Part shown: positions 1 through 35,316 of the stretch, in pieces | Numbering within the stretch: position 1 is the stretch's first letter | Layout: every line of letters starts with the position of its first letter | Sequence record: SRR20825010_3251 | Strand: one strand, 5' to 3' | Length of the DNA: 35,316 nt | The notes under the pieces: model-generated | Database searches by the model: none | Told to the model about the DNA's origin: nothing | Seen by the model: the letters and a program-made list of their open reading frames with translations, nothing else | Made by a program: the position numbers and the translations under genes

Positions 1-174
1 ATCATTCAGTATTGGAACAACAGCCACCGCCCCGGGGTGTACGGTGTACTCGCGCACCGATTCTTCGCCATTGGGCAGGCGTACCGTGTCCTGGTTTACC
101 TTCATCAAATGGCCGTCAAACACACGTGTGCTGGTGATACAGGTTTCTTCCAGATGCTTCTCTGAATTGGACAT
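1..174 (-). CDS. NUDIX hydrolase, ADP-ribose pyrophosphatase-like (5' part only; runs off the window)
   Basis: Hand translation from ATG at 174: MSNSEKHLEETCITSTRVFDGHLMKVNQDTVRLPNGEESVREYTVHPGAVAVVPILND, a typical NudF-type N-terminus (D.V.LPNG...RE...HPGAV). GAGGTG Shine-Dalgarno at 182-187 on the minus strand. Confidence 0.85.
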   Translation of the reverse strand, partial: MSNSEKHLEETCITSTRVFDGHLMKVNQDTVRLPNGEESVREYTVHPGAVAVVPILND

Positions 175-287
175 GGGCAATCACCTCAAATGGATCAAGT
201 CGCCCATTTGAACACATTGAATACACGCCGTTAACCCGGTGCTTGCCGGTGGTACACTCAATCGCCATTCTTTTGTAAATTCCCCCT

Positions 288-467
288 ATGTCACTGCTTT
301 CAAGCCTGTTGTTGCTTATTGTGGTTGCCCGCTTGTTCGGGCGGCTGTTTGCACGCTATAACCAGCCTGAAATGATCGGTGAAATCATGGCGGGCGTGTT
401 GCTTGGCCCCGCTATAATGAAGTTCACTAAGTTTTGTTTGCCGCCATCAAATGTCCTGGCCAGGTAA
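288..467 (+). pseudogene. Truncated cation:proton antiporter (CPA2 family) N-terminal fragment
   Basis: Hand translation: MSLLSSLLLLIVVARLFGRLFARYNQPEMIGEIMAGVLLGPAIM..., containing the CPA2 first-hairpin motif QP.xIGE.xAGxLLGP. The frame then runs into the antisense strand of the FRG gene and stops at 465-467 after 59 codons. Confidence 0.75.
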
Positions 468-1218
468 TTTCAAGTTCGTAGGAAATGGAGCGTGACAAAC
501 CATCCAGATCCGGAAACAACGTGGCGTGGGTGATGTTCATTCGGTACAGCGCCAACATGGCGTCCTTTCGAATGCTGGCTGGAAGAATGAACTTTCGGAT
601 CATCGCCGGGCCGGTTTCGTAGTGCTGAATAATTTCATCAATGGGTTTGTCCAGCACACCAGGCACCACGAAGGTACCCGATTGCGCCACCAGCCGCCGG
701 TCCATTTGGTCTGGCTCGCCCACCCACATAATATCGTTGGCATTCGATGCAAAGTAACGCTCGAAATTGCCCTCGATCCGCGGGTCGATCATGTCGCGGT
801 GAAGGGTTGCATTGTTGCTTGGCGTGGCCATCCACAAACGTGGCGTGTCCAGCGCAAACACGGCTGAATTTTTGACCGCTCTTTCAAGTGCAAAAAATGC
901 GGCCACAAAAGGCGACTTGGTGAAGTCGAGCATGCGGGTGGGAGCGCCGTGATGCTGCATCAGCGCCAGGCAGCGAATGTCGTCGTCGAGCACGCGGGCA
1001 TCGGGCAAATAGTTGTGCGCTTTGCGGCGAAAAATACGAAAGGCTCGCTCTTCGCGCAAACGCCAGGACGATTTGTCAGGCACGTAATTTTGCAGGTAAC
1101 GCGACAGCGAACTCAGCAAAGGCCAGTCTGCATCCTGCAGACCACGAAAAGCCCAACCATCGCATTCGGTGGTTAGGGCAACAAACTCGTTCCAGTCGGC
1201 AATGTGTATCGTTTCCAG
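427..1218 (-). CDS. FRG domain-containing protein (probable CTG start, 263 aa)
   Basis: The ORF-track frame extends upstream without a stop to (L)ETIHIADWNEFVALTTECDGWAFRGLQDADWPLLSSL, giving the FRG motif. Also has MQHHGAPTRMLDFT.SP.VA.FFA, R...QSG.F and LFPDLDG, all typical of the family. AAGGAG lies 6 nt before the CTG at 1218. Confidence 0.85.
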   Translation of the reverse strand: METIHIADWNEFVALTTECDGWAFRGLQDADWPLLSSLSRYLQNYVPDKSSWRLREERAFRIFRRKAHNYLPDARVLDDDIRCLALMQHHGAPTRMLDFTKSPFVAAFFALERAVKNSAVFALDTPRLWMATPSNNATLHRDMIDPRIEGNFERYFASNANDIMWVGEPDQMDRRLVAQSGTFVVPGVLDKPIDEIIQHYETGPAMIRKFILPASIRKDAMLALYRMNITHATLFPDLDGLSRSISYELEITWPGHLMAANKT

Positions 1219-1234
1219 AATTAACTCCTTGAAT

Positions 1235-3979
1235 TTACCCGCTATTCCTCAACCCCGTGGCAATGCCGTTGATCGACAAATGCACGCCACGGGCCACGCG
1301 TTCATCCAGCTCGCCCTGGCGGTGCCTGCGCAGCAACTCCACCTGCACGTGGTTCAACGGGTCTACGTACGGGAAACGTGCCTCTATGGATCGTTTCAAC
1401 AAAGGGTTGTCAGAAAGCAATTCTTCCTGGCCCGTCAACCACAACAGTCCTTCCACCGCACGCGCATGCTCGGCTGCAATTCGGCCAAATACTTTGTCAC
1501 GAAGTGCCGTGTCTTCAACCATGGCGGCATAACGCGATGCAATGGCCATATCGGCCTTGGCCAGCACCATGTTCAATGTTGACAGCATGGTGTTAAAAAA
1601 CGGCCATCGTTTGGCCATGGCTTGAAGATCAAGCAATTCAGCGTCATTCAAACTGTCGCGCAGCGCAGCCACTGCGGTGCCAAAACCATACCAGCCCGGC
1701 AACATCACGCGGCTTTGCGCCCAACTGAACACCCAGGGAATGGCGCGCAAATCTTCAATGGTCCAGTTCGCTTTGCGCGAAGCCGGGCGGCTGCCAATGT
1801 TCAAACTGGCAATCTCGGAAATGACCGTGGACTGTTTGAAATATTCCAGAAAACCGTCGGTGTTGTACACCAAATCGCGATAGGCATTGAAGGCATGGTT
1901 CGACAACTTCGCCATCAGTTCCAGGTACCTGGCAGGCACCTCGCGCGTTAATTCTGTGTGCTCGGAAACCATCAGGTTTGCAGAAACCAACACTTCCAGG
2001 TTGCGCCGACCAAGCGATTCAATGCCGTATTTGGCGGCAATCACTTCGCCCTGTTCAGTCAGCCGAATTCGCCCATCGACCGCGCCGGGAGGCTGCCCCA
2101 AAATGGCGTGGTAACTGGAACCACCGCCACGGCCCACCGAACCACCCCGGCCATGGAACAGGCGAATTTTAATGCCGTGTTTTGCAAACACATCCACCAA
2201 ACCAATTTCGGCCTGGTACAGGCTCCATCCGGAAGTCACAAAGCCGCCGTCTTTGTTGCTGTCGGAATAACCCAGCATCACTTCCTGCACATGCCCGCGT
2301 GAAGCCACAAAGGCACGGTATTCAGCAATGCTGAACAGTTGCGCCATAATTGCTGGGGCTGCCTGCAAATCTTCAATGGTCTCAAACAGCGGCACAATAT
2401 TCACTGCCAATTCGCCGGTGGCCACATTGAGCAAATGGGCTTCTTTCAGCAACACCGCCAGTTCAAGCAAATCACTGACCGACGCTGTTTTGGAAATTAT
2501 GCAGTTTTGAATGGCAGAGGCACCCAGTACCTGGTGCGCCAATTTGGCTTTGCGAAAGATCGCCATTTCCAAATGCGTGCGTTCGCTGTATTGCAATGAA
2601 TCGCTGAACAACAAACGGGGCGTGCGCAGTTCAGCGCACAACAACGCAACCCGTTCTGCCTCGCTGCAGGCCAGGTAGTCGGTTTTCCCAAGGGTCGATT
2701 GCTTGAGCAAATCAGCAAGCACTTCTTCAAACACATCACTGTTCTGGCGCAAGTCCAAAGCCATCAGCGAAAAACCAAACACTTTCACTTTGCGGGCCAA
2801 CAAGGCCAGTCGCCCCTCGGCAATGCGTTGCATGCCGTTCTCGCTCAAAGCGCTGAACAAGGTGTTCAAATCAGCCAGCAAATCGGCGGGGCTGCGGTAA
2901 GCCAACTCAACAACAATGGCTTCCTGCGCTTGCTGTAAGGTTGCCTGAACCCGGTTAAGAATCGCCACACAGGCACGGCGCAGTGTTTCATCCATGCGGT
3001 GGGCTGAATCTTCGCCCGATGTATTGGCCAGTTCGGTCAAGGGCGGGTTGGGCTTCAAGAAATAATCGGTCACGCTGAATTCGCGTATCAGGCAATTCAC
3101 CTCGGCAAGGTAATGCTCCAGCACTTTGCGGCTTTGAATTTTCAGGGTGATGTCCAGCACCTGCGCCGTTACAAACGGGTTGCCATCGCGGTCGCCACCA
3201 ATCCACGAACCCACTGTGAGCACCTTGCCCAAGGGGTCTTCTTGCACCGGCAAAAAGTTGTCCGTGCTGGGCAAGCTCAACAGGCTTTGCAGTTTGCGGT
3301 ACACCTGCGGCACTTGGGCAAAAAACGTGGAATCAAAATAAGCCAGTGCATTGTTCACCTCGTCAATTACACTCAGCTTGTTTCGGCGCAGCAAGCGGGT
3401 TTGAAACAAACGCTGCACGGCCGCTTTCAGTTCATCGCGCCAGGCATTGGCTTCTTCAAGCGTTAATTGAATTTCATCGCGGTGGCGGATCAGCGCAATA
3501 ATGCTTTGCTGTGCATCCAGCACACTTTTGCGTTGCACCTCAGTGGGGTGCGCTGTCAACACCGGCACCGATTCCGTTTGCTTCAGGCGCGCAAGCACCG
3601 CGTCGCGGTTCACACCCACACGGTTTAACTCTGCAATGGTGTAATCCAGGCTGGCTTCGCGCGCGGGCATACCAGCCAACTCGTGCTGGCGGTTGCGGCG
3701 AATCAAATGGCAGTCTTCGGCAATGTTGCTCAACATTGAAAAAATCGAGAACGAGCGAATCAGCGAAATGGTTTCGTCTTGCGACAAAGCCTCAAGCCGT
3801 GCTTCCAGCTCGGCGCGCGCTGCATTGTCATCAAACCGGCGGTACTGTACCGAAAGTTGGCGCACTTCCTCAATGGCAGTGAACACCGGCAAACCCTGTT
3901 GCTCAGCGATAATTTCGCCCAACAGGGCACCCAGCAAGCGAATATCTTCGCGAAGTGGGGAATCTTTGTCATCGATCAC
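1235..3979 (-). CDS. ppc: Phosphoenolpyruvate carboxylase
   Basis: Motifs VLTAHPTE, SWIGGDRDGNP, VMLGYSDSNKDGG, FHGRGGSVGRGG, LRAIPW and C-terminal LRNSG. GTG start at 3979 overlaps the zwf TGA (GTGA), with GGAGG upstream. Confidence 0.97.
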   Translation of the reverse strand: MIDDKDSPLREDIRLLGALLGEIIAEQQGLPVFTAIEEVRQLSVQYRRFDDNAARAELEARLEALSQDETISLIRSFSIFSMLSNIAEDCHLIRRNRQHELAGMPAREASLDYTIAELNRVGVNRDAVLARLKQTESVPVLTAHPTEVQRKSVLDAQQSIIALIRHRDEIQLTLEEANAWRDELKAAVQRLFQTRLLRRNKLSVIDEVNNALAYFDSTFFAQVPQVYRKLQSLLSLPSTDNFLPVQEDPLGKVLTVGSWIGGDRDGNPFVTAQVLDITLKIQSRKVLEHYLAEVNCLIREFSVTDYFLKPNPPLTELANTSGEDSAHRMDETLRRACVAILNRVQATLQQAQEAIVVELAYRSPADLLADLNTLFSALSENGMQRIAEGRLALLARKVKVFGFSLMALDLRQNSDVFEEVLADLLKQSTLGKTDYLACSEAERVALLCAELRTPRLLFSDSLQYSERTHLEMAIFRKAKLAHQVLGASAIQNCIISKTASVSDLLELAVLLKEAHLLNVATGELAVNIVPLFETIEDLQAAPAIMAQLFSIAEYRAFVASRGHVQEVMLGYSDSNKDGGFVTSGWSLYQAEIGLVDVFAKHGIKIRLFHGRGGSVGRGGGSSYHAILGQPPGAVDGRIRLTEQGEVIAAKYGIESLGRRNLEVLVSANLMVSEHTELTREVPARYLELMAKLSNHAFNAYRDLVYNTDGFLEYFKQSTVISEIASLNIGSRPASRKANWTIEDLRAIPWVFSWAQSRVMLPGWYGFGTAVAALRDSLNDAELLDLQAMAKRWPFFNTMLSTLNMVLAKADMAIASRYAAMVEDTALRDKVFGRIAAEHARAVEGLLWLTGQEELLSDNPLLKRSIEARFPYVDPLNHVQVELLRRHRQGELDERVARGVHLSINGIATGLRNSG

Positions 3980-5442
3980 AACCCGTCCTCCGACCACAAT
4001 GCACCAGCGCGCATAGCCATGGCTGTGGCCGACGAGGGGCCATAAGTGCCGCTGGTGTAAGGCACTGGTTCAATGCCGTGGCTTTTCAAGTCATTCAGTA
4101 TACGGTCTACAAATTGCCACTGGGTTTGTACTTCATCCCGGCGCAAAAACAAGCCCAGGCGACCACGCAAAATATCGGTGATCAAACGCTCGTAAGCATC
4201 GCGCACCGGAATACGCCAAGTATTGAAAAAATCCAGATCGAGCGACACAGGCTTTAAGCGTTCCCGTTCGCCCGGTGTTTTTGCAAGCAACTTCAATTCT
4301 AGTTTGTCTTCGGGTTGCAAGTGAATCACCAACTGGTTGCCCACCCACTGGCCGCCCACTGGTTCAAACAAAGGCTTGGGCACATCGCGAAACTGAATCA
4401 CGATTTCGGCGAAACGGCGCGGCATGCGCTTGCCCGTGCGCACCAAGAACGGCACGCCAGCCCAACGCCAGGTTTGTACTTCGGTGCGGAAAGACACATA
4501 CGTTTCCGTGGTGGAATTGGCAGCCACACCCTTTTCATTGCGGTACTTGGGCACAGGCTGGCCTTTGACATATCCCTCACCATACTGGCCCACCACAATT
4601 TCCGGAACGCCTGTAATTTGGGGCACTTTCAGTGAACGCAGTACCTTCAGTTTTTCATCACGCAGTGAATTGGCTTCAAGGCTGACTGGTGGCTCCATGG
4701 CCACAATGGCCAGCAACTGCAAAATGTGGCTTTGAACCATGTCGCGCAGCGCACCGGCATGCTCGTAAAAACCGGCACGGTCTTCCACACCCAAATCTTC
4801 GGCCACTGTAATTTGCACATACGCCACATGTTCGCGGGTTAGCAAAGGCTCAAAAATCCGATTGCCCAAACGCAAGGCCAACATGTTTTGCACAGCCTGT
4901 TTGCCCAGGTAATGGTCGATGCGGTACACCTGCGATTCATCCAGCTTGGCGGCCACTGCCTCCTCAATTTTTGCCGATTCTTTGGCGTTGAAACCCAGTG
5001 GCTTTTCCAACACAAGGCGCAGTTTTTCAGGGTCACGCACCGTGGGAATGCAATTGATCAAATCAATGAATCGAGAAGAAGGCAGGGCGGCGTAATGCAC
5101 CACGGGTTCGGGGCTACCGGCCACTGCGTTGGCCATGGCAGCGCACGATTCGGATGTTCCCAACACCACTTGCAAGGTGTGCAGGTAAGGCAGCAAAGCC
5201 GGGATTGATTCCCGAGCCGCCTCGTCGCCAGCGGCTGTTAAAAAAGCATCCACTTGTGCCAAGGCCTGCTCGGGACTTGATGCGTCACGTTGTGCAAAAA
5301 TGATTCTGGATTCTGCAGAAAAATATCCCGATTTTGCCAAGTGCGCCAGTGCGGGAATAATTTTTCGCTTGGCCAAATCGCCGCCCGCACCGTGCAACAC
5401 AAAGGTGAAAGCGCCAACGGGCAGGGGGGAATTGTCGGTCAT
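3976..5442 (-). CDS. zwf: Glucose-6-phosphate 1-dehydrogenase
   Basis: GAGGDLAKRK dinucleotide-binding motif, EKPLG, YRIDHYLGK, RDMVQSH, RWAGVPF..RTGKR, AYERL. Confidence 0.97.
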   Translation of the reverse strand: MTDNSPLPVGAFTFVLHGAGGDLAKRKIIPALAHLAKSGYFSAESRIIFAQRDASSPEQALAQVDAFLTAAGDEAARESIPALLPYLHTLQVVLGTSESCAAMANAVAGSPEPVVHYAALPSSRFIDLINCIPTVRDPEKLRLVLEKPLGFNAKESAKIEEAVAAKLDESQVYRIDHYLGKQAVQNMLALRLGNRIFEPLLTREHVAYVQITVAEDLGVEDRAGFYEHAGALRDMVQSHILQLLAIVAMEPPVSLEANSLRDEKLKVLRSLKVPQITGVPEIVVGQYGEGYVKGQPVPKYRNEKGVAANSTTETYVSFRTEVQTWRWAGVPFLVRTGKRMPRRFAEIVIQFRDVPKPLFEPVGGQWVGNQLVIHLQPEDKLELKLLAKTPGERERLKPVSLDLDFFNTWRIPVRDAYERLITDILRGRLGLFLRRDEVQTQWQFVDRILNDLKSHGIEPVPYTSGTYGPSSATAMAMRAGALWSEDGL

Positions 5443-5491
5443 TTTAAGTTCCAGCTTGGTTGATCGAATCAGTTACATTAATTGCTAGTTT

Positions 5492-5510
5492 TTTGTAATT
5501 ATGTTACAAA
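5492..5510. promoter_or_regulatory. HexR-type operator palindrome between divergent zwf and edd
   Basis: TTTGTAA-TTATG-TTACAAA has perfect 7-bp arms. Its core matches the TGTAR-N5-YTACA HexR consensus, and it sits in the classic zwf/edd position. Confidence 0.8.
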
Positions 5511-5549
5511 TAGGGCGTATTCACAAGTTATCTTATCGAGGTCTGCGCA

Positions 5550-7343
5550 ATGGCAACTACTTTGAACCCCTCATTGCAGGCGCTTCGCGAACGCATCGAG
5601 CAACGCTCCAAAGCCACGCGCGCAGCCTATTTGAACAGCTTGCCACAAGGCCCGCAAAACCGCACGGCTGTGGGCTGCGCCAACCTGGCCCACACCACCG
5701 CAATTTACCCCAGCAGCACCAAGCGCGTTATTTCATTACACAAATCGCCACACTTGGGCATTGTGACTGCTTACAACGACATGTTGTCGGCCCATCAGCC
5801 ATTTGTGGCATACCCGGAATTGATTGCCAGGCACGCCCGCGCACTGGGTGCCACCACGCAAGTGGCTGGCGGCACACCAGCCATGTGCGATGGTGTAACA
5901 CAGGGCCGCGAAGGCATGGAACTGTCACTGTTCTCGCGCGATGTAATCGCGCTTTCTGCCTGCGTAGGCCTGTCGCACGATGTGTTCGACGGTGCCGTTT
6001 TGCTGGGCGTGTGCGACAAAATTGCACCCGGTCTATTAATTGGCGCTTTGGGCTTTGGCCACCTGCCTTTTGTATTTATTCCAGCCGGGCCCATGGAAAC
6101 GGGCTTGTCCAATTCCGAGAAAGCCAAAACCCGTCAACTGGCCGCGCAAGGCAAGGCCACACGCGAAGACCTGTTGCAGTCAGAAGAAAAGGCTTACCAC
6201 AGCCCCGGCACCTGTACGTTTTACGGCACTGCGAATTCAAACCAGCTGATGCTCGATTTCATGGGCTTGCAGTTTCCCGGTGGTGCGTTTGAATTGCCCA
6301 GCAGCCCACAGCGCCAAGCGCTGATTGGCGAAAGTGTGCGCGCGCTTGAAAGCGCCACACGCAACCCCGCGCTGAAGCTGGGCACACTGGTTGATTCGCG
6401 CTGCCTGATGAATTCACTCGTCGGCTTGATGGCTTCCGGTGGTTCAACCAACCACACCATTCACTGGGTCAGCGTGGCCCGTGCAGCGGGTTACTTAATT
6501 GACTGGACCGACCTGGAAATCATTTCCAGCGTAACCCCCCTGCTAACCCGCGTGTACCCCAACGGCACTGAAGATGTAAACGCATTTCAAGCCGCAGGCG
6601 GCACCGCAGGTTTGCTGGCCACGCTGATCGACGGCGGTTTTGTCGATGGTGAAGCCCCCACCGTGTGGGGCACGACCATGGCCAACACGGTGGCTGAAGT
6701 GCTGCCCACTGCGGAAACGTTTTCAACACGCAAACCGGGTGCTTCACGCAACACCGAGGTGCTTCGCCCACACACCGACCCATTCCAGCCCGACGGCGGC
6801 ATTCGCCTGATGAAAGGCAACCTGGGCCGTGGCGTGTGCAAGGTATCGGCCGTGAAAAAAGAACACCGTTTTGTACAAGCGCCTTGCCGCGTATTCACCG
6901 ACCAACACCAGGTGATTGACGCATTCAACAAGGGCGAATTTACGCAAGCCGTGGTGGTGGTGTTGGCCCACCAAGGCCCACGCGCCAACGGCATGCCTGA
7001 ACTGCACAAGCTCACGCCCATTCTTGGTATTCTGCAAGACCAGGGCTTGCCTGTTGCCTTGGTGACGGATGGCCGCATGAGCGGCGCATCTGGCAAAGTA
7101 TTGTCTGCCATTCATGTGTGCCCCGAAGCGAAAGCCGATGGCCCCATTGCACGGCTTCGCGATGGCGACGTGGTGCGGGTAGACGCCAATGAAGGCGTGC
7201 TGCACACCACCGCCGACTTAAGCACCCGTGAACCCATGGCTGAACCGGCACAAGCGCTAAGCCACGGGCGCGGCTACTTTAAGGTGTGGAGAAACACCGT
7301 GACCAGCGCCGAAGAAGGCGCAAGCAATTTGTTCACAGAATAA
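5550..7343 (+). CDS. edd: Phosphogluconate dehydratase
   Basis: [72 protein letters not shown]. Confidence 0.97.
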
Positions 7344-7357
7344 GCGGAAGGCAACAC

Positions 7358-8023
7358 ATGAACGACAATCGAAACGACCATCGAATTGAGCGCACACGCG
7401 GCTGGCTGCGCCAGGGTGTTTTGCCTGTGGTGGTAATTCCCAACGTGAAGCAAGGTTTGGAGATTGCCGAAGGTCTGTGTGCTGGCGGCATTACCCAGAT
7501 TGAAATTACCCTGCGCACCCCGGAAGCACTGCACGCCCTGGGTGAAATTGCCAAGCGCTTTCCCGACATGCGTGTGTCGGCTGGCACGGTGCTAACCCCC
7601 GAACAGTTTGACCAAAGCGCCGACCTGGGCGCCACGCTGTTCATTTCACCGGGCCTGACTGAAACCCTGGCCGAACATGCATTGAAAAAAGGCTATGCCT
7701 GGGTACCGGGTGTGGCCACAGCATCGGAAATGATGCGCGGGCTTGAACTTGGATTTGAATTGCTTAAGTTTTTCCCGGCCATGGCGGCAGGTGGCCCCAA
7801 GGCCCTGGCTGGCATTACCGCACCACTGGCTGCAGCGCGCATTGTGCCCACTGGCGGCGTAACACTTGAAAACCTGCCGCAGTGGCATGAAATCAAGGCC
7901 GTGCAAGCCGTGGGGGGCACATGGCTGACCACAGGGCTGGATCAAGTGGCTGATGTGGCCAAGGCGGTTGAGCAGCGCGCGGCGCAGGCCGTGGCAGCGT
8001 GGAACGGCACTGTGCTGGTTTAA
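7358..8023 (+). CDS. eda: KDPG/KHG aldolase
   Basis: EITLRT, AGTVL, F.ISPG, PGVAT.SE, LKFFPA (Schiff-base Lys), PTGGV. ATG at 7358 lies 14 nt after the edd stop. Confidence 0.95.
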   Translation: MNDNRNDHRIERTRGWLRQGVLPVVVIPNVKQGLEIAEGLCAGGITQIEITLRTPEALHALGEIAKRFPDMRVSAGTVLTPEQFDQSADLGATLFISPGLTETLAEHALKKGYAWVPGVATASEMMRGLELGFELLKFFPAMAAGGPKALAGITAPLAAARIVPTGGVTLENLPQWHEIKAVQAVGGTWLTTGLDQVADVAKAVEQRAAQAVAAWNGTVLV

Positions 8024-8131
8024 TACTGCTTATTAGGCAAATGTTATCTGCTAAGCCATTGATTGAGAAGGATGAACTTGTTGACTGATTTGCGACACAA
8101 AGCAGCAATCAAAACATCAGCGTAAAACTTC

Positions 8132-8869
8132 ATGAAACCCGAGTCTGTCGGTAGTCGCACCACATTGGTGGATAGTTATCTCCACCCTGCACAAAACATC
8201 TTATCCAGCAGTGCCCAGCGACTGGCTCTGGCAAACTTCAATGAAGGCGGACACAATCTGTCTACATTACCCTTGGAATTTTTTAAAAACCGCCAGAGCG
8301 CAGATTTACTGACCGAATTTGCGACTGTCTTGGGTGACGGAAAACCAGTTTATGTCGGCTTGTGGTCACCCTCGAGTAGCGATACAAATGTGGGAGCAAC
8401 TGAAAAGATTATCAACACATTGCACGACAAAAGTTCCACGGTACTGTGGGTGCTTCAAAAAGGCGGCACCTTGATTATGGGATGCAAGCCCAATGCGGGC
8501 GACCTGCCTTTAAAACATTCCATACTTGCCACACTGAACCAGCAATTGGTTGGAAAACTCGATTTACTGACGCAAACAGGCGGATTTTATAAAGATCTTC
8601 TAGACGATCAAAAGCTATTTACAAAACTTGCGGGTGGTTCACCAGACCTTGTAGTGTCAGCAGGCACGATGTGGATAAAAAACAATTCGGACCTGAAAAC
8701 TCCTGAATTATTTATCACCAATGAGTCAGGGCACTTTGAGCCCAGCGCGGTTTCTACAAAGTTGATTGAGTCTTTCCAAAAGGATTTAATACAGACGTTG
8801 CATAGCAGTACCACGCAAAACCCGCTGAAAGTCGTTTATAAAACTTATACCCCTGGGGACGAAGCTTGA
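8132..8869 (+). CDS. Orphan hypothetical protein with an H...AG...SGHFxP motif set (toxin/effector-like domain)
   Basis: A 245-aa ORF filling the gap between eda and DUF3567. Lower GC than neighbours (three 60-nt lines hand-counted at 48, 40 and 37%). Motifs LWVL...LIMG.K...KHS, LAGG...SAG and ITNESGHFEP. No clear Shine-Dalgarno. Confidence 0.7.
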   Translation: MKPESVGSRTTLVDSYLHPAQNILSSSAQRLALANFNEGGHNLSTLPLEFFKNRQSADLLTEFATVLGDGKPVYVGLWSPSSSDTNVGATEKIINTLHDKSSTVLWVLQKGGTLIMGCKPNAGDLPLKHSILATLNQQLVGKLDLLTQTGGFYKDLLDDQKLFTKLAGGSPDLVVSAGTMWIKNNSDLKTPELFITNESGHFEPSAVSTKLIESFQKDLIQTLHSSTTQNPLKVVYKTYTPGDEA

Positions 8870-8875
8870 ATGCAC

Positions 8876-8911
8876 CTGACAGCCACGCCTTCAAACAAAC
8901 GAGGCTGTCAG
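8876..8911. terminator. Inverted repeat between convergent genes, possible bidirectional terminator
   Basis: CTGACAGCC (8876-8884) pairs with GGCTGTCAG (8903-8911). The U-tract is weak. Confidence 0.45.
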
Positions 8912-8931
8912 ATCAAAACTGAACCGCTTAG

Positions 8932-9180
8932 TTAGTGCAACGTCACAGGATGTTGCATCCAGGGTTTGTAGCCTTCAATAAAGGCTTCGATGTCATCGAT
9001 ATCAGGTTCTTGGGCGGCAAGATATTTCACCTCTTCGCGGAATCGCTCAGCGGCATCGCCCTGTAAAAACAGTTCGCGCTGATTGTTCTTGTCCACGATT
9101 TCAATGCCAAGGCTGGGTTGCCCCTCGCTCATGACCAAATCCACCACGCAGTAAAAGGGGCTATCAATCATCATTAACAT
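8932..9180 (-). CDS. DUF3567 / BTH_I0359-family small protein
   Basis: 82 aa, M.M..DS..YCVV...G.EIVDK...RE.FL.G..AE.FR pattern with a C-terminal P..LH. GGAGG Shine-Dalgarno. Confidence 0.85.
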   Translation of the reverse strand: MLMMIDSPFYCVVDLVMSEGQPSLGIEIVDKNNQRELFLQGDAAERFREEVKYLAAQEPDIDDIEAFIEGYKPWMQHPVTLH

Positions 9181-9211
9181 CGCAAACCTCCAAATAATAC
9201 TTTCAGGTTGA

Positions 9212-9239
9212 ATATGGTGATCTAAATAGCAATTTCAAG
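9212..9239 (-). promoter_or_regulatory. Sigma32 (RpoH)-type promoter for the DUF3567 gene
   Basis: Minus strand reads CTTGAAA-N13-CACCATAT against the consensus CTTGAAA-N13/14-CCCCATNT, about 30 nt upstream of the ATG. Confidence 0.7.
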
Positions 9240-9263
9240 GCCACGCCTTGGGCGTCAAACCCC

Positions 9264-9671
9264 TTACGCAAAATTCTCCACAAGAGTTATATCGGCAAAC
9301 CAATCATTCCATTGAGGCTCTTTTAATAACTGTAACACCTGTTCCGGGTGACTTTGGCTTTCAAGTTCGACCAACAGCACATTCGGTTGGTTCAATCTTA
9401 AGGTGCGGGCAAGGTGCGTGGACAGCACCAATTTGGAGGAGCAACACAAACAACCGGGGCTTAAACGCAGCACATGAATGCCACGGGCCTTGCGCTCGGT
9501 GTCAAGGCGAAACAATTCAGCCTGTGCCTCAACCGGGGTACACGAAAAAATTTCCGTGCTGGCCATCAAGGTAAGTTTTCCCGCAGCTGCGTGTTCAAAC
9601 AACAGCTGCTCAATGCGCTGCGCACGCAGTTCCGGATTGCGACCCGAAACAAGAAACACATGCGTTTTCAT
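9264..9671 (-). CDS. Degenerate COG0523/CobW-like (G3E GTPase-derived) small protein
   Basis: GCLCC metal motif followed by L...L.R.LR...P..LLVE.....HP (YeiR/YjiA-like Walker B region). No GxxGxGKT. Start overlaps the trkH stop (ATGA). Confidence 0.7.
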   Translation of the reverse strand: MKTHVFLVSGRNPELRAQRIEQLLFEHAAAGKLTLMASTEIFSCTPVEAQAELFRLDTERKARGIHVLRLSPGCLCCSSKLVLSTHLARTLRLNQPNVLLVELESQSHPEQVLQLLKEPQWNDWFADITLVENFA

Positions 9672-11128
9672 TTGCGCCAGAACGCCGGGGTGAACAACAC
9701 AAGAATGGTGAACATTTCCAGGCGGCCCAACAACATGGCGAATGAATACACCCAGGTTTGGAAGTCGCCAAGGCTGGCGAAATTCGAGGCAGGGCCCAAT
9801 TCACCCAATGCGGGCCCCAAACAGTTGATCATGGCAATGGTGCCGGTCAGCGCGGCGATTGGCTCAAGCCCCGAGAACATTTGAATCATGGTGATCACAA
9901 TGATGCTCATGCCATACATCAACATAAAAGCAAGTACACCAAAGATAACTTGAGCACTAACCGCTGACCCACGAATACGCACGGGGTTGACCGCTCGGGG
10001 ATGCAGAATTCGCGACAACTCGCCCACCGCATGTTGAAACAGGATAACCGCCCGCAGCATTTTAATACCACCACCAGTAGAACCAGCCGCAGTTGCAAAA
10101 ATGCTCAGAAAAATCATTAACAATGGCGCAAACATGGGCCACTGGCCATAATCGGTGTTTGCAAAGCCCGTTGTGGTGGCGACCGAAACGACATTGAACA
10201 AACTAAAACGAAAGGCTTCGCTAAAAGTTGTGTATTGCTGATGAGCAAGCAAAAAAACCGTGATGAACAACACTGCAATCAACATCAGCAGCAAAAACCA
10301 CTTCGCTTCAGGGCAACTGGAATAAGGTCGAAACGACTTGCCACGCCAAGCAAGAAAATGAACAGCGAAATTGATCCCGGAAATCAGCATGAACACCACG
10401 GCAACCATTTCAATGGCTGCCGAATCGAAGTAGGCGTAGCTGGCGTCATGCGAGGAGAAACCAGAAAGTGACATCGTGGTACCGGCATGCATAAATGCAT
10501 CCAGCCAGGTCATACCGGCCAGTTTGTAGCTGAGGGCACAAGCAAGTGACAGCACGAAGTACACCAGATACAGCGACTTCGCCGTTTCAGTAATGCGGGG
10601 AGTCAACTTACTGTCTTTCATCGGGCCCGGTGTTTCCGCCTTGAACACTTGCGAACCGCCCACACCCAACAGCGGCAAAATAGCCACCGCAAGCACCAAA
10701 ATACCCATGCCCCCCATCCACGCCAAAAGGCAACGCCAAATATTGATACTTGCGGGCATACCGTCCAAGCCACTTAGCACTGTAGCGCCTGTAGTCGTCA
10801 ACGCAGACACCATTTCAAAGTAGGCATCGGTGAGACTGAGTTCAGGAAAGTAAATCATCATGGGAATGGTTGAGAAGGCGGGAAGCCCAGCCCAAACCAT
10901 GGACACCAGCAGGAAACCGTCACGCGGTTGCAATTCTCGCTTGAACTTGCGGGTCAACAAATGCGACGCCACACCGATCAAGAACGTAACCAAAAAGCCA
11001 GTTGCAAACGCCTCTACCGTGGGTTCACCAGTAATGTACGCATAGCCTAGCGGCACCAAAAAAGCCACCGAGAACAATGCCACAGCGAAACCCAGAACGG
11101 TAACAACCGGAAAAAACGAATTCCTCAT
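9668..11128 (-). CDS. trkH: Trk potassium uptake membrane protein
   Basis: Polytopic membrane protein with FE..S..TTTGAT, W.GGMG, TTTGF, GSTGGGIK and MLLGRLE. Confidence 0.96.
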   Translation of the reverse strand: MRNSFFPVVTVLGFAVALFSVAFLVPLGYAYITGEPTVEAFATGFLVTFLIGVASHLLTRKFKRELQPRDGFLLVSMVWAGLPAFSTIPMMIYFPELSLTDAYFEMVSALTTTGATVLSGLDGMPASINIWRCLLAWMGGMGILVLAVAILPLLGVGGSQVFKAETPGPMKDSKLTPRITETAKSLYLVYFVLSLACALSYKLAGMTWLDAFMHAGTTMSLSGFSSHDASYAYFDSAAIEMVAVVFMLISGINFAVHFLAWRGKSFRPYSSCPEAKWFLLLMLIAVLFITVFLLAHQQYTTFSEAFRFSLFNVVSVATTTGFANTDYGQWPMFAPLLMIFLSIFATAAGSTGGGIKMLRAVILFQHAVGELSRILHPRAVNPVRIRGSAVSAQVIFGVLAFMLMYGMSIIVITMIQMFSGLEPIAALTGTIAMINCLGPALGELGPASNFASLGDFQTWVYSFAMLLGRLEMFTILVLFTPAFWRK

Positions 11129-11143
11129 GCAGCGCGCACCACT

Positions 11144-12520
11144 TTAGATGAACCCCACGCCGACCTGGAACAGCTTCTCAACCTGGGGCACCAGTTTGCG
11201 ATTTTCCACAAAGGTAATGATGTGATCTTCGGCCTCAATCACGGTATCGTGGTGCGCCATGATCACTTGATCACCCCGAACAATGGCACCAATCACAGCA
11301 CCCTTTGGCATGTCAATTTTCTCAATGGAACGGCCCACCACCTTCGACGACTTTGAATCGCCGTGCGCAATAGTTTCAATCGCCTCGGCCACACCACGGC
11401 GCAAACGGTGAACGGCCACCACATCACCACGACGAATGTGCTTGAGCAATTCGCTAAGCGTGGCATTCGACGGCGCCAGTGCAATGTCAATTTGCCCACC
11501 CTGCACCAGCTCGGCATACACCTTGCGCTGAATCAGCGCGATGACCCGGCGTGCGCCCATGCGCTTGGCCAACAAGGAAGACATGATGTTGTTTTCATCG
11601 TCGTTGGTCAGTGCAATAAAGGTGTCGACATCTTGCACATTTTCTTCGGCCAGCAAATCTTCATCTGTGGCATCGCCGTACAACACCAGCGTGCGCGAAC
11701 CCAGCTGGCTTGCCAAATCTTCGCAACGCTTTCGATCCGCATCAATCACTTTCACCTGGTAGTTCTCTTCCAGGCTTCTGGCCAGGCGCAAACCAATGTT
11801 GCCACCACCGGCAATCATCACCTTGGTGACCGGTTTTGAAACGCGGCGAAGCTCGGCCATCACGGTGCGAACATGTTCCGTGGCTGACAGACAAAACACC
11901 TCGTCGCCCGGCTGAATCATGGTGTAACCCTCGACGGCCACCGGCTGGTTTTCCCGGAATAGCGCCACAATGCGCACATCGATTTTGGGCAGGTGTTTGC
12001 GCAGGTCTTCGATGGGGTGCGAAACCAAAGGCCCACCCGCGTAGGCGCGCACAGAAACCAGCGTCACTTTGCCATCGGCAAAATCAAGCACCTGTAAGGC
12101 ATCGGGAAACTCGATCAGGCGTTCAATGTGTTCGGTCACGCTTTGCTCGGGGCAAATAACATGGTCCACATTAAAACCTTCGTCGCCGTGCAGGTTGGCC
12201 TGCTCCATCATTTCCGGCGAGCGCACCCGCGCAATGCGGCGTGGCACGTTGAACATCAATGCCGCCATGCGGCAGGCCACCAGATTGGTTTCATCGCTGC
12301 GGGTGACCGCCACCAGCATGTCGGCGTCTTCGGCGCCAGCCTGCCTCAACACGCGGGGCAAAGCACCATTGCCAGCAATGGTACGCAGGTCGTAGCGGTC
12401 TTGAAGGTCAGCCAACACCGCAGGGTCTGGATCGATGAGGGTGATGTCATTGTGCTCGGACACCAGGCTTTCCGCGAGGCTTGCCCCCACACGCCCAGCG
12501 CCGACGATGATAATTTTCAT
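11144..12520 (-). CDS. trkA: Trk potassium uptake NAD-binding subunit
   Basis: MKIIIVGAGRVG and a second RCK motif IAGGGNIG. 458 aa, directly upstream of trkH. Confidence 0.96.
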   Translation of the reverse strand: MKIIIVGAGRVGASLAESLVSEHNDITLIDPDPAVLADLQDRYDLRTIAGNGALPRVLRQAGAEDADMLVAVTRSDETNLVACRMAALMFNVPRRIARVRSPEMMEQANLHGDEGFNVDHVICPEQSVTEHIERLIEFPDALQVLDFADGKVTLVSVRAYAGGPLVSHPIEDLRKHLPKIDVRIVALFRENQPVAVEGYTMIQPGDEVFCLSATEHVRTVMAELRRVSKPVTKVMIAGGGNIGLRLARSLEENYQVKVIDADRKRCEDLASQLGSRTLVLYGDATDEDLLAEENVQDVDTFIALTNDDENNIMSSLLAKRMGARRVIALIQRKVYAELVQGGQIDIALAPSNATLSELLKHIRRGDVVAVHRLRRGVAEAIETIAHGDSKSSKVVGRSIEKIDMPKGAVIGAIVRGDQVIMAHHDTVIEAEDHIITFVENRKLVPQVEKLFQVGVGFI

Positions 12521-13239
12521 GCGATATTTTTTCGCGCAGTGCGGCCCACTTCCACACCCAGCTGTTTGAGTTTTCGGTACAAGTGTGTGCGTTCAATACC
12601 GGTTCGCTCAGCAAGGCGGGTCATGCTGCCATTTTCAAGACGCAAGTGGTATTCGAAATAAATCCGTTCGAAAGAATCGCGAGCATCGCGCAACTGCGCG
12701 TCGAGATCAAGCGTGGACAATTCGGCCAAGGCTTGGCCCAAAGGGCTGGTGTCAGGCGCGGATCCAGAATTGCCCGATACAGACATGCCACTGCCCGCAA
12801 CGCCACCAAGTGCACCGGGAATCCCATTGGCTTTGGGCTGCGATTGCATCAAGGCACGAGCGGACTGCACCATTTTTCCACGGGCCAAACCCTTTTCAAC
12901 AGCGCCGAGCAACTTTTGCAGTGAAATGGGTTTTTCCAGAAAGTCCAGCGCACCGATGCGCGTGGCCTCAACTGCCGTGTCGATGGTGGCGTGTCCACTC
13001 ATCATGATCACAGGCATGGTCAACAGCCCTTTCACGGACCATTCTTTCAGCAGGGTAACGCCGTCGGTGTCGGGCATCCAGATGTCGAGCAACACCAGGT
13101 CGGGTTGCTCTTGGTCGCGAAGCGTACGCGCCTGACTTGCATTTTCTGCAAGCAGCACGGCATGCCCTTCATCCCCAAGGATTTCGGACAAAAGTTCTCG
13201 AATTCCAATTTCGTCATCAACAACGAGAATGGTCGCCAT
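12517..13239 (-). CDS. ntrX: NtrX-like response regulator (REC plus Fis-type HTH, no AAA+ domain)
   Basis: ILVVDDE, LLDIWMPD.DG, MMSGH, EKP, then a Gly/Ser-rich linker and FER.Y...ERTHLYRKLK. Follows the NtrY-like kinase. Confidence 0.85.
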   Translation of the reverse strand: MATILVVDDEIGIRELLSEILGDEGHAVLLAENASQARTLRDQEQPDLVLLDIWMPDTDGVTLLKEWSVKGLLTMPVIMMSGHATIDTAVEATRIGALDFLEKPISLQKLLGAVEKGLARGKMVQSARALMQSQPKANGIPGALGGVAGSGMSVSGNSGSAPDTSPLGQALAELSTLDLDAQLRDARDSFERIYFEYHLRLENGSMTRLAERTGIERTHLYRKLKQLGVEVGRTARKNIA

Positions 13240-13257
13240 GGTTAGAGAGTTCCTTCT

Positions 13258-15531
13258 TTATGCGGCCTGACTATGTTCGGCATTGTTCAAGGTGTCTTGC
13301 AACACGGGGAAGGTTAGTTCCACCGCCGCACCAACAACCCGCCCTTGTGCATCTACCCTGTTTCGAATGGCAATTCGCGCTTTGTGTTCATCTGCGATTT
13401 TCCGCACAATGGCCAATCCCAAACCCGTACCTTTTGTTTTGGTTGTGATGTAAGGCTCGAAAGCTTTGGCCAGCAAATCGGGATTGAAACCCGGCCCGTT
13501 GTCAGCCACCACCAACTTCACACCCACCAACTGTTCTTGTTCGCCTTCCGGCGATTTCAAACCCTCGGTTCGCACTTCGACTTGGGGACTGTTGCAATCC
13601 ACACACGCGTCTAAAGCATTTTGCAACAAATTATGGATCACTTGGCGCAACTGCGACGAATCTCCTGCCACCAGCGGTAATTTTTCCGTCAATTTTGGAA
13701 TGAAGCGGTTTTCTACTTGTTCTTCAATGCCCACATGCACATCGTACAGTGCCAACACATCGATCACCAGGTCATTCAAATCCAGCGGTTTCAAATCGGC
13801 GGGCGGCAAACGCGCATAATCGCGGAAATCGTTGACCAATCGTTTCAGGGATTCAACCTGGTTCACGATCGTGCGCGTGGCCCGCTGCAAAATACCGGAT
13901 TCCGGTTCTTGCAGTTTGTCAGCCAGCTTCATTTGCAAACGCTCGGCTGAAAGCTGAATCGGGGTAAGCGGGTTTTTGATTTCATGCGCAAGGCGACGTG
14001 CCACTTCACCCCAGGCTGCCGTTCGCTGCGCGGAAATCAGTGCAGTAATGTCGTCGCACACCAGCACGTAACCCGCTTTCTCACCGGGCAAGCGCGAACC
14101 TCGAACCAGTATCGATTTTGAGCTTTGTGAATCGAAGGCGCGCGGAATTTCAAGCTGCTTTTGCCAGATACCGCTTTCTTCGCCTTCATTGCCCTGGTTG
14201 TCGGCCACGCTGGCGCGTACCGCCATGGCGAAGCCTTCCAGGCCGGGCATGTCATCCAACGGGTGGCCCTGGTTCTCGGCCAGTGAGCGATCAAAAATTC
14301 GCAGCGCACCGTCGTTGTACATTTTCAGGCGCAGCTTGTGGTCCAGCACCAGCACACCAGCCGACAAACTGGTCAGCAAACTTTGCAGAAAATCATTGTT
14401 GGCGGCCAACTGGTTTTGGTTGGCTTGAAGGCGACGCTGCGCCTCCGACAATTGCCGGGTCATGGTGTTGAAAGAATCAACCAGCTCGCGCAGTTCATCG
14501 TCGGCATTCACGGGCTGCATGGTCTTGAAGTTGCCACTGGCCAGTGCCTTGGTGCCCTCGGCCAACCACAACAATGGCGACGACAACCTGGACGACAACC
14601 AGAACGCGGCTGCGACCGACACAAACACCGTGAGCAACAAAGCCAGGGTCAGCGTGATGCCGTAAATTTTCCGAAGGCCCGAACGCGACAACTGCAATTC
14701 CTGATAATCGCGGTACACGCTTTGAACGGCATTGGCCCGCTGTGACAACGTGGTCGGTACGGGGTGCATAATTTGAACGTAACGCTGGCCCAAATCAAAA
14801 CTGGTCAAGGGCGGGGCAATGGGCACCACCACGCGCATGTAAAGCCGTTCTTCAGGGTCGTCTGGATCGGGTTCAATTTGCTGAAACGGGCGGGTCATGA
14901 GCGCCTGGCGCAACATGACCTGCGTGGGCAGGCTGGGCAACAGGCTGTCGAGTTGCCCGCCCGAGCTGCCCAGAATTTGCCCGGTTTCGGACAACAGCGT
15001 CAGTTCCTGCACATTGGCAGCATCGCGCAGGCGCGGCAGTTCAAGCAGCTGTTCGCTCGGTGTGGCGCGCGAAAGTTCGATGGAAATGGACTGCCCTTTC
15101 AAGGCCAGTTCATTGATCAAACTGTCGAGCGCGGTCTGCCCCAAATTCAAACCCGATTCCAGTGCGCCATCCACGCGCACATCAAACCAGCTGTCGATAC
15201 TTTTTGCCAGAAACTGAACCGACACCAAATACAGCACGAAGCCAGGAATCAACCCCATAAGCGCGAACGACAGCGACATGCGCAGCATAAGCCGCGAGCC
15301 AAACACGCCTGCGCGGTAACGGCGCACCATGCGCACAATCAGCAACAACAAAATTGCGAACAGACCGGCCGCGATGATGCCGTTGAGCGTAATCAGCAGT
15401 GGGTAATTGCTTTCAAAAAAATCGGTGTTCGATGAAGCCGAGGCCAACAAAAACAGAAATACACCCCCCAGGCCACCCATGATCAAAAGGGTGTAACGCA
15501 ACCAGCGGGTGTTCTCCAGCCAGGGGTTCAT
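13258..15531 (-). CDS. ntrY: NtrY-like sensor histidine kinase (TM, HAMP, PAS, HisKA, HATPase)
   Basis: AWGEVARRLAHEIKNPLTPIQLSAERL, NLLQNA, DNGPG, FEPY.TTK.KGTGLGL. Conserved rsmB-DUF4390-ntrYX-trkAH context. Confidence 0.88.
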   Translation of the reverse strand: MNPWLENTRWLRYTLLIMGGLGGVFLFLLASASSNTDFFESNYPLLITLNGIIAAGLFAILLLLIVRMVRRYRAGVFGSRLMLRMSLSFALMGLIPGFVLYLVSVQFLAKSIDSWFDVRVDGALESGLNLGQTALDSLINELALKGQSISIELSRATPSEQLLELPRLRDAANVQELTLLSETGQILGSSGGQLDSLLPSLPTQVMLRQALMTRPFQQIEPDPDDPEERLYMRVVVPIAPPLTSFDLGQRYVQIMHPVPTTLSQRANAVQSVYRDYQELQLSRSGLRKIYGITLTLALLLTVFVSVAAAFWLSSRLSSPLLWLAEGTKALASGNFKTMQPVNADDELRELVDSFNTMTRQLSEAQRRLQANQNQLAANNDFLQSLLTSLSAGVLVLDHKLRLKMYNDGALRIFDRSLAENQGHPLDDMPGLEGFAMAVRASVADNQGNEGEESGIWQKQLEIPRAFDSQSSKSILVRGSRLPGEKAGYVLVCDDITALISAQRTAAWGEVARRLAHEIKNPLTPIQLSAERLQMKLADKLQEPESGILQRATRTIVNQVESLKRLVNDFRDYARLPPADLKPLDLNDLVIDVLALYDVHVGIEEQVENRFIPKLTEKLPLVAGDSSQLRQVIHNLLQNALDACVDCNSPQVEVRTEGLKSPEGEQEQLVGVKLVVADNGPGFNPDLLAKAFEPYITTKTKGTGLGLAIVRKIADEHKARIAIRNRVDAQGRVVGAAVELTFPVLQDTLNNAEHSQAA

Positions 15532-16145
15532 TTCAAAGCCTCGCGCTTGGGCGTGAAGTCAAAGGTCAGCCATTCTGAGGACAAGTCCCATTCGCTGTTC
15601 ACCAGTGCACTGATCTGGAATGGCTTGGGCAATTCCGTCAACAACAGTCGAAAGCGAACCTGCGCTTCATAGGGTTGACCAATGCTGATGCGCTCACGCG
15701 AAATAACAGCCCAGTCCCTGACCTTGGTCATGTACTGCATCGCATCTTCAAGCGTGGGCGCATTGTAGGTGTTTGCGGGGGTGGTCACGCGGTAAGTGCG
15801 GGTCAACGCGATGTAGGACAAACTCAATGGGTACGTGGTGCTGACCACCTCTTCGTCCATCCAGTACCAACGCGAACGCGTCAGCTTGAAGTCGACTGCA
15901 AATTGAAGTGGCAAGCCCCTGTCCACCGCCTCGCGCAGTTTGTGGCCCAGTTCAATGTCAAATTCAGCAGCGAGATTCCAGCCCGCGGCGGCGGGTGGTT
16001 TGCTGGGTTCGAGCTTGACGGCGGTCACCCGCGTAATCGAATCTTGTTGCGCAAGGCCCACCGCGAGAACACACATCAACAGCAGGCCGAACAGGCCATG
16101 CACGATGCGCATCCAAGACAAGGTGTGGGCCTGGCTAAATTTCAA
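15528..16145 (-). CDS. DUF4390 periplasmic protein
   Basis: Signal-peptide-like N-terminus, G.PL.F, R.RWYW.DE, LSY..LTR.YRV, LPKPFQ..AL...W. Exact start uncertain. Confidence 0.85.
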   Translation of the reverse strand: MKFSQAHTLSWMRIVHGLFGLLLMCVLAVGLAQQDSITRVTAVKLEPSKPPAAAGWNLAAEFDIELGHKLREAVDRGLPLQFAVDFKLTRSRWYWMDEEVVSTTYPLSLSYIALTRTYRVTTPANTYNAPTLEDAMQYMTKVRDWAVISRERISIGQPYEAQVRFRLLLTELPKPFQISALVNSEWDLSSEWLTFDFTPKREALK

Positions 16146-16154
16146 GGCACACCC

Positions 16155-17522
16155 TCAAGTGGTTAGAGATTTTTCAAACTTGGCGTAAAAGAACCCATCG
16201 GGAGACGCTTCATAACCTTCACTGCTGCTGTCCGAATGGGTAGGCAACATGAAACCAGGGGCTGTTTTCGCCACGGCATCGGGATGATTGTCTTGAAAAG
16301 CTTTTGCCAACAGGGGCCCCTCTTCAGGAAAGATGGAACAGGTCACCAGCAAAAGTGTACCGCCCGGCTTTAGGGTAGACCACAAAGCGTTCAGTATTTT
16401 GTGTTGTATCTGCGACAACTTGGCAATATCGTCGGGTCTACGCAACCACGGTATGTCGGGGTGGCGACGAACCACGCCCGAACCGGTGCAGGGCACATCG
16501 GCCAAAATGCCATCAAAAGGCACGCCATCCCACCAGGTGTCGAGCAATTCAGCTTGTGCCACTTTCAGGCGCAAGTCCCATTTGCCATTCAATGTGGGGG
16601 CAATGCGGCGAATGTTGTCTTCCACGCGGCCAAGGCGCTGCGGGCTTGAATCTAGGGCAACCAGCTCAATGTCGGCCAATTCCAGCAGGTGGCCAGTTTT
16701 GCCGCCTGGGGCCGCACAGGCGTCCAGAATGCGTTGGCCGCTCTGGGGGTTCAACAGTTGTGCTGCCAATTGGGCAGCGCTGTCTTGTACCGACACCTGG
16801 CCCAATTCAAAGCCGGGCAAAGCCGACACAGGCACCGGTTTGGCCAGCAACACCGCTTGATCGCCAATGACACTGGCCTGCATGCCAGCTGCATTCAATT
16901 GCTCGGCGTAGGCCTGTGCCGAACTGCTTCGGCTGTTGACCCGCACCACCAGCGGGGGGTGGCTTTGCGCCTGGCCAAGCAAGGCTTGCCAGTTCTCAGG
17001 GTGGCTGGCTTTCATTTTCCCAACCCACCAAACGGGCAGGTTGTACTGGGCCAGTGGGTCTTCAAGCGCCTTGGTGCGCCATGTGTTTGAATCGCGCAAA
17101 AAGTTGCGCAAACAGGCATTGGCCAAACCCTTGGCCCGCGCAAATTCTTCGCTGCCCGTGCAGGCATACACCATTTGGTCCACCACCGTGTGTGCGGGGT
17201 ACTTGGGGTTTTTGGCATCCCACAGCAAACCGAAGCCCAGTGCCATCAATTCATTCAATGGCTCGGGGCTCAGGCTGGGCTTGCCACTGATCAACCGCGT
17301 AAGCACCTGGCCTTTGCCCATGTGCCGCATGCCAAAGTAGGCAAGGTCTTGAATCGCACCCAAAGCCTGCGGTGTTTTCACCCCGTGGGTTTCGGACGCA
17401 AGCGCCTGGTCAAGTGAACGCCCTTCCCGCAATACGCGGGTCAGCACGGCAGCCGCCTTTAACAGTGCAAAGGCAAGGCTGGCTTCGGTCAGCTTGGGTG
17501 GTTTGGTGTTGACCGGCTTCAA
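16155..17522 (-). CDS. rsmB: 16S rRNA m5C967 methyltransferase
   Basis: NusB-like N-terminus, [39 protein letters not shown] start overlaps the htpX stop. Confidence 0.95.
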
Positions 17523-18379
17523 AGTGGGCCGCCAGTGCTGCGGGCCAAGTCCATCAAACGGCGAATACGCTCTTCCGTGGGCGGGTGGGTAGAAAACAGG
17601 CCGGCAATGCCTTGGCCTGAAAGCGGGTTCATGATCATCATTTGAGCAGTTTCCGGGTGCGCTTCAGTGGTACGGAACGGAATGCCTTTGGCATAACGTT
17701 GAATTTTATCCAGGGCGCTGGCCAAGGCTGCCGGGTCGCCACAAATTTCAGCGCCTCCACGGTCGGCCTCGTATTCACGGGCGCGGGAAATCGACATTTG
17801 AATCAGCGAAGCCGCCAGGGGCGCCAAAATGGCAAGCGCAATACTGGCCACCGGGTTCATGGGTTGGCCGTTTTCATCGCGCCCGCCAAAGAACAGGGCA
17901 AAGTTGGCCAAGGCAGAAATGGCACCCGCCATGGTGGCAGAAATGGTGGAAATCAAAATATCACGGTGCTTCACATGGGCCAGTTCATGGGCCATTACGC
18001 CACGCAATTCACGGGCGGAAAGTACCTGCAAAATACCGGTGGTTGCAGCCACGGCGGCGTTTTCCGGGTTACGGCCGGTTGCAAAGGCATTGGGTGCGTT
18101 GTCGTTGATCAGGTACACGCGCGGCATGGGCAGCTCGGCGCGCTGTGCCAGCTCAGCCACCATGTTGTAGAAATCAGGTGCGCCGCTGGCATCCACCTGT
18201 TTTGCGTTGTACATGCGCAAAACCATTTTGTCGGAAAACCAGTACGCACCAAAGTTCATCACCAAGGCAAAACCCAGGGCCAGCAGCATGCCGCCACGGC
18301 CACCCATCATGCCGCCCAGCACCACGAACAGCGCGGTGATGGCAGCCATCAGCATGAATGTTTTCATCCAGTTGAACAT
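17519..18379 (-). CDS. htpX: Zinc metalloprotease HtpX
   Basis: Start reassigned to ATG 18379 (MFNWMKT). [14 protein letters not shown] (HExxH), SR.REY.AD, FSTHPP..ERI. Confidence 0.95.
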
Positions 18380-18429
18380 GATTCTCTCTTCCCGGCCGCG
18401 TGTGCAGCCTTGTTGATTCGACCATTTAA

Positions 18430-18457
18430 AAATAAAGCTTTTTCGCGAAATTTCAAG
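18430..18457 (-). promoter_or_regulatory. Possible sigma32-type internal promoter for htpX
   Basis: CTTGAAA-N13-CTTTATTT: perfect -35 and degenerate -10, in the fmt-htpX gap. htpX is a known heat-shock gene in E. coli. Confidence 0.45.
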
Positions 18458-18467
18458 GTCAATACAA

Positions 18468-19451
18468 TCAGTTGGAGGGGTCGAACCCCAGTTGGGTTCC
18501 AGCCACCAAGCCCAAAGCCTGCGCCACTTGCAGCGCAGGCTGCCGCTTGCCACCCGCTTTTTGCAGCGTGCGAATGCGCAGCACACCCTGCCCACACTGC
18601 ACTTCAATGCCTGCGGAATCAACGGACAACACTTCACCGGGTTTACCCATCAAACCCGCCACGGCAACAGTTTCTGCATCGAAACATTTCAAGGGCTCAC
18701 CATTGAACAGGGTGTTCGCGCCGGGAAATGGATCAAAGGCACGCAGTGTACGCTGAAGTTCAACAGCACTACGGCCCCAACTGATCACCCCTTCAGCTTT
18801 GGTGATTTTTTCTGCGTAAGTAACGCCCACGGTGGGTTGGGGGACAAGGGGCAGGGTTTCGGCCTGCAAGGCGTCTAGCGCCTCGACCAGCAGGTTGCCG
18901 CCCAGCACAGCCAGTTTGTCGTGCAGGGTACTTGCGGTGTCGGTCAGCGCGATGGGCAACGCACGGTGCAAACGAACAGGACCAGTGTCCAGCCCAGCTT
19001 CCATCTGCATGATGCACACACCGGTTTCAGAATCGCCCGCTTCAATACAACGTTGAATGGGTGCCGCACCGCGCCAGCGCGGCAGAAGGCTGCCATGAAT
19101 ATTCAGGCAACCCAGGCGCGGGGCATCCAGCACAACTTGCGGCAAAATAAGGCCATAGGCCGCCACAACAAGCACATCAAGAGGCTGGCCATGCACTGCA
19201 GTTCTCAAAGCCTGCAGGGCGTGTTCGGCATCCTCGCCTTTTTTCAGGCTGAGCGGCTGCAACACAGGCAAGCCATGGGCCAGCGCCAACTGCTTCACAG
19301 GCGAAGCCTGCAGCTTCATGCCACGGCCAGCAGGGCGGTCGGGTTGGGTCAGCACCAAGTGCACTGGGTAACCAGCAACCATGAGCTTTTCCAGCGCGAC
19401 CCGGGCAAATTCGGGCGTGCCGGCAAAACCCACATTCAGGGTTCGGTTCAT
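18468..19451 (-). CDS. fmt: Methionyl-tRNA formyltransferase
   Basis: [47 protein letters not shown]. Start is either ATG 19451 or TTG 19469. Confidence 0.96.
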
Positions 19452-19465
19452 AGGGGGATCAGCAA

Positions 19466-19975
19466 TCAAACGGTTTGAAGCTTGTCTTGCTTCTTCATCT
19501 TGGTTTTGATGCGGGTCTGCTTCAGTTGCGACAGGTATTCCACAAACACCTTGCCGTTCAGGTGGTCAATCTCGTGCTGAATGCACACGGCCAGCAGTTC
19601 GTCGCAATCAATCTCGAACCATTCGCCCTTTACATTCTGGGCGCGCACTTTCACGGTGTCTGGTCGTTCCACTTTCTCGTAAACACCGGGCACCGACAGG
19701 CACCCCTCTTCGTACACCTTGCATTCGTTGCTGGCGTCGACGATTTCCGGGTTAATAAACACCGTCAAACCCGAATTGTCTTCGGTCACGTCAATCACGA
19801 TCACCCGCTTGTGCACGTTCACCTGTGTGGCCGCCAGGCCAACACCGGGCGCATCGTACATTGTTTCTGCCATGTCTTGGGTCAGTTTGACAAGCGCGTC
19901 ATCAAACCGGGTGACAGGGGTGGCAACCGTTTTCAAGCGCGGATCCGGATAACGCAAAATTGGGAGCAAAGCCAT
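19466..19975 (-). CDS. def: Peptide deformylase
   Basis: [13 protein letters not shown] and QHEIDHL. ATG 19975 ([14 protein letters not shown]). Confidence 0.97.
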
Positions 19976-20046
19976 CTTTCTAAAAACCTTCACTGTCGAT
20001 ACTTAAAAGGATATACCTTCTGTGGCAAAAATAGTTCGAAAATTCC

Positions 20047-21147
20047 ATGGCTTATTGCATGAATGACCTGCTCGCGGCCATGAACCTGGCCTACAACACA
20101 ACCCTGAAGGCCCGCGCGCGGTATGAGTTAGCCCAACAGGGGCCCGGCCGTATTCTACCCGCCCCATGCGATGCGGTTCGACTTTGGCATTCCATTGCAA
20201 ACACATGGTTGCTGCAAAGCAACACACGGTTCTGGGTCGGTATTCACAGTAAAAACTACCCGGCTGGCCTTCTTGAACTGAAAGACCCGCCCCTGATCCT
20301 GTTTGGTGACGGCAACAGCGAATTGCTGCGTGCCCGCGGGGTCGCCATGGTCGGCAGCCGAAGCGCCACGCGCACCGGCCTGGGCACAGCACAAGGCTTT
20401 GCCAAAGCGTTTGCACAAGCGGGCTGGGCAGTGGTCAGCGGCCTGGCAGATGGCATTGACGGCGCGGCCCACGCTGGCGCGCTACAGGCGAAAGGGGCCA
20501 CCATCGCGGTGCTGGGTTGCGGGCCAGACGAGGTGTATCCCAAACACCACGCGGGTTTGAAAAACCAGATCATTCAACAAGGCGGGCTGGTGTTGTCGGA
20601 GTACCCACCGGGCACAGCGCCACAGCCAGCCTTCTTTCCACGAAGAAACCGCATCATTGCAGCGCTGGCCGATGCCCTGCTGGTGGTGGAGGCCGCATTG
20701 CGGTCTGGCTCCTTGATCACCGCGCGTGTGGCCAGCGAACTGGGCAGACCCGTGGCCGCCATTCCCGGTTCGATCCACAGCAGCCAAAGCAAGGGTTGCC
20801 ACGCCATGATCAAAAAAGGCGCGCTCTTGGTGGAAACTGCGCAGGAATTGCTGGACGAAGCACAGGCCAGCCTGCCGGAATACAAAATTGCCAGCATGTT
20901 GCAAGAAGATGACAACCCCTGCCACGAAGATTTGAACTGCCATGACGACACTGACACTGAGATGGATGAGAGCCTGGCACAGGTGTTGGCCAAGGTTGGC
21001 CATGACCCGCTTCACATCGACACGCTGGCCGGTCAATTGGGTTTGAACACAGAAGACACCCTTGCCGCCCTGACCGAACTGGAGTTGCTGGGGCAGGTTC
21101 TGAGTGAAAGCGGCGGCCGTTGGGTGCGCGCAAATGGTGTATTTTAA
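20047..21147 (+). CDS. dprA: DNA processing protein DprA/Smf
   Basis: YP..L....DPP, AMVGSR, VSGLA.GID..AH, FPRRNRII, VVEA..RSGSLITA, and a C-terminal winged helix (LTELEL.G). Start may be 20059. Confidence 0.93.
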   Translation: MAYCMNDLLAAMNLAYNTTLKARARYELAQQGPGRILPAPCDAVRLWHSIANTWLLQSNTRFWVGIHSKNYPAGLLELKDPPLILFGDGNSELLRARGVAMVGSRSATRTGLGTAQGFAKAFAQAGWAVVSGLADGIDGAAHAGALQAKGATIAVLGCGPDEVYPKHHAGLKNQIIQQGGLVLSEYPPGTAPQPAFFPRRNRIIAALADALLVVEAALRSGSLITARVASELGRPVAAIPGSIHSSQSKGCHAMIKKGALLVETAQELLDEAQASLPEYKIASMLQEDDNPCHEDLNCHDDTDTEMDESLAQVLAKVGHDPLHIDTLAGQLGLNTEDTLAALTELELLGQVLSESGGRWVRANGVF

Positions 21148-21268
21148 AAAAGACTTGCAATCACCCCGAATTCAAGATTCTCCTGAAAGCCTTGATTTGT
21201 TGGATGACTGACACTTACACTTCGGCGCACAAGGCCTTGAAATTACACACACTGACGAGTTGGACTAA

Positions 21269-23845
21269 TTGAGCAGCGAAACCCCAAAAAAATTGATCAT
21301 CGCGGAAAAACCCTCTGTAGCAGCCGATATTGCGCGCTCCCTGGGTGGTTTCACCAAACACGACGATTACTTTGAAAGCGACGAGTACGTGCTGTCCTCG
21401 GCAGTCGGCCATTTGGTTGAAATCAAGGCACCCGACGAATTCGAGGTCAAGCGCGGCAAGTGGAGCTTTGCCAACCTGCCCGTGCTGCCCACACATTTCG
21501 ATTTGAACCCGATTGCGAAAACCGAATCGCGCCTGAAGGTGCTGAACAAGTTGATCAAGCGCAAAGACGTGGCCGGCCTGATCAACGCCTGTGACGCCGG
21601 GCGCGAAGGTGAACTGATTTTCCGCCTGATTGCGCAATATGCAAAATCAAGCAAACCCGTGGAACGCCTGTGGCTACAGTCCATGACACCTGCTGCAATT
21701 CGGCAGGCATTTGCCAGCCTGCGAAGCGATGCTGAAATGATGCCGCTGGCGGATGCCGCGCGTTGCCGCTCGGAAGCCGACTGGCTGGTGGGCATCAATG
21801 GCACACGTGCCATGACCGCATTCAACAGCAAGGAAGGCGGCTTTTACCTGACCACCGTGGGCAGGGTACAAACACCGACGCTTACCATTGTGGTGGAGCG
21901 TGAAGAAAAAATTCGCAAATTTGTGTCGCGCACCTACTTTGAAGTGCGTGCCAGCTTTGGCGCGCAGGCCGGTGCTTATGAAGGCAAGTGGTTTGACCGC
22001 GGCTTCAAGAAGGCCGAAGACCCGGAACAACGCGCCGACCGCCTGTGGGACGAAGCCCGCGCCCAAGCCATTGTGGCTGCCTGCGATGGCAAGCCCGGCA
22101 CCGTGGAAGAAGAAAGCAAACCCACCACACAAATTGCACCACAGCTGTTCGATTTGACCAGCCTGCAACGCGAGGCCAACAGCCGCTTCGGTTTTTCCGC
22201 GAAAAACACGCTGGGCCTGGCCCAGGCGCTGTATGAAAAGCACAAGGTGCTGACCTACCCGCGTACCGATTCAAAGGCGCTGCCTGAAGATTACATGCCC
22301 ACGGTGAACCAGACCCTGAAAAGCTTTGTAGGCCTTGATTCTGGCCACATCGCGGGTGCGTATGGACAGTTTTGCGAACAGATTTTGAAGAACAACTGGG
22401 TCAAACCCAACAAACGGGTGTTCGACAACAGCAAAATTTCAGACCACTTTGCGATTATTCCAACCCTGCAAGTGCCGAAAAACCTGAGCGAACCCGAGGC
22501 CAAGCTGTATGACATGGTCGTAAAGCGTTTCCTGGCGGTGTTTTTCCCGCCAGCGGAATTCAACGTGACCACGCGAATTACCACGGTGGAAAGCCACCCC
22601 TTCAAAACCGAAGGCAAGGTACTGGTGAAACCAGGCTGGCTGGCCATTTACGGCCGTGCCGCTGCTGCTGCGGGCGATGACAGCCTTGTGGCCGTTGAAG
22701 CAGGTGAAAAAGTAAGCACCGATGAAATTGATGTGCACACCCTGCACACCAAGCCACCTGCACGCTACAGCGAAGCGACGCTGCTTTCCGCCATGGAAGG
22801 TGCAGGCAAACTGGTGGAAGAAGAAGAGCTGCGCGATGCCATGGGCACCAAGGGCTTGGGCACACCAGCCACGCGTGCGGCCACCATTGAAGGCTTGATC
22901 AACGAGAAGTACCTGGTGCGCGAAGAGCGTGCGCTGGTGCCCACCGCCAAAGCTTTCCAGTTGCTCACGCTGTTGCGCGGGCTGGACGTGGAAGAACTGA
23001 CTATGCCGGAACTGACTGGCGAGTGGGAATACAAGCTTTCCCTGATGGAAAAGGGCGAGTTGTCCCGCGAGCAGTTCATGCAGGAAATCGCTAAGATCAC
23101 GCAAAACATTGTGGACCGCGCGAAAAACTACACCGAAGAAACCATTCCCGGTGACTACGCCACATTGGTTACGCCTTGCCCGAATTGCGGCAGTGTGGTG
23201 AAAGAAAATTACCGCCGATTTGCCTGCACCAAATGCGAATTTTCCATTTCCAAAGTGCCGGGTGGACGCCAGTTTGAAGTAGAAGAAGTTGAAAAACTGC
23301 TGCAAGAACGCGAACTGCCCATGCTTGACGGGTTCCGCAGCAAGATGGGGCGCCCCTTTGCCGCCGTTCTGAAACTGAATGGTGAACACAAACTGGAATT
23401 TGATTTTGGCCAGGCCAAAGACGATGACAACGGCGAGCCGGTCGACTTCTCCGGCGAAACCCGTTTGGGCCCGTGCCCGAAGTGCGCATCGAATGTGTAC
23501 GAACAAGCCACAAGCTATGTGTGCGAAAAATCAGTGGGGCCGAACAAAAGCTGCGACTTCCGTTCAGGCAAAGTGATTTTGCAACAACCCATTGACCGCG
23601 AACAAATGGAAAAGCTGTTGCTGGATGGCAAAACAGATTTGCTGACCCGGTTTGTATCGTCGAAAACCCGCCGTGCGTTCAAGGCGTTTTTGGTGAAGAA
23701 ACCCGACGGTGCAATTGGTTTTGAGTTCGAGGCGAAAGCCGAGAAAAAACCAGGTGCCACCAAAGGCAAAACAGCAGGCAAAACAGCTGCCAAACCTGCC
23801 AGCAAAACTGCGGCAAAGCCGAAAGCTGCCAAAGAAACATCTTGA
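21269..23845 (+). CDS. topB: DNA topoisomerase III
   Basis: LIIAEKPSVA, NACDAGREGELIF, GRVQTPTL, TYPRTDS (catalytic Tyr), DHFAIIPT, GLGTPATRA, Zn-ribbon-like C-terminal repeats and a Lys/Ala-rich tail. TTG start. Confidence 0.93.
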   Translation: MSSETPKKLIIAEKPSVAADIARSLGGFTKHDDYFESDEYVLSSAVGHLVEIKAPDEFEVKRGKWSFANLPVLPTHFDLNPIAKTESRLKVLNKLIKRKDVAGLINACDAGREGELIFRLIAQYAKSSKPVERLWLQSMTPAAIRQAFASLRSDAEMMPLADAARCRSEADWLVGINGTRAMTAFNSKEGGFYLTTVGRVQTPTLTIVVEREEKIRKFVSRTYFEVRASFGAQAGAYEGKWFDRGFKKAEDPEQRADRLWDEARAQAIVAACDGKPGTVEEESKPTTQIAPQLFDLTSLQREANSRFGFSAKNTLGLAQALYEKHKVLTYPRTDSKALPEDYMPTVNQTLKSFVGLDSGHIAGAYGQFCEQILKNNWVKPNKRVFDNSKISDHFAIIPTLQVPKNLSEPEAKLYDMVVKRFLAVFFPPAEFNVTTRITTVESHPFKTEGKVLVKPGWLAIYGRAAAAAGDDSLVAVEAGEKVSTDEIDVHTLHTKPPARYSEATLLSAMEGAGKLVEEEELRDAMGTKGLGTPATRAATIEGLINEKYLVREERALVPTAKAFQLLTLLRGLDVEELTMPELTGEWEYKLSLMEKGELSREQFMQEIAKITQNIVDRAKNYTEETIPGDYATLVTPCPNCGSVVKENYRRFACTKCEFSISKVPGGRQFEVEEVEKLLQERELPMLDGFRSKMGRPFAAVLKLNGEHKLEFDFGQAKDDDNGEPVDFSGETRLGPCPKCASNVYEQATSYVCEKSVGPNKSCDFRSGKVILQQPIDREQMEKLLLDGKTDLLTRFVSSKTRRAFKAFLVKKPDGAIGFEFEAKAEKKPGATKGKTAGKTAAKPASKTAAKPKAAKETS

Positions 23846-23851
23846 ATGCAG

Positions 23852-25309
23852 TCAAGCCCTGGCACCCCGGGGCTTGATTTTTTCAAGCAATCGAATTGAC
23901 AGCGGCTGGCCCATGCAATGGTCGGCCACCATCCATCCACCCAGGGCGGCCCACAGCAAGCCGCGTGATGCAAAACCAGTGCTCATGTACACCCCGGGCA
24001 TGCCGGGCACCGGGCCAATGGCTGGCAAGCGGTCGTGCCAAACAGAACGCACTGCGCAACGGTGGTCGAGCAGTTCGCCCAAGGGCCACTGCGGAAATGT
24101 GGCTTTGAAACGGGCAATGTTGTCGTTATCCGCTTGCGGGGTCGGGGTTAAATTCAACACTGGCCGCTCATACGTGGCGCCCAGCACCATCCAGTTTTCG
24201 TCAGGCGGCGCAATTGCATAGCTTTCACCCGACAGCACCACCTTTGGCGCTGCCACTGCCCGCATTTTGCTGATTTGCCCCTTCACCGAACCCACGCGAG
24301 CCCCTTCAATAGGGGCCAAAACAATTGATTGTTCGGCGCAGCACACCACCACTGCATCATGTTGCTGGCGAAGCGTTTCCAGATCGCCCACAGGGTTATT
24401 GTAGTGGGTGCTCAACAAACTTCCGCAGGCTTGCAAATTGGCCTGAACCCAACGGGCTGGTTTTACCCAGCCGCCCTGGGGAAAAAACAAACCGCCCAAA
24501 GGGCTGGGCAACACCACATTCGGTTCAACCCAGCGAACCAACTCCTCGGGGAAATCCAGTTGCGACAGCGTTTCCCGCATGCGTTCTGCTTCGTCGAGGG
24601 GTACGGTTTGCAAGTGACCGGGGGTGTCCCAATCTTTGCCTTGTTGAAGCAAGCCCTGTTCGGTCAATTCAGCCAGTGCCTGCACGGTGTGCTCGAAACC
24701 CAGACGGCTTAACCGCGACAAAGGCGAATCACCCCGAGTGATGTGCGGGTGAAACGCCCCGACCCAGTTGCCAGATGCACCAGTGGCAGGCCCCTTGGCC
24801 GAATCAAACAGGTGCACTTGAACCCCCTGTTTGCACAGGGCCCGTGCCACGCTGCTGCCCGCAATGCCGGCACCAACAACCGCAACACTGCGAAAGGTGC
24901 TGACAGGGGTCGCAGGCTGCTTTAATCGCCACGCAGGAGGGCGTTCTGCGTCCGCAGATACATATGCATTCACCGGCCCTTGAAATTCTTGCAAACCTGC
25001 TTTGGCTGGCCCAACCCACAGGTGCAGTTCAGCGTTGAATTGCGGCAGGTCAAAAAAATGCAACCCTGTGGCAAGCGGCTGGTTTGGCAGCGCGGGCAGG
25101 GCAAGTTTTTCCTGGTCTGTCACGGCCAAATAACGCAAACGGGCCTTGGGTTTTGTATTCAGGAATTCAGAGAAAACAGCACCTTCTGCAAAATCCGGAT
25201 CCAACACGGTGAACACACCTTCACTTGCCATCAAAGAGGCGCGCGCAACGTGAAAAGATTCGGGAAGGTGCATGGAAACAAGGCGGGGTTGTGAATGCAG
25301 ACTGGGCAT
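23852..25309 (-). CDS. mnmC: MnmC-like FAD-dependent cmnm5s2U oxidoreductase with a degenerate N-terminal methyltransferase remnant
   Basis: VAVVGAGIAG, A.GASGN..G, GGWV.P, V.GQ, GATY, R....D.LP..G, SRGL. Start uncertain (25309 or 25273; the track's 25366 overlaps a regulatory palindrome). Confidence 0.8.
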   Translation of the reverse strand: MPSLHSQPRLVSMHLPESFHVARASLMASEGVFTVLDPDFAEGAVFSEFLNTKPKARLRYLAVTDQEKLALPALPNQPLATGLHFFDLPQFNAELHLWVGPAKAGLQEFQGPVNAYVSADAERPPAWRLKQPATPVSTFRSVAVVGAGIAGSSVARALCKQGVQVHLFDSAKGPATGASGNWVGAFHPHITRGDSPLSRLSRLGFEHTVQALAELTEQGLLQQGKDWDTPGHLQTVPLDEAERMRETLSQLDFPEELVRWVEPNVVLPSPLGGLFFPQGGWVKPARWVQANLQACGSLLSTHYNNPVGDLETLRQQHDAVVVCCAEQSIVLAPIEGARVGSVKGQISKMRAVAAPKVVLSGESYAIAPPDENWMVLGATYERPVLNLTPTPQADNDNIARFKATFPQWPLGELLDHRCAVRSVWHDRLPAIGPVPGMPGVYMSTGFASRGLLWAALGGWMVADHCMGQPLSIRLLEKIKPRGARA

Positions 25310-25351
25310 TGTAACCCACACTTTGCATGGCAGTTTCAAGGCTTCAATGCT

Positions 25352-25373
25352 AATATGAGCACTCATTCATATT
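25352..25373. promoter_or_regulatory. ArsR/SmtB-family-like inverted repeat upstream of the YeeE/YedE pair
   Basis: AATATGA-GCACTCAT-TCATATT has perfect 7-bp arms. The core TGAG-N6-TTCA resembles the SmtB-type TGAA-N6-TTCA. It ends 14 nt before ATG 25388. Confidence 0.55.
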
Positions 25374-25387
25374 CAAACAGGTGACGC

Positions 25388-25819
25388 ATGCTTTCCATCA
25401 ACTGGGACGCCTTTACCCCTTATCCAGCGTTGCTGGGTGGCCTCTTGATTGGTCTTTCCACCGTGATATTGATTGTGGCAACCGGCCGGGTGGCTGGCAT
25501 CAGCGGCATTCTTGGCGGTTTGCTGAAACCACAGGCCAATGAAACCCTGTGGCGCGCCACCTTTGTGCTGGGCCTGATGGCCGCGCCCTGGCTTTACACG
25601 GCAAGCGTGGGGTCTTTTGAATTTGAAAGCCCGCGTGGCACAGCTGCCCTGATTGTTGCCGGCCTGTTGGTTGGTTACGGAACCCGGTTGGGCTCGGGCT
25701 GTACCAGTGGCCACGGCGTGTGTGGGCTTTCGCGCCTGTCGCCCCGGTCTTTGCTTGCAACCGGGGTGTTCATGGGCGTGGGGTTTGTGTTTGCATCGCT
25801 TGTAATGCACGTGGTTTGA
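25388..25819 (+). CDS. YeeE/YedE-family sulfur-compound transporter subunit (PmpA-like)
   Basis: [39 protein letters not shown]. About four transmembrane segments. Confidence 0.9.
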
Positions 25820-25832
25820 ACTGGGGCTTGAC

Positions 25833-26240
25833 ATGAAACACAACAACTTCGGGTTTGCACTGGTCAGTGGTTTGGCTGGTTTGATTTTTGGTTTGGGGCT
25901 GGTCATATCCGGCATGGCCAACCCGGCCAAAGTAATCGGCTTTCTGGATATTTCAGTGCCTTGGGATCCTACACTTGCGTTCGTGATGGGGGGCGCAATC
26001 GCCGTTGCCTTGCCAGGGTTTTACTGGGCTAGGCGCCTGAACAAAAGTTTGTTGGGGCTGCCGATGAATTTGCCTTCTTCCGGGCAAATCGACAAGAGGC
26101 TGTTGATGGGTGCTGCACTGTTTGGCGCAGGCTGGGGCATTGGCGGTTTTTGCCCCGGCCCCGCAGTAGTGGCCGCTGCCAGTTTGTTGCCCGAAGGCTT
26201 GGTTTTCTTCGCAGCCATGCTGGTGGGCATGTTCGCTTTT

Positions 26241-26258
<18 letters not shown>
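25833..26258 (+). CDS. YeeE/YedE-family sulfur-compound transporter subunit (PmpB/DUF6691-like)
   Basis: G..FG.GL..SGM..P.KV.GFLD....WDP.L.FVM and FG.GWG..G.CPGP. Confidence 0.9.
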
Positions 26259-28448
<2,190 letters not shown>

Positions 28449-28513
28449 AGTCCAACAACGGTAGGGCGACATACGCCGTAAAATAGTATGCACGCTTTAG
28501 CGACCGGGTGGTC

Positions 28514-29518
28514 TTAAAAATAAATCATTTCCCACGCATTCAACACTTGCAAATCCACGCCATCCCGTTCGGAAAACATCTTTAACAATTCAAACGCTCT
28601 GGGAAAATCATCCAGCAACGTGGGCATCGGTTTCAAAGCCACTGGCTTGCCTTGTTCAAGCAGTGCTTGCGTAAAGTCATCCCAATGAATCAAATAGACT
28701 TTTTTTGCCAGGGTACTGACCACCATTTCCTGCCAGTAGTCTGCAATGTACTGATCATCGAGCTTGCCCAAACCCCCTGTTCCCAGAAAAACCGTATTCA
28801 CGGTCAACCCTTTGTTCTGCCCGGCCACAAAACCTGCACTGGGCTGAATCAATGCAAACGGCATCGGCCCCACCGCAGGGTGCGACACCACAAAACTGTA
28901 ACTCAACCCTTCCTTGAATGACAAGGCATGCGCTGGCAAACGCAATGGCTGTTTGTTGAAACCACCCGTGAACCCAGTTGGCGCATGCGCAGACAGAATA
29001 AGTTTGACCTCAAATTCGCCTAGGCTAGCCAGGCCACCCTGCTGCATCACTTCCATTTGCATGGCTGGCAGGTTCTGGCCTTGGGCAATTTGCCAGGTGG
29101 ATTGCGAACCATACACGCGACCACCAAACTGCCGGGTCAAAAACGGTGCATCCAGGGAATGATCGTAATGTGAATGTGCCACCACAATGCCGCTTAGTGC
29201 AGAAGGCACTTCAAGCCTTCGAAATATTTCATGGGCCACTTCCAGCACTCGGCTTTCTTCCACGTTCAAACGCGACAACAACACATCACCAACCGCCTGG
29301 CGCGAGAAAAAACCATCCACCATCCATGTGCTTTGTCCATCGGTCCACGCCATGGACGATGTGCCCAAAAACAGCATTCGAACTGCCTTGCCAGTGGGTT
29401 GCGCCGGGCGTTGTGTGACGGAAAAATCCGGATGCATTTGCAACAGAAAAACCAAGGCACCCACTGCAATCAATGCGGCACAGGTCAACACAATCAATGT
29501 AGTTCGCAACAAGCGCAT
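28514..29518 (-). CDS. Metallo-beta-lactamase-fold hydrolase with an N-terminal membrane anchor
   Basis: DGFFSR, HSHYDH (HxHxDH), SAH, IHWDDF and a hydrophobic N-terminus. ATG 29518 has AAGGA upstream. Confidence 0.85.
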   Translation of the reverse strand: MRLLRTTLIVLTCAALIAVGALVFLLQMHPDFSVTQRPAQPTGKAVRMLFLGTSSMAWTDGQSTWMVDGFFSRQAVGDVLLSRLNVEESRVLEVAHEIFRRLEVPSALSGIVVAHSHYDHSLDAPFLTRQFGGRVYGSQSTWQIAQGQNLPAMQMEVMQQGGLASLGEFEVKLILSAHAPTGFTGGFNKQPLRLPAHALSFKEGLSYSFVVSHPAVGPMPFALIQPSAGFVAGQNKGLTVNTVFLGTGGLGKLDDQYIADYWQEMVVSTLAKKVYLIHWDDFTQALLEQGKPVALKPMPTLLDDFPRAFELLKMFSERDGVDLQVLNAWEMIYF

Positions 29519-29551
29519 TCCGTTTCCTTGATTCAATTTCACCACCCCATG

Positions 29552-29583
29552 AAAAAAGCCACCCGGAATCGAGTGGCTTTTTT
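29552..29583 (-). terminator. Rho-independent terminator after the cytochrome gene (symmetrical, potentially bidirectional)
   Basis: AAAAAAGCCACCCG-GAAT-CGAGTGGCTTTTTT: GC stem flanked by A6 and T6, 16 nt past the stop at 29600. Confidence 0.88.
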
Positions 29584-29599
29584 GTGCATCGGTGAAAAA

Positions 29600-30184
29600 T
29601 TACTTGGTCACCAGTGCAGCCAAATGTGCTTCTTCAACCGACATTGCGATTTTGCCTGCGTGACCGTCCAACATCTGGACGCTCTTGCGGGTATCGAAAT
29701 ATTTGTCGTAGTGGAAAATATAATCTTTGTCCGCCAAAGGTACGTGGCATCCACGGCAAGTGGCGTAGTCAACCTTGGCAGGCTGGCCATTGGCCTCGAA
29801 TGCAGCATACACCCAGTCGCCAGTCTTCAGACCTTCTGGCGCTGTACTTCCCCAGTTGTTACCCTTGTACATCACAAATACTTTTTCCAGGCCAGCCTTG
29901 GTCATTTTGTCGCCGGTTTTGTTGGCCTTGTAAATTTCCATCACGCTGACAGTGCCATTGGCAAATGCGTCGCCCTTTTTGGCTGCTGCGCCTGTCGGGT
30001 TGATGTAAATATCACGAATGTGGCCAGTGGGCTTCTCGATTCCAGCCAGAAATACGGGCCATGACTTGTAATCCGTGGGCTGAGCCAATTCGCCATCTTT
30101 GGGGGCTGGGCCAAACGCACCGCCAGCGGCGCAACCCGCTAAAATTACAGCCGCAGAAGCAGCAAGCATTAATTTCTTCATCAT
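29600..30184 (-). CDS. Cytochrome P460-family (c'-beta-like) monoheme lipoprotein
   Basis: Lipobox LAGC, P.DYK.W, IYIN, F..GTV.V.E, VMYK, GDW.YA.F and a C-terminal CRGCH followed by DY.F. AAGGGG Shine-Dalgarno before ATG 30184. Confidence 0.85.
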   Translation of the reverse strand: MMKKLMLAASAAVILAGCAAGGAFGPAPKDGELAQPTDYKSWPVFLAGIEKPTGHIRDIYINPTGAAAKKGDAFANGTVSVMEIYKANKTGDKMTKAGLEKVFVMYKGNNWGSTAPEGLKTGDWVYAAFEANGQPAKVDYATCRGCHVPLADKDYIFHYDKYFDTRKSVQMLDGHAGKIAMSVEEAHLAALVTK

Positions 30185-30401
30185 TTCCCCTTTTTTTGTT
30201 TGCGCAACAGTTGTTACCCCCTGAAACATAGCGCTGTGGCCGATTCTTGGCAACTGTTGGATCAAGGCAGCATTGGATGCAAGGGTTTACCCTGATTTAA
30301 GGCAGATGCTCTGTGACAAAGCAATGACCAGTCACACTGAGAACACCCTCCAACCAAAACTGCATTCCACGGGTATTACAGGCTGATGTTGTTCAATCTG
30401 G

Positions 30402-31814
30402 ATGTCCGTCATGTCATTTTCACCCGCCTTGCTACCCAGCGTTAACCGACGCAATCTACTCAAAACTTTTTTGTATGGTGCCAGCGCCAGCACGCTGCCG
30501 TGGCTGGCAGGTTGTGGTGGCTCCGACAGCCCTTCCGGCAGCGCAGCCGGGCGTGTGGGCTCATCTGAATCCAACCGCTTTGGCGGCACGGCGATCAGCA
30601 ACAACCAGTTTCGGTTTCGCAACATCGGCCCACTGGGCGAACCCGATGCCAATGGCGTGCGCACGGCAGCAGGGTTTTCAACACGAGTAGTTGCCATCAG
30701 CAACATGCCGCCCGCACCCGACGCAACACCCTGGCACATTTTCAATGACGGTGGCGGCGTAGTGCCACGCGAGGATGGTGGCTGGATATATTGCTCCAAC
30801 AGCGAAATTCCAGGCTTCGGCAGCCTGGGGTTTACCGTGCCTGAATTGGCGCCCGTTGGCAACGCACTGGAGACCTTCAGCCCCGGCCTGGGCGGTGCAA
30901 GCGCACTGGTGTTTGGGCCAGACGGCACGGTTGAAGACAGCTACCGGATTTTGGGCGACACCACCTTCAATTGCGCAGGTGTAGTTACACCCTGGAAAAC
31001 CTGGTTAAGCTGCGAGGAAATTCCAACCGGCCTGGTGTGGGAATGCGATCCCTTTGGACTACAAGCTGCGCGCCCCCTGCCTGCCTTGGGCATGTTCAGC
31101 CACGAAGCAGTTGCCGTCGACAGCGAGCGCCGAGTGCTTTACATGACCGAAGACATGCCCGATGGGCGCTTTTACCGCTGGGTACCCACCGCCGGGGACT
31201 GGCCCGAAGGTGCAGAACGCGCCAACCTGAATCAGGGTGTGTTGCAGGTTTTGAAGGTAGATGGCCCAGTGGGCAATGCATTGAATGGCCCCATTCGTTA
31301 TAGCTGGGTGAACGCCGCAAACCCCAACGCGCCGCAAACCGAGAACCGCCTGCCAGACACCGCCGTGTTCGATGGTGGCGAAGGTGTGTGGTATCAGAAT
31401 GACCGCGTGTTTTTCGCCACCAAGGGCGACGATCGCCTGTGGATGCTGAACACCACCAACCAAACCATTGAAGTGGTCTACGACATGGCCACAGCCATGG
31501 CGCCCAACAACATTCTTTCCGGTGTTGACAACATCACCATGACCCCGTTTGGTGAAGTACTGGTGGCCGAAGACGGCGGCAGCATGCAGGTGGTGGTGGT
31601 TTACCCCGACGGCAAGCTGGTGCCCCTGCTTGAAATTGTGGGGCAAGACCAATCTGAAATTGCGGGCATTGCATTCAGCCCCGATGGAAGACGCATGTAC
31701 TTCACCAGCGACCGCGGTGGCCCCGACGGGCAGGGCGGCTACGGGCTTGGTTTGGGCATGCTTTATGAATTGATGATTCCCGACTTCCTGCCTAACGCAG
31801 TACCCAACAACTAA
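30402..31814 (+). CDS. phoX: PhoX-family (DUF839) alkaline phosphatase, Tat-exported lipoprotein
   Basis: NRRNLLK twin-arginine signal, LAGC lipobox, N.E, NCAG..TPW.TWLSCEE, G.F.HEA.AVD, GEG, DN, AED and E.AG..FSPDG. Confidence 0.85.
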   Translation: MSVMSFSPALLPSVNRRNLLKTFLYGASASTLPWLAGCGGSDSPSGSAAGRVGSSESNRFGGTAISNNQFRFRNIGPLGEPDANGVRTAAGFSTRVVAISNMPPAPDATPWHIFNDGGGVVPREDGGWIYCSNSEIPGFGSLGFTVPELAPVGNALETFSPGLGGASALVFGPDGTVEDSYRILGDTTFNCAGVVTPWKTWLSCEEIPTGLVWECDPFGLQAARPLPALGMFSHEAVAVDSERRVLYMTEDMPDGRFYRWVPTAGDWPEGAERANLNQGVLQVLKVDGPVGNALNGPIRYSWVNAANPNAPQTENRLPDTAVFDGGEGVWYQNDRVFFATKGDDRLWMLNTTNQTIEVVYDMATAMAPNNILSGVDNITMTPFGEVLVAEDGGSMQVVVVYPDGKLVPLLEIVGQDQSEIAGIAFSPDGRRMYFTSDRGGPDGQGGYGLGLGMLYELMIPDFLPNAVPNN

Positions 31815-31830
31815 TTCAAGGACTTTCACC

Positions 31831-33585
31831 ATGTCAGGACCACGTCGAAAACGAAGCCGCATTCAAAAACGCGCCGGCATTACACGCCGCTCATTCCTGA
31901 AAGGGCTGGGTTTTGGCACCGCCAGTGTCACAGGTTTGGGCCTGCTGCACGGCTGCGGCAGCGACAACAATTCAAGCACTCCAACCGACAGCCGCACCAC
32001 AGCCAGCGACAACACACCCACGCAGAATGTGCAGTTTCTGCACAGCGTGGCCAGTGGCGACCCTGCCTTCGACAGCGTGGTGTTGTGGACCCGCATCACG
32101 CCGGGAAATGGGCCTGAAAACACGAACCGCACCGTAGCAGGCCGCGTGGATGTATTCAAGGATGAAGCGCTAACCCTGTTTGTGAAGTCGATGAACTTCC
32201 AAACCACCGCCGATCAAGACTTCACCGTGAAACTGATTTGCGACGGGCTGGAACAGGACAGCGTATATTTTTATCAATTCCGCAGCAACGGCACCACAAG
32301 CCCGGTGGGGCGTACCCGCACTGCGCCTGCAGCAGGCAACAAACGCCCCTTGAACTTTGGCGTGGTCAGCTGCTCAAGCCTGGCACACGGGTTTTTCAAC
32401 GCCTACAACAAGCTGGCTGATCGCGACGACATCGACGCCATCATTCACCTGGGCGACTACATTTACGAATACGGTACCGGCCAGTACGGCACGGTACGCG
32501 AATACGAACCCGCCACTGAGATTATTTCTCTGAGCGACTACCGAACCCGCCACGCCCAGTACAAGCGCGATGAAGACCTGCAAAAACTGCACGCGCGATT
32601 CCCCTTCATTACCATTTGGGACGACCACGAATCCACCAACAACTCCTACCGCGACGGCGCAGAAAATCACACAGAGGGCGCTGAAGGCGTGTGGGAAGAG
32701 CGCAAGGGCTTCGCACAACGTGCCTATGACGAATGGATGCCCATTCGCCTGCCGGAACCTGGCAACCGCGCCAAAATTTTCCGCCGCGTACAGTTTGGCG
32801 ACATGGTGGACTTGTTCATGCTCGACACCCGCCTGTTTGACCGCGACATTGAAGCCGCAACGCCTGTGAACCCCACCGATGGTGTTGCAAGCGAACCAGA
32901 CCGCACCATGATCGGCGAGGAACAGTACAACTTCCTGATCAACGGCATGCGTGAATCACAAGCCCAGTGGAAGCTGGTGGGCAACCAGGTGGTGTTTCAC
33001 CAGTGGATCATCAAACCCGGCGTCAACAACCCGGCACCCACACCAGTGGGCGACCTGCTTGCACCTTCCGGCCTGAACGGCGACGCGTGGGACGGCTACA
33101 GCGCCGAGCGCCAACGCATCATCAGCGCCCTGCGTGGCGACGATGGCGGCCCAGCGATCGACAACGTGGTCATTCTGACCGGCGACGTGCACAGTGCATG
33201 GGTGGCCGACATCACCGACAACCCCAACCAGCCCGTGGATGCTGCGGGCGGCTACAACCCGGTCACAGGCGATGGCAGCGTGGCCACCGAATTTGTGGTG
33301 AGCTCGGTCACCTCTCCGGGTCTGGACGTACCCAATCAAATTATTGAAGGTATTCGCCTGAGCAGCCCACACATCAAGCACGTGAATGTGACCGAGCGCG
33401 GATACAGCGTGCTTCGCGTGGCCGAAGACCGAACCACCTGCGAATACTGGGCTGTCAGCACCATTCTTGAGCGGGGTGGCTCCGAACAGCTGTCGGCAAC
33501 TTTCGACGTTGCAGCCGGCGCCAACCGCATTACCCAGCAGGGCGTGTTCCCTGTGGACGAGGTCACCGGCCTGTTGGGTGTTTGA
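31831..33585 (+). CDS. phoD: PhoD-family alkaline phosphatase, Tat-exported lipoprotein
   Basis: TRRSFLK, LHGC lipobox, F.HSVASGDP, VVLWTR, HLGDYIYE, IWDDHE, LDTR, D.WDGY..ER and TGDVH. Confidence 0.93.
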   Translation: MSGPRRKRSRIQKRAGITRRSFLKGLGFGTASVTGLGLLHGCGSDNNSSTPTDSRTTASDNTPTQNVQFLHSVASGDPAFDSVVLWTRITPGNGPENTNRTVAGRVDVFKDEALTLFVKSMNFQTTADQDFTVKLICDGLEQDSVYFYQFRSNGTTSPVGRTRTAPAAGNKRPLNFGVVSCSSLAHGFFNAYNKLADRDDIDAIIHLGDYIYEYGTGQYGTVREYEPATEIISLSDYRTRHAQYKRDEDLQKLHARFPFITIWDDHESTNNSYRDGAENHTEGAEGVWEERKGFAQRAYDEWMPIRLPEPGNRAKIFRRVQFGDMVDLFMLDTRLFDRDIEAATPVNPTDGVASEPDRTMIGEEQYNFLINGMRESQAQWKLVGNQVVFHQWIIKPGVNNPAPTPVGDLLAPSGLNGDAWDGYSAERQRIISALRGDDGGPAIDNVVILTGDVHSAWVADITDNPNQPVDAAGGYNPVTGDGSVATEFVVSSVTSPGLDVPNQIIEGIRLSSPHIKHVNVTERGYSVLRVAEDRTTCEYWAVSTILERGGSEQLSATFDVAAGANRITQQGVFPVDEVTGLLGV

Positions 33586-33612
33586 ACGTTTCTAAGGTAA
33601 GATCCGGGCTGT

Positions 33613-34554
33613 TTGATTGACCTGCTTTCAGCCTGGATCCCCCAAGTGCCCCTGTCCAAAATTCTTCCTGCCCCGGTTATCGGTGTAATCACCGTGACCC
33701 TGATGATCCTGTGCATCACATTCTGGTTTATTGTGATGTTTCCGTTCATCCTGTTGCGCCTCGTGCCTGTGTACAAAGTACAGCGTGTGGCCTCCAATGC
33801 CTGTGTGCAAATTGCCACCTTGTGGGTCGGCTCCAACAAGCGCTTGTACAAATTATTGCATGGGCAGCAGGGGCAAGTTGAAATTCACGGGCAGTTTAAA
33901 CCCGACAGCAGTTATTTGGTGATCAGCAACCACGCCGCATGGGCCGACATTGTTGTGCTGTTTGATGTGCTGCACGGTCACAGCCCCTTTGGCCGCTTCT
34001 TTTTGAAAAAAGAATTGATCTGGGTGCCCATTGTGGGCGTGGTGTGCTGGGCCATGGACTTCCCGTTCATGAAGCGCCACAGCCACGCCGCCATTGCGCG
34101 CAACCCGGTACTGGCCAGCCAGGACCTGGAAACCACCCGCAAAGCCTGCGCCGTCTACAAGGAAAGCCCGGTCACCGTCATCAACTTTCTGGAAGGTACA
34201 CGCTTTACACCCGCCAAAAAAGCCAAAACAAAATCGCCTTACACCCATTTGCTGGGCCCGAAGTACGGCGGCTTGTCTGCTTCACTGAATGCCATGGGCG
34301 AACAGTTTGAAGGCATGGTGAACGTGACCATTGCCTATGGCCCAAGCCGCGGCAACACCACTTGGTCCTGGTTGTGCGGCCAGCAACCCAATATGCAGGT
34401 ACATGTTGAAATTCTGCCCATTCCCGCCGACATGATTGCTGGCGATTTCCGGGGTGACCTTGAATTCAAGAACCGTTTCAAAACCTGGATTGGGGGCGTT
34501 TGGACAGCGAATGACCAACGCCTTGCACGGATGAAGAACAAAGCGGGGCGATGA
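33613..34554 (+). CDS. PlsC-family (YihG-like) lysophospholipid acyltransferase
   Basis: ISNH..W.DI (HX4D), FFLKKEL.WVP..G...WA.DFPFMKR, NF.EGTRFT, HLL.PK.GG. TTG start. Confidence 0.88.
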   Translation: MIDLLSAWIPQVPLSKILPAPVIGVITVTLMILCITFWFIVMFPFILLRLVPVYKVQRVASNACVQIATLWVGSNKRLYKLLHGQQGQVEIHGQFKPDSSYLVISNHAAWADIVVLFDVLHGHSPFGRFFLKKELIWVPIVGVVCWAMDFPFMKRHSHAAIARNPVLASQDLETTRKACAVYKESPVTVINFLEGTRFTPAKKAKTKSPYTHLLGPKYGGLSASLNAMGEQFEGMVNVTIAYGPSRGNTTWSWLCGQQPNMQVHVEILPIPADMIAGDFRGDLEFKNRFKTWIGGVWTANDQRLARMKNKAGR

Positions 34555-34578
34555 CCACACTGGCCCCCTTGACAGCTT

Positions 34579-34593
34579 TGATACACTACAACA
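34579..34593. promoter_or_regulatory. Candidate Zur box
   Basis: TGATACACTACAACA matches 11 of 14 defined positions of TGTTATAnTATAACA. It lies just after a TTGACA hexamer (34569-34574) and upstream of a His-rich ORF and a ZnuD-like receptor. Confidence 0.4.
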
Positions 34594-34629
34594 ACTGTTG
34601 CAAACACAAATAACACACTGAACACACTG

Positions 34630-34971
34630 ATGCGTTCCCGCTGCTTTCATCACCTGCTAATCGCGCTAGCCCTACTTGCAGCGCAATGGGCAGGGCTTGC
34701 CCACAGCATCGAGCACCGTCAACATTTGCACCCAGCTCAACAGGGTGCAGAACACGCCGTTGAACACAGCGGGTCGTCCGCAGACCTGCTTCACTCCTGT
34801 TTGCTGTTCGATGGACTAAGTACTGCGCACGCAGCGGTGTCCAACCCCCCTGCCGGTTTGGCTTTGCCCCTGCTGGCACAGCTCGGCACCCAAACCGCTG
34901 CCATTGCAGCCCCCCGCAACACCTTGTTCGCACAACGCGTGCGTGTGCGCGACCCGCCCCGTTTTTCCTGA
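34630..34971 (+). CDS. DUF2946/CruR-like leader protein (His-rich, C-terminal RxPP motif)
   Basis: Hydrophobic N-terminal helix ending LAHSIEH, a His-rich linker, HSCLLFD, an Ala/Pro-rich spacer and terminal RVRDPPRFS. Directly upstream of a TonB-dependent receptor. Confidence 0.75.
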   Translation: MRSRCFHHLLIALALLAAQWAGLAHSIEHRQHLHPAQQGAEHAVEHSGSSADLLHSCLLFDGLSTAHAAVSNPPAGLALPLLAQLGTQTAAIAAPRNTLFAQRVRVRDPPRFS

Positions 34972-35058
34972 AACTTTACAACGCAAAGTACACAATTGAC
35001 CGCCCATGCCTAGGCCACAAAGCCGGGCAACGGCGGCTTGTCACATTTCAGGAAAAAC

Positions 35059-35316
35059 ATGAACACTTTTCAATTCCAGCGCAGGGCAGTCGCCCTGGCA
35101 AGCATGCTATTGATTGCCAACGCACAAGCCCTTGCACAAGAACCTGTGCTTGAATCCGTGGTGGTTACTGGCACAGCTGACAAACCCGATTCAATCACCA
35201 AGCCTTTTTCAGTCATCACGGCGGACGAACTGAACGCCAGTGGCGCAAGCACCATAGGCGAGGCCTTGCGCTATCAGCCAGGCGTGTCCTCCACCGGCTT
35301 CGGACCCAATTCCAGC
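35059..35316 (+). CDS. TonB-dependent receptor, ZnuD-like (5' part only)
   Basis: Hand translation: MNTFQFQRRAVALASMLLIANAQALA-QEPVLESVVVTG...SVITADEL....ASTIGEALRYQPGVSSTGFGPNSS, i.e. signal peptide, TonB box and start of the plug domain. AGGA Shine-Dalgarno. Confidence 0.88.
   Translation, partial: MNTFQFQRRAVALASMLLIANAQALAQEPVLESVVVTGTADKPDSITKPFSVITADELNASGASTIGEALRYQPGVSSTGFGPNSS

Follow-up and report, generated by a model that had tools for sequence, protein, structure and literature searches.

What is the role of a short open reading frame that stands directly ahead of the gene for a TonB-dependent receptor? The question arises at the end of the window, a 35,316-nucleotide stretch of DNA from sequence record SRR20825010_3251, where a preliminary description had proposed a CruR-like leader that senses a metal by arresting its own ribosome. 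Our analyses favor, with a probability of about 0.6, a cis-acting exported peptide of the CruR/CutF class, related to DUF2946, that controls translation of a ZnuD-like receptor. By analogy with studied systems, the best reading is an arrest-type switch, probably responsive to zinc, in which stalling would unmask the receptor ribosome-binding site.

A conserved exported leader ahead of a TonB-dependent receptor

The leader ORF lies on the plus strand at positions 34630-34971 and encodes 113 amino acids. Its last residues are R-F-S, followed by the TGA stop codon at 34969-34971. After a gap of 87 nt the receptor gene begins with an ATG at 35059, and its 5' part (35059-35316, plus strand, 86 codons) runs off the end of the window. 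The ORF, its two motifs and the receptor gene are where the preliminary description had placed them. The spacer between the motifs, given there as about 45 residues, was approximate only: it measures 49 residues from C57 to R107, or 46 if counted after CLLF.

The membrane-targeting helix that had been noticed is supported by hydropathy and by structure prediction. Following a basic MRSR, a hydrophobic N-terminal helix, either a signal peptide or a membrane anchor, spans residues 8-24 (34651-34701, plus strand). The mean Kyte-Doolittle hydropathy over residues 7-25 is 1.25, and the AlphaFold model shows a helix at residues 2-33 with pLDDT 90-96 over residues 1-20. Because AlphaFold2 on the wide alignment (A2) was confident for this N-terminal helix alone (mean pLDDT 65.3, pTM 0.33), the geometry of a metal site cannot be read from the model.

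The helix ends in H-S-I-E-H (residues 25-29; 34702-34716, plus strand), an HxxxH motif of candidate metal ligands whose H29 is invariant and H25 nearly invariant in the wide alignment; HxxxH recurs in all 62 further family members. The His- and acidic-rich linker that follows (residues 30-52; 34717-34785, plus strand) varies among homologues in sequence and length, and in most Limnobacter-clade members has 19-29 residues with 2-7 His and 2-6 Asp or Glu. With 4 His and 3 acidic residues between HSIEH and HSC, the linker in the window matches the His-rich tract described earlier. Next comes H-S-C-L-L-F-D (H55-D61; 34792-34812, plus strand), where the homologue alignments, the wide one included, show no exception at H55 or C57 and hardly any at D61. 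The proposal that a motif of the form H-x-C-x-x-x-D replaces CxxC agrees with the wider family, where H-x-C-x-x-[FYL]-D was present in 62/62 further members and CxxC in 0/62, so that the replacement is a single-Cys H-x-C-x-x-F-D. The register against short CxxC relatives makes the second Cys of CxxC the most likely counterpart of C57.

The C-terminal module P-R-N-T-L-F-A-Q-R-V-R-V-R-D-P-P (residues 95-110; 34912-34959, plus strand) is a candidate tunnel-interacting arrest sequence. P95, N97, L99, F100, Q102, R103, V104, V106 and D108 are nearly invariant, and the residues of the module are kept despite synonymous codon changes. Its last four residues, R-D-P-P (R107-P110; 34948-34959, plus strand), stand three codons before the stop and form the predicted stall site. 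By analogy with the toeprints of CruR, ApdA and ApdP (PMC12992588), Pro109 would occupy the P site and Pro110 the A site.

We found 51 homologues of the leader ORF. Across 30 aligned homologues HSIEHR, H55, S56, C57, L58, L59, D61, R105, R107, P109 and P110 are invariant, and 29 of the sequences carry RDPP and one RGPP. The codons for LFAQRVRVRDPP show synonymous changes while the residues are fixed. A TonB receptor lies directly 3' of the leader in the window, in 11/11 Limnobacter-type loci with a called leader and in 10/11 other single-Cys loci, one being unresolved. ORF picking left the gene after the leader in L057/L090 unresolved, and downstream start codons in the other loci were chosen heuristically.

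A chance ORF without function was also considered. The sole point in its favor is that we recognized no clear Shine-Dalgarno (SD) sequence ahead of the leader ATG. Against it stand a protein conserved across 51 close and hundreds of distant homologues, the synonymous substitutions, and the constant place ahead of a TonB receptor. We rejected this reading on conservation and give it next to no probability.

A single-cysteine family probably linked to DUF2946

The leader belongs to a large unannotated Burkholderiales family, with at least 477 clusters matching the family profile. Members share an export helix, HxxxH, H-x-C-x-x-F-D with one Cys, a rigid 47/49-residue spacer and R-[A/G/D]-P-P. Compared with Pfam PF11162 (DUF2946), the leader scored 10.9 bits (E 0.8), below the 23.7-bit gathering cut-off, in a match that ran end to end (leader residues 8-110 against model positions 8-117 of 117). 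The invariant CXXC of DUF2946 is absent from the leader, which has a single Cys. The DUF2946-type context is present, with an N-terminal export helix and a TonB receptor directly downstream, and the RxPP motif, here RDPP, has the same C-terminal position three residues before the stop.

Weak PF11162 matches were obtained for 11/29 family members (best E 0.0036). Alignment with hhalign to 29 bona fide DUF2946 ORFs gave probabilities of 16-25% (P 1.5e-4 to 1.6e-3) and was confident over the R-x-P-P end only. Three places (G088, G085 and G024) score above the PF11162 cut-off and also match the family profile at E 1.6e-7 to 5.5e-10, and the Atlas gives a set of clusters with PF11162 on 14% of members. 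To judge from these profile matches, the leader family appears to be linked to DUF2946 via intermediate CxxC members.

In Bordetella pertussis, CruR (Bp2923) is the prototype of DUF2946/PF11162 (Roy et al. 2022, PMC9426467). Like the leader, it is a small exported first-position ORF ahead of a TonB-dependent receptor, with a Cys motif at a fixed distance, about 45-49 residues, from a C-terminal R-x-P-P that lies three residues before the stop. It also acts in cis and controls an uptake gene (PMC9426467), as the leader is proposed to do. The CruR-like design first suggested for this locus is supported: the architecture is that of CruR and CutF, and a TonB receptor comes next in every resolved homologous locus. 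The two differ in that CruR has a CXXC and ends in RAPP, whereas the leader has the single-Cys H-x-C-x-x-F-D plus HxxxH and ends in RDPP.

The preliminary description had called for a check of RxPP conservation in homologues, and the motif is conserved in the 30-sequence alignment, among 72 small homologues and among 62 further members. The 72 small homologues include 53 with RDPP, 6 with RGPP, 11 with RAPP and 1 with REPP, and RAPP was found in 72/134 small family members tallied. Most family members end in RAPP, and RDPP is a derivative of the Limnobacter clade. RDPP, proposed as a non-canonical motif, is not unprecedented: it occurs in 2/29 bona fide DUF2946 ORFs sampled.

The distance from the Cys to RxPP is 49 residues in the RDPP members and in 5/6 RGPP members. 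It is 47 in the remaining RGPP member, in 10/11 RAPP members and in 61/62 further members, and 46 in the last RAPP member. Nearly all members have a tail of 2-3 residues after RxPP. DUF2946 is characterized by 45 residues, give or take one or two, between its Cys motif and R-x-P-P. In the canonical DUF2946 ORFs sampled the spacing is 43-47, compared with 49 from C57 in this ORF, or 46 with C57 as the first Cys. The family thus offers a natural series of RAPP, RGPP and RDPP (plus one REPP) at fixed geometry, in which arrest strength can be tested against release force.

Arrest at the RAPP of CruR was shown by toeprinting in a study that also reports Ala-to-Asp in ApdA and ApdP to be partially arrest-permissive and RDPP to be strongly avoided in proteomes (Fujiwara et al. 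2025, PMC12992588). The leader shares its R-x-P-P core, the irreplaceable Arg included, with ApdA, ApdP and the RAPP/RGPP uORFs surveyed ahead of TonB receptors (PMC12992588; Morici et al. 2024, PMC10951233), all small exported proteins that carry it close to the C-terminus. In published tests RDPP has been a mutant form only (PMC12992588), whereas in the leader it is the natural sequence. RAPP-ending members of the leader family would fit the 'TonB-related' class of that survey; the RDPP clade would not have been collected, because the survey took RAPP and RGPP ORFs only (PMC12992588). In the literature searched we found no description of a natural arrest leader that is zinc-linked or ends in RDPP. 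To our knowledge, metal-sensing arrest peptides are known so far for copper only (CruR and CutF).

The end of the leader is predicted to pair with the receptor Shine-Dalgarno region

The last codons and stop codon of the leader pair with the SD region of the receptor in the predicted fold, a feature that is new relative to the preliminary description. The 5' arm of this stem, P1, is GUUUUUCCUGAAA (34961-34973, plus strand) and consists of the last base of codon 111, Phe112, Ser113, the stop and 2 nt, forming an anti-SD. The 3' arm, UUUCAGGAAAAAC (35046-35058, plus strand), ends at the receptor start codon and holds the SD AGGA at 35050-35053. The arms are also under other constraints, coding on one and SD function on the other. 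Inside P1, both the MFE and the centroid structure contain a GC-rich hairpin, P2 (35000-35036, plus strand), and other Limnobacter-type loci have at this position a hairpin of quite different sequence. The fold with P1 has an MFE of -47.4 kcal/mol (z = -3.46), with 0/200 shuffles as stable, and a repeat finder reported the same P1 arms.

The P1 pairing is present in 13/13 Limnobacter-type loci and is nucleotide-invariant. The leader tail TTT TCC TGA shows no synonymous change in 12/12 in-frame loci, and L010, despite a shifted frame, still keeps its nucleotides. With neither arm varying, P1 shows no covariation (RNAalifold covariation term 0.06). In the folding model each SD base is unpaired with a probability of at most 0.004 when the RNA is free; adding a ribosome at the stall site raises the values to 0.03-0.95, a partial opening. 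The same tail-to-SD design was seen in 5/7 other single-Cys loci folded and in 2/10 canonical DUF2946 loci. As an RNA device it is compact and fully specified, a stop region paired to an SD over 13 bp, and could be tested by a few point mutations.

A known counterpart of this arrangement is CutF from Rhodobacter capsulatus (Ozturk et al. 2023, PMC9973294; 2025 preprint 10.1101/2025.02.05.636593), which, as proposed for the leader, senses as an exported nascent chain and stalls at a proline-rich C-terminus. In CutF a stem-loop shields the SD of the gene that follows until the stalled ribosome melts it; the matching stem of the leader is a predicted one, and differs in that the anti-SD is made of the leader's own last codons and stop. 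CutF-like proteins were listed as having <150 aa, PP in the C-terminal 15 residues, a signal sequence and a gap <1000 nt (PMC9973294), and the leader has 113 aa, PP at 109-110, an N-terminal helix and an 87-nt gap. CutF itself has CxxxC and controls a copper-induced, copper-detoxifying oxidase, and metal strengthens its stall. The target of the leader is an importer, and we therefore expect the opposite sign. CutF-like clusters with mixed Cys/His sites and in non-copper contexts have already been surveyed (PMC9973294); three small supplementary text files of that paper contain no mention of Limnobacter, ZnuD or zinc.

A leader of this kind could also act as CruR does, with the stalled ribosome blocking Rho, so that the receptor gene is transcribed too, and its release leading to Rho-dependent termination in the gap, the SD stem being secondary or absent in vivo. 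This mechanism has been shown for the closest studied example, CruR ahead of a TonB receptor (PMC9426467), and base composition is in keeping with it: the leader is C-rich, as Rho-utilisation sites are, and G-poor (126 C vs 84 G), and the gap has 26 C vs 18 G. However, the gap is 87 nt, compared with the 162 nt in which termination occurs in B. pertussis (PMC9426467), and is predicted to be almost fully structured, which is unfavourable to Rho loading, while the anti-SD/SD pairing is nucleotide-conserved in 13/13 loci. We regard termination as an unlikely main mechanism, though Rho-type control and SD masking are compatible with each other and not exclusive.

Alternatively, the product of the ORF could be a small, stable protein that binds metal in the periplasm or anchored in the membrane, for instance as a chaperone for the receptor or its partner, with ordinary translational coupling and no regulated arrest. 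HxxxH, the His-rich linker and H-x-C-x-x-x-D would be in keeping with such a protein, and any ribosome at the stop codon opens P1, so that coupling needs no arrest. Yet the strictest conservation falls on the 16-residue C-terminal R-x-P-P module, at a fixed distance from the Cys and from the stop, and ordinary proteins strongly avoid motifs of the R-x-P-P type (PMC12992588). Most of the AlphaFold model has low confidence (mean pLDDT 65), as for CruR, which was not detectable as a protein (PMC9426467). Taken together, we consider a stable protein distinctly improbable, and keep to a cis-acting arrest leader.

The ZnuD zinc site is conserved in orthologues of the receptor

The receptor part in the window contains a signal peptide, a TonB-box-like ESVVVTG and the start of the plug, with a Plug domain match (PF07715, E 3.7e-6). 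It is identical at 74/86 residues to the receptor of the Limnobacter locus L001, its orthologue. A blastn search of the end of the window against L001 matched the acyltransferase part only (90.9% identity). For the full-length L001 receptor, ZnuD (NCBIfam NF038289) was the best-scoring family at 292 bits, below its curated cut-off of 950, and the nearest PDB relative of the receptor is ZnuD 4rdr (E 2.1e-44).

ZnuD of Neisseria meningitidis has a buried high-affinity zinc site formed by Asp99, His100, Glu340 and His499 (Calmettes et al. 2015, PMC4557270). As the residues concerned lie beyond the end of the window, they were compared in orthologues. The four ligands align to D126, H127, E313 and H475 of P0076 and are identical to those of ZnuD (4rdr; PMC4557270), under a 14-residue offset in ZnuD numbering that we inferred because with it the four positions carry D, H, E and H, whereas without an offset a single one fits. 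They are kept in 5/5 Limnobacter receptors and 9/10 other receptors behind single-Cys leaders, compared with 0/10 behind canonical DUF2946. ZnuD is likewise the best NCBIfam match at 7/7 single-Cys, 2/2 short-CxxC and 0/10 canonical loci. The early suggestion of a ZnuD-like receptor is supported, and the receptor subfamily co-varies with the type of leader. The receptor does differ from ZnuD in being without the capture-loop region of about 60 residues: the His/Asp-rich capture loop (ZnuD H241-D251) has no counterpart, ZnuD chain residues 255-317 are spanned by query residues 271-277, and no His-rich stretch is visible in P0076.

Since the receptor is ZnuD-like with four zinc ligands and varies with the type of leader, the sequences favor a metal other than copper, most simply zinc. 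Relatives of the leader were also found ahead of ZrgA (NF047873) or adjoining a COG0523 GTPase gene.

A copper sensor like CruR and CutF has to be weighed against this, with a receptor that imports copper or a copper chelate and resembles ZnuD by common descent. All studied relatives are copper-responsive (PMC9426467; PMC9973294), and His, Cys and Asp could bind Cu as well. A further hint of copper is the PCu(A)C copper-chaperone gene that directly follows the receptor, in convergent orientation, in Limnobacter (L001) and in L087; it is, however, on the opposite strand, and this neighbourhood is confined to a Limnobacter-like lineage. In addition, the Cys pair of the copper sensors has been lost (CxxC in none of 62 members), and the receptor keeps the four ZnuD zinc ligands that canonical-DUF2946 receptors do not. 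Nor is the receptor of the CrtA/BfrG copper type found with CruR: no PepSY_TM gene follows it, vs >75% of CrtA/BfrG-type copper receptors (PMC12914433). Copper sensing therefore seems to us rather improbable, and zinc remains the preferred metal.

Genome-level counts were made in related Limnobacter genomes reached through the loci. ZnuA was found in 0/4 of these genomes and Zur in none of the four; each has one gene of the FUR family, which proved to be Fur in G001, where it was tested. In Neisseria, ZnuD is Zur-regulated. The leader may thus explain how zinc import is controlled in a genus without a recognisable Zur.

A model for control by a nascent metal sensor

The sequences show the gene, its family and pattern of conservation, the predicted RNA pairing with its conserved nucleotides, and the zinc-type receptor; from them we infer the arrest itself, the metal, the compartment in which it is sensed and the direction of control, so that the following steps are proposals. 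The ribosome translating the leader would stall at R-D-P-P, Pro109 lying in the P site and Pro110 in the A site, and the conserved PRNTLFAQRVRVR may aid the stall from within the exit tunnel. The stalled ribosome would cover the next 12-15 nt, that is, the 5' arm of the 12-13 bp stem with the receptor SD region. During the stall the SD would be free and receptor made; once the leader was finished and the ribosome gone, the stem would re-form and mask the SD. Outside the ribosome, the nascent chain would expose HxxxH, the His-rich linker and H-x-C-x-x-x-D, the last separated from the stall site by a fixed 49 residues, and could bind a metal there, most likely Zn(II). Folding or pulling driven by the metal may then release the stall, turning the importer off when metal is plentiful. 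As both CruR and the leader have an uptake gene as their target, this is the expected logic: stall means on, metal means off.

A precedent for several of these steps is SecM, ahead of secA in Escherichia coli, an exported leader whose arrest close to its end opens a structure masking the SD of the downstream gene, and is released when a force pulls on the nascent chain. SecM monitors secretion; its motif is RAGP, and its upstream arrest sequence differs. The proposed leader is alike in SD unmasking and in release by pulling force, and unlike in its motif and in sensing a metal.

A bolder version is possible but doubtful. Limnobacter, seemingly without Zur and ZnuABC, might control its ZnuD-type receptor solely by a nascent-chain zinc sensor, in which HxxxH and HxCxxxD would fold round Zn(II) immediately beyond the ribosome or translocon, pulling the chain from a weakened RDPP arrest, whereupon the stop region would re-pair with the SD. 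If true, it would provide the first example of an arrest peptide that responds to zinc and of RDPP in natural use, with arrest strength tuned to metal-binding force. Independently of that version, the locus and its family of at least 477 clusters provide a well-defined candidate metal-sensing arrest peptide for a non-copper metal. His/Cys/Asp have taken the place of Cys-Cys as the ligand set of the sensor, and the receptor under its control has changed alongside, to one with the ZnuD zinc site.

The upstream region

A consensus scan for sigma-70 promoters returned 0 sites, and visual inspection of the aligned upstream regions revealed no Zur- or Fur-type palindrome. The terminator scan gave one terminator-like site, on the minus strand at the start of the leader, which is within chance expectation. 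The block CTTGACAG..TTTG.TA.ACTAC (34568-34589, plus strand) is conserved in 11/12 aligned upstream regions (window + 10 loci) and missing in L001. It includes TTGACA at 34569-34574 and is a possible -35 element or operator.

A conserved leader ORF ahead of a TonB-dependent receptor gene

The leader ORF (34630-34971, plus strand) encodes 113 amino acids (MRSRCFHHLLIALALLAAQWAGLAHSIEHRQHLHPAQQGAEHAVEHSGSSADLLHSCLLFDGLSTAHAAVSNPPAGLALPLLAQLGTQTAAIAAPRNTLFAQRVRVRDPPRFS), with HSCLLFD at residues 55-61 (34792-34812, plus strand) and RDPP at residues 107-110 (34948-34959, plus strand), followed by R-F-S and a TGA stop. After 87 nt comes the ATG (35059, plus strand) of a receptor ORF, which carries a TonB Plug domain and extends past the window's end. 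All of these placements match the preliminary description. The leader N-terminus has a basic MRSR stretch and then a hydrophobic helix (mean hydropathy 1.25 over residues 7-25). AlphaFold predicts a helix at residues 2-33, with pLDDT 90-96 in the first 20 residues and low confidence for the remainder (mean pLDDT 65.3).

Genes for a PhoD phosphatase and an acyltransferase lie upstream on the same strand. The PhoD-family phosphatase (31831-33585), two genes upstream of the leader, has a weak twin-arginine signal match and no apparent link to the leader. At L001, the closest genome locus, the acyltransferase ORF stops 7 nt ahead of the leader ATG, so that the two genes may share a transcript. The conserved upstream block CTTGACAG...ACTAC of the window is absent there (L001:5990-6010 compared with window 34555-34629).

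A word-indexed search returned 51 leader homologues, several labelled Limnobacter. Invariant in 30 aligned homologues were HSIEHR, H55, S56, C57, L58, L59, D61, R105, R107, P109, and P110; 29 ended in RDPP and one in RGPP. When the window is compared with 12 related genome loci, synonymous changes occur among the codons for L-F-A-Q-R-V-R-V-R-D-P-P and the residues stay constant, and constraint therefore acts on the peptide. On this comparative evidence, we regard the leader as a real, conserved gene.

Exhaustive single-sequence searching of 1.84 billion representatives gave 30 matches, among which the Limnobacter leaders form one clade within a wider family. The wide alignment of this family (A2) shows no variation at G22, H29, H55, C57, R107, P109, or P110 and almost none at Q19, H25, or D61. 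The A2 profile matches at least 477 clusters (E <= 0.001) and 70 of 401 sampled Burkholderiales genomes. Among the matches listed, 120/120 clusters are labelled hypothetical and lack a precomputed Pfam domain, and two bear the UniRef name 'DUF2946 domain-containing'.

RDPP within an RAPP family probably related to DUF2946

We tallied the endings of two sets of gathered proteins. The 72 small proteins among P0001-P0075 ended in RDPP (53), RAPP (11), RGPP (6), REPP (1), or without Pro-Pro (1). The 62 further members (P0077-P0138) comprised 61 RAPP endings and one without Pro-Pro, with no RDPP, RGPP, or REPP. In the first set, the Cys-to-Arg spacing was exactly 49 in RDPP members and 5/6 RGPP members. 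The sixth RGPP member and 10/11 RAPP members had 47, and the last RAPP member had 46; in the further set it was 47 in 61/61 RAPP members. HxxxH and H-x-C-x-x-[FYL]-D were present in all 62 further members and CxxC in none. The RDPP form is thus a lineage-specific derivative inside an RAPP family; its spacer is longer by two residues, its context is R-V-R-V, and its tail has three residues (x-F-S). The R-E-P-P homologue (P0009) came from a 720-nt contig. P0101, an ORF of 228 aa that has the N-terminal motifs of the family and lacks a Pro-Pro ending, is possibly a read-through or fused call.

Against PF11162 (DUF2946, prototype CruR), the leader scored 10.9 bits, below the cut-off of 23.7. Weak matches occurred in 11 of 29 leader-family members, and no ORF in the four Limnobacter genomes exceeded the cut-off, which was passed by ORFs in 44/151 Burkholderiales genomes. 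From 30 such loci we drew 29 bona fide DUF2946 ORFs (CxxC, 43-47 residues, then x-x-P-P). Their endings were RAPP (19), RGPP (4), RDPP (2; L029 and L034), and one each of AAPP, TGPP (doubtful frame), QEPP, and QGPP. RDPP is therefore a natural ending among genuine DUF2946 ORFs. The comparative evidence largely agrees with the variant arrest leader of the preliminary description, with two corrections: its RDPP ending is not unprecedented, and most of the family ends in RAPP.

Profile-profile comparison of A2 with the 29 DUF2946 ORFs was weak (probability 16-25%) and confident at the C-terminal motif only. The A2 profile also recovers a short CxxC type sharing the head AQ-x-x-G-x-x-H-x-x-x-H, and three of the short-type places also exceed the PF11162 cut-off, so the leader family is best regarded as an offshoot, below the threshold, of the DUF2946/CutF-like assemblage. 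After its second Cys, the short type reads, for example, C-V-V-Y-A-G-I or C-A-A-Y-D-A-M, versus C-L-L-F-D-G-L in the leader. This register, judged by eye, suggests that C57 is the counterpart of the second Cys, the first having been lost, with H55 two residues ahead of C57.

Short CxxC/RAPP leaders with the HxxxH head (L066, L068, L069, L071-L074, L076, L078, and L081) precede a protein at least about 450 aa long (e.g., L072:1977-3308). It matched no Pfam family at E <= 1e-5 across the L066-L081 set and no NCBIfam family at E <= 1e-25 in the three tested (L069, L072, and L081). These proteins constitute an unnamed family that accompanies arrest leaders.

Predicted pairing of the leader stop region with the receptor Shine-Dalgarno

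Positions 34961-34973 (GUUUUUCCUGAAA, plus strand), which take in the last base of codon 111, the Phe112 and Ser113 codons, the stop codon, and the next two bases, are complementary to 35046-35058 (UUUCAGGAAAAAC, plus strand), which contains the receptor's Shine-Dalgarno (SD) AGGA and abuts its ATG. This stem (P1), whose arms were found independently by a repeat finder, encloses an inner GC hairpin (35000-35036, plus strand) in the MFE and centroid folds. The fold has an MFE of -47.4 kcal/mol (z = -3.46); 0/200 shuffles were equally stable. Stem P1 pairing is present in 13/13 Limnobacter-type sequences, nine pairs being unchanged in 12-13 of them, and the inner hairpin sequence is wholly different between loci. 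No covariation was detected in P1 among these 13 sequences because both arms are invariant.

The tail TTT TCC TGA has zero synonymous variation in 12/12 in-frame loci. In Limnobacter parvus (L010:6301-6510), one base is lost after the Pro-Pro codons, converting x-F-S-stop to A-F-P-E-A-N-N-T-L-F-stop, and the nucleotides TTTTCCTGAAG and their pairing with the downstream SD are retained. The invariant codons and the nucleotides kept despite this frameshift point to RNA-level constraint on the tail. Similar tail-to-SD pairing was predicted in 5/7 other single-Cys loci that were folded and in 2/10 canonical DUF2946 loci, with start codons assigned heuristically. In a partition-function model, each SD base had an unpaired probability of <=0.004 on free RNA and of 0.03-0.95 with a ribosome at the stall site covering to +13..+17.

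We predict, with a probability of roughly 0.6, that the leader is an arrest switch controlling the receptor. A ribosome stalled at R-D-P-P would uncover the SD; metal binding by the emerged part of the nascent chain would release the stall, and the stem would re-form. Rival readings are Rho-dependent attenuation and simple translational coupling, the latter with a leader product that is a small, stable protein able to bind metal. The arrest switch would share its RNA device with CutF of Rhodobacter capsulatus, in which a stalled ribosome melts a stem-loop that masks the SD of the following gene (PMC9973294), and its uptake-gene logic (stall on, metal relieves stall) with CruR (PMC9426467). The leader could sense metal in the cytoplasm, as proposed for CruR, or in the periplasm, as for CutF. 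Arrest at RDPP is plausible: PMC12992588 reports toeprinting of CruR RAPP arrest, partial arrest retained by Ala-to-Asp mutants of ApdA and ApdP, and RDPP as one of the four-residue words that proteomes avoid most.

Receptor type and candidate metals

The L001 leader is 93% identical to that of the window, and its full-length receptor is identical to the window fragment at 74/86 residues. The top NCBIfam match of this receptor is ZnuD (292 bits versus a cut-off of 950), and the nearest solved structure is Neisseria meningitidis ZnuD (4rdr, E 2.1e-44). ZnuD has a buried zinc site of Asp99, His100, Glu340, and His499 (PMC4557270), which we placed at 4rdr chain positions 113, 114, 354, and 513 by a 14-residue offset, the one with which the letters D, H, E, and H match throughout. 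Each aligns to an identical residue in the Limnobacter receptor, which lacks the ZnuD region that carries the His/Asp capture loop.

Receptors behind Limnobacter leaders had the D-H-E-H quartet in 5/5 cases (ZnuD top match in L001, the one tested). Behind other single-Cys leaders, ZnuD was the top match in 7/7 and the quartet was present in 9/10 (exception L089). Short CxxC leaders preceded ZnuD matches in 2/2, with the quartet complete in L064 and D-H-E before the fragment end in L079. Behind canonical DUF2946 leaders, ZnuD was the top match in 0/10 and the D-H pair was present in 0/10; the receptors behind such leaders in the same bacterial order were instead heme-like, siderophore-like, TonB-copper (TIGR01778, 472 bits), or PqqU-like. 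Tabulating leader motifs against receptor subfamily, as the preliminary description had proposed, thus indicates that leader type co-varies with receptor type.

We put the chance that zinc is the metal sensed at about even. Several contexts favour zinc. A CxxC/RAPP leader above the DUF2946 cut-off (L077:878-1432, genome G088) stands in front of a ZrgA-family gene for zinc uptake (PF10986, E 2.9e-46; also NF047873), and in L092 a COG0523 GTPase sits two genes upstream. In the four Limnobacter genomes, which are possibly incomplete, ZnuA (PF01297) was found in none and one FUR-family gene in each; the one tested is Fur (171.8 bits versus a cut-off of 146). The genus Limnobacter may lack the usual Zur/ZnuABC zinc system. 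Copper is the rival ligand; in L001 and L087 it is favoured by a PCu(A)C gene that follows the receptor in convergent orientation. Unlike CrtA/BfrG copper-receptor loci, of which >75% have a following PepSY_TM gene (PMC12914433), the bicistronic leader-receptor unit has none after the receptor. The convergent genes (L001:8503-9752; L087:4195-5490) are a DUF4197 gene and then the PCu(A)C copper-chaperone gene, their ORFs overlapping by 4 nt in L001.

The arrest-leader class itself is already known (PMC9973294, PMC12992588). The CutF-like survey describes 29 clusters whose sites are built from Cys, from His, or from both, along with TonB neighbours and with His-only clusters adjoining Ni/Co genes (PMC9973294), and a 2025 survey describes RAPP/RGPP uORFs ahead of TonB receptors (PMC12992588). 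The literature searched yielded no paper on an arrest leader linked to zinc, on an RDPP arrest peptide in nature, on the H-x-C-x-x-F-D family with its single Cys, which the survey supplements may list, or on the occurrence of this family with receptors of the ZnuD type.

Burkholderiales loci L083, L084, L088, and L091 share a recurring gene order that has no evident connection with metals, in which the leader-receptor pair precedes a STAS-domain gene and then hslU. In L084 and L088, hslV lies between these two genes, and dksA is also upstream in L083 and L084.
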